Shown: piece after piece, positions 1 through 41,153 of the stretch
Layout: each line of letters begins with the position of its first letter
Numbering within the stretch: the stretch's first letter is position 1
Source: an uncultured Christensenellaceae bacterium
GTDB taxonomy: Bacteria > Bacillota > Clostridia > Christensenellales > Aristaeellaceae
Length of the DNA stretch: 41,153 bases
Reading direction: 5' to 3'
Assembly: GCA_905236495.1 (NCBI GenBank)
Contig: CAJOPV010000066.1
Span: 1-41,153 of the forward strand
Notes under the pieces: generated by a model
The model's input: the letters and a program-made list of their open reading frames with translations, nothing else
The model's database searches: none
What the model was told of the DNA's origin: nothing
Position numbers and translations under genes: made by a program

Positions 1-186
1 GGGATACACGATGACGACGGGGCCGGCCTCGCACAGGCCGAAGCACCCGGTGCGGATGACCTTGACTTCCTTGTCCAGGCCGTTTTCGGCGATCTTCTGT
101 TCAAACCGCTCGATCAGCTGGGCGGAGCCGGACGAGGTACAGCCCGTGCCGCCGCAGCAAAGTACATGAGCGCGATAGATGTCCAT
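1..186 (-). CDS. NuoF-like (HydB/HndC-type) hydrogenase subunit, N-terminal 62 codons only; the rest lies beyond the window start
   Basis: Own translation from ATG at 186 (minus) gives MDIYRAHVLCCGGTGCTSSGSAQLIERFEQKIAENGLDKEVKVIRTGCFGLCEAGPVVIVYP. This is a thioredoxin-like 2Fe-2S module typical of the N-terminus of NuoF-type hydrogenase subunits. AGGAGG at 195-200 (minus) lies 8 nt upstream. It follows the NuoE-like and ferredoxin genes in the same orientation. It is truncated, so it is not in the ORF track. Confidence 0.7.
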   Translation of the reverse strand, partial: MDIYRAHVLCCGGTGCTSSGSAQLIERFEQKIAENGLDKEVKVIRTGCFGLCEAGPVVIVYP

Positions 187-221
187 GAGCAATTCCTCCT
201 ACTTCTCTGTGCGGTACAGGG

Positions 222-599
222 TTATTTGTCCTCGGCGGCGCCGATGGTGTATTCCGCCACGGGCCGGCCGTTCACGATATGCTCTGCCACCACGCGGCCC
301 ACCTTTTCGGGGGTCATATGCACGTAGGTGACCTTTTCCTGCCCGGGCACGATCACATCCACCATGGGCTCCAGCCGGCACATGCCGATGCACCCGGTCT
401 GGGATACGGTGACGTGGTTCAAGCCGCGCTTATTGATTTCATCCATGAAGGAGAGCATCACGGGCCGGGCGCCGGCGGCGATGCCGCAGGTAGCCATGCC
501 GATCACCACGCGGGTCACGTCGCTTTCCTCTTCCTTGCGCAGGTTGATGCGGTTCAGGGTCTTCTCACGGATGGCTTGCAGTTCAGCCAGGGATTTCAT
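222..599 (-). CDS. Thioredoxin-like [2Fe-2S] ferredoxin (HndB/HydD-type small hydrogenase subunit)
   Basis: 125 aa with Cys motifs GMATCGIAAGA and QTGCIGMCRLEP. Its ATG overlaps the stop of the upstream gene (ATGA at 596-599). It lies between the GHKL protein and the NuoF-like gene. Confidence 0.8.
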   Translation of the reverse strand: MKSLAELQAIREKTLNRINLRKEEESDVTRVVIGMATCGIAAGARPVMLSFMDEINKRGLNHVTVSQTGCIGMCRLEPMVDVIVPGQEKVTYVHMTPEKVGRVVAEHIVNGRPVAEYTIGAAEDK

Positions 600-1150
600 A
601 GGATCACACCTCCAAAAATCGGTTCGATTTCTTCACGCAGGGATGAAAGTATCCATGCGGCAATCTCGGGTTCACTGAGGGGCACGCCCTGCAGCGCTTC
701 TTTGATCTCCCGGGTATCAAAGGCCATTTCGCCCTGGGGGGATACGCATTTCAGCGTGAATTCCGGCTTGTCCGGGTTCATGGTGACGAGGGTCGTCACC
801 GTGCCGGGCAGATCGCCCAGGGGCAGGCAGTCGATGGAACGGCTGTCCATGGTGGCGGTGAGGCGGGTGCCTTTGCCCAATTCGCTTTCGATGGAAAGAT
901 CGCCGCCTGCCAAGCGACAGTTTTCCGCCATCATGGGGATGCCCAGGCCCACCTTGCGGGTGGTGCGGGTGGTGGCGAAGGGGGAAAGGACCCGGGCGAG
1001 CAATTCCTCGCTCATGCCGGTGCCGTCGTCCTCGATCATCACCGTCAGCATGCCTTGCGCATCCACCTGAACGGTAAGGCCCACCACCTTGGCCTGGGCC
1101 CGGATGCTGTTCTGCATCAGATCCAGAATGTGCAGGGATAGATCGCGCAT
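596..1150 (-). CDS. Histidine-kinase-like ATPase (GHKL/HATPase_c) domain-only protein embedded in the hydrogenase operon
   Basis: 184 aa. GHKL motifs are LHILDLMQNSIRA (N-box-like), IEDDGTGM (DxGxG) and KVGLGIPM (G2-like). There is no DHp/His-phosphotransfer domain and no TM segment. It is tightly packed between the NuoE-like and ferredoxin genes. Confidence 0.75.
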   Translation of the reverse strand: MRDLSLHILDLMQNSIRAQAKVVGLTVQVDAQGMLTVMIEDDGTGMSEELLARVLSPFATTRTTRKVGLGIPMMAENCRLAGGDLSIESELGKGTRLTATMDSRSIDCLPLGDLPGTVTTLVTMNPDKPEFTLKCVSPQGEMAFDTREIKEALQGVPLSEPEIAAWILSSLREEIEPIFGGVIL

Positions 1151-1153
1151 GGC

Positions 1154-1636
1154 TTAAGCCTGTTCCTTCTCCCGATACTTTGCCAGGATGCCGGGGATAT
1201 CATCGGGCACCAGCCGCCCATAGACCTCACCGTTGATGGTCATAACGGGGGCCAGGCCGCAGGCGCCCAGGCACCTGGTGGCGTTCAGGGTGAACAGCCC
1301 GTCGGGGCTGGTCTTTCCCACGGGGGTCTTGAGCTCCTCGCTGAGCCGATCCAATACCTTCTGGCTGCCCTTCACGTAGCAGGCCGTGCCCAGGCATACG
1401 CTGATGGTGTATTTGCCGTTGGGCTCCAGGCGGAACTGGGAATAGAACGTGGCGACGCCATACACCTCGCTCAGCGTGACCCCCAGCCCCTCGGCGATGA
1501 TCTTCTGCACATCCATGGGCACGCACCCAAAGATGCCCTGAGCCCGCTGCAGCACCGGCATCAGCGCGCCGGGCTGATCCTTCAGCTCGGCAATGACCGC
1601 GTCCAGCTGTTCGTACTTGTCTTTCATGTCCGGCAT
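1154..1636 (-). CDS. NuoE-like [2Fe-2S] subunit of NADH-dependent/bifurcating-type hydrogenase (HydC/HndA-type)
   Basis: Motifs SVCLGTACYVKG and ATRCLGACGLAPVMTING are NuoE-family Cys ligands. The track ORF starts at GTG 1687. I trimmed it to ATG 1636 (MPDMKDKYEQL...), which has AAGGAGG at 1649-1655 (minus). Confidence 0.85.
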   Translation of the reverse strand: MPDMKDKYEQLDAVIAELKDQPGALMPVLQRAQGIFGCVPMDVQKIIAEGLGVTLSEVYGVATFYSQFRLEPNGKYTISVCLGTACYVKGSQKVLDRLSEELKTPVGKTSPDGLFTLNATRCLGACGLAPVMTINGEVYGRLVPDDIPGILAKYREKEQA

Positions 1637-1964
1637 GACAGTGTGAGACCTCCTTATACTATTTCTGTCGGGTATGAAATGCACCACGCCTGTGATGATT
1701 TCCTATATACCGTCCTATATCATAACATATCTTTCAGATAAATGCACGCGAAAAATAAAAAAAATCAGACGAATTTTGCGAAAATGCAGGTGAAAATGAT
1801 CGGATTATTTGGTTAGTGTTCACTCACTTTCCAATCCGAACACATGAACACGGATTTATATGAATTTTTTGGGCGATATATCACCGAAAAATGGGATTGC
1901 ATTTTTCATGCATATAAGATAAAGTGAAAACTGATTATACCAAAGCGGAACGGAGGCAAACCGC

Positions 1965-3362
1965 ATGAAGAGCAGCCAGCGGGACTTCACCCAGGGCCCC
2001 ATCGCCCGGGGGATGATCGCCTTTTCCATGCCCTTCCTTTTATCCAACGTGCTGCAGGCGCTGTACGGCGCGGTGGATATGTGGGTGGTGGGCCGGTTCT
2101 CGGCGTCAACGCCCGAATTATGCGCCCCGATTTTGTCGGGGGTCAATATCGGCAGCCAGATTACCCACCTGGTCGCCATGATGGTGAGCGGGCTGACGGT
2201 GTCCGGCACGGTGCTGGTGGGGCAGTACATCGGCGCGAAAAAGCAAAAGGACGCTTCCGAAACGGTAGGCACCATGTTCACCATGCTGGGCATCGCAGGC
2301 GCCGCCCTGACGGTGCTGATGATCCTGCTGGCGGACCCGCTGCTGCGCTTGCTCAATACGCCCGCAGACGCCTATGAGCACGCCAAAACCTACCTCATCA
2401 TCTGCGTCGCCGGCACGCTCTTCATTTTCGGCTACAACGCCATCAGCTCCATTCAGCGGGGACTGGGGGATTCGGTGCGCCCGCTGATTTTCGTAGGCGT
2501 TGCCTGCATAGTGAATGTTTTCCTGGATCTTTGGCTGGTGAAGGGCCTGGGCATGGGCGCGGCGGGGGCAGCCTGGGCCACGGTGATCGCCCAGGCCGTC
2601 AGCCTGATCCTGGCGGCGTTCTACCTGAGCCGGAATAAATTCATCTTCGATTTTAAGCTGAAATCATTCAAAATCCATAAGGACAAAATGAACCTGATGA
2701 TCCGTCTGGGCATCCCATCCTCCGTGCAGAGCATCATCGTGAATATATCCTTCCTGGTGATGACCGCCGTCGTCAACGGCATGGGCAGCCTGGGCTACGA
2801 CGCCGCCAAGGCCTCCGGCGCCGTGGGCGTAGTGGGCAAATTCAATTCCTTTGCCATCCTGCCGGCGGTGGCGATGTCCTCCTCCGTCAGCGCCTTCGCA
2901 GCCCAGAATATCGGCGCGGGGAAGCATGACCGGGCCAAGAAGAGCCTGTATGTGGGCACGGTGATCGCCCTGGGCATTTCGGCGGTGCTGTTTTCCCTGG
3001 TGCAGATCGCGCCGGAGGCCATCGTATCCATTTTCAACGAAGATCCCCAGGTGTGCGCTTACGGCGTGGAATACATCAAGACCTTCAGCTTTGATTTCCT
3101 GTTCGTGGCGATCCTGTTCTGCTGCAACGGGCTCATCATGGGCGCCGGGCATACGAAATTTACGCTGCTGACGGGGTCGCTGTCCAGCCTGCTGCTTCGC
3201 ATCCCCGTGGCGGTGCTGTTCGGGAAGGCGCTGGGCTGGGGATTGTCCGGGGTGGGCCTGGCCTGCCCGGCGGCGTCGCTGATCAGCCTGTGCCTGGGCA
3301 TCTGGTTCGTGGCAACCGGCAGATGGGAGCGGGACCAGACCGGCATCCACGCCGAAGCGTAA
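1965..3362 (+). CDS. MATE family efflux transporter
   Basis: 465 aa and polytopic (about 12 hydrophobic segments). The N-terminus FTQGPIARGMIAFSMPFLLSNVLQALYGAVDMWVVGR is typical of MatE repeats. GGAGG at 1952-1956 lies 8 nt before the ATG. Confidence 0.85.
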   Translation: MKSSQRDFTQGPIARGMIAFSMPFLLSNVLQALYGAVDMWVVGRFSASTPELCAPILSGVNIGSQITHLVAMMVSGLTVSGTVLVGQYIGAKKQKDASETVGTMFTMLGIAGAALTVLMILLADPLLRLLNTPADAYEHAKTYLIICVAGTLFIFGYNAISSIQRGLGDSVRPLIFVGVACIVNVFLDLWLVKGLGMGAAGAAWATVIAQAVSLILAAFYLSRNKFIFDFKLKSFKIHKDKMNLMIRLGIPSSVQSIIVNISFLVMTAVVNGMGSLGYDAAKASGAVGVVGKFNSFAILPAVAMSSSVSAFAAQNIGAGKHDRAKKSLYVGTVIALGISAVLFSLVQIAPEAIVSIFNEDPQVCAYGVEYIKTFSFDFLFVAILFCCNGLIMGAGHTKFTLLTGSLSSLLLRIPVAVLFGKALGWGLSGVGLACPAASLISLCLGIWFVATGRWERDQTGIHAEA

Positions 3363-3416
3363 ACATGCAGGGAAAAACGGTGTCCCACCCGCTGCGGACT
3401 TTTTTCCGGGAAAAGC

Positions 3417-3445
3417 TTGTAATTTGATTTTGAGTATGATACAAT
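3417..3445 (+). promoter_or_regulatory. Sigma-A-type promoter for secG
   Basis: TTGTAA (3417-3422), 17-nt spacer, TGaTACAAT extended -10 (hexamer 3440-3445), 33 nt upstream of the secG ATG. Confidence 0.5.
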
Positions 3446-3478
3446 ACCTATTGTTGATTTCAAGGAGGGACATGTTTC

Positions 3479-3715
3479 ATGAGCGCAATCGAACTGATTT
3501 TGGACATTTTAATGGTGATTTCCGCCATCGTGATGATCGTGACCGTGCTGATGCAGTCCAGCGACGACGACGGCATGGGCGCCCTGACCGGCGGCAGCGA
3601 TACGTTCTTCGGCAAGAATAAAAACAACACCCTGGAAGGCAAGCTGGCGCTGGGCACCAAGATTTCCGCCACCCTGTTCGTGGTGCTGGCGGTGCTCATG
3701 CTCATTATCGCCTGA
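3479..3715 (+). CDS. secG: Preprotein translocase subunit SecG
   Basis: 78 aa with two hydrophobic helices flanking the loop MQSSDDDGMGALTGGSDTFFGK, which is characteristic of SecG. AGGAGG lies upstream. Confidence 0.85.
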   Translation: MSAIELILDILMVISAIVMIVTVLMQSSDDDGMGALTGGSDTFFGKNKNNTLEGKLALGTKISATLFVVLAVLMLIIA

Positions 3716-3742
3716 ACGGGGCCTATTGCTCGGGAACCATCG

Positions 3743-3772
3743 GGGCTGACGGCTTTAGTCAGCCCTTCTTTT
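3743..3772 (+). terminator. Rho-independent terminator after secG
   Basis: Perfect 8-bp stem GGGCTGAC (3743-3750) / GTCAGCCC (3758-3765), 7-nt loop, followed by TTCTTTT (3766-3772). Confidence 0.7.
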
Positions 3773-3797
3773 CGTAGAAAAGCAAATTGGAGAAAAG

Positions 3798-5726
3798 ATG
3801 ATCGTTTTAACCGTACAGAACCTTCAGAAGGCTTTTGGGGGCAATCAGGTGCTCAAGGACGTTTCCTTGACCTTGCAGGACAGGCAGCGGATGGGGCTGG
3901 TGGGCGTCAACGGCTGCGGCAAAACAACGCTGCTGCGCATCCTGGCGGGCCTGGAAACGCCGGATGGCGGCTCCGTTTCCTATGCCCGGGACGTCCGGGT
4001 AGGGTACATGGAGCAGCAGTACGCCGTGCAGGGGGACGTCACGGTATTCGACGAATTGAAATCGGTTTATGAGCCGGTATTCGTTATGGAAGAAAAGCTG
4101 CGGGCCCTGGAACAGGAAATGGCCCGGGCGGATGAAGGAACGCTGAAACGGCTGGGGGATACCTATGCCCGGCTCAGCGACGCCTTCGAGAAGGCGGACG
4201 GCTACGGCTGGCGTTCCTCCATTTTCGGGGTACTGAGCGGCCTGGGCTTTACCAAAGAGCAGCACGATCAGCCCGCCCGGCTCTTATCCGGCGGAGAGCT
4301 GACAAGGCTTTCCCTGGCGAAGCTGCTTTTGCAGAAGCCCGACCTTTTGCTTCTGGACGAGCCTACCAACCATCTGGACTTATCCGCCCTGGATTGGCTG
4401 GAAAACTATCTGAACGAATACCGGGGCACGCTGCTGGTGGTGAGCCACGACCGCTATTTCCTGGATCACGTATGCACCCACGTGACGGAGCTGCTGCTGG
4501 GCACGGCGGAGCAGTACGCGGGGAATTATTCGGCCTATATGAGCCAGCGGGCGGAGCGGTTCGAGATCCGCATGCGGGCCTGGGAGCAGCAGCAAAAGCT
4601 CATCGCCCGGGAGGAGGCCATCATCGCTCGGTACAAATCCTTCAACCGGGAAAAATCCATCAAGGCGGCGGAGAGCCGGGAAAAGCGGCTGGAAAAGATC
4701 GAGCGGCTGGATAAGCCCCAGGACGAGCGCCAGGTGCGCTTTCGCTTTGAGGCCAAGCGCCGCACAGGGGACGACGTGCTGATCATAAAGGACCTTCAAA
4801 AATCCTTCGGGGATCGGACGCTGTTTTCGGGCGTGAATCTGCATCTGCGGGCCGGGGATCGGGTGGCATTGCTTGGGCCCAACGGCATCGGCAAATCAAC
4901 GCTTCTCAAGTGCCTGGTGGGGCAGGAAGCCCCGGACGGCGGCACCGTTCGCTGGGGGGCCAACGTGGATACGGGCTACTACGATCAAAAGCAGGAAAGC
5001 CTGCACGGGGATAAGACGGTGCTGGACGAGGTATGGGACGCCTTTCCCAGGCTGGAGCAGAGCCAGGTGCGCTCCGCCCTGGGGCTGTTCCTCTTTACCG
5101 GCGAGGACGTATTCATGCCCATCCGCACCCTGTCCGGCGGAGAAAAGGGCAGGGTGGCCCTGACCAAGCTGATGCTGAAAAAGGATAATCTTCTGCTCCT
5201 GGACGAGCCCACCAACCACCTGGATATGGACAGCCGGGAGGTGCTGGAGGACGCGCTGGAGAATTTTGAGGGCACCATCCTGGCGGTATCTCACGACCGT
5301 TATTTCATCAATCGCTTCGCCAGCCGCGTGGCGGTGCTGACGGAGGAGGGCGTGCGGGAATACCTGGGGAATTTCGACGATTACCAGCAGAAGCTCAAAT
5401 GGGAGCAAAGCCAGCAGGGCTACGACCCGAGATTTTCCGAAATGACCCGCACGGAAGCGGGGAAGGAAAAGAAAAAGCTGCGCTTGGCAAAGGAGCAGCT
5501 GAAGGCCCTTCGGGACGGGGTGAAGCGGGCGGAGGAGGCCGTGGCCCAGGCGGAGGCGGCCCTTGCCGCCCAGGAAGCGCTGATGGCGAAGGCGGAAATC
5601 TATGCCAACCCGGAAAAGGCCGCGGCGGCCGCGAAGGAATACCAGCGGCTGAAAGCGGCCCAGGCGGCGGCCTATGCCGACTGGGAACGGGCGGAAGAAG
5701 CGCTGCTGGACGGAGAAAACGCCTGA
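3798..5726 (+). CDS. ABC-F family ATPase (translation-associated, Uup/YdiF/EttA-like; no TM domain)
   Basis: Two ABC cassettes with Walker A GVNGCGKTT and GPNGIGKST and the signature LSGGE twice. There is an inter-domain linker and a C-terminal Ala/Glu/Lys coiled-coil tail. Confidence 0.85.
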   Translation: MIVLTVQNLQKAFGGNQVLKDVSLTLQDRQRMGLVGVNGCGKTTLLRILAGLETPDGGSVSYARDVRVGYMEQQYAVQGDVTVFDELKSVYEPVFVMEEKLRALEQEMARADEGTLKRLGDTYARLSDAFEKADGYGWRSSIFGVLSGLGFTKEQHDQPARLLSGGELTRLSLAKLLLQKPDLLLLDEPTNHLDLSALDWLENYLNEYRGTLLVVSHDRYFLDHVCTHVTELLLGTAEQYAGNYSAYMSQRAERFEIRMRAWEQQQKLIAREEAIIARYKSFNREKSIKAAESREKRLEKIERLDKPQDERQVRFRFEAKRRTGDDVLIIKDLQKSFGDRTLFSGVNLHLRAGDRVALLGPNGIGKSTLLKCLVGQEAPDGGTVRWGANVDTGYYDQKQESLHGDKTVLDEVWDAFPRLEQSQVRSALGLFLFTGEDVFMPIRTLSGGEKGRVALTKLMLKKDNLLLLDEPTNHLDMDSREVLEDALENFEGTILAVSHDRYFINRFASRVAVLTEEGVREYLGNFDDYQQKLKWEQSQQGYDPRFSEMTRTEAGKEKKKLRLAKEQLKALRDGVKRAEEAVAQAEAALAAQEALMAKAEIYANPEKAAAAAKEYQRLKAAQAAAYADWERAEEALLDGENA

Positions 5727-5751
5727 TACAGAAGAAAGGAACGGATCTGCC

Positions 5752-6597
5752 GTGCATCGCATTTTATGCTCCACCGGGGCGCTGATCGGGTTCCCCAACG
5801 GGCGGGACTACCGGCTGCTGAAGGGCTGCGAAGAAAAGCTTTCCTGCGACGGGCTGGAATTTATGATGTATGACAGCTGGTATTCCCAGCGCCGGGAGCT
5901 GACAGCTTTTTTGCGGTCGCTGCCCCTTCCCATCCCCTCGATGCACTGCGAAAAAAGCGTGGGGGAAAAGCTCTCCTCCGGCAATCGGGAGGAGACGGAA
6001 CGGGCCTTTTCGGATTTTCACGTCAACTGCGAAATCGCAGGGGAGATCGGCGCGGAAAAAATGGTGCTGCATCTGTGGAACGGGCAGCCCTCCGACAGCC
6101 GGATCGAAAACCATCTGGCGGCCTATGGCAAAATGAAGGAGGAGGCCGCACGATATGGCGTGCTGCTGACGGTGGAAAACGTGATCTGCGCCCGGTGGGA
6201 CCCGCTGACCCACTTCAAGGCGCTTCTTGATAAGGATCAAGACGCGGCTTTTACCTGGGATACCAAGCTGGCGGCCTTTCACGGGCAGACGGAGGCGCTG
6301 TACGACCCCCGAAACCAATGGCTGTGGGAGCATATCGCCCATCTGCACGTCAACGACTACGACGGAAGCACGACCACCTGGGGACACTTGAAAACGCTGC
6401 ACCTGGGGCGGGGCGGCATCGATTTTGCCCGGCTGTTTGATTTTCTGCCGCAGACGGGGTATCGGGGAGATTTCACCCTGGAGGCCACCGCCTTTCAGCC
6501 GGACGGCAGCATCCGCTGGGAGGATATGAACGAATCCATCAACAAACTTCGGTCTTTTTTAGCACCGTTAAAGGAGAGAGGCAGCCATGGAGAGTAA
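5752..6597 (+). CDS. Sugar phosphate isomerase/epimerase (xylose-isomerase-like TIM barrel) family protein
   Basis: Family-like pattern: ILCSTGALIG, KMVLHLWNG, LLTVENV, HLHVNDYD, GGIDFARLFDFL, FTLEA. The track ORF (5674) overlaps the ABC-F 3' end. I use in-frame GTG 5752 with GAAAGGA 11 nt upstream. The start choice is uncertain. Confidence 0.65.
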   Translation: MHRILCSTGALIGFPNGRDYRLLKGCEEKLSCDGLEFMMYDSWYSQRRELTAFLRSLPLPIPSMHCEKSVGEKLSSGNREETERAFSDFHVNCEIAGEIGAEKMVLHLWNGQPSDSRIENHLAAYGKMKEEAARYGVLLTVENVICARWDPLTHFKALLDKDQDAAFTWDTKLAAFHGQTEALYDPRNQWLWEHIAHLHVNDYDGSTTTWGHLKTLHLGRGGIDFARLFDFLPQTGYRGDFTLEATAFQPDGSIRWEDMNESINKLRSFLAPLKERGSHGE

Positions 6598-7621
6598 GGA
6601 CGAAATCATCCGCATGCAAAATGAGATCATGCAGGGCCTGATCCGCCAGCGGATGAAGCTGATCGACGAGGATCTGTGGGGCGCCAAGCCCAAGGCGGAA
6701 GATAAGCCCGGGGAGGAGAAAAAACAGCCCGCGTCCAAAACCCCTGCCGAAGCAGCCGAGCCCCAGGAAAAAACGGAGCAGCCGGCAGAGAGCATTGACG
6801 ATCTGAAAAAGGAGCTACACGATTACATCGGCCTTGCCCAAATCAAAAGCGAGGTTGACAGTTTAATCAACTGGATCGGCATCTGCAAGGCTCGGAAGGA
6901 GCATGATCTTCCCACCCCCGATCTTTCGCTGCATATGGTGTTTTCCGGCAATCCCGGCACGGGCAAAACCATGATCGCCCGGCTGATGGCCCGGATTTAC
7001 AAGAGCCTGGGGGTCCTGTCCAAGGGCCATCTGGTGGAGGTGGATCGGTCCGGGCTGGTGGCGGGCTACGTGGGGCAGACCGCCATCAAAACGGGGGAGG
7101 CCGTCCAGAAGGCTTTGGGCGGCGTGCTGTTCATTGACGAAGCCTACGCCCTGACCTCCAGGGGCGGCACCGATTACGGGCAGGAGGCGGTGGATACCCT
7201 GCTCAAGGCCATGGAGGATCACCGGGAGGATCTGGTGGTGATCGTGGCGGGCTATACCGATCTGATGAAGGAATTCGTTCATTCCAATCCGGGGCTGGAA
7301 AGCCGGTTCAACCGCTTCATGCATTTCCCGGATTACACAGTGGAGGAAATGAAGGATATTTTCCGCATGCGCTGCGGAAAAAGCGGATATACCCTTGCGG
7401 AGGACGCGGAGGAGGCGCTCAGGGCGATCCTGGAGCGGGAAAGCGCGCATGTGGAAGCCTTCGGCAACGCCCGGGGCGTCAGGAACTTGTTTGAGCGCGC
7501 CATCGCCGCCCAGGCGGACCGCCTGAGCCGGGGGGAGACGGAATTGACCCGGGAAACCCTGATGCGGCTGACGGCGGAGGATATCCAAATGGCGGCGGAG
7601 GACCCAAACGCAGCGTCCTAA
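6587..7621 (+). CDS. spoVK: AAA+ ATPase, SpoVK/CbxX family (stage V sporulation protein K-like)
   Basis: Walker A GNPGTGKT, Walker B VLFIDEAY, plus VIVAGY and SRFN motifs of the CbxX/SpoVK clade. A charged N-terminal extension is present. The start overlaps the upstream stop by 11 nt. Confidence 0.75.
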   Translation: MESKDEIIRMQNEIMQGLIRQRMKLIDEDLWGAKPKAEDKPGEEKKQPASKTPAEAAEPQEKTEQPAESIDDLKKELHDYIGLAQIKSEVDSLINWIGICKARKEHDLPTPDLSLHMVFSGNPGTGKTMIARLMARIYKSLGVLSKGHLVEVDRSGLVAGYVGQTAIKTGEAVQKALGGVLFIDEAYALTSRGGTDYGQEAVDTLLKAMEDHREDLVVIVAGYTDLMKEFVHSNPGLESRFNRFMHFPDYTVEEMKDIFRMRCGKSGYTLAEDAEEALRAILERESAHVEAFGNARGVRNLFERAIAAQADRLSRGETELTRETLMRLTAEDIQMAAEDPNAAS

Positions 7622-7632
7622 GGGAGGCAGAC

Positions 7633-8433
7633 ATGAAGATGCTCAAACGGATCGCAGCCCTGGCGGCAGCGCTGTGCCTGTGCCTGACGGCGCTGGCGGA
7701 GGAGGAAGAGGAAGAAATCAGCATGGCGGCGGGCTTTGCCGCCGCGGTGACGGAAGCCCCCGCGGAAGCGCCTATGGATGAAGCGGAAAACACGGAATAC
7801 GCGGCCCGGGACGCCCTCATCGACGCCATCATCGAAACGGGCCGGGGGCTGTACGAAAAGGCCAACGGCAAGCTGCAGCGGGCCCACTACGCCGGCGATA
7901 TTTACGTGTGCAAGAATTTTACCACTTACGTGTTTTCCCAAAGCGCGGGCGGCTATCGCCTGGCGGAATACCCGGAGGCCAAGCTGTACGTGCCCGCCAA
8001 TCTGCCCGCCGCGGAATGCAAGCCCCGGCAGTACGGCTACTGCTGGCAGGACGTGCCCGCGGCGGAGGGGAACCCCTTTGTGATCGCCGCCCAGTTTTTG
8101 TATGACGATTCCCTGTCCAAGGCGGAAAACATGGAAAAGGCCATGGATTTCATGCGGCAGGTGGAAAGGGGCGATTATTTCCAGATGTCCGCCGAGTATT
8201 ACTACGGCGTGGGGGCCCACAGCGCTGTGATGATCGACGATTACGACCCGGAGACCGATTCCGTGCACTGGATGGACAGCAACATGGCGGGCCAAAGCAA
8301 AAACGGCATCCGTTACGGCAAGGTGCAGTTCGACGCGGTGAAAAAGATCGAATGGTGGGCGGACGCCTTTTGCAAGAAAGGCCGGGGAGCCACGATCTAC
8401 AGATTAAGAGATGATATTATCCGCGGGGAGTAA
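7633..8433 (+). CDS. Secreted hypothetical protein (signal peptide + acidic linker + Cys/His-containing globular domain)
   Basis: Signal-peptide-like N-terminus MKMLKRIAALAAALCLCLTALA followed by EEEEEE. Coding periodicity is good and no family is recognisable by eye. See the corresponding finding. Confidence 0.6.
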   Translation: MKMLKRIAALAAALCLCLTALAEEEEEEISMAAGFAAAVTEAPAEAPMDEAENTEYAARDALIDAIIETGRGLYEKANGKLQRAHYAGDIYVCKNFTTYVFSQSAGGYRLAEYPEAKLYVPANLPAAECKPRQYGYCWQDVPAAEGNPFVIAAQFLYDDSLSKAENMEKAMDFMRQVERGDYFQMSAEYYYGVGAHSAVMIDDYDPETDSVHWMDSNMAGQSKNGIRYGKVQFDAVKKIEWWADAFCKKGRGATIYRLRDDIIRGE

Positions 8434-8445
8434 AAAACCCAAACA

Positions 8446-8484
8446 AAAACCCGGGGCTGCTTTCAACGGCAGGCCCCGGGTTTT
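8446..8484. terminator. Bidirectional rho-independent terminator between convergent genes
   Basis: Perfect 12-bp arms AAAACCCGGGGC (8446-8457) / GCCCCGGGTTTT (8473-8484). A-run and T-run flanks allow function in both directions. Confidence 0.75.
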
Positions 8485-8490
8485 GCTTTG

Positions 8491-10926
8491 TTACAAAATC
8501 AGATCGGTCACCACGTCGTCCAGCACCGCCATGACGGTGGGCTTGCCCTTGTCCGCCAGGTCCTGCACCGGCAGCATATCGGACATCATGGGGGTCATGG
8601 CGCCGCCGTTTTGCAGCACGGTGAAGGCCCGGGAGGCGGTGATCCGGGCGGCGGCGGCAACGTAGGTGCCGGTGGAGCCGGATTTATTGAAGGAGACGCA
8701 CTTGACGCCCTTGCCGGCCCGGCCCTGGGGATCGAACAGGGCGCCGGTGAGCCGCTTGGCGTAGCCCCGTTCGGTAAAAAGCAGGATCTGATCGGATACG
8801 GCAATGGGGCAGGCCAGGATCACCTCGTCGTCCTGATCCAGCTTCATGCCCTTCACCCCGGCGCTGACCCGGCCCATTTCGGGCACCGTATCCAGCGGGA
8901 AGCGGATGCACATGCCCTTCCGGGAGACCATGAGCAGATCGTCCCCTTCCTCCGCCGGCACGACGCACAGAAGCCGATCGTCCCCCTTCAGGTTCACGGC
9001 GGCGAATTTGGACCGGCGCACGTCGTATTCCGCGGCGCTGGTGCGCTTCACCTGGCCCTGTCTGGTAAAGAAGATGAGGTCGCCCATGGCGTTCAGGCTG
9101 CCAGGCATGATGAGCAGGAGGGACACGCATTTTTCATCCGTTTCCAGCCCCGCCAGCACGCTGCTCAGCGCGCCGCCCCGATCCTTTGGCTTGTTCACCT
9201 CGTTCAGCGCGCCTACCGACAGGGGATAGCAGTTGCCCCGGTCGGTGAAGAAATAGAGGGTATGATCGGATTGGGTGTGGAACAGCCACCGGGCCATATC
9301 CCCTTCCTTTTCCGGCATATCCTGCTTTTCAAAGTACCGGGGAGCCATGCGGCGCAATTGCCCGCCCCGGGTAAGGAACACCACCGCCTCCTCCGGCAGG
9401 GGCGCTTCCTCCACGATGGGGGGCGTATCGTCCTCCTCTTCCTTCACGATCTGGGTACGGCGGTCATCGCCGTACTGATCGGCGATTTCCCGCAGCTCCT
9501 TTTTGATGACGGTGAGCAGCTTCTTTTCGCTTTTCAGGATGCCTTCCAGGGTATCGATGAGCTTGAGGATATCGGCGTATTCCTTCCGCAGGGCTTCGAT
9601 CTCCAGGCCGGTGAGGCGCTGGAGGCGCAGATCCAGGATGGCCTGGGCCTGCACGTCGGTAAAGCCGAAGCGCTCCATCAGCCTTTGCTTGGCTTCTTTG
9701 CCGTTCTTGCTGGCCCGGATCAGGGCAATGACCTCGTCCAGGTTATCCACGGCAACGATGAGCCCCTCCAGGATGTGGGCCCGGGCCTTGGCCTGCTCCA
9801 GTTCGTATTGGGTGCGGCGGGTCACCACGTCCTTCTGATGGCGGATGAAATGGGAAAGCACCGTTTTGAGCCCCATCAGCACCGGCTTGCCAGCCGCCAC
9901 CGCTACCATGTTCACCCCGAAGGTGACCTGCAGATCGCTGTATTTGTACAGATAAGCCAGCACCTTCTGGGGATTGGCTTCTTTTTTCAGCTCGATCACG
10001 GCCCGCAGCCCCGTGCGGTCGCTTTCGTCCCGGATATCGTGGATGCAGCCCAACTGGGCCTTCTTTTCCTCGCTGAGCTTCAGGATTTTTTCCAGCATCT
10101 GGGCTTTCGCCACGCCATATGGCACCTCGGTAATGACGAGCAGGGTGCGCCCGGAGGGCCCCGGCTCTATCTCCACCTTGGCCCGGACAGTCAATTTGCC
10201 CCGGCCCGTTTCGTAGGCGGCGCGGATCTCCGGGGTATCCAGCAGGATGCCGCCGGTGGGGAAGTCCGGCCCCGGCACGGCGCCCATGAGCTGATCCAGG
10301 GAAACATCCTCGTTATCGATCTGCATGCAGACCGCTTCCGTTACCTCCCTCAGGTTATGGGGTGGGATATTGGTGGCAAGGCCCACGGCGATGCCGCTGG
10401 CGCCGTTTACCAGGAGATTGGGGAACCGGGCGGGGAGCAGATCGGGCTCCTTCAGGGTATCGTCAAAATTCAGGCGGAAGGGCACCGTATCCTTTTCGAT
10501 ATCCCGCAGCATCTGCAGCGCCAGGGGGGCCATGCGGGCCTCGGTATAACGCATGGCGGCGGCGCTGTCGCCGTCGATGGAGCCGAAATTGCCGTGCCCG
10601 TCCACCATGACGCCCCGGAGGGAGTAGGGCTGGGCCATGCGGGTCAGGGCGTCATAGACGCTGGTATCCCCGTGGGGGTGATATTTGCCCAGGCAGTCGC
10701 CCACGATGCGGGCGCACTTGCGGTGGGGCTTGTCCGGCGTCAGGCCCAGTTCGTGCATGGTGAAGAGGATGCGCCGCTGCACGGGCTTCAGGCCGTCCTC
10801 CACCCGGGGAATGGCCCGCTCCAGGATCACGTATTCCGCGTAGGGCATCATGGATTGATGCAGCACGTCCTCCAGGGGCGTTTGGATGATCTCCTGCTGG
10901 ATAGGTTCGGGGGGCTGCTTGGGCAT
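8491..10926 (-). CDS. parC: Type IIA DNA topoisomerase subunit A (ParC-like; GyrA family)
   Basis: 811 aa with DGLKPVQRRIL, GKYHPHGD and AAMRYTEARM (catalytic Tyr motif), plus a beta-pinwheel-like C-terminal domain. It is paired B-then-A with the upstream gene. The locus is not next to dnaA/dnaN/recF-type genes. The KPVQRR (rather than KPVHRR) form is, from memory, ParC-like. The ParC versus GyrA assignment is not certain. Confidence 0.8.
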   Translation of the reverse strand: MPKQPPEPIQQEIIQTPLEDVLHQSMMPYAEYVILERAIPRVEDGLKPVQRRILFTMHELGLTPDKPHRKCARIVGDCLGKYHPHGDTSVYDALTRMAQPYSLRGVMVDGHGNFGSIDGDSAAAMRYTEARMAPLALQMLRDIEKDTVPFRLNFDDTLKEPDLLPARFPNLLVNGASGIAVGLATNIPPHNLREVTEAVCMQIDNEDVSLDQLMGAVPGPDFPTGGILLDTPEIRAAYETGRGKLTVRAKVEIEPGPSGRTLLVITEVPYGVAKAQMLEKILKLSEEKKAQLGCIHDIRDESDRTGLRAVIELKKEANPQKVLAYLYKYSDLQVTFGVNMVAVAAGKPVLMGLKTVLSHFIRHQKDVVTRRTQYELEQAKARAHILEGLIVAVDNLDEVIALIRASKNGKEAKQRLMERFGFTDVQAQAILDLRLQRLTGLEIEALRKEYADILKLIDTLEGILKSEKKLLTVIKKELREIADQYGDDRRTQIVKEEEDDTPPIVEEAPLPEEAVVFLTRGGQLRRMAPRYFEKQDMPEKEGDMARWLFHTQSDHTLYFFTDRGNCYPLSVGALNEVNKPKDRGGALSSVLAGLETDEKCVSLLLIMPGSLNAMGDLIFFTRQGQVKRTSAAEYDVRRSKFAAVNLKGDDRLLCVVPAEEGDDLLMVSRKGMCIRFPLDTVPEMGRVSAGVKGMKLDQDDEVILACPIAVSDQILLFTERGYAKRLTGALFDPQGRAGKGVKCVSFNKSGSTGTYVAAAARITASRAFTVLQNGGAMTPMMSDMLPVQDLADKGKPTVMAVLDDVVTDLIL

Positions 10927-10951
10927 AAGTGGATTCCTCCGTTAATGAGCC

Positions 10952-12928
10952 TCAGGATACGGTTTCCGTTTCCCGCTTCAGGTGCTCGTCAAAGTGATCG
11001 GCTTTGTTGAATTCGGCATGCTCGATGATATATTCCCGCCGGGGCTCCACCTTATCGCCCATGAGGACGGTGATGAGGGAATCGGCCTCCGCCGCGTCCT
11101 CGATGGTGACCTGCATGAGCTTGCGGTGGGTGGGGTCCATGGTGGTTTCCCAGAGCTGCTCAGGGTTCATTTCGCCAAGGCCCTTGTATCGCTGCAGGGT
11201 GTAGCCCTTGAGGCCCGTGGTGACCTTCTTTAGCTCCTTATCGTCATAGGCGTACTGGGTGCCGCCGCTCTTTTTGACGGCGTATAGGGGCGGCATGCCG
11301 ATGAATACGTGCCCGTCCGCCACCAGGTCCCGCATGTAGCGGAAAAAGAAGGTGAGCAGGATGGAGCGGATGTGGGCCCCGTCCTGATCCGCGTCCGCCA
11401 GGATGATGACCTTATGGTATTTGAGGGAGGATAGATCGAAGTCCTCCGCGATGCCGGTGCCCAGGGCCGTGATGATGGAACGGAATTCATCGTTTGCCAG
11501 CACCTGGTCCAGCCGCTTTTTTTCCACGTTCAGGGGTTTGCCGCGAAGGGGCAATATGGCCTGGAAGCGCCGGTCCCGGCCCTGCTTGGCGCTGCCGCCG
11601 GCGGAATCGCCCTCCACGATGAAAAGCTCGTTATCCACGGCCTTGCGGCCCGTGCAGGCGCTGAGCTTGCCCACCAGGGGCGTCGCCTCCAGCTGGGATT
11701 TGGCCCGGGCCACGTCCCGGGCTTTCCGGGTGGCTTCCCGCACCTTGGCGCTCTTGACCGCCTTTTCGATGATTTTCTGGCACAGGTCCTGATTTTTCAG
11801 GTTTTCCAGGAATTCATACAGCCGTTCGCTGACGATGGCCTCCACCGCCGGGCGCACCTCGGTGTTCCCCAGGCGGCCTTTGGTCTGGCCCTCGAACTGG
11901 GGGTTTTTCACCATGGTGGTGAGCACCACCGTGATCCCCTCCCGGAAATCCTCGCCGGAGAGGTTGTTATCCTTTTCCTTCAGGGCGCCGATCTTCCGGG
12001 CGTAATCGTTCAGGGATTTTGTCATGGCGGCCCGAAAGCCCATTTCGTGGGTGCCGCCCTCGCCGGTGGGGATGTTGTTCACATAGGAAAAGACGGATTC
12101 GGTGTAGCCGTCGGTGTATTGGATGGCGGCGGCGCAGAGAATATCGTCCTTCTTGCCTTCAAAATAGATGGGCTCGTCGTGGAGGGGCGTTTTATCCCGA
12201 TTCAGGAATTTCACGTAATCCACGATGCCCCCGGCGAAGCAGTACTCGGCCCAGGCCTTGCCTTCTTCCTTGGTGCGCTCATCGGTAAAGGAGATGTTGA
12301 GCCCCTTATTGAGGTAAGCCAATTCCCGCAGGCGGCGGCGCACCGTATCGCCGCTGAACACCGTTTCCTCAAACACCGTATCATCCGGCAGGAAACGGAC
12401 CAGGGTGCCCCGCTTCCGGGTGTTGCCCAGCTTTTCCAGGCCCGTCACCGGGTGGCCCGCCTTCCATTTCTTTTCCTTGGGGTCGAACCAGTTTTCATAC
12501 CGCTGGGCGTAATGGCTCCAATCCCGGAAGATATCCACGGTGAGCCATTTGCTCAGGGCGTTCACCACCGACGCGCCCACGCCGTGCAAACCGCCTGAGT
12601 AGGCATAATTATCATTGCCGAATTTGCCGCCGGCGTGCAGGCGGGTGAAGATCACCTCCACCCCCGGCACCCCCAGCACCGGGTGATTATCCACCGGCAT
12701 GCCCCGCCCGTTATCCCACACGGAGGCGGAGCCGTCCTTGTGCAGCGTCACCGCCACCTCCGTGGCGAAGCCGGCCATTGCCTCGTCGATGGCGTTATCC
12801 ACGATCTCCCACAATAGATGATGCAGCCCCCGGCTGCCCGTGGAGCCGATATACATGCCGGGCCGCATGCGCACCGCGTCCAGCCCCTCCAGGATCTTGA
12901 TACTGCCAGCGTTATAAGACTGCGCCAT
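10952..12928 (-). CDS. parE: Type IIA DNA topoisomerase subunit B (ParE-like; GyrB family)
   Basis: 658 aa with GHKL N-box LHHLLWEIVDNAIDEA, Toprim EGDSAGGSAKQGRDR and PLRGKPLNVEK. It lies immediately upstream of the A subunit. Confidence 0.8.
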   Translation of the reverse strand: MAQSYNAGSIKILEGLDAVRMRPGMYIGSTGSRGLHHLLWEIVDNAIDEAMAGFATEVAVTLHKDGSASVWDNGRGMPVDNHPVLGVPGVEVIFTRLHAGGKFGNDNYAYSGGLHGVGASVVNALSKWLTVDIFRDWSHYAQRYENWFDPKEKKWKAGHPVTGLEKLGNTRKRGTLVRFLPDDTVFEETVFSGDTVRRRLRELAYLNKGLNISFTDERTKEEGKAWAEYCFAGGIVDYVKFLNRDKTPLHDEPIYFEGKKDDILCAAAIQYTDGYTESVFSYVNNIPTGEGGTHEMGFRAAMTKSLNDYARKIGALKEKDNNLSGEDFREGITVVLTTMVKNPQFEGQTKGRLGNTEVRPAVEAIVSERLYEFLENLKNQDLCQKIIEKAVKSAKVREATRKARDVARAKSQLEATPLVGKLSACTGRKAVDNELFIVEGDSAGGSAKQGRDRRFQAILPLRGKPLNVEKKRLDQVLANDEFRSIITALGTGIAEDFDLSSLKYHKVIILADADQDGAHIRSILLTFFFRYMRDLVADGHVFIGMPPLYAVKKSGGTQYAYDDKELKKVTTGLKGYTLQRYKGLGEMNPEQLWETTMDPTHRKLMQVTIEDAAEADSLITVLMGDKVEPRREYIIEHAEFNKADHFDEHLKRETETVS

Positions 12929-12993
12929 AGAGCACCTCGTTTTTCATTGCCTGGCGGCCCGGGAAAGCCCAGCCTCCCGCAGCCACTTATTTC

Positions 12994-13022
12994 ATTATAA
13001 CACAAGATATTGATAATTGCAA
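12994..13022 (-). promoter_or_regulatory. Sigma-A-type promoter for the parE-parC operon
   Basis: On the minus strand: TTGCAA (13022-13017), 17-nt spacer, TGtTATAAT (hexamer 12999-12994). It lies about 65 nt upstream of the parE ATG in an AT-rich island. Confidence 0.55.
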
Positions 13023-13073
13023 AAGTTTCCTACACAAAAGATTGAAAAACATACGAATATTTTTCATCGCGGA

Positions 13074-13102
13074 TTGACTTATCCTGACGCCTGTGATAGA
13101 AT
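13074..13102 (+). promoter_or_regulatory. Sigma-A-type promoter for the SCIFF operon
   Basis: TTGACT (13074-13079), 17-nt spacer, TGaTAGAAT extended -10 (hexamer 13097-13102), 36 nt upstream of the precursor ATG. Confidence 0.6.
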
Positions 13103-13138
13103 AAACGGGAATTTGGAATGCATTGGGAGGATTCTGCC

Positions 13139-13297
13139 ATGAAACACATTCAGACTTTGACTGCCCGCACCCTGTGCGAAAGCGCCAAGAACGGCGGCTG
13201 CGGCGAATGCCAGACCTCTTGCCAGTCTGCCTGCAAGACCAGCTGCGGCATTGCCAATCAGCAGTGCGAAAACAAGGCTCAGCAGGAAAACAAATAA
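13139..13297 (+). CDS. scfA: SCIFF-family (six-Cys-in-forty-five) ranthipeptide precursor peptide, 52 aa
   Basis: Own translation gives MKHIQTLTARTLCESAKNGGCGECQTSCQSACKTSCGIANQQCENKAQQENK. GGGAGG at 13125-13130 lies 8 nt before the ATG. The signature GGCGECQTSCQSACKTSC..NQ.CEN is present. It sits directly upstream of the cognate rSAM/SPASM maturase. It is absent from the ORF track because it is under 60 aa. Confidence 0.9.
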   Translation: MKHIQTLTARTLCESAKNGGCGECQTSCQSACKTSCGIANQQCENKAQQENK

Positions 13298-13314
13298 TCC
13301 TGCTTCTGCGCCAG

Positions 13315-13340
13315 AATGCCGCCCGCAGGCGGCATTTTCT
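13315..13340 (+). terminator. Intra-operon hairpin (candidate partial terminator/attenuator or processing-stability element) between precursor and maturase
   Basis: Perfect 9-bp stem AATGCCGCC (13315-13323) / GGCGGCATT (13328-13336) with loop CGCA, followed by a short T-run (TTCT). Confidence 0.5.
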
Positions 13341-13359
13341 ATGATAAGGGGATTGACGC

Positions 13360-14742
13360 ATGATTCATCGGTATCAATTGGGCGGCATGAACATGGTGGT
13401 GGATACCTGCTCGGGCAGCGTTCACGCGGTGGATGAGATCGCCTACGAGCTCATCGGCCTGTACGAGGACATGCCCCGGGATGAGATCATCCGTGCTTTG
13501 GGCGCCCGTTTTTGCGATCAGGAGGGCGTGACGGAAAAGGACATCGCCGAATGCTACGACCAGGTGACGGCGCTGAAAGAAAACGGGCAGCTTTTCGCCC
13601 CGGATACCTTCGAACCCCTGGCGGGCGAGCTGAAAAGCCGCAGCGCCGGGATCGTGAAGGCGCTATGCCTCCACGTGGCCCACACCTGCAACCTGAACTG
13701 CGCCTACTGCTTTGCCAGCCAGGGGAAATACCACGGGGATCGGGCGCTGATGACGTTTGAAGTGGGAAAGCAGGCCCTGGATTTTCTCATCGCCCATTCC
13801 GGGAATCGGCACAACCTGGAGGTGGATTTTTTCGGCGGGGAGCCGCTGATGAATTTCGACGTGGTGAAGCGTCTGGTGGCCTATGCCCGGAGCATCGAAA
13901 AGCAGCATAACAAGAATTTCCGCTTTACTCTCACCACCAACGGGGTGCTCATCGACGACGACGTGATCGATTTTGCAAACCGGGAATGCAGCAACGTGGT
14001 CTTATCCCTGGACGGACGGAAAGAAGTGCACGATCGGTTCCGGGTGGACTACGCGGGGAAGGGCAGCTGGGATCGGATCGTGCCCAAGTTCCAGCGCTTG
14101 GTGCGGGCCCGGGGCGGGAAAAACTATTACATGCGGGGCACCTTTACCCACCAGAATCCTGATTTTCTCCAGGATATCCAGGCCATGCTGGACCTGGGCT
14201 TTACGGAGCTGAGCATGGAGCCGGTGGTCTGCGCTCCCGGGGATGAAAACGCCCTGACAAAGGAAGATCTGCCCACGGTGCTTCGGCAGTATGAGGAGCT
14301 GGCGGAGCTGATGAAAAAACGCCGGAAGGAGGGCAGGCCCTTTACCTTCTATCATTACATGATCGATCTCAAGGGCGGGCCCTGCGTTTATAAGCGTATT
14401 TCCGGCTGCGGCAGCGGCACGGAATACATGGCGGTGACGCCCTGGGGCGATCTGTACCCCTGCCATCAGTTCGTGGGAGAAGAGCAATTCAGGCTGGGCA
14501 ACGTATGGGAGGGCGTAACCAATCCCGCCGTGCAGCAGGAATTTGCCGACTGCAACGTATATGCCCGGCCCGAATGCCGGGATTGCTGGGCTAAACTGTA
14601 TTGCTCCGGGGGCTGCGCCGCTAACGCTTACCACGCCACCGGCACCGTCCGGGGCGTGTATGCTTACGGGTGCGAGCTGTTCCGCAAGCGCATGGAATGC
14701 GCCATCATGCTGGAGGCCTTCCGGCTGCTGGATGAAGCATGA
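13360..14742 (+). CDS. scfB: SCIFF radical SAM/SPASM maturase (thioether-forming)
   Basis: 460 aa. The N-terminus MIHRYQLGGMNMVVDTCSGSVHAVDE is typical of this family. The radical SAM motif is CNLNCAYC. The C-terminal SPASM motif is CRDCWAKLYCSGGC (Cx2Cx5Cx3C), preceded by CGSGTEYMAVTPWGDLYPC. AAGGGGA lies 7 nt upstream of the ATG. Confidence 0.9.
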   Translation: MIHRYQLGGMNMVVDTCSGSVHAVDEIAYELIGLYEDMPRDEIIRALGARFCDQEGVTEKDIAECYDQVTALKENGQLFAPDTFEPLAGELKSRSAGIVKALCLHVAHTCNLNCAYCFASQGKYHGDRALMTFEVGKQALDFLIAHSGNRHNLEVDFFGGEPLMNFDVVKRLVAYARSIEKQHNKNFRFTLTTNGVLIDDDVIDFANRECSNVVLSLDGRKEVHDRFRVDYAGKGSWDRIVPKFQRLVRARGGKNYYMRGTFTHQNPDFLQDIQAMLDLGFTELSMEPVVCAPGDENALTKEDLPTVLRQYEELAELMKKRRKEGRPFTFYHYMIDLKGGPCVYKRISGCGSGTEYMAVTPWGDLYPCHQFVGEEQFRLGNVWEGVTNPAVQQEFADCNVYARPECRDCWAKLYCSGGCAANAYHATGTVRGVYAYGCELFRKRMECAIMLEAFRLLDEA

Positions 14743-16097
14743 TGGATACGCCGATCTGTGATTTTGTTCGGGCCTACCGGGAGAAGGCGGGCCTCCGGCT
14801 GCATATGCCGGGCCATAAGGGGATAGGGCCCCTGGGCTGCGAACCGTGGGATATCACCGAGATCGTTGGGGCGGATGAACTGTACCGCGCCCGGGGGATC
14901 ATCCGCCGGAGCGAGGAAAATGCCGCCCGGCTCTTTGGCGCGGGGAAAACGGTCTATTCCACCGAAGGCTCCTCCCTGTGCATCCGGGCCATGATCTGCC
15001 TGGCGCTTTTGAACGCCCGGCAGGCAGGCAGGCAGCCCCTGATCCTGGCGGGCCGGAACGCGCACCGGGCGCTGATTTCCGCCGCCGCCCTGACCGGGGC
15101 CGAAATACGGTGGGTTTTCGATGAAAAAGACCAAAGTATGCTTTCCTGCAGCCTCACGCCCGACGCTTTGGAATCCGAGCTGAACGCGCTGGGGGAGCCC
15201 ATCGCCGGGGTATATGTCACCAGCCCGGATTATCTGGGGAACATGCTGGATATCGGGGCCCTGCAGGCGGTATGCAGGCGGCATGATACGCCCTTGCTGG
15301 TTGATAACGCCCACGGGGCTTACCTGAAATTTTTGACCGAGGATCGGCACCCCATGACGCTGGGAGCTGATCTTTGCTGCGATTCGGCCCACAAAACGCT
15401 GCCGGTGCTGACGGGCGGGGCATACCTGCACGTTGGGAAGCGCGCCCCTTCCTTGTTTGCCGAGCAGGCGGAGGAGGCCATGGCCCTGTTCGCCTCCACC
15501 AGCCCGTCTTATCTCACGCTGCAATCCCTGGATGCCTGCAACGCCTGCTTGGACGGGGAATTTCCATTGGCATTGAATCGCCTGGCGGCGCGGGCGGCGG
15601 GAATGAAGGAGAAGCTGAAAGCCTGCGGCTTTGGCCTCACGGGAGACGAGCCTGCCAAAATCACCCTGATGCCCAAGGCCCTGGGCTATACGGGCTATGA
15701 ACTGCAGGCCGTTTTGCGCGCCCGCGGCATGGAATGTGAGTTTGCCGACCCTGATTTTGTGACGCTGATGCTGTCGCCGGCTCTGACGGACGGGGAACTG
15801 GACGCAGCGGAACGGGTGCTTACGGAAATCCGGGCAAAAGCCCCGATCATAGAAGGCCCGCCGCCCCTGCCCAGGCCAAGGCGCGTCCTTTCCATCCGGG
15901 AAGCCGCGCTGCTTCCCTCCAGGGAAGTGCCGACGGAGGAAGCCGCAGGTCGCGTGCTGGCGGACGCTCATGTGGGCTGCCCGCCCTGCGTGCCCATCCT
16001 GATATGCGGGGAAGCCGTGGACGAAGCCGCCCTTGCCTGCTTTCGCTATTACGGCGTGGAAACATGCCGGGTGATCGAAGCCATGGAAAGTCATTAA
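14739..16097 (+). CDS. PLP-dependent decarboxylase, Orn/Lys/Arg decarboxylase (OKR_DC_1) fold
   Basis: 452 aa with LHMPGHKG near the N-terminus, the PLP-Lys motif DSAHKTLP, and a C-terminal GCPPCVPILICGE resembling the family YPPGIP..PGE motif. The ATG overlaps the scfB stop (ATGA, 14739-14742). Confidence 0.8.
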   Translation: MMDTPICDFVRAYREKAGLRLHMPGHKGIGPLGCEPWDITEIVGADELYRARGIIRRSEENAARLFGAGKTVYSTEGSSLCIRAMICLALLNARQAGRQPLILAGRNAHRALISAAALTGAEIRWVFDEKDQSMLSCSLTPDALESELNALGEPIAGVYVTSPDYLGNMLDIGALQAVCRRHDTPLLVDNAHGAYLKFLTEDRHPMTLGADLCCDSAHKTLPVLTGGAYLHVGKRAPSLFAEQAEEAMALFASTSPSYLTLQSLDACNACLDGEFPLALNRLAARAAGMKEKLKACGFGLTGDEPAKITLMPKALGYTGYELQAVLRARGMECEFADPDFVTLMLSPALTDGELDAAERVLTEIRAKAPIIEGPPPLPRPRRVLSIREAALLPSREVPTEEAAGRVLADAHVGCPPCVPILICGEAVDEAALACFRYYGVETCRVIEAMESH

Positions 16098-16112
16098 ACG
16101 GGCTTTCGATGG

Positions 16113-16170
16113 CAGCGCATCGACTTTGTCGATGCGCTGAGCTGCTCTTTCGAGCAGCCTTTTGCTTTGT
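16113..16170. terminator. Tandem hairpin terminator shared by the convergent SCIFF operon and rimO
   Basis: Hairpin 1 is a perfect 12-bp stem CAGCGCATCGAC (16113-16124) / GTCGATGCGCTG (16128-16139). Hairpin 2 is GCTGCTC (16141-16147) / GAGCAGC (16152-16158), followed by CTTTTGCTTTGT. Confidence 0.75.
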
Positions 16171-17487
16171 CTAAAGTGCTTTTGCCGTCAGGTCGTAGGT
16201 ATCCGCCCCGGTGATCTTTGCCTGGACGAACTGCCCTTCCTGAAGCGGCTGATCGCTCAACAGGGCGATCTCGCCGTCCGCGTCCGGCGCCTCCCATTGG
16301 GATCTGGCGGTGTAATGCAATCCGTTGTGCCCGGTCACCAGCACCGTTTGGACGCTGCCCAGGCGGCTTTGATTGCGCCGGAGGCTGATGCGGGCCTGCA
16401 GGGCCATGAGACGGTCCAGGCGCTCCTGCTTGACCTCCTCCGGCACCTGATCGGGGAAGGCGGCGGCGGGGGTATCCTCCTCCGGGGAATAGGCGAAGGC
16501 TCCCATGCGGTCAAAGGCCGTTTCCTCGGTGAAATCCAGGAGACGCTTAAAATCATCCTCCGTTTCTCCGGGAAAGCCCACGATGAAGGTGGTGCGCAGG
16601 CAGAAGCCCATTTCCCGGGCGGCGGCGAGCATTTCCTTCGTGTGTTCTGCGGCGCCGCGCCGGTTCATTTTCTTAAGCAATCCCGGCGACGCATGCTGCA
16701 GGGGCAGATCCAGGTACTTGCAGATGTTTTCCCGGGCCGCCATGGTTTCCAGGAGGCCCATGTCCGTTTCATCGGGATACATGTACAGGCTGCGCAGCCA
16801 TTTAACCCCGGGGAGGACGGCGGCCTCCTTCAAAAGCTCGGCAAGGGAGGAACCGATATCGGCGCCGTATCGGGTGGTATCCTGGGCGATGAGAATATGC
16901 TCCCGCACGCCCTGATCGGAAAGCGCCCTGATCTCCGCTAAAATATCCTTCATGGGCCGGGAACGGTAGGGGCCCCGGATCAGGGGGATGGCGCAGTAGG
17001 TGCAGCGGTTGTCGCAGCCGTCGCCCGTTTTGACGTAGGCGGAATAGGCCGGGGTCGTCAGGATGCGCCCGCACTCAAAAAAGCCGGAGGACCTGGCGGT
17101 ATCCGCCGGGCGGCTGCCGGAAAGGGCGTTTTCAAGGTGCTCGGTCAAATGGGCGTACTGGGCCACCCCCAGCAGGCAGTCGATCTCCGGCATGTCCCGG
17201 AGCAGATCGTCCTTATACCGCTGGGCCAGGCAGCCGGTGACGCAGAGCAATCTGCACCGGCCCGTTTTTTTGTATTCCGCCATTTCCAGGATGGCGTCGA
17301 TGGATTCCTCCTTGGCGGGGGCGATAAAACCGCAGGTATTCACGATCAGGATATCCGCGTCCTTTGGCTCCTTGGTGATGCGCACCCCCGCGTCCCGAAG
17401 CAGGGACAGCATCTGCTCCGAATCCACCCGGTTTTTTACGCACCCCAGGGAAATCATCCCCGCGGTGAGGCCGTTCAGCTTTGCCAT
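16171..17487 (-). CDS. rimO: Ribosomal protein S12 methylthiotransferase RimO (MiaB-family radical SAM)
   Basis: 438 aa with a UPF0004 N-domain (ISLGCVKNRVDSE, NTCGF), the radical SAM motif CDNRCTYC and a C-terminal TRAM-like domain. The length and end sequence are RimO-like rather than MiaB-like. Confidence 0.75.
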   Translation of the reverse strand: MAKLNGLTAGMISLGCVKNRVDSEQMLSLLRDAGVRITKEPKDADILIVNTCGFIAPAKEESIDAILEMAEYKKTGRCRLLCVTGCLAQRYKDDLLRDMPEIDCLLGVAQYAHLTEHLENALSGSRPADTARSSGFFECGRILTTPAYSAYVKTGDGCDNRCTYCAIPLIRGPYRSRPMKDILAEIRALSDQGVREHILIAQDTTRYGADIGSSLAELLKEAAVLPGVKWLRSLYMYPDETDMGLLETMAARENICKYLDLPLQHASPGLLKKMNRRGAAEHTKEMLAAAREMGFCLRTTFIVGFPGETEDDFKRLLDFTEETAFDRMGAFAYSPEEDTPAAAFPDQVPEEVKQERLDRLMALQARISLRRNQSRLGSVQTVLVTGHNGLHYTARSQWEAPDADGEIALLSDQPLQEGQFVQAKITGADTYDLTAKAL

Positions 17488-17531
17488 GGCGTTATTTCCT
17501 CGCTTTCGTAGGGCCGGAAAGCCCGGGCATT

Positions 17532-17561
17532 ATTGTATCATATCCGAGGGGACGGAAACAA
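17532..17561 (-). promoter_or_regulatory. Candidate promoter for rimO
   Basis: On the minus strand: TTGTTT (17561-17556), 18-nt spacer, TGaTACAAT (hexamer 17537-17532). Confidence 0.4.
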
Positions 17562-17573
17562 GGCCTTTCCTGT

Positions 17574-17602
17574 TTGAATTTCTCATATACCCGTGCTATA
17601 AT
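17574..17602 (+). promoter_or_regulatory. Sigma-A-type promoter for the FAD-protein/dtd/MBL/hemZ/GT2 gene string
   Basis: TTGAAT (17574-17579), 17-nt spacer, TGcTATAAT (hexamer 17597-17602), 31 nt upstream of ATG 17634. Confidence 0.6.
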
Positions 17603-17633
17603 ACTCTCGATTACGGAAAGGAGGCGGCGCGGC

Positions 17634-19238
17634 ATGATCCGAATTGGCAATCTGAAAGTGCCCCTGGACGCGGACGCAGACGCGCCGCTTAAGATCGCGC
17701 TGCAAAAGATCAAGGCGGACGAGGGCCGGGTGATCTCCTGGCGGATCGGCAAAAAAAGCGTGGACGCCCGGGACAAGGGAAACGTGCATTTCGTGATGGC
17801 GGTGGACGTAGCCCTGAAAGGGGAAGAAAAGCTGCTCAAAGCCTTGAAGCCCGGCGTCGCCTCCCCCGTACAGCCGCCCTACGCGCCGCCGGCGGTGAGG
17901 GGAGAGTACCGGGGGCTTCGGCCCGTGATCGCCGGGTTCGGCCCGGGGGGCATGTTCGCCGCCCTGACGCTGGCCCGGGCCGGGCTGCGCCCCATCGTTC
18001 TGGAGCGGGGCCAAAGGGTGGAGGAACGAAAGAAAACCGCAGCCGTGTTCGCGGAGACGGGGAAGCTGGACCCCGAAAGCAACATTCAATTTGGCGAGGG
18101 CGGCGCGGGGGCCTTTTCCGACGGGAAGCTGACCACGGGCATCAAGGACCCGAGATGCCAATTCGTATTGAATGAATTGCATGCCCACGGCGCGCCGGAG
18201 GAAATCCTTTATCTGGCCCGGCCCCATATCGGCACGGATCGGCTTCCCCAGGTCGTCAGAGCCATCCGGGAGGAGATCGCTGCGCTGGGCGGGGATATTT
18301 TCTTTTCCATGAAGCTGACCGAAATCCGGCTGCGGCATAACGCGCTGGAGGCGGTAATCTGCCGCGGCCCTGAGGGAGAGAGGGAATTCCCCGCGGACTG
18401 CTTGATCCTCGCCATCGGGCACAGCGCGGCGGATACCCAGCGGATGCTTTATTACGCCGGGGTGAACATGATCCAGAAGCCCTTTTCCGTAGGCGCCCGG
18501 ATCGAGCATCCCCAAGCCCTCATCAACCGCAGCCAGTACGGCGGCTTTGCCCGCCATCCGGCGTTGGGCGCGGCGGAATACCATCTTTCCTGCCGCCTGC
18601 CGGACGGGCGGGGGGCCTATACCTTCTGCATGTGCCCCGGCGGCACGGTGGTGCCCGCCGCCAGCCGGGAAGGGGGATTGTGCGTCAACGGCATGAGCGC
18701 CTTTGCCCGGGACGGAGTGAACGCCAACGCAGCGCTTTTGGTGGATGTGCGGCCTCAGGACTTTGGCGACGATCATCCTCTTTCGGGCTTTGCCCTCCAG
18801 CGCGCCTGGGAGGAAAAGGCCTTCCGGGCGGGGGGAGGCGATTACCGGGCCCCGGTGCAGCGGGCGGAGGACCTGATGCAAAGCAGGCCCACCGTGAAGC
18901 TGGGGGACGTGACGCCCACCTATCGCCCCGGCGTTGCCTGCGCCGATTTTCGGGATATCCTGCCCTCCTTTGCCTATCAGGGCCTGCAGGGGGCCATCCG
19001 CGCCTTCGACCGGCAATTGAAGGGCTTTTACCTGCCCGACGCGGTGCTGACGGCGGTGGAGAGCCGCTCCTCCTGCCCGGTGAGGGTGACGCGGGATCAG
19101 CGGTTTGAAAGCAGCGTGGGCGGCGTGTATCCCTGTGGGGAAGGCGCGGGCTATGCCGGGGGCATCATGAGCGCTGCGGTGGATGGCGTAAGGGCAGCGG
19201 AAGCGGCCATGAAAAACGCGGGGATCATGGAGGAATAA
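17634..19238 (+). CDS. FAD/NAD(P)-dependent oxidoreductase (COG2509-type uncharacterised FAD-dependent dehydrogenase)
   Basis: The start is trimmed from track 17481 to ATG 17634 (MIRIGNLKVPLD...), with GGAAAGGAGG at 17615-17624. The dinucleotide-binding motif is IAGFGPGGMFAALTLARAG. Overall resemblance is to the family that begins with a small N-terminal domain followed by an FAD domain. Confidence 0.7.
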   Translation: MIRIGNLKVPLDADADAPLKIALQKIKADEGRVISWRIGKKSVDARDKGNVHFVMAVDVALKGEEKLLKALKPGVASPVQPPYAPPAVRGEYRGLRPVIAGFGPGGMFAALTLARAGLRPIVLERGQRVEERKKTAAVFAETGKLDPESNIQFGEGGAGAFSDGKLTTGIKDPRCQFVLNELHAHGAPEEILYLARPHIGTDRLPQVVRAIREEIAALGGDIFFSMKLTEIRLRHNALEAVICRGPEGEREFPADCLILAIGHSAADTQRMLYYAGVNMIQKPFSVGARIEHPQALINRSQYGGFARHPALGAAEYHLSCRLPDGRGAYTFCMCPGGTVVPAASREGGLCVNGMSAFARDGVNANAALLVDVRPQDFGDDHPLSGFALQRAWEEKAFRAGGGDYRAPVQRAEDLMQSRPTVKLGDVTPTYRPGVACADFRDILPSFAYQGLQGAIRAFDRQLKGFYLPDAVLTAVESRSSCPVRVTRDQRFESSVGGVYPCGEGAGYAGGIMSAAVDGVRAAEAAMKNAGIMEE

Positions 19239-19241
19239 AGC

Positions 19242-19691
19242 ATGCGGTGCGTGGTGCAGCGGGTTTCGGAAGCGTATGTGACGGTGGACGGCAGGGAAAC
19301 TGGCCGCATCGGGCGGGGCATCGCCGCGCTGATCGGCGTGGAAGCGGGGGATACGGAAAAGGACGCCGCTTACCTGGCGGGCAAGATCGTGAAGCTTCGC
19401 GTTTTCGAGGATGAAAAAGAGAAAATGAACCTGTCGGTGAAGGACGTGGGCGGCGGGATCCTGGCGGTGAGCCAGTTCACCTTATTGGGGGACGTCCGGG
19501 GGCAGAACCGCCCCGGCTTCACCCGGGCGGAAGCGCCGGAAAGAGCCAACGAGCTGTACGAAGCCTGCTGCGCGGAAATGAGGAGCCTGGGCGTGCCGGT
19601 GGAAAACGGCGTGTTCCGCACCCACATGATGGTGCACCTCATCAACGACGGGCCGGTGACGATCCTGCTGGACAGCCGGAAAACTTTCTGA
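19242..19691 (+). CDS. dtd: D-aminoacyl-tRNA deacylase
   Basis: 149 aa with MRCVVQRV, SQFTLLGD and NDGPVTILLDS motifs. Confidence 0.9.
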   Translation: MRCVVQRVSEAYVTVDGRETGRIGRGIAALIGVEAGDTEKDAAYLAGKIVKLRVFEDEKEKMNLSVKDVGGGILAVSQFTLLGDVRGQNRPGFTRAEAPERANELYEACCAEMRSLGVPVENGVFRTHMMVHLINDGPVTILLDSRKTF

Positions 19692-19703
19692 GAAGGAGCA
19701 GCC

Positions 19704-20297
19704 ATGAAAATCGATACCCTGGTGCTGGGCCCGGTGCAGACCAATTGCTATCTTGTGTATCTGGAGGGAAGCGGCGAGGCTGTGGCGATCGATCCGGCGG
19801 AGGAAGGAGAGAAGATCAAAGCCGCGCTGGATGGAAAGACCCTCCGGGCCATTCTTTTGACCCACGGGCATTTCGACCATACGGGAGCCCTGAAGGATTT
19901 CCCCGGCGTGCCCATTTACATCCATCCCGCCGATGATATCATGCTGGAGGACGCGGCCTTCAGCGCCGGAGGCATGATCGGGGATACGGCGCCCCGGCCC
20001 AAGGCAACGGATTATGTGCAGGAAGGCACGAAGCTGCATCTGGCGGGGCTGGATATTTCCGTCATGCACCTGCCGGGACATACCCAAGGCAGCGTTGCCT
20101 ACCTGATCGGCGATGCGCTGTTTTCGGGGGATACGCTGTTTGCCCGGGGCTTTGGGCGCACCGATCTGCCCGGAGGCAGCATGGCGGATGAAATGCGGTC
20201 CATCAAGCGTTTGCTGCGGCTGGAAAAGAACTGGATCGTTCTTCCCGGTCACGGCGAACCCACCACCCTGAACGCGGAACGGGAGTTTTTTCTATGA
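19704..20297 (+). CDS. MBL-fold metallo-hydrolase (glyoxalase II-like)
   Basis: 197 aa with the THGHFDH metal-binding motif, plus a later HLPGHT and a D...H pattern. Confidence 0.8.
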   Translation: MKIDTLVLGPVQTNCYLVYLEGSGEAVAIDPAEEGEKIKAALDGKTLRAILLTHGHFDHTGALKDFPGVPIYIHPADDIMLEDAAFSAGGMIGDTAPRPKATDYVQEGTKLHLAGLDISVMHLPGHTQGSVAYLIGDALFSGDTLFARGFGRTDLPGGSMADEMRSIKRLLRLEKNWIVLPGHGEPTTLNAEREFFL

Positions 20298-21745
20298 TCG
20301 TATCCTTTCTGACCCCCACCCCCGGCTTTGCCAACGACCTGGCGGACGTGGCGCGGATCTTCCTTGGCAATATCGACTGCCGGGTGAACGAGCCCGGCGG
20401 GGAGATGACCGTGACCCACACGGAAGCCGTGACGAATGGCTTAAGGACCTGCCGGGTGCGGATCGAAGGCCCCTTTGGGGCGGATGAAACCCGGGAAGCC
20501 CCCGTATCGCCGGATCCGCTGCTGGAAAAAAGGTATCACAAGCGGCTCATCAAGCAAACGCTGTACGACGGCATGAAGCGGGCTCTGGGCCGCACCCCGC
20601 CCTGGGGCAGCCTGACGGGCATCCGGCCCACCCGCCTTCTGTACGAGGCCATGGGCCGGGGACTGACGCTGGAGGAAGCGGAAGGGGAGACGAAAGCGCT
20701 TTTTGACGTGCGGGAGGATAAGGCGGCGCTGCTTCGGGAAATCGTACAGGTGCAGACCGGCCTGCCCCAGCCCTCCGCCCTGGACGCGGACCTGTATGTG
20801 GGCATCCCTTTCTGCGTATCCCGCTGCGCTTACTGCTCCTTTTTGAGCGGGGAAGTGGGGAAGGGAAAGGAATTGCCGCCCTACGTGAATGCCCTGGAGA
20901 GGGAAATCGAAGGCACCCTGGCCCTGATCGCCGAAAAGGGCTTGCGGCCCCGGGCGTTTTATATGGGCGGGGGCACCCCCACTGCTTTGAGCGCGGAGCA
21001 GCTGGGGCGGGTGCTTTCCGCCTGCCGGCCCTTTATCCGAAACGCCCTGGAGGTGACGGTGGAGGCCGGGCGGCCCGATACCATCGACCGGGAAAAGCTG
21101 ACCGTGATCCGGGAGGCGGGGGCCGGGCGCATTTCCATCAACCCCCAGACCATGCACGATGAAACCTTGCGGCGCATCGGCAGGCGGCACACCCGGGCCC
21201 AGACGGAGGCGGCCTATGCCCTGGCGAGGGAGGCCGGCTTTGCCCACATCAACATGGATCTGATCGCCGGGCTGCCGGGAGAAAACCTGGAGATGTTTCT
21301 TGAGACCCTTGCCTGGAGCCGGGCCCTTTCCCCGGAAAGCCTGACGGTGCACACCCTGTCCATCAAGCGCAGCAGCCTTCTGCACTTGTGGGAGGCCCAG
21401 CTGCCGGACGGGGACATGGCGGGGGACATGGTGGATGCCGGACGGCGGGAGGCGGCGGATCGGGGCATGCGGCCCTATTACCTGTACCGGCAAAAGCACA
21501 TGGCGGGAAACCTGGAAAACGTGGGCTATGCCCTGCCGGGCCGGGAATGTCTGTATAACGTGGATATGATGGAGGAAACGGGCCACGTGATGGCTGTCGG
21601 CGCCGGGGCCATCAGCAAACGGGTGGACCCAAACAGGGGCCGCATCGAACGGGCCCCCAACGTAAGCGACGTGAGCCACTATATCGCCCGGGTGGATGAA
21701 ATGCTGGCAAGGAAAAAGGAACTGTGGCGCGAGGAATGGCGGTAA
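20294..21745 (+). CDS. hemZ: HemN/HemZ-family radical SAM protein (coproporphyrinogen-dehydrogenase-like, HemZ-type N-terminal extension)
   Basis: 483 aa with the radical SAM motif CVSRCAYC, GGGTPT and a HemN_C-like end. The ATG overlaps the MBL stop (ATGA). The symbol follows common annotation; the true substrate is unknown. Confidence 0.65.
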   Translation: MIVSFLTPTPGFANDLADVARIFLGNIDCRVNEPGGEMTVTHTEAVTNGLRTCRVRIEGPFGADETREAPVSPDPLLEKRYHKRLIKQTLYDGMKRALGRTPPWGSLTGIRPTRLLYEAMGRGLTLEEAEGETKALFDVREDKAALLREIVQVQTGLPQPSALDADLYVGIPFCVSRCAYCSFLSGEVGKGKELPPYVNALEREIEGTLALIAEKGLRPRAFYMGGGTPTALSAEQLGRVLSACRPFIRNALEVTVEAGRPDTIDREKLTVIREAGAGRISINPQTMHDETLRRIGRRHTRAQTEAAYALAREAGFAHINMDLIAGLPGENLEMFLETLAWSRALSPESLTVHTLSIKRSSLLHLWEAQLPDGDMAGDMVDAGRREAADRGMRPYYLYRQKHMAGNLENVGYALPGRECLYNVDMMEETGHVMAVGAGAISKRVDPNRGRIERAPNVSDVSHYIARVDEMLARKKELWREEWR

Positions 21746-21758
21746 AGGAGGAAAAGGC

Positions 21759-22778
21759 ATGGAGGCCAGGCCAATTTTATGGATCGTGATTCCCTGTTAT
21801 AACGAGGAGCAGGTGCTGCCCCTGACGGCGCCCATGTTCCTGAAAAAGATCAGCGACCTTGCGCAGGCGGGAAAGATCAGCGAAAACAGCCGGGTTTTAT
21901 TCGTCAACGACGGCTCCCGGGATCGGACCTGGGAGATCATCTCGGATTTGGCGAAGCAGGATGAGCGCTATATCGGCATCTGCCAAAGCCGCAACCGGGG
22001 CCATCAGAACGCCGTGCTGGCGGGGCTCATGGAGGCCCGGGACAGGTGTGATATCACCATTTCCATCGACTGCGACGGGCAGGACGATATCAACGCCATG
22101 GATGAGATGGTGGACGCTTACCTGCAGGGCAGCGAGATCGTTTATGGCGTCCGCTCCAAACGGGATACGGATACCTTTTTCAAACGCTTTACCGCCGAGG
22201 GCTTTTATAAGCTGATGAACGCCCTGGGGGCGGAGGTGGTCTTCAACCACGCGGATTATCGGCTGGTGAGCAGCAGGGTGCTGAATCATTTTGCCGATTT
22301 TGAGGAAGTGAATATTTTCCTTCGGGGCATGTTCCCGCTGGTGGGGTTCAAGCATTCAACGGTTTATTACGAACGGGCGGAGCGCCTGGCGGGGGAAAGC
22401 CACTATCCCTTAAGAAAAATGCTGGCCCTGGCCTTTAACGGCATCACCAGCCTGTCGGTGAAGCCCATTTCCATCATTACGGGCATCGGGGTGGTATTCA
22501 GCCTCATCGGCGTGATCTTCGCCGTCTGGGCCGTTATCGAGGCCATCCTGGGCCACACCGTAGCCGGCTGGGCCTCTACTGTCTGCATCGTGTGCCTGCT
22601 GGGGGGCATCCAGCTCATCAGCCTGGGGGTCATCGGGCAGTACGTGGGCAAAACCTACATGGAAACCAAGCGCCGCCCCCGGTATATCATCAGCGACCGT
22701 ACCTGGGAGGAAAACCGGCGCCATTGGATCGAGGAAACGGAACAGAAAAAGGATGCCGGGCGTGACGGAAACGCTTGA
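21759..22778 (+). CDS. Family 2 glycosyltransferase, GtrB/polyprenyl-phosphate glycosyltransferase-like with C-terminal TM helices
   Basis: The start is trimmed from track 21696 to ATG 21759 (AAAGGAGG at 21744-21751). Motifs are IVIPCYNEE, NDGSRD and DCDGQDD (DxD). Two C-terminal hydrophobic helices are present. Confidence 0.8.
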   Translation: MEARPILWIVIPCYNEEQVLPLTAPMFLKKISDLAQAGKISENSRVLFVNDGSRDRTWEIISDLAKQDERYIGICQSRNRGHQNAVLAGLMEARDRCDITISIDCDGQDDINAMDEMVDAYLQGSEIVYGVRSKRDTDTFFKRFTAEGFYKLMNALGAEVVFNHADYRLVSSRVLNHFADFEEVNIFLRGMFPLVGFKHSTVYYERAERLAGESHYPLRKMLALAFNGITSLSVKPISIITGIGVVFSLIGVIFAVWAVIEAILGHTVAGWASTVCIVCLLGGIQLISLGVIGQYVGKTYMETKRRPRYIISDRTWEENRRHWIEETEQKKDAGRDGNA

Positions 22779-22803
22779 CGCTTTTGCCCATTGAGAGTAT
22801 AAT
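22775..22803 (+). promoter_or_regulatory. Sigma-A-type promoter for the SecD-like gene
   Basis: TTGACG (22775-22780, overlapping the GT2 stop), 17-nt spacer, TATAAT (22798-22803). The leader carries an 8-bp hairpin AGACGCCC/GGGCGTCT (22817-22837). Confidence 0.6.
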
Positions 22804-22862
22804 AGCACGGTATATGAGACGCCCGTATGGGGCGTCTGACCGCAGAGAGGAAGAGATGAACG

Positions 22863-24164
22863 ATGGCGAAGTCCACGAAGAACCGTACCCCCATGAGCGC
22901 CGGGAGCAAAGGCATCATTTGCCTGGCTGTTCTGCTGGCGCTGACTGTTTTTGTATCCTGGCTTTCCGTTTTCGGGCTCAGCTGGGGCGATAACGGCATG
23001 AATACGCTGCTGCCCTGGGTGCCCGTCAGCAGTGAAAACTGGCCTCAGAGCCTGCCGCTGAACCGGGCGCTCGGCGGCGGCAACGCTTATGATTATACCG
23101 CCGCGCTGCCCGAGGGGAGCGAAGGGGACCTCAGCCAGGAAACGGCAGACGCCGTGCAGGTGATCCGTCAGCGTCTCAGCAAAATGAACGAAGCGGACGC
23201 CGCCGTATCCGAAAAGGACGGCACCGTGCGCATCGAGCTTCGCAGCATGGATGCCTCCCGCCTTTCCAGCGTGCTTTCCATGGCGGTGATGCCGGGGCAG
23301 TTTGAATTCACCTCCGGCGGCACAGCGATCCTGACGGAAGAGGATATCGCCGACGCCCAGCTTTCCCTGAACTCCGCCCGCAATGGCTATAACCTGGTGC
23401 TGAAGACCACGGCGGAAGGGGCCGAAAAGCTGGCGAATTCCGGCGCCTCCTACGTCGCCATTACCTGCGACGGGGAATCCATTTCCACTTACGCTTCCGT
23501 TTCCGGCGATACCATCACCGCCACCATGGGCTCCACCCAGAACGGCTACAACACCGGGGTCAATATGGCCTTCCTGCTGGATACCGGCGCGGTGGATGTG
23601 AATTTGACCCAGGGCGCCGTCACCCCGGTGGACGCCACCTCCGCTTCCGTTAAGACAATCTTCCTGATCGCCGCGGCGATCCTGCTGGTATGCGGGCTGG
23701 TTTATCTGCTCGTTTCCGGCAAGCTCACGGGCCTTTCCGGGTTCCTGACGGTGTGGTGCGCCGTGGTGCTGACGATGTTCTTTGTCGCCACCATCGTGGT
23801 GCCCTCTGCTTCCGTCATCGCGCTGACGGTGGGGTGTCTTGTGGCGATCCTGCTGGGGCTGCTGCTGGCGCTTTATACCGCCGTGGCCCGGACCGACGCC
23901 GTCGCCGCCCAGATCAAAGAAGGCTCCACCCCCAAACAGGCCGTCAAGTTCGGCTTCCGGGCCGCCGCCAAGAACGTGTGGATCGTCCACGGCGCGGTGC
24001 TTTTGATCGCGTTGATCCTGATGATCTTCCCCTTCTCCCGTGCCGCCGGGTATGCCCTGGCTGCGGGCGTAGCGGGCAGCGCCATCACCGCCTGCCTGAT
24101 GCGGGCGTTCCTGGGCTGTTTTACCGCCATCACGGGCAAAGCGTCCCTGTTTGGCAAGAAGTAA
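22863..24164 (+). CDS. Divergent SecD-like membrane protein (SecD/SecF family), no adjacent SecF
   Basis: 433 aa. It has an N-terminal TM and a periplasmic segment with SecD-like strings ADAVQVIRQRLSKMNEADAAVSEKDGTVRIELRS and MPGQFEFT. A C-terminal multi-TM bundle contains IKEGSTPKQAVKFGFRAAAKNVW, resembling the SecD TM4-TM5 loop. Confidence 0.6.
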   Translation: MAKSTKNRTPMSAGSKGIICLAVLLALTVFVSWLSVFGLSWGDNGMNTLLPWVPVSSENWPQSLPLNRALGGGNAYDYTAALPEGSEGDLSQETADAVQVIRQRLSKMNEADAAVSEKDGTVRIELRSMDASRLSSVLSMAVMPGQFEFTSGGTAILTEEDIADAQLSLNSARNGYNLVLKTTAEGAEKLANSGASYVAITCDGESISTYASVSGDTITATMGSTQNGYNTGVNMAFLLDTGAVDVNLTQGAVTPVDATSASVKTIFLIAAAILLVCGLVYLLVSGKLTGLSGFLTVWCAVVLTMFFVATIVVPSASVIALTVGCLVAILLGLLLALYTAVARTDAVAAQIKEGSTPKQAVKFGFRAAAKNVWIVHGAVLLIALILMIFPFSRAAGYALAAGVAGSAITACLMRAFLGCFTAITGKASLFGKK

Positions 24165-24176
24165 GGAAAGCGTGGT

Positions 24177-24217
24177 GGGTGCCGGGCATTGCCGGCACCC
24201 TCTTTTTACTTTTTTTT
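24177..24217 (+). terminator. Rho-independent terminator after the SecD-like gene
   Basis: 9-bp stem GGGTGCCGG (24177-24185) / CCGGCACCC (24192-24200), followed by TCTTTTTACTTTTTTTT. Confidence 0.8.
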
Positions 24218-24233
24218 GACCTGGAGGGTTTTC

Positions 24234-26561
24234 ATGCTGAGGATCGGGGCCGCGCCGCTGCGCGCTGATTATCAACCGCTGCCGGGCATGCCGGAATGGC
24301 TGTCCCGGGTGCTGTTTCAGCGCGGCGTGGATACCGAGGACGCGGCGGATGCGTTCCTGAACCCGAGCCTTCACCAGCTTCACGATCCCCTGCTCCTCCA
24401 CGATATGCGAAAGGCTGCGGAGATCCTGGAGGAGGCAAAGGCTATGGGGCAGCGGGCCGTGATTTACGGCGATTACGACGTGGACGGGGTCTGCGCCGCC
24501 GCCATTTTGCGGGAGGCATTTTCCGCTTTCGGCATTCCTGCGGACGTGTATCTGCCGGACCGGCATCAGGAAGGCTACGGCCTGAATACGGAGGCCGTCC
24601 GCAAGCTGGCGAAGGAGCATCAGGTGCTGGTGACGGTGGACTGCGGCATCACAGGCATCGAAGAAACGGCCCTTGCCCGGGAATTGGGCATGACCGTGAT
24701 CATCACCGACCACCATCGCCACCTGGAAGCGCTGCCCGAAGCCCACGCGGTGATAACGCCATTGCTTGGGGATTATCCCTTTCCGTATCTGTGCGGGGCG
24801 GGGGTGGCGTTCAAGCTGTCCCAGGCGCTGCTGGGGCCGGAGGCCATGGGGATCATGGAGCTGGCGGCCCTGGCGACGGTGGCGGACATGGTATCCCTGA
24901 CGGGGGAAAACCGGGCGCTGGTGAAGCTGGGGCTGGAAAAATTATCCGCTACCCATCGCCCGGGGCTGAAGGCCCTGATGAACCGGGCGGGGATTTACGG
25001 ATCGGTCAGCAGCGATCAGGTAGCCTTCCAGCTGGCGCCCCGGATGAACGCCTGCGGGCGGATGGAAAGCGCTCATATCGCCCTGGAGCTGCTTTTGACC
25101 AGGGACATGGCGAGGGCCGAGGAATTGGCCTTGAAAACGGAAAGCCTGAACCAGGAGCGAAGGCGGCAGGAAACGCTGGTTTTGGAGGAGGCTCTGCGTC
25201 AGGTGGAGCAAATGGACCTGACGGAAACCAAGGCCATCGTGGTGCTGGGAGAGAAGTGGAACAGCGGGGTGGTGGGCCTGGCGGCGGGACGCATCGCCGA
25301 AAGGTACTGGTACCCCACGGTAGCCCTGGCCTGCGACGGAGACACCTGCGTCGGCAGCGCCCGCAGCGCCGGGGATATCGACATCCACAGGGCCCTGAGC
25401 CAATGCGCCGATCTCTTCGACCGTTTCGGGGGGCATAAGCAGGCCGCCGGGCTGACGATCAAAAGGGAGAAGGTATCGGAATTTACCCGGCGCCTGTCCC
25501 TCGCCGTGGAGGAGCAGACGGGCGGTACGGCCCTTGCGCCGCAGATGCTTTGCGACGGGGAAATGACCCTTCAGGACGTGACGGAGGACGCGGTCAGGTG
25601 GCTCGGCCGCCTGGAGCCCTTCGGCGTCGGCAATCCGGCCCCGCGCTTTTTATGCCAGGGTGCGGAGGCCCTGTCCCTGATCCCGGTGGGGGCGGAGGGG
25701 AAACACCTGAAATGCGCCTTTCAGCAGGGCGCGGCGGTGCGCAGCGGCATCTTTTTCGGGGCAGGGGATCAGAAGGACGCCGTCCAGGGCCCCTGCCGGA
25801 TGGTGATGACCCCGGTGCTGAACGAATTCCGGGGAAAGGTGACGGCGGAATGCCGCCTGAGCGCCCTGCAGCCCATGCCGGAGGGGATGGCTAAGGACGC
25901 CTGGCGGGAATGCCTCAGCTTCCTTTCCGAAACGCTGACAGGCTTTGCCGAGACGCCCCTTATGCAGGAAGAGGATGTGGCTTCCTGGATGGCGGGCGCC
26001 CAGGGTACGCTGCTCCTTTGCCGATGCCTGGAAACAGCGCTGAGGATGCGCAAAGCGTTTCCCGACGCGGATTTTTGCCTGGACAAGGCGCAGGATCCCC
26101 GGGCTTTCCATACGGTGCTGCTGTACGGAAACGCGGAAAGGATCAGCCCCGCTTACCGCCGGGTGGTGCTGTGCGACGGGGACCTGGGGGAAGGGGACGG
26201 TTACCGGGCGGCCTGCCCCAAGGCGGAAATCAGAGCCCTTGCCAGGAGCCTCCCCGCCGGGCAGATGCTGAAAGCCATGTTCGTGCCCGTGGACGGGCTG
26301 CGGAGGTGCTATGCGCTGCTGAAAGCGGGGCTGCCCCGGGATATGCAGGCCTGGGCGGCTCAAAGCGGATTGACGATGGCCCAGGGGGCCTTCGCCCTCA
26401 GGGTTTTGAACCAAATCGATCTCATTGATCTGCGCCTGCGTCCCTTTTTCGTGGATGTGCGGCCCATGGTGCGCCGGGGGCCGGAGGAAAGCGCGCTTTA
26501 CCGCCTGTGCCGTCAGGCGAAGGAGGAACTGGAATGGCTTATACCGCCTATGAAACCATGA
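24234..26561 (+). CDS. recJ: Single-stranded-DNA-specific exonuclease RecJ
   Basis: DHH-family motifs DYDVDGV, DCGI and ITDHHRH, a DHHA1 region and a C-terminal OB-like part. The start is trimmed from track 24189 (which begins inside the terminator) to ATG 24234, with GGAGGG at 24223-24228. Confidence 0.9.
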   Translation: MLRIGAAPLRADYQPLPGMPEWLSRVLFQRGVDTEDAADAFLNPSLHQLHDPLLLHDMRKAAEILEEAKAMGQRAVIYGDYDVDGVCAAAILREAFSAFGIPADVYLPDRHQEGYGLNTEAVRKLAKEHQVLVTVDCGITGIEETALARELGMTVIITDHHRHLEALPEAHAVITPLLGDYPFPYLCGAGVAFKLSQALLGPEAMGIMELAALATVADMVSLTGENRALVKLGLEKLSATHRPGLKALMNRAGIYGSVSSDQVAFQLAPRMNACGRMESAHIALELLLTRDMARAEELALKTESLNQERRRQETLVLEEALRQVEQMDLTETKAIVVLGEKWNSGVVGLAAGRIAERYWYPTVALACDGDTCVGSARSAGDIDIHRALSQCADLFDRFGGHKQAAGLTIKREKVSEFTRRLSLAVEEQTGGTALAPQMLCDGEMTLQDVTEDAVRWLGRLEPFGVGNPAPRFLCQGAEALSLIPVGAEGKHLKCAFQQGAAVRSGIFFGAGDQKDAVQGPCRMVMTPVLNEFRGKVTAECRLSALQPMPEGMAKDAWRECLSFLSETLTGFAETPLMQEEDVASWMAGAQGTLLLCRCLETALRMRKAFPDADFCLDKAQDPRAFHTVLLYGNAERISPAYRRVVLCDGDLGEGDGYRAACPKAEIRALARSLPAGQMLKAMFVPVDGLRRCYALLKAGLPRDMQAWAAQSGLTMAQGAFALRVLNQIDLIDLRLRPFFVDVRPMVRRGPEESALYRLCRQAKEELEWLIPPMKP

Positions 26562-28729
26562 CGCTGGATGAAATGAAATCCCGGGTGGAAAAATACACGA
26601 CGGACCCGAAAAGCGGCGAGCTCATCGCCAAAGCCTATCATTTTGCCGAGCAGGCCCACGCCGGGCAGGTGCGCAAGAACGGGGACCCGTATATCGTGCA
26701 TCCCATGACCGTCGCCAGCATCCTCACGGAGCTGATGATCGATCCGCCCACCATCGCCGCCGCCCTGCTCCACGATACGGTGGAGGACGTGGAGCGCGTA
26801 ACGGTGGATACCATCCAGCGGGAATTCGGCGAGGAAATAGCCAGGCTTGTGGATGGGGTAACGAAGCTGAGCAAGCTGGATTTTGCCGACCGGGAGGAGC
26901 AGCAGGCCGAATCCCTCCGCAAAATGATCTTAGCCATGAGCAAGGATATCCGGGTGGTGCTCATCAAGCTGGCGGATCGGCTGCACAACATGCGCACGCT
27001 GAAATTCCAGAGCGCTGAGCGCCAGGTGCCCATCGCCCGGGAAACGCTGGATATTTACGCCCCCATTGCTCACCGCCTGGGCGTGTATGCCATCAAGCAG
27101 GAACTGGAGGATCTGTCTCTTCGCTACATCGACCCGGAGGGGTATCAGGACGTGGCCCGGAAGGTGGGCATGAAGCGGGCGGAACGGGAAGAAAATATCA
27201 AGCTGGTAATCAACGAACTATCCCAGAAGCTTAACGAGGCGGGGCTGCATTACGATATCGACGGGCGGCCTAAGCATCTCTATTCCATCTACCGCAAAAT
27301 GGTGATCCAGAATAAGCCCTTCGATCAGATTTACGATCTGATCGCCATTCGGGTCATCGTGGATACCATCCCGGAATGCTACACGGTGCTGGGCATCGCC
27401 CACACGCTGTGGAACCAGGTGCCGGGCCGGTTCAAGGATTATATTTCGGTGCCCAAGGCCAACATGTATCAATCTCTGCATACCACGGTGGTTGGCGGGC
27501 GGAAGATCCCCTTTCCCTTTGAAATCCAGATCCGCACGTGGGAAATGCACCGCGTCGCCGAGTACGGCATCGCCGCCCATTGGCGCTACAAGGAGGGCGG
27601 GAACAAGGACGGCGGGCTGGATCAGAAGCTCTACTGGCTGCGGCAGATCCTGGATTGGCAGTCGGAAACCCGGGACAGCCACGAATTCATCGACAGCCTG
27701 AAAACGGATCTGTTTTCCGAGGAGGTATTCCTCTTTACGCCCAAGGGGGATATCATTTCCATGCAGCGGGGGGCCACGCCCCTGGATTTTGCCTACCGCA
27801 TTCATTCCCAGGTGGGCAACTCCTGCGTAGGGGCCCGGATCAACGGCAAAATGGTGACCCTGGACACCCAACTGGAAACGGGAGACCGGGTGGAGATCCT
27901 TACCTCCGCCGCCTCCAAGGGCCCCAGCATGGACTGGCTCAAGATCGTCAAGACCCAGCAGGCAAAGGCGAAGATCCGCCAGTTTTTCAAGCGGGAGCTG
28001 CGGGGCGAAAACGTGCAGAAGGGCCGCGAAATGCTGGAGCACGAGGCCAAGCGCCGGGGCGTGAAGCTGGGGGATTACACCAAGCCGGAGTATTACGAGC
28101 CCCTGCTTCGCAAGTACATGTTCCAGGAATTGGACGATATCTACGGCGCCATCGGCTACGGCGGCATCGCGGCGGTGTATGTGCTCTCCCGGCTCATAGA
28201 TGAAAAGCAGAAGCACGATGAGCCCCAGGCCCCCAAGGCGTTGCCTCCTGTCGGCGAAGCCCCCGTCCAGCAGCCCCAGGGAAAGCCCACCCAGGGCATT
28301 TACGTGCATGGGGAGGCGGGGATGCTGGTGCGCTTTGCCCGGTGCTGCAATCCCGTGCCCGGAGATGATATCGTGGGCTATGTGACGAGAGGCCGGGGGG
28401 TGACGGTGCACAAGGCGGACTGCGTGAACGCCCTGCATAACGAGCCGGAGCGCTCCGTGCCCGTATCCTGGGCCGACGAAGACGTGGGCACCTTCAGCGC
28501 CAATATCCATATCATCTGCTACGATCATTCCTCCCTGCTGGGCGAGCTGACCAATTACATCGAGGATCAGGGCGTGCCGCTTTCGGCGATCTCGGTCAAA
28601 ATCAACAAAAACAAGACCTGCACCATCATTACCACCCTGCAGGTTAAGAGCAGGGAGCAATTGGACGGGCTGCTGCTGAAGCTGTCCCGCCGCAGCGACG
28701 TAATCGACGCCTACCGCAGCGCCAGCTGA
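26534..28729 (+). CDS. relA: Bifunctional (p)ppGpp synthetase/hydrolase (RelA/SpoT homologue, Rel)
   Basis: HD hydrolase motifs HPMTVA and HDTVED, the synthetase motif RPKHLYSIYRKM, and TGS and ACT-like C-terminal domains. ATG 26534 has AGGAGG at 26521-26526 (7-nt spacer) and overlaps the recJ 3' end by 28 nt. Confidence 0.9.
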   Translation: MAYTAYETMTLDEMKSRVEKYTTDPKSGELIAKAYHFAEQAHAGQVRKNGDPYIVHPMTVASILTELMIDPPTIAAALLHDTVEDVERVTVDTIQREFGEEIARLVDGVTKLSKLDFADREEQQAESLRKMILAMSKDIRVVLIKLADRLHNMRTLKFQSAERQVPIARETLDIYAPIAHRLGVYAIKQELEDLSLRYIDPEGYQDVARKVGMKRAEREENIKLVINELSQKLNEAGLHYDIDGRPKHLYSIYRKMVIQNKPFDQIYDLIAIRVIVDTIPECYTVLGIAHTLWNQVPGRFKDYISVPKANMYQSLHTTVVGGRKIPFPFEIQIRTWEMHRVAEYGIAAHWRYKEGGNKDGGLDQKLYWLRQILDWQSETRDSHEFIDSLKTDLFSEEVFLFTPKGDIISMQRGATPLDFAYRIHSQVGNSCVGARINGKMVTLDTQLETGDRVEILTSAASKGPSMDWLKIVKTQQAKAKIRQFFKRELRGENVQKGREMLEHEAKRRGVKLGDYTKPEYYEPLLRKYMFQELDDIYGAIGYGGIAAVYVLSRLIDEKQKHDEPQAPKALPPVGEAPVQQPQGKPTQGIYVHGEAGMLVRFARCCNPVPGDDIVGYVTRGRGVTVHKADCVNALHNEPERSVPVSWADEDVGTFSANIHIICYDHSSLLGELTNYIEDQGVPLSAISVKINKNKTCTIITTLQVKSREQLDGLLLKLSRRSDVIDAYRSAS

Positions 28730-28817
28730 AAAATCTTCTTTATTCCCCAAAAAGCAGGATTTTTCGCAGCTTATCAAGAATTAAACTAAGTTACCTTTTT
28801 AGTATTCGGAGGAAGCC

Positions 28818-30299
28818 ATGCAGCAGCCCCCTCAGGACCAGAACAACGGTTATTCCGGCTATCAGCCCCCGGCTCAGGACGAGCAATGGGTGCAGCGGCC
28901 CCTGCCCAATCAGGGCGCTTCCGGCTATCAGATGCCGGGCCAGGTGCCGCCGCCCGCCCAGCTGTATTCCGAGCCCCCTCAGGCCCCCGCATATTATTAT
29001 CCGCCGCAGCAGCAGGAAAATCCCCAGACGCCTCAGCCCCGTCAGCAGGGGGCCCAGGCGGCGCCGCAGATCGCCTACGCACCGCCCAGCACCGGCCTGC
29101 CCCGGGCGCGGAAGCGGCAGAACAGGGGCGTTTATATCGTTCTCATCCTGGCGGTGCTGGCCTTTGCCGGCTTCGCGGTGTTCCGCATGCTGTCGCCGGG
29201 GCAGGTATCCTATGGCTACGTGCGCTCCGGCTCCATGAGCGCCCGCTACACCGGCGACGCCGTGATCGTCCGCAGCGAAACCGTCTATGCGGAGGACAGC
29301 GTATCCCAGATCGATTTCGTGGCGGAGGAAGGGGAAACCGTCACCCGGGGCAATATCATCGCCACCATTTACAAGGCGGGCTTCAACGCCAAGGAATGGA
29401 CCACGCTGCAAAACTACCGCAACCAGATCAAGGAATACCATAAGGTGCTGATCGCCGGGGCCTCCTCGGATACCCAGCTGCTGACGCTGATGACAAACGT
29501 GCGGGCCCGGGCCCTGGAGGTGCAGCAATTGGTGCACGGCGCGCAGGGCAATTTCAGCCGCCAGGAGACGCTGCTTTCCCAGGCTATGCAGGATCAGCAG
29601 ATTTACATGAAGCAAAAGTACCCGGACGATCAGAAGCTGGGCAGGCTGTATGACGATGAAAACGGGCAATTGCAGCGCATCTCCACCTGGACCAAGCAAT
29701 ACGCCGCCGCGGCGGACGGGCTGGTGAGCTTTTATACCGACGGCTTTGAGAAGGGCCTGAACATGCTGACCTACGCCGATTTTTCCCCCGCCCAGGTGCG
29801 GAATATGTACAACGGGCAGGCGCCCAGCCCCGGGGAGGCCGCCTCCCGCAGCATGACGGATATTTACCGCATGGTGCGGAAGGAGCCCTGGGCGGTGCTG
29901 ATGCTTTGCAATGAGCGGGACTGGACCCCGGTGGACGGCAGGAGCTATAAGCTTCTGATCGAAAGCTTCGATAACATCGAGGTGGAGGCCACGGTGGATT
30001 CCTTCACCCGATCCGGGGGAGAGCTGCTGGTGCGGCTGATGGTAAATAATACCGACGCGCTGCCCAATGTTTTGTACATGCGCTCCTGCCAGGTGCAGCT
30101 GGGTGAAAGCGTGAATACGCTGCTGGTGCCCTCCCGGGCCATCTTCATCCAGAACGGACGAAAGGGCGTCGTCATGGCGACGGAGGGCGGCGAATACTGG
30201 ACGGGGGTGGAAGTCGTCAGCGACGACGGCACCTCCGCCTACGTGATCCCCGATAACGCCGGGGTGCTCTACGACGGAGTGCCGGTGCGCCTGTTCTAA
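28818..30299 (+). CDS. Single-pass membrane protein with HlyD/membrane-fusion-protein-like ectodomain and Gln/Pro/Tyr-rich N-terminal tail
   Basis: 493 aa. About 100 aa of Q/P/Y-rich low complexity come first, then a TM (VYIVLILAVLAFAGFAVF). A lipoyl-like hairpin (VAEEGETVTRGNIIATIY), a long coiled-coil-like stretch and a beta-rich C-terminus (LLVPSRAIFIQNGRKGVVM) follow. The family call is made by eye only. Confidence 0.5.
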   Translation: MQQPPQDQNNGYSGYQPPAQDEQWVQRPLPNQGASGYQMPGQVPPPAQLYSEPPQAPAYYYPPQQQENPQTPQPRQQGAQAAPQIAYAPPSTGLPRARKRQNRGVYIVLILAVLAFAGFAVFRMLSPGQVSYGYVRSGSMSARYTGDAVIVRSETVYAEDSVSQIDFVAEEGETVTRGNIIATIYKAGFNAKEWTTLQNYRNQIKEYHKVLIAGASSDTQLLTLMTNVRARALEVQQLVHGAQGNFSRQETLLSQAMQDQQIYMKQKYPDDQKLGRLYDDENGQLQRISTWTKQYAAAADGLVSFYTDGFEKGLNMLTYADFSPAQVRNMYNGQAPSPGEAASRSMTDIYRMVRKEPWAVLMLCNERDWTPVDGRSYKLLIESFDNIEVEATVDSFTRSGGELLVRLMVNNTDALPNVLYMRSCQVQLGESVNTLLVPSRAIFIQNGRKGVVMATEGGEYWTGVEVVSDDGTSAYVIPDNAGVLYDGVPVRLF

Positions 30300-30321
30300 A
30301 GCTTTTGAGTGAGGATAAGCC

Positions 30322-30987
30322 ATGCTTGCAGAAAGAATCGCCGCCATCCGGGAAACACTGGACAGGGAAAGCGCCCCCTGGGGACGCGCTCCCCGGCTGA
30401 TCGCCGTTACCAAATATTCCACGGTGGAGGAAATTTTGCCCCTCAAGGACCTGGGCGTTACCGAAATCGGCGAAAACCGGGTGCAGGCCCTGCGGGAGAA
30501 AATACCATATCTTGGGGAAAATTTTTCGATTCACCTCATCGGACGGTTGCAAACGAACAAAGTTAAATATATAATAAAAGATGTATGCATGATTCACTCC
30601 CTGGACAGCATTCCCCTGGCGAAGGAGATCGACCGGCAGGCGGGAAAGGCCAACCGGCGGATGCCGGTGCTGGCGGAGGTCAACATTGCCAGGGAGCCCC
30701 AGAAGGGCGGAATCGCGGAGGAAGATTTATTTCCCTTCCTGCGGGAATGCGCCCGGATGGAGGGCATGGAGCTGAAGGGCCTCATGGCGATCATGCCCCT
30801 GGGAGCCCCAAGGGAAGAATTGACCGATTATTTTACCCGGATGCGGAAGCTGCTGGATCGGTGCCGGGAGGAAGCCATCCCGGGAACGGACATGACGGAG
30901 CTTTCCATGGGCATGTCCCAGGATTATGATTTGGCTGCCCGCTGCGGCGCCACCATGGTGCGGGTGGGATCGGCAATATTTCGGTGA
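30322..30987 (+). CDS. yggS: YggS/YlmE family pyridoxal-phosphate homeostasis protein
   Basis: 221 aa with a PLP-Lys context LIAVTKY, HLIGRLQTNKVKY, the end motifs ELSMGMSQDY and VRVGSAIF. It lies at the head of the sepF-yggT-divIVA cluster. Confidence 0.85.
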   Translation: MLAERIAAIRETLDRESAPWGRAPRLIAVTKYSTVEEILPLKDLGVTEIGENRVQALREKIPYLGENFSIHLIGRLQTNKVKYIIKDVCMIHSLDSIPLAKEIDRQAGKANRRMPVLAEVNIAREPQKGGIAEEDLFPFLRECARMEGMELKGLMAIMPLGAPREELTDYFTRMRKLLDRCREEAIPGTDMTELSMGMSQDYDLAARCGATMVRVGSAIFR

Positions 30988-31005
30988 AGGACGGAGGATA
31001 CAGGC

Positions 31006-31971
31006 ATGGCGGTGAACGCGCTGTTCGAAAATCTGCGGAACAAGGTAAAATCCGTATATAATAATTTCTTTTTTGACGGGGAGGAGGAGCGTCTCCCTTC
31101 CGCCCCCGCCTACGAGCCGCCCATGGAGTACGCTGCCCAGCAGCCTGCCCAGCAGCCGTATCAGGCTCAGTATCAGCAGCCGCAGTATCAGGCGGCATAC
31201 AGCCAGCCCGCCCCGGCTTATCAGGCCCCGGCCCAGCCTCAGCAGGTGGTGTATCAGCAGCCCGCTCCCCAACAGCAGCAGCCGACGGAGCAGCCCGCGG
31301 CTCAGCAGCCCCGGAACCGCCGGATGTGGGCCCATCAGAATCAGGATAACGTGGTGGATTTCAACGCTTACCAGGCCGCCCAGGGCCAGACCCCGGAGCA
31401 GCCCGCCCCCGAGGCGCAGCCAAACGGCGCCCTTCATTCCGCCCGGATCATCAACGCCCGGGGCATGGGGGACTGCCGCAGCGCCATTACCCTGCTTCGC
31501 AACGGCGACGCCGTATTGATCGTGCTGGAAAACGTGGGGGACCCGGCGGAAATGCGCCGCCTGGTGGATACCCTGAGCGGCGCCTGCTATTCCCTTACCG
31601 CCACCATTACCAAGGTTTCCCGCTACGGCGTATATCTGCTGGCGCCCCAGAGCATGGCGGTCTATGCGGATCAGACCACCAATCAGATGAACGGCGCACC
31701 GGCCCGGCAGCCCCAGCCGCGGGCGTATCAGCAAGCAGGCTATGCTCCCCAGCAGCAATCGGCCCCAGGCATCGGCTATCAGCAGCAGCAAACCCCCTTT
31801 ATGCCGCCTGCCCAGCAGCAGCGCTTCGCGCCCCGCACCGCCGTACCTCAGGAGCCCATACAGCCCTTCTATTCCCGCCCCGCTCCCCAGGCCGCCGCGT
31901 CCCCTGCCTTTGCCGCCCAGCCTGCGGGTTACGGATATGCCCCGGATGAAACAGCCGCCCTGGAGCAGTAA
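31006..31971 (+). CDS. sepF: Cell division protein SepF (long Q/P-rich linker and extra C-terminal tail)
   Basis: N-terminal amphipathic MAVNALFENLRNKVKSVY and a conserved SepF core ARIINARGMGDCRSAITLLRNGDAVLIVLENVGDPAEMRRLVDTLSGACYSLTATITKVSRYGVYLLAP. The synteny is yggS-sepF-yggT-divIVA. Confidence 0.8.
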   Translation: MAVNALFENLRNKVKSVYNNFFFDGEEERLPSAPAYEPPMEYAAQQPAQQPYQAQYQQPQYQAAYSQPAPAYQAPAQPQQVVYQQPAPQQQQPTEQPAAQQPRNRRMWAHQNQDNVVDFNAYQAAQGQTPEQPAPEAQPNGALHSARIINARGMGDCRSAITLLRNGDAVLIVLENVGDPAEMRRLVDTLSGACYSLTATITKVSRYGVYLLAPQSMAVYADQTTNQMNGAPARQPQPRAYQQAGYAPQQQSAPGIGYQQQQTPFMPPAQQQRFAPRTAVPQEPIQPFYSRPAPQAAASPAFAAQPAGYGYAPDETAALEQ

Positions 31972-32008
31972 AAAGCTTCCCGCGGCCCGATGAAAGGAGA
32001 AATGATCC

Positions 32009-32272
32009 ATGTCTTTCCTGATCCATACGCTGCGCTCTCTGCTTGGCCTGTACGCGATTTTGCAGCTCGTGCATTTCGCCCTGCCCTACGTCACCGATAC
32101 CCAGCGGCCCTGGATGGCTACGCTGACGAAGATCTGCGAGCCGGGCATCAAGATCGGCAACAACGTAGCCGCCAAGATCCTGCCCGACCGGCAGTATAAA
32201 ATCGACATCGGCCCCCTGGCCTGCGTGATCCTGTGCTGGATCGCCAGGATGATCCTGAACTTCTTTGCCTGA
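32009..32272 (+). CDS. yggT: YggT/YlmG family membrane protein
   Basis: 87 aa with two hydrophobic helices. Its position between sepF and divIVA supports the call. Confidence 0.75.
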   Translation: MSFLIHTLRSLLGLYAILQLVHFALPYVTDTQRPWMATLTKICEPGIKIGNNVAAKILPDRQYKIDIGPLACVILCWIARMILNFFA

Positions 32273-32307
32273 AAAAACCATTGAACCCGAGAGAGGAGAA
32301 AAGAACC

Positions 32308-32877
32308 ATGGCGATCACAGTTGCGATGATTGAGGAAAAAGAATTCAAAACCAAAATGCGGGGCTACGATCCCGTTGAGGTGGATGAATTCCTGGACGAA
32401 ATCTGCGATGAAATGGTAGCGATGCAGGAGGAGATTGCCAGCCTCAGTCAGCGGCTGAGCCAGGCTCAAAGCGGCAGGAACGCCGTTTATACCCCCACTT
32501 CCGTGCCCGCGCCCAGCGCCGTGCCTACCCCCATCCCCGCGCCCCTGAAGGTTGAAAAGCCTGTGGAAGCGCCGGTGGAAAAGAAGGCGGAAAAGGCGGC
32601 TGAGGATGTGAGCGAAGGCGCGCAGAAGCTGCTGGCCCGGGCCCAGAAGATGTATGACGATACGGTAGCCGAGGCCAAGGAAGAGGCCGAAAAGATCCTG
32701 GCGGAAGCCAAGGAAAAGGCGGATGAATCCATCGGCGCCCTGGCGGATGAAAAGGAAGCGCTGGAAGGCGAAGTGGAAATGCTGCGCGCCTCCGCCCGGG
32801 ATTATCGGGAACGGTTCCTGCGCCTTATCGAGGATCAGCAGCACGTGCTGAAGGCGGAAAAGGAACTGTTTGAATAA
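32308..32877 (+). CDS. divIVA: DivIVA domain-containing cell division protein
   Basis: The start is trimmed from track 32233 to ATG 32308 (GAGGAG at 32293-32298). The N-terminus IEEKEFKTKMRGYDPVEVDEFLDEI is the DivIVA signature. A coiled-coil remainder follows. Confidence 0.85.
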   Translation: MAITVAMIEEKEFKTKMRGYDPVEVDEFLDEICDEMVAMQEEIASLSQRLSQAQSGRNAVYTPTSVPAPSAVPTPIPAPLKVEKPVEAPVEKKAEKAAEDVSEGAQKLLARAQKMYDDTVAEAKEEAEKILAEAKEKADESIGALADEKEALEGEVEMLRASARDYRERFLRLIEDQQHVLKAEKELFE

Positions 32878-32892
32878 CGAAGGGCTTTCCTG

Positions 32893-32924
32893 TGTCCGAT
32901 GCCGTGGGTATCGGACATTTTTTC
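32893..32924 (+). terminator. Rho-independent terminator after divIVA
   Basis: 8-bp stem TGTCCGAT (32893-32900) / ATCGGACA (32910-32917), followed by TTTTTTC. The track's GTG start for the next ORF (32892) lies inside this hairpin. Confidence 0.7.
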
Positions 32925-32945
32925 GTGAGGAAAGGGGACGGGAGC

Positions 32946-33818
32946 ATGCTGTTTGGCGGGCTGGAAGCGGGCGGCACCAAGATGGTGATGGCGGTTGCGG
33001 ACGGCGATATGCGCATCCTGGAAAGAAAAACGATCCCCACCGCGTCGCCCAAAGAAACGGCAGGGGAGATCATCGCTTTTTTCCGCGGCTTTCCCTTGGA
33101 CGCCCTGGGGATCGGCTCCTTCGGCCCGCTGGATCTGAACGCCGCGTCCCCGACCTACGGGCAGATCACGCAGACGCCCAAGCTTGCCTGGCGGAATTAC
33201 CCGCTTTTGCCCGAGCTCAGGGATGCGCTGGGCGTCCCCTGCGCTTTGGATACGGACGTGAACGCCGCCGCGCTGTGCGAAGCGGAGGCAGGCGCGGCGA
33301 AGGGCTTGAATTGCTGCGTGTATGTGACGGTGGGCACCGGCATCGGGGCGGGAGTTTATTGCGAAGGCAAGCTGGTGCACGGCCTCATGCACCCGGAATG
33401 GGGGCATCTGATCCTTCGCCCGCACGAAGAGGACCCCATGCCTCGGGGCGTATGTCCTTATCATCCGGGCTGCCTGGAGGGGTTAGCCAGCGGCCCCAGC
33501 ATGGAAAAGCGCTGGGACGTGCCCGCCCGGGAGCTGCCGGAGGAACACATCGGCTGGCGCATCGAGGCGCATTACCTGGCCCAGCTGTGCGTGACCGCGC
33601 TGATGACCGTATCGCCCCAAAAGATTATTTTGGGCGGCGGCGTCATGCATCAGGAAAAGCTGTTCCCCCTGATCCGGGAGGAGACCGCCCGGCTCATCAA
33701 CGGCTATCTGCCATTTGCGGAGAAATTGGATGATTTGATCGTGCCGCCCCTTTGCTACCCGGACAGCGGCCTCATCGGCGCGCTGCTGCTGGCGAAGCGG
33801 GCGATGAAAAAAGCTTAG
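32946..33818 (+). CDS. ROK family sugar kinase (fructokinase/Mak-like)
   Basis: N-terminal ATP-binding GGLEAGGTKM, DTDVNAAALCE, VTVGTGIGAG, and a Zn motif HPEWGH...CPYHPGCLE. The start at ATG 32946 lies downstream of the terminator. Confidence 0.75.
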   Translation: MLFGGLEAGGTKMVMAVADGDMRILERKTIPTASPKETAGEIIAFFRGFPLDALGIGSFGPLDLNAASPTYGQITQTPKLAWRNYPLLPELRDALGVPCALDTDVNAAALCEAEAGAAKGLNCCVYVTVGTGIGAGVYCEGKLVHGLMHPEWGHLILRPHEEDPMPRGVCPYHPGCLEGLASGPSMEKRWDVPARELPEEHIGWRIEAHYLAQLCVTALMTVSPQKIILGGGVMHQEKLFPLIREETARLINGYLPFAEKLDDLIVPPLCYPDSGLIGALLLAKRAMKKA

Positions 33819-33833
33819 GGAAAGGCGCTTGCC

Positions 33834-34604
33834 ATGCAGGTATTTGACACCCATTGCCATCTGGACGATGAAAAATTCAGCGAGGATCGGGAGGAAGCCT
33901 GGCAGCGGATGCGGGAGGCCGGGGTCCTTCGGTGCGTATGCGTCGGCAGCGACCTGAAAAGCTCCGAAAAGTGCATTCGGATCGCCGACGCCCATGAAGG
34001 CGTCTGGGCGGCGGCGGGCATCCACCCCCACGAGGCCAAGGACGCGCCTTCGGATTATCTGGATCGCTTAGAAGCCCTGCTTCAAACGGATAAGGCGGTG
34101 GCCCTGGGGGAGATCGGGCTGGATTTTTACTATGATCTTTCGCCCCGGGACATCCAAAGAAAAGTGATGGATGAGCAAATCGGGCTGGCGCTGAAAACGG
34201 ATCAGCCCGTGATCTTCCACATCCGGGACGCTCACGGGGAAATGATCGATTATTTCAGGGCCCGGAAAAAGCTGCCCCGGGGCATCATCCATTGCTTTTC
34301 CGGCAGCGCGGAAACGGCGAAGGAATATGTGAAGATGGGCTTTTATATTTCCTTTGCCGGGCCTTTGACCTTCAAGAAAGCGCCGAATCTCTGGGCGGCT
34401 GCCCAGGCGGCGCCGTTGGATCGGCTGCTGGTGGAAACGGACAGCCCTTACCTTGCCCCGGAGCCCCTGCGGGGACGGCGCAACGAGCCTGCCAACGTGG
34501 TATGGACGCTGAAAAAACTGGCAGCCCTGCGGGGGCTGCCGGAAGAGGAAATGGCCCGGATCACCTGGGAAAACGCCTGCCGGATCTATGGTCTTCCCAC
34601 GTGA
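33834..34604 (+). CDS. tatD: TatD family metal-dependent hydrolase (DNase)
   Basis: 256 aa with FDTHCHLDD, GEIGLDFYY, HCFSGS and ETDSPYL motifs. Confidence 0.85.
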   Translation: MQVFDTHCHLDDEKFSEDREEAWQRMREAGVLRCVCVGSDLKSSEKCIRIADAHEGVWAAAGIHPHEAKDAPSDYLDRLEALLQTDKAVALGEIGLDFYYDLSPRDIQRKVMDEQIGLALKTDQPVIFHIRDAHGEMIDYFRARKKLPRGIIHCFSGSAETAKEYVKMGFYISFAGPLTFKKAPNLWAAAQAAPLDRLLVETDSPYLAPEPLRGRRNEPANVVWTLKKLAALRGLPEEEMARITWENACRIYGLPT

Positions 34605-35705
34605 CTAATAGACTAAATATTCGCATTCAAGACGACCGTTATACAGCCGTCTTTTTTGCATGGCCCGTTTGCCGAAGCAGCGTTCAAAGCCCGTATGGGC
34701 GGTGAGCACCCCCATACGGCAGCCGGGATGCCGGTCATACAGCCCCCGGATATCCCGGTACAGGCTTTCGCAGGCCCGGCGGTCGCCGAGCCTTTCCCCG
34801 TAGGGCGGGTTCAAAAGGAAGCAGGGGGCGGGACCGGGGAGCACAGCATCCCGCAGGTCCTGACGGCGGACGATGATTTTTCCGCCCAATCCGGCCTGCC
34901 TGATATGGCGTTTGCAAAGCTCCAGGGCGTTTTCATCGATATCCCCGCCGCCGATCTCTCCCATCAGCGCAGGATCGAACCGCGCTTCCGCTTCCTTCCG
35001 CAGCCATCGCATTTCCTTTTCGGGAAAGAAAGGCCATGCCTCGCACGCAAAGGTGCGGTTCAGCCCCGGAGCGCGGCGGGAGCGCAGGAAGGCGGCCTCG
35101 ATAAGCAATGTGCCCGTGCCGCAGCAGGGGTCGTATAAAGGCTGATCCTGTCCCCAGGGAGCCAGCATGGCAAGGGCCGCCGCAAGAGTCTCCCGCAGAG
35201 GCGCTTCCCCGTTCCAGGTGCGGTAACCCCGCTTGTTCAGCGCCGCGCCGCTGGTATCCAAAGTCAGACGCACCGCGTCCTGATGAATGGATACGTCGAT
35301 TTTGTATTCCGTCCCGTCCTCCGGGAACCAGGCGGTATGATATTTTTTCTTCAACCGCTCCACGATGGCCTTTTTCACGATGGCCTGGCAGTCCCGGACG
35401 CTCATGAGCTGGCTGCGGGCGCATTTGCCGCTGACGGGGAAGCGGGCGTTTGCGGGCAGGTAGTTTTCCCAGGGGAGGTTGAAGACAAGCTGAAAAAGCT
35501 CCTCAAAGGTAACGGCCCGGCCTTCCCCCGCGATGAGCAGGACCCGATCCGCCGTGCGGAGCCACAGATTGGCGCTGAACGCCTGGGCGGGATCGGCGGA
35601 AAACCGGGCCCCGCCGTTTTCGGCTTTGCCGTCAAGGCCCATCTTGGCAAGCTCCCGCTTCACCAGCCCCTCCAGCCCAAAGGCAGCCGTAGCGAAAAAC
35701 TCCAT
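34605..35705 (-). CDS. THUMP-domain class I SAM-dependent RNA methyltransferase (RlmL N-terminal half/YpsC-like, UPF0020)
   Basis: 366 aa with an N-terminal THUMP-like region, SAM motif I DPCCGTGTLLIEAA and motif IV NPPYGERL. Confidence 0.8.
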   Translation of the reverse strand: MEFFATAAFGLEGLVKRELAKMGLDGKAENGGARFSADPAQAFSANLWLRTADRVLLIAGEGRAVTFEELFQLVFNLPWENYLPANARFPVSGKCARSQLMSVRDCQAIVKKAIVERLKKKYHTAWFPEDGTEYKIDVSIHQDAVRLTLDTSGAALNKRGYRTWNGEAPLRETLAAALAMLAPWGQDQPLYDPCCGTGTLLIEAAFLRSRRAPGLNRTFACEAWPFFPEKEMRWLRKEAEARFDPALMGEIGGGDIDENALELCKRHIRQAGLGGKIIVRRQDLRDAVLPGPAPCFLLNPPYGERLGDRRACESLYRDIRGLYDRHPGCRMGVLTAHTGFERCFGKRAMQKRRLYNGRLECEYLVY

Positions 35706-35723
35706 AGGATATCAGCGTCCTTA

Positions 35724-36260
35724 TCAGTTTGATTCAAATAAACAGCCCAGCTCCAAGCGGACCTCATGGCGCTGCACGTCGTCATTTTGGTATTCGCAGG
35801 CGTTTAAGCCCATCAGCGTCAGGCCCTGGGACAGGTAAAAAGCAATGGCGGCGGTATTGCAGCTTTGAGTCTCCAGGATCAGCGCCCGGCGGCGCTGGGC
35901 CCGGGCGATCTCCTTGGCCCGGGTCATGAGCAATGTTCCGTAGCCCCGGCGGCGAAAGCCCTCCTGCACGCAGAGATTGGTGACCCTCAGGCGGTTGTTC
36001 CAGTTTTCGGGAGTGACCTCCAGGATGGCCCGAAGCTCCTTTCCGTCCCAGAGGCCGTAGGCCTTGGGATCGTCCCAATGGGCGGCGAAGAGCTGATCCG
36101 TAAATTCCTTGTGCACAGGCGCGCAGGGGGTGCGCACCAGCTCCAGGGAAAAGACGTTTTCGCTGCTCCGCATCCGCAGGTCGTAATACGCAGTGCTCAC
36201 GTAGGAAAATACCACCTCGTAGCCCGAAAACTGCTCCTTGGACAGCTCCGCGATATGCAT
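35724..36260 (-). CDS. GNAT family N-acetyltransferase
   Basis: Acetyl-CoA motif A VQEGFRRRGYGTLLMTRAKEIA. The track start (36290) sits immediately downstream of a TATAAT (minus, 36298-36293), probably upstream of the transcription start. I therefore prefer ATG 36260 (GAAAGAGG upstream). The start is uncertain. Confidence 0.7.
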   Translation of the reverse strand: MHIAELSKEQFSGYEVVFSYVSTAYYDLRMRSSENVFSLELVRTPCAPVHKEFTDQLFAAHWDDPKAYGLWDGKELRAILEVTPENWNNRLRVTNLCVQEGFRRRGYGTLLMTRAKEIARAQRRRALILETQSCNTAAIAFYLSQGLTLMGLNACEYQNDDVQRHEVRLELGCLFESN

Positions 36261-36292
36261 CCGCCCCGCCTCTTTCCGATGGATTCTCATTC

Positions 36293-36321
36293 ATTATACA
36301 TGAGATCGCCCAAAATGAAAA
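36293..36321 (-). promoter_or_regulatory. Candidate promoter for the GNAT-methyltransferase pair
   Basis: On the minus strand: TTTTCA (36321-36316), 17-nt spacer, TATAAT (36298-36293). Confidence 0.35.
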
Positions 36322-36413
36322 GCATGATATGCAGGATCGACATTCTCCGCGCTCTGAAACGACGGAAAGAAACCATCCATCTCCTATAATGAACGTATCA
36401 ATCGGTTTGGAAA

Positions 36414-38738
36414 ATGGGGGAATCAGGGGTGGAAGCGTATTCGGAGGTCAAACGACCGGGATGGGCAGCACAGGTAAGGCGTCATCTGCCTTCGGTCAGG
36501 CTGGCGGCAAAGGCGCTGATCCGCAGGCTGCCCATGGCAATCGCATTCTTTCTGCTGAGTCTGGCGCAATGCTTCTATGTACCCTCGCCTTACGCCATCT
36601 GCTGCCTGGCGGCGCTGCTCAGATGCGGCGTCACCCCGGCAGGGGCCGGGCTGGGCCTGGCGGCGGGATTGGCTTTTCGGCTGATCTGGGGGCTGCCCAA
36701 GGATATCTGGCAGTTTGCCGCCTGCCTCATCTGCCTGCCGCTTATGCGCATTCCCTGGAAAAAGAACGGGTACGTGACGGCGCTCGCCGGCTTTTTGCTG
36801 CTCTTTCGGGCATTGCCCGGGATGATGGGGGCGGCGGATGCGAGGGGCGTGATCTTAAACGCTGCCAGCGTGCTGCTGGGCATCGCCTCCATGCCGGCGC
36901 TGCTGCGGGCAGGACGGCTGTGGAAGGCCGGCTTTCGGGAGCTGAATGAGGATGATCTACTGTGCCTGATGCTGCCGATCCTGCTGGTGATCGCCGGGGC
37001 GGGGCGGGTATCCGCCTTTCAGGCCAATATCGGCTACATGGCGGCGGGGGCCTTTACCCTGATTTTCGCCTGGACAAAGGGGACGGGCACCGGGGTGCTG
37101 TGCGCCCTGGGCAGCGGCCTTTCACTGCTGCTCAGCGGGCAAAGCGCGCTGATGCTGGTCAATCTGGTGTTCGGCGGGCTGATGGCAGGGCTGACCCAGG
37201 GCAAAAACAGGCTGATGACGGGGGCTGTTTATCTGCTTGCCACGGTGACGGTGACCTATCTTATCGCCCTGTCCTTTCAGAAGCATATCTTTTTTGCGGA
37301 CGCAGCGACGGTGCTTTTATTTGTAGGCATGCCCAATCGGTGGATGCGGAGGGTGACGGGCTTTATCAGAAAGACCACCTGGCAGCGGCCCAAGGAAAAC
37401 GCCTATACACGGCTCAAAATGCAGCGCTGGGTCAAGGCCATCGACAAGCTGACCGACGCACTGCCCACCCCGCGGATCAGCGAAACCACGGAGGAGGAGA
37501 TCAGCGAGACTTTTACCGAAATGCTCTGCCCGGACTGCGAAAGGCTTCTGATCTGCTGGCATGATCAGTACGAGCAGACCAAGGCGGGCATGACCGCCCT
37601 GAGCCGCGCAGGGGAGGAGGAAAATGACGAACTGGATATCATCAACCGCTATTTCTCCGCCTGCCCTCGGATATCCAGGCTGCCTGAGATCGTGCGCAGG
37701 ATCGATGAGGAGAAGCAGCGGCGCATGCAGCGCTCGGTTTGTGCCGCCTATGAAAGGGAAATGCTGCAAACCCATTTGACGGCCCTGTCCCAGGCTGCCC
37801 AGCGCATAAGCCTGGACGGGTTCGTGAGCCCGGAGGAAGCGTATTGGATCAGCCAGGTGGAGGAGGCGCTGGCGGCGAGGCGTTTCCCCGGGAAGGCGGC
37901 CTTCGTCAAAAAGGTGGATGGGCGCATGACGGTGTGCCTGCAATGGGATTCCCTGGCTTTGCGCCCGGATGCGGACGACGGGCTGTGCCGGGAGATCAGC
38001 CTTCGGCTTCACAGCGATCTGACGGTCACGGATCGGCGGGGCGGCAGGATCATCCTGGAGGAGGAGCCGCCCCTTGCGGTGATCACCGGCATGGCGACGG
38101 CCTGCGCCGTGACGGCGGACAGAAAAAAGCCCCAGGATAACGGCGACGCGGTGCTGATCCGCACCCTGGACGGGGGACGGGAGCTGATCGCCCTGAGCGA
38201 CGGCATGGGCCACGGCGCCGGGGCCCAGGATGAGAGCATGAAAACGCTGGAAATGCTGTCGCTGTGCATGGAGGCGGGGTATTCCCGGCAGCAGGCCATG
38301 ACGGCGGTGAACGGCAGCATGCTCTCGGCAACGGGGGGCGAAAAATTCGCCACGGTGGATCTGTGCCTGGTGGATCTTTGGACAGGGGAGGTCGCCATGA
38401 ACAAGCTGGGGGCCTGCCCGTCCTACCTGGTGCGGGGACAGAAAATCGATTTCGTCCGGGGGGAGGCGCTGCCATTGGGCATCGTGGAAAGGGTGATGCC
38501 CATGGAGCATGCCTTTTCCCTGGGAGAAGGGGATATGCTGCTGATGATGACGGACGGGATATCCGACGCCTTTGCGGAGGATGAGGATATCGCCGCCCTC
38601 ATTCGCCGGGATCGGAGCCCCCAGCAGATCGCCGATTCCCTGCTGAGGGAAGCGCTGATCCGATACGGCGGCCTGCCGCAGGACGATATGACGGTGATCT
38701 GCGCCAAGGTGACGGAGCGAAAAAGAAAAACGGCATAA
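36414..38738 (+). CDS. spoIIE: Stage II sporulation protein E (membrane PP2C phosphatase SpoIIE)
   Basis: 774 aa with an N-terminal polytopic membrane region (about 10 hydrophobic segments), a central region, and a C-terminal PP2C domain with ALSDGMGHGAGA and MMTDGISD metal-binding motifs. Confidence 0.85.
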   Translation: MGESGVEAYSEVKRPGWAAQVRRHLPSVRLAAKALIRRLPMAIAFFLLSLAQCFYVPSPYAICCLAALLRCGVTPAGAGLGLAAGLAFRLIWGLPKDIWQFAACLICLPLMRIPWKKNGYVTALAGFLLLFRALPGMMGAADARGVILNAASVLLGIASMPALLRAGRLWKAGFRELNEDDLLCLMLPILLVIAGAGRVSAFQANIGYMAAGAFTLIFAWTKGTGTGVLCALGSGLSLLLSGQSALMLVNLVFGGLMAGLTQGKNRLMTGAVYLLATVTVTYLIALSFQKHIFFADAATVLLFVGMPNRWMRRVTGFIRKTTWQRPKENAYTRLKMQRWVKAIDKLTDALPTPRISETTEEEISETFTEMLCPDCERLLICWHDQYEQTKAGMTALSRAGEEENDELDIINRYFSACPRISRLPEIVRRIDEEKQRRMQRSVCAAYEREMLQTHLTALSQAAQRISLDGFVSPEEAYWISQVEEALAARRFPGKAAFVKKVDGRMTVCLQWDSLALRPDADDGLCREISLRLHSDLTVTDRRGGRIILEEEPPLAVITGMATACAVTADRKKPQDNGDAVLIRTLDGGRELIALSDGMGHGAGAQDESMKTLEMLSLCMEAGYSRQQAMTAVNGSMLSATGGEKFATVDLCLVDLWTGEVAMNKLGACPSYLVRGQKIDFVRGEALPLGIVERVMPMEHAFSLGEGDMLLMMTDGISDAFAEDEDIAALIRRDRSPQQIADSLLREALIRYGGLPQDDMTVICAKVTERKRKTA

Positions 38739-38739
38739 C

Positions 38740-38773
38740 GAACGCCCCTTCCGATCATGCGGGAGGGGCGTTC
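38740..38773. terminator. Shared hairpin terminator between convergent spoIIE and the nfnB-like gene
   Basis: 14-bp stem (one G-U) GAACGCCCCTTCCG (38740-38753) / CGGGAGGGGCGTTC (38760-38773). The T-run for the minus-strand transcript (complement of 38719-38730 AAAAAGAAAAAC) lies within the spoIIE 3' coding end. There is no good T-run on the plus side. Confidence 0.6.
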
Positions 38774-38787
38774 AATATGGCTTTGTT

Positions 38788-40176
38788 TTATTTGTTTTTC
38801 AGGTATTCATCGATGGCGGCGGCGGCGTTTTTGCCGGCGCCCATCGCCAGGATCACCGTGGCGGCCCCCGTTACCGCGTCGCCCCCGGCGTAGATGCCGG
38901 TGAGGGAGGTGAGGCCCGTTTCATCCTCGGCGATGATGCCGCCCCATTTTTGGGTCTCAAGCCCCTCGGTGGTGGATTTGATGAGGGGATTGGGGGAAGT
39001 GCCCAGGGCCATGATGACGCAATCCAGCGGGATCACGAATTCGCTGCCCTCCACCGGCACGGGCCGACGGCGCCCGGAAGCGTCCGGCTCGCCCAGGGCC
39101 ATTTCCTGGCACTTGGCGGCCTTGACCCAGCCCTGCTCATCGCCCTGGATCTCCAAAGGATTGGTGAGGAATTTAAACTGGATGCCCTCCTCCATGGCGT
39201 GCTCCACTTCCTCCCGGCGGGCGGGCAATTCCGCCTCCGTGCGGCGATAGATCACCGTCACCTCCGCCCCCAGGCGCTTGGCGCACCGGGCCGCGTCCAT
39301 GGCTACGTTGCCGCCGCCCACCACCGCCACGTGTTTTCCGTGCTGGATGGGGGTATCGCTGCCGGGCTTGTAGGCCTTCATCAAATTGATGCGGGTCAGA
39401 AACTCGTTGGCGGAATAAACGCCCTTCAGGTTCTCCCCGGGTATATTCATAAATTTGGGCAGCCCGGCGCCGGAGCCGATGAACACCGCCTCAAAGCCGT
39501 ATTCCTCCATCAGCTCCGCAATGGTGATGGTTTTGCCGATCACCACATTGGTTTCGATCTTTACGCCCAGCTGCATCAGGGTATCGATTTCCTTTTGCAC
39601 GATGGATTTGGGCAGGCGGAATTCGGGAATGCCATAAACCAGCACGCCGCCCGCCAGGTGCAGCGCCTCGAACACCGTCACCTCATAGCCCTTCTTTGCC
39701 AGGCCCCCGGCGCAGGTGAGGCCGGAGGGGCCGGAGCCGATCACCGCCACCCGATGCCCGTTGGAAGCGGGCTTCTGCGGGGCTTCCTGACTGTGGGCGT
39801 TATGCCAGTCGGCGGCAAAGCGCTCCAGCCGCCCGATGCCCACCGGCTCTCCCTTGATGCCCCGGACGCACTTGCTTTCGCATTGGCTTTCCTGTGGGCA
39901 TACCCGCCCGCAGACAGCGGGGAGGGAGGAGGATTCGGCGATGATCTGATAGGCGGCCTCGAACCGGCCCGCCGCCATCTCCTTGATAAAATCCGGGATG
40001 CGGATGCGCACCGGGCAGCCGCCAACGCAGGGCCGATGCTTGCAGTTCAGGCACCTTTGGGCTTCGTCGATGGCCTGGGCCTCGGTATAGCCCAGGGCCA
40101 CTTCGCTGAAATTATGATTGCGCACGTCCGGGGCCTGGGAGGGCATGGGATTTTTTTTCAGGGCCATATTGGGCAT
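38788..40176 (-). CDS. nfnB: GltD-family NADPH-dependent oxidoreductase (glutamate synthase small-chain homologue), NfnB-like large subunit
   Basis: The start is trimmed from track 40290 to ATG 40176 (GGAGGAG 7 nt upstream, 1 nt after the upstream stop). The N-terminal Fe-S motif is CLNCKHRPCVGGCPV. Two Rossmann motifs are VAVIGSGPSGLTCA and VAVVGGGNVAMDAAR. It is paired with a 279-aa FNR-like subunit, as in NfnAB/SudAB. The function is assigned by architecture only. Confidence 0.65.
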   Translation of the reverse strand: MPNMALKKNPMPSQAPDVRNHNFSEVALGYTEAQAIDEAQRCLNCKHRPCVGGCPVRIRIPDFIKEMAAGRFEAAYQIIAESSSLPAVCGRVCPQESQCESKCVRGIKGEPVGIGRLERFAADWHNAHSQEAPQKPASNGHRVAVIGSGPSGLTCAGGLAKKGYEVTVFEALHLAGGVLVYGIPEFRLPKSIVQKEIDTLMQLGVKIETNVVIGKTITIAELMEEYGFEAVFIGSGAGLPKFMNIPGENLKGVYSANEFLTRINLMKAYKPGSDTPIQHGKHVAVVGGGNVAMDAARCAKRLGAEVTVIYRRTEAELPARREEVEHAMEEGIQFKFLTNPLEIQGDEQGWVKAAKCQEMALGEPDASGRRRPVPVEGSEFVIPLDCVIMALGTSPNPLIKSTTEGLETQKWGGIIAEDETGLTSLTGIYAGGDAVTGAATVILAMGAGKNAAAAIDEYLKNK

Positions 40177-40177
40177 G

Positions 40178-41017
40178 TTATTTCTCCTCCTTGAACAGGT
40201 TGCAGGCTTCTTCGTAGGCGTGACGCTCGAAATCCTGATAGGTGCGGCCCCGGGCCATGGCCTCGTCAAAATCGATCTCATGCCCGTCAAATTCGGGGCC
40301 GTCCACGCAGGCGAAGCGGGTCTTGCCGCTTACCGTCAGCCGGCAGCCGCCGCACATGCCCGTGCCGTCGATCATAATGGGGTTCATGCTGGCGATGGTC
40401 TTGACGCCGTATTCCTTCGTCAGCCTGCATACGAACTTCATCATAATGAGGGGGCCGATGGTGATAACCTCGTCGTACTGTTCGCCGCTTTCGATGAGCT
40501 TTTTCAGCGCGTCGGTGACCAAGCCCTTTTCTCCCCAGCTGCCGTCGTCGCTCATGCGGACGAATTTGGTGCTGTGGGCGGCGAATTCATCCTCTAAAAT
40601 CACTAAATCCTTATTGCGGAAGCCCGCGATGGCGTGCACCTCGGCCCCCTGCTCAAACAGCTTTTTTGTGACGGGATAGGCGATGGCGCAGCCAACGCCG
40701 CCCCCCACTACGGCGACCTTCTTCAGCCCCTCCGTATGGGTGGCCCGGCCTAAGGGACCCACAAAATCGTGAATGAAATCGCCCTCGTTCAGGTGATTCA
40801 GCTTTTCGGTGGTGGCCCCCACGATCTGGAAAATGATGGTGACGGTGCCCTTTTCCCGGTCGTAATCCGCCACCGTCAGGGGGATGCGTTCCCCATCCTG
40901 ATCCACACGAAGTATGATGAACTGCCCCGGCTCCGCCTTGCGGGCCACCAAAGGCGCCTCCACCTCCATCAACGTTACGGTGGGGTTCAGCGCCTGCTTT
41001 TTCAAAATCTTGTTCAC
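40178..41017 (-). CDS. nfnA: Sulfide/dihydroorotate-dehydrogenase-like FAD/NAD-binding protein with C-terminal [2Fe-2S], NfnA-like small subunit
   Basis: 279 aa with a GTG start at 41017 and AGGAGGA at 41024-41030 (minus). It has an FNR-like fold (FIILRVDQDGERIPLTVADYD; VAVVGGGVGCAIAYP) and a C-terminal Cys cluster DGTGMCGGCRLTVSGKTRFACVDGPEF. Confidence 0.7.
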   Translation of the reverse strand: MNKILKKQALNPTVTLMEVEAPLVARKAEPGQFIILRVDQDGERIPLTVADYDREKGTVTIIFQIVGATTEKLNHLNEGDFIHDFVGPLGRATHTEGLKKVAVVGGGVGCAIAYPVTKKLFEQGAEVHAIAGFRNKDLVILEDEFAAHSTKFVRMSDDGSWGEKGLVTDALKKLIESGEQYDEVITIGPLIMMKFVCRLTKEYGVKTIASMNPIMIDGTGMCGGCRLTVSGKTRFACVDGPEFDGHEIDFDEAMARGRTYQDFERHAYEEACNLFKEEK

Positions 41018-41070
41018 GCTTGATCCTCCTTAGGCTGCTTCCTGTCCCGCGTAGTTCGAGATTAATCCTC

Positions 41071-41079
41071 ATTATAGCA
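41071..41079 (-). promoter_or_regulatory. Extended -10 element (TGcTATAAT) upstream of the nfnA-like gene
   Basis: The minus strand reads TGCTATAAT (41079-41071), about 50 nt upstream of the GTG start. The -35 is poor (TGTGCA at 17-nt spacing). Confidence 0.4.
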
Positions 41080-41153
41080 GATTTTTTTCAAATTGCACAT
41101 GGAGAACAAAAGAAATGCATTTTTCCTGCCGCGGATATGAAAAGCGATGAACA

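Follow-up and report, generated by a model that had tools for sequence, protein, structure and literature searches.

SCIFF peptides were reportedly defined on bioinformatic grounds by Haft and Basu in 2011, and curated models of the family have existed since that year. They occur in almost all Clostridia and, according to a pangenome study, are widespread over the orders of that class, with no more than one copy per species. By the family rule, the precursor gene lies within ~500 bp of the gene for its ScfB-type maturase, a radical SAM enzyme, and the two were found to be paired in 234 of 234 cases (PMC5300114). The first SCIFF to be reconstituted in vitro was Tte1186a with Tte1186. The position of the cross-link is given in two ways in reviews, where a single Cys32-Thr37 thioether is described for Tte1186a and CteA in vitro, and a Cys32-Thr34 link through the Thr C-gamma, from which the name ranthipeptide derives, is described for co-expression in E. 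coli (PMC8326336, PMC8172795); the reviews call this Thr37-versus-Thr34 discrepancy unresolved. In addition, an EXAFS study places the substrate Cys on auxiliary cluster I of the enzyme (PMC10177961).

The window (the whole stretch of DNA analysed in this study, 41,153 nucleotides) carries a SCIFF precursor gene, scfA, followed by its predicted maturase gene, scfB, and a gene for a PLP-dependent enzyme. Taken as a whole, the region is very probably a standard SCIFF locus of an uncultured Clostridia bacterium from gut or rumen, Oscillospiraceae/Acutalibacteraceae in type, in which a promoter, an attenuating hairpin, read-through and a terminator would shape expression and the product would carry a Cys32-Thr34 cross-link. 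The features on which this reading draws, and the neighbouring genes referred to below, are as follows:

8491-12928, minus strand: type IIA topoisomerase B/A gene pair, divergent from scfA, whose scores fall between those for the gyrase and the topoisomerase IV models
13074-13102, plus strand: predicted sigma-70-type promoter, made up of TTGACT (13074-13079), a 17-nt spacer and TAGAAT (13097-13102)
13125-13130, plus strand: Shine-Dalgarno sequence GGGAGG, 8 nt 5' of the scfA ATG (sequence read)
13139-13297, plus strand: scfA, encoding a 52-aa SCIFF ranthipeptide precursor (both family HMMs, purifying selection, public gene calls)
13313-13338, plus strand: 11-bp GC-rich stem-loop (AGAAUGCCGCC-CGCA-GGCGGCAUUUU) running into UUUUCUAU (fold)
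13346-13351, plus strand: AAGGGG, a Shine-Dalgarno-like sequence 8 nt 5' of the scfB ATG (sequence read)
13360-14742, plus strand: scfB, encoding a predicted radical SAM/SPASM thioether-forming SCIFF maturase of 460 aa (TIGR03974, Pfam, CteB)
14739-16097, plus strand: gene for a 452-aa PLP-dependent protein of the Orn/Lys/Arg-decarboxylase fold (PF01276, 2X3L match)
16113-16158, no strand assigned: two adjacent hairpins (16113-16139, 16141-16158) followed by CUUUUGCUUUG, with a terminator-like site at 16141-16158
16171-17487, minus strand: RimO, a radical SAM housekeeping enzyme (TIGR01125, 450 versus a cut-off of 357)
20294-21745, plus strand: HemZ, a radical SAM housekeeping enzyme (TIGR03994, 459 versus a cut-off of 321)

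Translation of 13139-13297 on the plus strand yields MKHIQTLTARTLCESAKNGGCGECQTSCQSACKTSCGIANQQCENKAQQENK followed by a stop, which is exactly the 52-aa peptide that the first-pass annotation had quoted for an ORF running from the ATG at 13139 to the TAA at 13297. The GGGAGG ribosome binding site (with its 8-nt spacer) and the TTGACT-17-TAGAAT promoter proposed in that annotation were likewise read as described. The promoter matches at 10 of 12 positions in a sigma-70 scan, which returned four sites in total versus 1.4 expected per 3.7 kb, and has an extended -10 TG at 13094-13095, one base 5' of TAGAAT; its function is a prediction. Two other points call for a small correction. The six Cys of the family name are those of the core, in which direct reading places them at residues 21, 24, 28, 32, 36 and 43, but the peptide as a whole has seven, the extra one being Cys13 in the leader (approximately residues 1-20). 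The gap of 210 bp said to lie between parE and the radical SAM gene is the distance from the topoisomerase start (12928) to the peptide ATG, but the whole gap, up to 13360, measures 431 bp. Past the core, the peptide ends in the tail KAQQENK. An alternative start at 13118, which would give a peptide of 59 aa, was rejected on several counts: alignments to the family models start from the Met at 13139, the Shine-Dalgarno sequence sits between the two ATGs, an in-frame upstream ATG occurs in merely 17 of 78 relatives, and the long form is absent from public data, in which the 52-aa form is on record.

In the HMM search that had been suggested along with the initial assignment to the SCIFF-type precursors, the peptide scored above the cut-off of both curated models, reaching 77.1 bits with TIGR03973 (six_Cys_in_45; cut-off 50), where it spans positions 1-43 of 43, and 79.7 bits with PF13165 (SCIFF; cut-off 27), where it spans positions 1-44 of 44. 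The outcome that the annotation had named as refuting, a lack of any significant match to the SCIFF model, thus did not occur. Both matches begin at residue 2 and have E-values of ~1e-22. The six-Cys block, GGCGECQTSCQSACKTSC....C, is present in scfA and invariant in 123 distinct relatives, and the peptide matches 5,418 public protein clusters (E <= 0.001). Furthermore, gene calls for the exact 52-aa peptide exist in 3-4 public metagenome contigs, where its neighbours are those of the window and a PF13165 match has been precomputed, and the cluster that contains it has 99 members, of which the named ones are annotated by NCBI as "six-cysteine ranthipeptide SCIFF". On this sequence evidence scfA is a real gene and a textbook SCIFF member, and with this peptide on record in public assemblies and its cluster already bearing the SCIFF name, the window locus is an ordinary, previously catalogued member of a well-known family. 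Its conserved hairpin, its Cys13 and Gly37 and its PLP gene, described below, are modest leads for SCIFF specialists and do not make it a new system. Departures from the single-domain form were also seen in the public data: two complete SCIFF domains are fused in a single 91-aa peptide (P0121, P0122), and two other proteins (P0130 and P0197, the latter at L081 4002-4190) repeat part of the GGCGECQTS block internally.

Conservation of the locus was examined in a close set of 80 loci encoding ScfB relatives 74-82% identical to the window scfB product, all of which belong to MAGs of uncultured Clostridia from the rumen or gut (among them Oscillospiraceae, Acutalibacteraceae and Faecousia). A scfA ORF lies directly upstream of scfB in 75 of the 80 loci and ~1 kb upstream in two (L034 and L046); no SCIFF ORF was found in the upstream DNA of the contigs examined for two more (L004 and L015), and in one (L040) the upstream DNA is too short for its presence to be judged. 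The two loci in which no SCIFF ORF was found (scfB at 1454-2812 in L004 and at 6001-7380 in L015) encode ScfB proteins 77-81% identical to that of the window, and both have the PLP gene downstream. Among the 77 scfA ORFs that were aligned, nearly all codons vary at the DNA level, and yet residues 19-41 together with Cys43-Glu44 are invariant, save for one Gly22-to-Ser replacement. The core thus bears the mark of purifying selection, with a pS of 0.53 versus a pN of 0.011 (window versus all) and synonymous sites roughly half saturated. The start signals are also conserved, the ATG being preceded by a Shine-Dalgarno-like motif in 78 of 78 related loci, and the gene order extends beyond the close set, as scfB follows scfA in all distant SCIFF loci with enough DNA. 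In the window, 62 nt lie between the scfA stop (13297) and the scfB start (13360).

The next gene had been proposed to encode a dedicated radical SAM/SPASM maturase, and this is borne out by a score of 753 bits with TIGR03974 (rSAM_six_Cys; cut-off 425) and by an end-to-end alignment with CteB (PDB 5WGG/5WHY; E 1.8e-161, 52% identity). The protein stays below the cut-off of the "not_ScfB" orphan exception model NF040492 (554.6, cut-off 855), and its Pfam matches are Radical_SAM, Fer4_12 and SPASM, the last at 22.1 with a cut-off of 21.5. The CX3CX2C motif is formed by C110, C114 and C117, which align with Cys of CteB, as do all eight of the SPASM Cys (C342, C350, C368, C406, C409, C415, C419 and C438), the expected ligands of two auxiliary [4Fe-4S] clusters. 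At the other end of the protein, residues 1-100, a candidate leader-recognition domain of the RRE type, align with residues 6-97 of CteB, the N-terminal domain of which holds the CteA leader in 5WGG. Public gene calls (L162-L164, 6255-7604) start scfB at the Met of MVVDTC and give a protein of 449 aa; the start at 13360, which lies 11 codons earlier (13360-13392) and gives 460 aa, is backed by the CteB and TIGR03974 alignments and by the AAGGGG.

The spacer between scfA and scfB is marked by a hairpin whose presence is more widely conserved than its sequence. Hairpins of <= -13 kcal/mol occur in 76 of 76 close loci with a short spacer, several of them with unrelated stem sequences, and in a subsample a hairpin of -13 kcal/mol or stronger was found in 40 of 40 spacers versus 1 of 40 after shuffling. 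Among diverse SCIFF loci (n = 64 distinct sequences), a hairpin of -10 kcal/mol or stronger occurs within 90 nt past the stop in 57 of 64 cases versus 24 of 64 shuffled ones, with mean energies of -17.5 (real) versus -9.0 (shuffled). Within the window clade, the stem sequence itself (AATGCCGCC...GGCGGCATT) is unusually conserved. A strict intrinsic-terminator scan returned no call at 13313-13338, because part of the U-run is paired within the stem; since that scan gave no call, it is the conservation of the structure that points to attenuation. Just 22 nt, including AAGGGG, separate the hairpin from the scfB ATG, which would leave no room for a separate scfB promoter. The hairpin is probably a leaky terminator-like attenuator that keeps peptide mRNA in excess over maturase mRNA, and its conservation across the SCIFF family suggests a large excess of peptide over enzyme. 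The arrangement of a precursor gene, a stem-loop and modification genes with no promoter between them is also that of nisA-nisB and sboA-alb; the likeness of the scfA-hairpin-scfB layout to these attenuators is architectural only.

Expression of the unit could accordingly be pictured as a short series of steps. The sigma-70 promoter would drive scfA, the hairpin past the scfA stop would probably terminate most transcripts and so leave an abundant short peptide mRNA, and read-through would supply scfB and the translationally coupled PLP gene. Transcription would then stop at 16113-16158, where the two hairpins together fold with -35.8 kcal/mol (z = -3.96) and which, facing the convergent rimO, is the predicted end of the scfA-scfB-PLP unit.

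By analogy with CteB and Tte1186, ScfB would receive the N-terminal ScfA leader at its own N-terminal peptide-recognition domain, a core Cys thiolate would bind the open iron of auxiliary cluster I, and the radical SAM cluster would cleave SAM to give a 5'-deoxyadenosyl radical that takes a hydrogen from a Thr side chain. A thioether from Cys to the Thr C-gamma would form, here most likely between Cys32 and Thr34. The choice of Thr34 follows from the pattern of conservation at the candidate acceptors. Position 37 (codon 37, 13247-13249) is Gly in 68 of 68 distinct peptides of the window clade, compared to Thr in 43 of 55 peptides elsewhere, and Thr26 and Thr34 are invariant in 123 of 123 distinct peptides; the window peptide itself has Cys32 and Thr34 and lacks Thr37, which is replaced by the Gly of GIANQ. 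Because residue 37 is Gly here and both Thr26 and Thr34 are invariant, residue 37 cannot be the site of a cross-link shared by the whole family. This favours Thr34 as the acceptor, in this peptide at least, with Cys32 as its most likely partner. This assignment is an extrapolation, since the SCIFF links mapped to date all come from Thr37-type peptides, with maturases ~50% identical. The clade therefore offers a natural Thr37-to-Gly variant in which Thr34 is invariant, and it bears on the dispute between Cys32-Thr37 and Cys32-Thr34. A second clade-specific position is Cys13 of the leader (NLCESAK; codon 13, 13175-13177), which is found in 67 of 68 distinct clade peptides versus 2 of 55 elsewhere and is thus conserved in a part of the peptide that is generally assumed to be lost.

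The first-pass annotation had called the mature structure in vivo, the removal of the leader, export and the physiological role of these peptides largely open, in agreement with the reviews (PMC8326336, PMC8172795). In a C. beijerinckii disruption (Chen 2020), expression of agr and sporulation genes was reportedly altered, and this was read as quorum sensing (PMC8102284, PMC8326336). It is conceivable, though on balance improbable, that the modified peptide is instead an intracellular housekeeping factor, for example one that is redox-active or metal-binding, rather than a secreted signal or an antibiotic. No protease or exporter gene was found within the scfA-scfB-PLP unit of the window, the family does not exceed one copy per species over the Clostridia orders, and its wide spread has been said to argue against an antimicrobial role (PMC8326336). 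Moreover, the core is invariant even though the maturases of the clade differ by 20-25%, whereas secreted signals typically diversify, and the leader Cys13 is also conserved. Set against these points is the quorum-sensing interpretation of the C. beijerinckii disruption. In the standard SCIFF locus that we favour, the cross-linked peptide may be processed further and may act in signalling. Among the close loci, L046 has an alpha/beta-hydrolase-fold gene (5042-5989, plus strand; weak Abhydrolase_1 match) between scfA and scfB, which may represent either a candidate leader peptidase or a simple insertion, and L034 has a similar scfA-scfB gap of ~1 kb.

The third gene of the unit encodes a protein that matches PF01276 (OKR_DC_1) with 90.8 bits (cut-off 27) and reaches no NCBIfam equivalog cut-off. 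Its best PDB match and best structural relative is 2X3L (E 1.2e-27, full length), a short OKR_DC_1 protein of Staphylococcus aureus described as an "Orn/Lys/Arg decarboxylase family protein", and the PLP-lysine HK motif, SAHKTLP in the window, aligns with SFHKTLP of that structure. The scfB stop overlaps the PLP ATG in an ATGA at 14739-14742. The same overlap occurs in 48 of 77 loci, with a gap of 0-30 nt in 25 more, and the PLP gene lies directly downstream of scfB in 73 of 75 judgeable close loci. An apparent displacement of the PLP gene by "+2.7 kb" in six loci was dismissed as a best-HSP artefact; the two that were checked (L006 and L046) have the gene right after scfB. The survey was widened to 80 further metagenome SCIFF loci, reached with a 52-aa probe that joined the CteA leader to a core from P0121, plus one locus reached from a divergent peptide. 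Operon adjacency of a PLP gene from this subfamily was seen in 80 of 84 judgeable Gly37-type (G[IV]ANQ) loci, compared to 2 of 38 judgeable Thr37-type (TV[GA]NQ) loci (0 of 30 for the TVG form). In L081, L137, L147, L154, L159 and L161 it lies upstream of scfA, and in the window clade and in L118, L133 and L151 it lies downstream of scfB. Over their full length the proteins of the two arrangements are ~32% identical; they have their best PDB match in common, and none of them reaches a curated equivalog.

These patterns raise the question of whether the PLP enzyme belongs to the SCIFF pathway of Gly37-type lineages as a dedicated third component, possibly acting on the peptide itself or producing a small amine to be used with it, rather than being a co-transcribed housekeeping gene. 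We regard this as unlikely, although several observations are in its favour: the PLP gene is the sole conserved neighbour (the topoisomerase and rimO flanks recur in just 1-3 of 80 loci), its association separates Gly37-type from Thr37-type loci, the linkage survives rearrangement to either side of scfAB, the stop and start frequently overlap, and all of the linked proteins fall in a single subfamily, at ~32% identity and with a common best PDB match. However, the same subfamily occurs in bacteria without SCIFF, its nearest structure (2X3L) being from S. aureus, which is not known to carry a SCIFF system, so that the PLP family is not SCIFF-specific. In addition, the protein has no curated function match, most SCIFF clades have no PLP gene, and the pangenome study found just the precursor and maturase to be conserved across ranthipeptide groups. 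The correlation of Gly37 with the PLP gene may merely reflect phylogeny, and PLP decarboxylases that act on peptides are rare. For the fuller version of this idea, in which Gly37-type SCIFF form a three-gene unit with a PLP enzyme that makes or uses the peptide, a functional leader Cys13 and a cross-link at Thr34 or Thr26, the prospects are equally slight. If true, the three-gene unit would constitute a distinct SCIFF sub-system whose peptide lacks Thr37, and the recurrent link in any case gives a candidate partner for the physiological role of SCIFF peptides. The reading that we prefer is still the standard SCIFF locus, in which the PLP gene would be supplied by read-through along with scfB.

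That the scfA frame could be a chance opening, or a mere regulatory upstream ORF of the radical SAM gene, is scarcely credible, for although its 52 codons fall under the floors of many ORF callers and the antisense frame across it is likewise open in 71 of 78 loci, it passes both curated HMMs (E ~1e-22), encodes an invariant core despite half-saturated synonymous sites, keeps its ATG and Shine-Dalgarno sequence in every one of the 78 loci, and has 5,418 homologous clusters in public data. The openness of the antisense frame carries no independent weight, since the sense peptide is invariant, and the antisense ORF at 12987-13361 was rejected as a gene because the substitution pattern fits the sense frame. 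What stands is scfA as the precursor gene of a standard SCIFF locus.

The rest of the window is consistent with the earlier statement that this is the only RiPP-like system present, as the other radical SAM genes are those of RimO and HemZ. The parE label that had been given to the upstream gene is not established: the topoisomerase B subunit passes a GyrB-subfamily model alone (910 > 740) and falls under the equivalog cut-offs of both gyrB (867 < 882) and parE (810 < 900), and the A subunit reaches neither the gyrA nor the parC cut-off. The topoisomerase genes and rimO were considered and rejected as parts of the SCIFF system on the basis of their rare recurrence beside it. Other nearby genes are likewise of a housekeeping kind and encode a MatE transporter, an ABC-F ATPase, an FAD-dependent protein, an MBL-fold hydrolase, a glycosyltransferase and an AAA ATPase whose best match, stage V sporulation protein K, is sub-threshold. 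Rfam and tRNA scans of the whole window gave no match, and the region therefore does not represent a known RNA element; acquisition as a horizontally transferred island was rejected because GC content is flat at ~0.6 across the unit. The FAD-dependent gene downstream of rimO (window 17634-19238) corresponds to a single 534-aa call in L164, whereas in the corresponding regions of L162 (10445-11743) and L163 (10445-12092), on contigs that are otherwise near-identical, the calls are split or on the opposite strand, which suggests assembly or strain differences.

Among the closest described systems is CteA/CteB (thermocellin, from Clostridium thermocellum). The maturases are 52% identical over their full length with all of the radical SAM and SPASM Cys kept, and the two peptides share the same numbering, with an identical leader pattern MKHI..GGC21 and an identical core C21-x2-C24-x3-C28-x3-C32-x3-C36. 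The differences lie at position 13, which is Lys in CteA and Cys in the window peptide, and at position 37, where CteA has the Thr given as the in vitro acceptor in the reviews and the window peptide has Gly. The tail of the window peptide is also longer than that of CteA and rich in K, Q and E, and the window operon carries the PLP gene, while none was found near the loci with the most CteA-like peptides (L082, L083). Tte1186a/Tte1186 from Caldanaerobacter subterraneus belongs to the window peptide's own family and is characterised by a single Cys-Thr thioether and a substrate Cys on auxiliary cluster I, although its reported acceptor, Thr37, is absent from the window peptide. More distantly, PapA/PapB (freyrasin) and QhpD, further thioether maturases of the ranthipeptide type, have the radical SAM/SPASM fold in common with ScfB, which matches the PapB model with E 5e-83 (279, below the cut-off of 340) and the QhpD model with E 2e-74 (251, below the cut-off of 453). 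The substrates of those enzymes carry Cys-X3-Asp or Cys-Asp/Glu links, whereas the window peptide has the SCIFF core.
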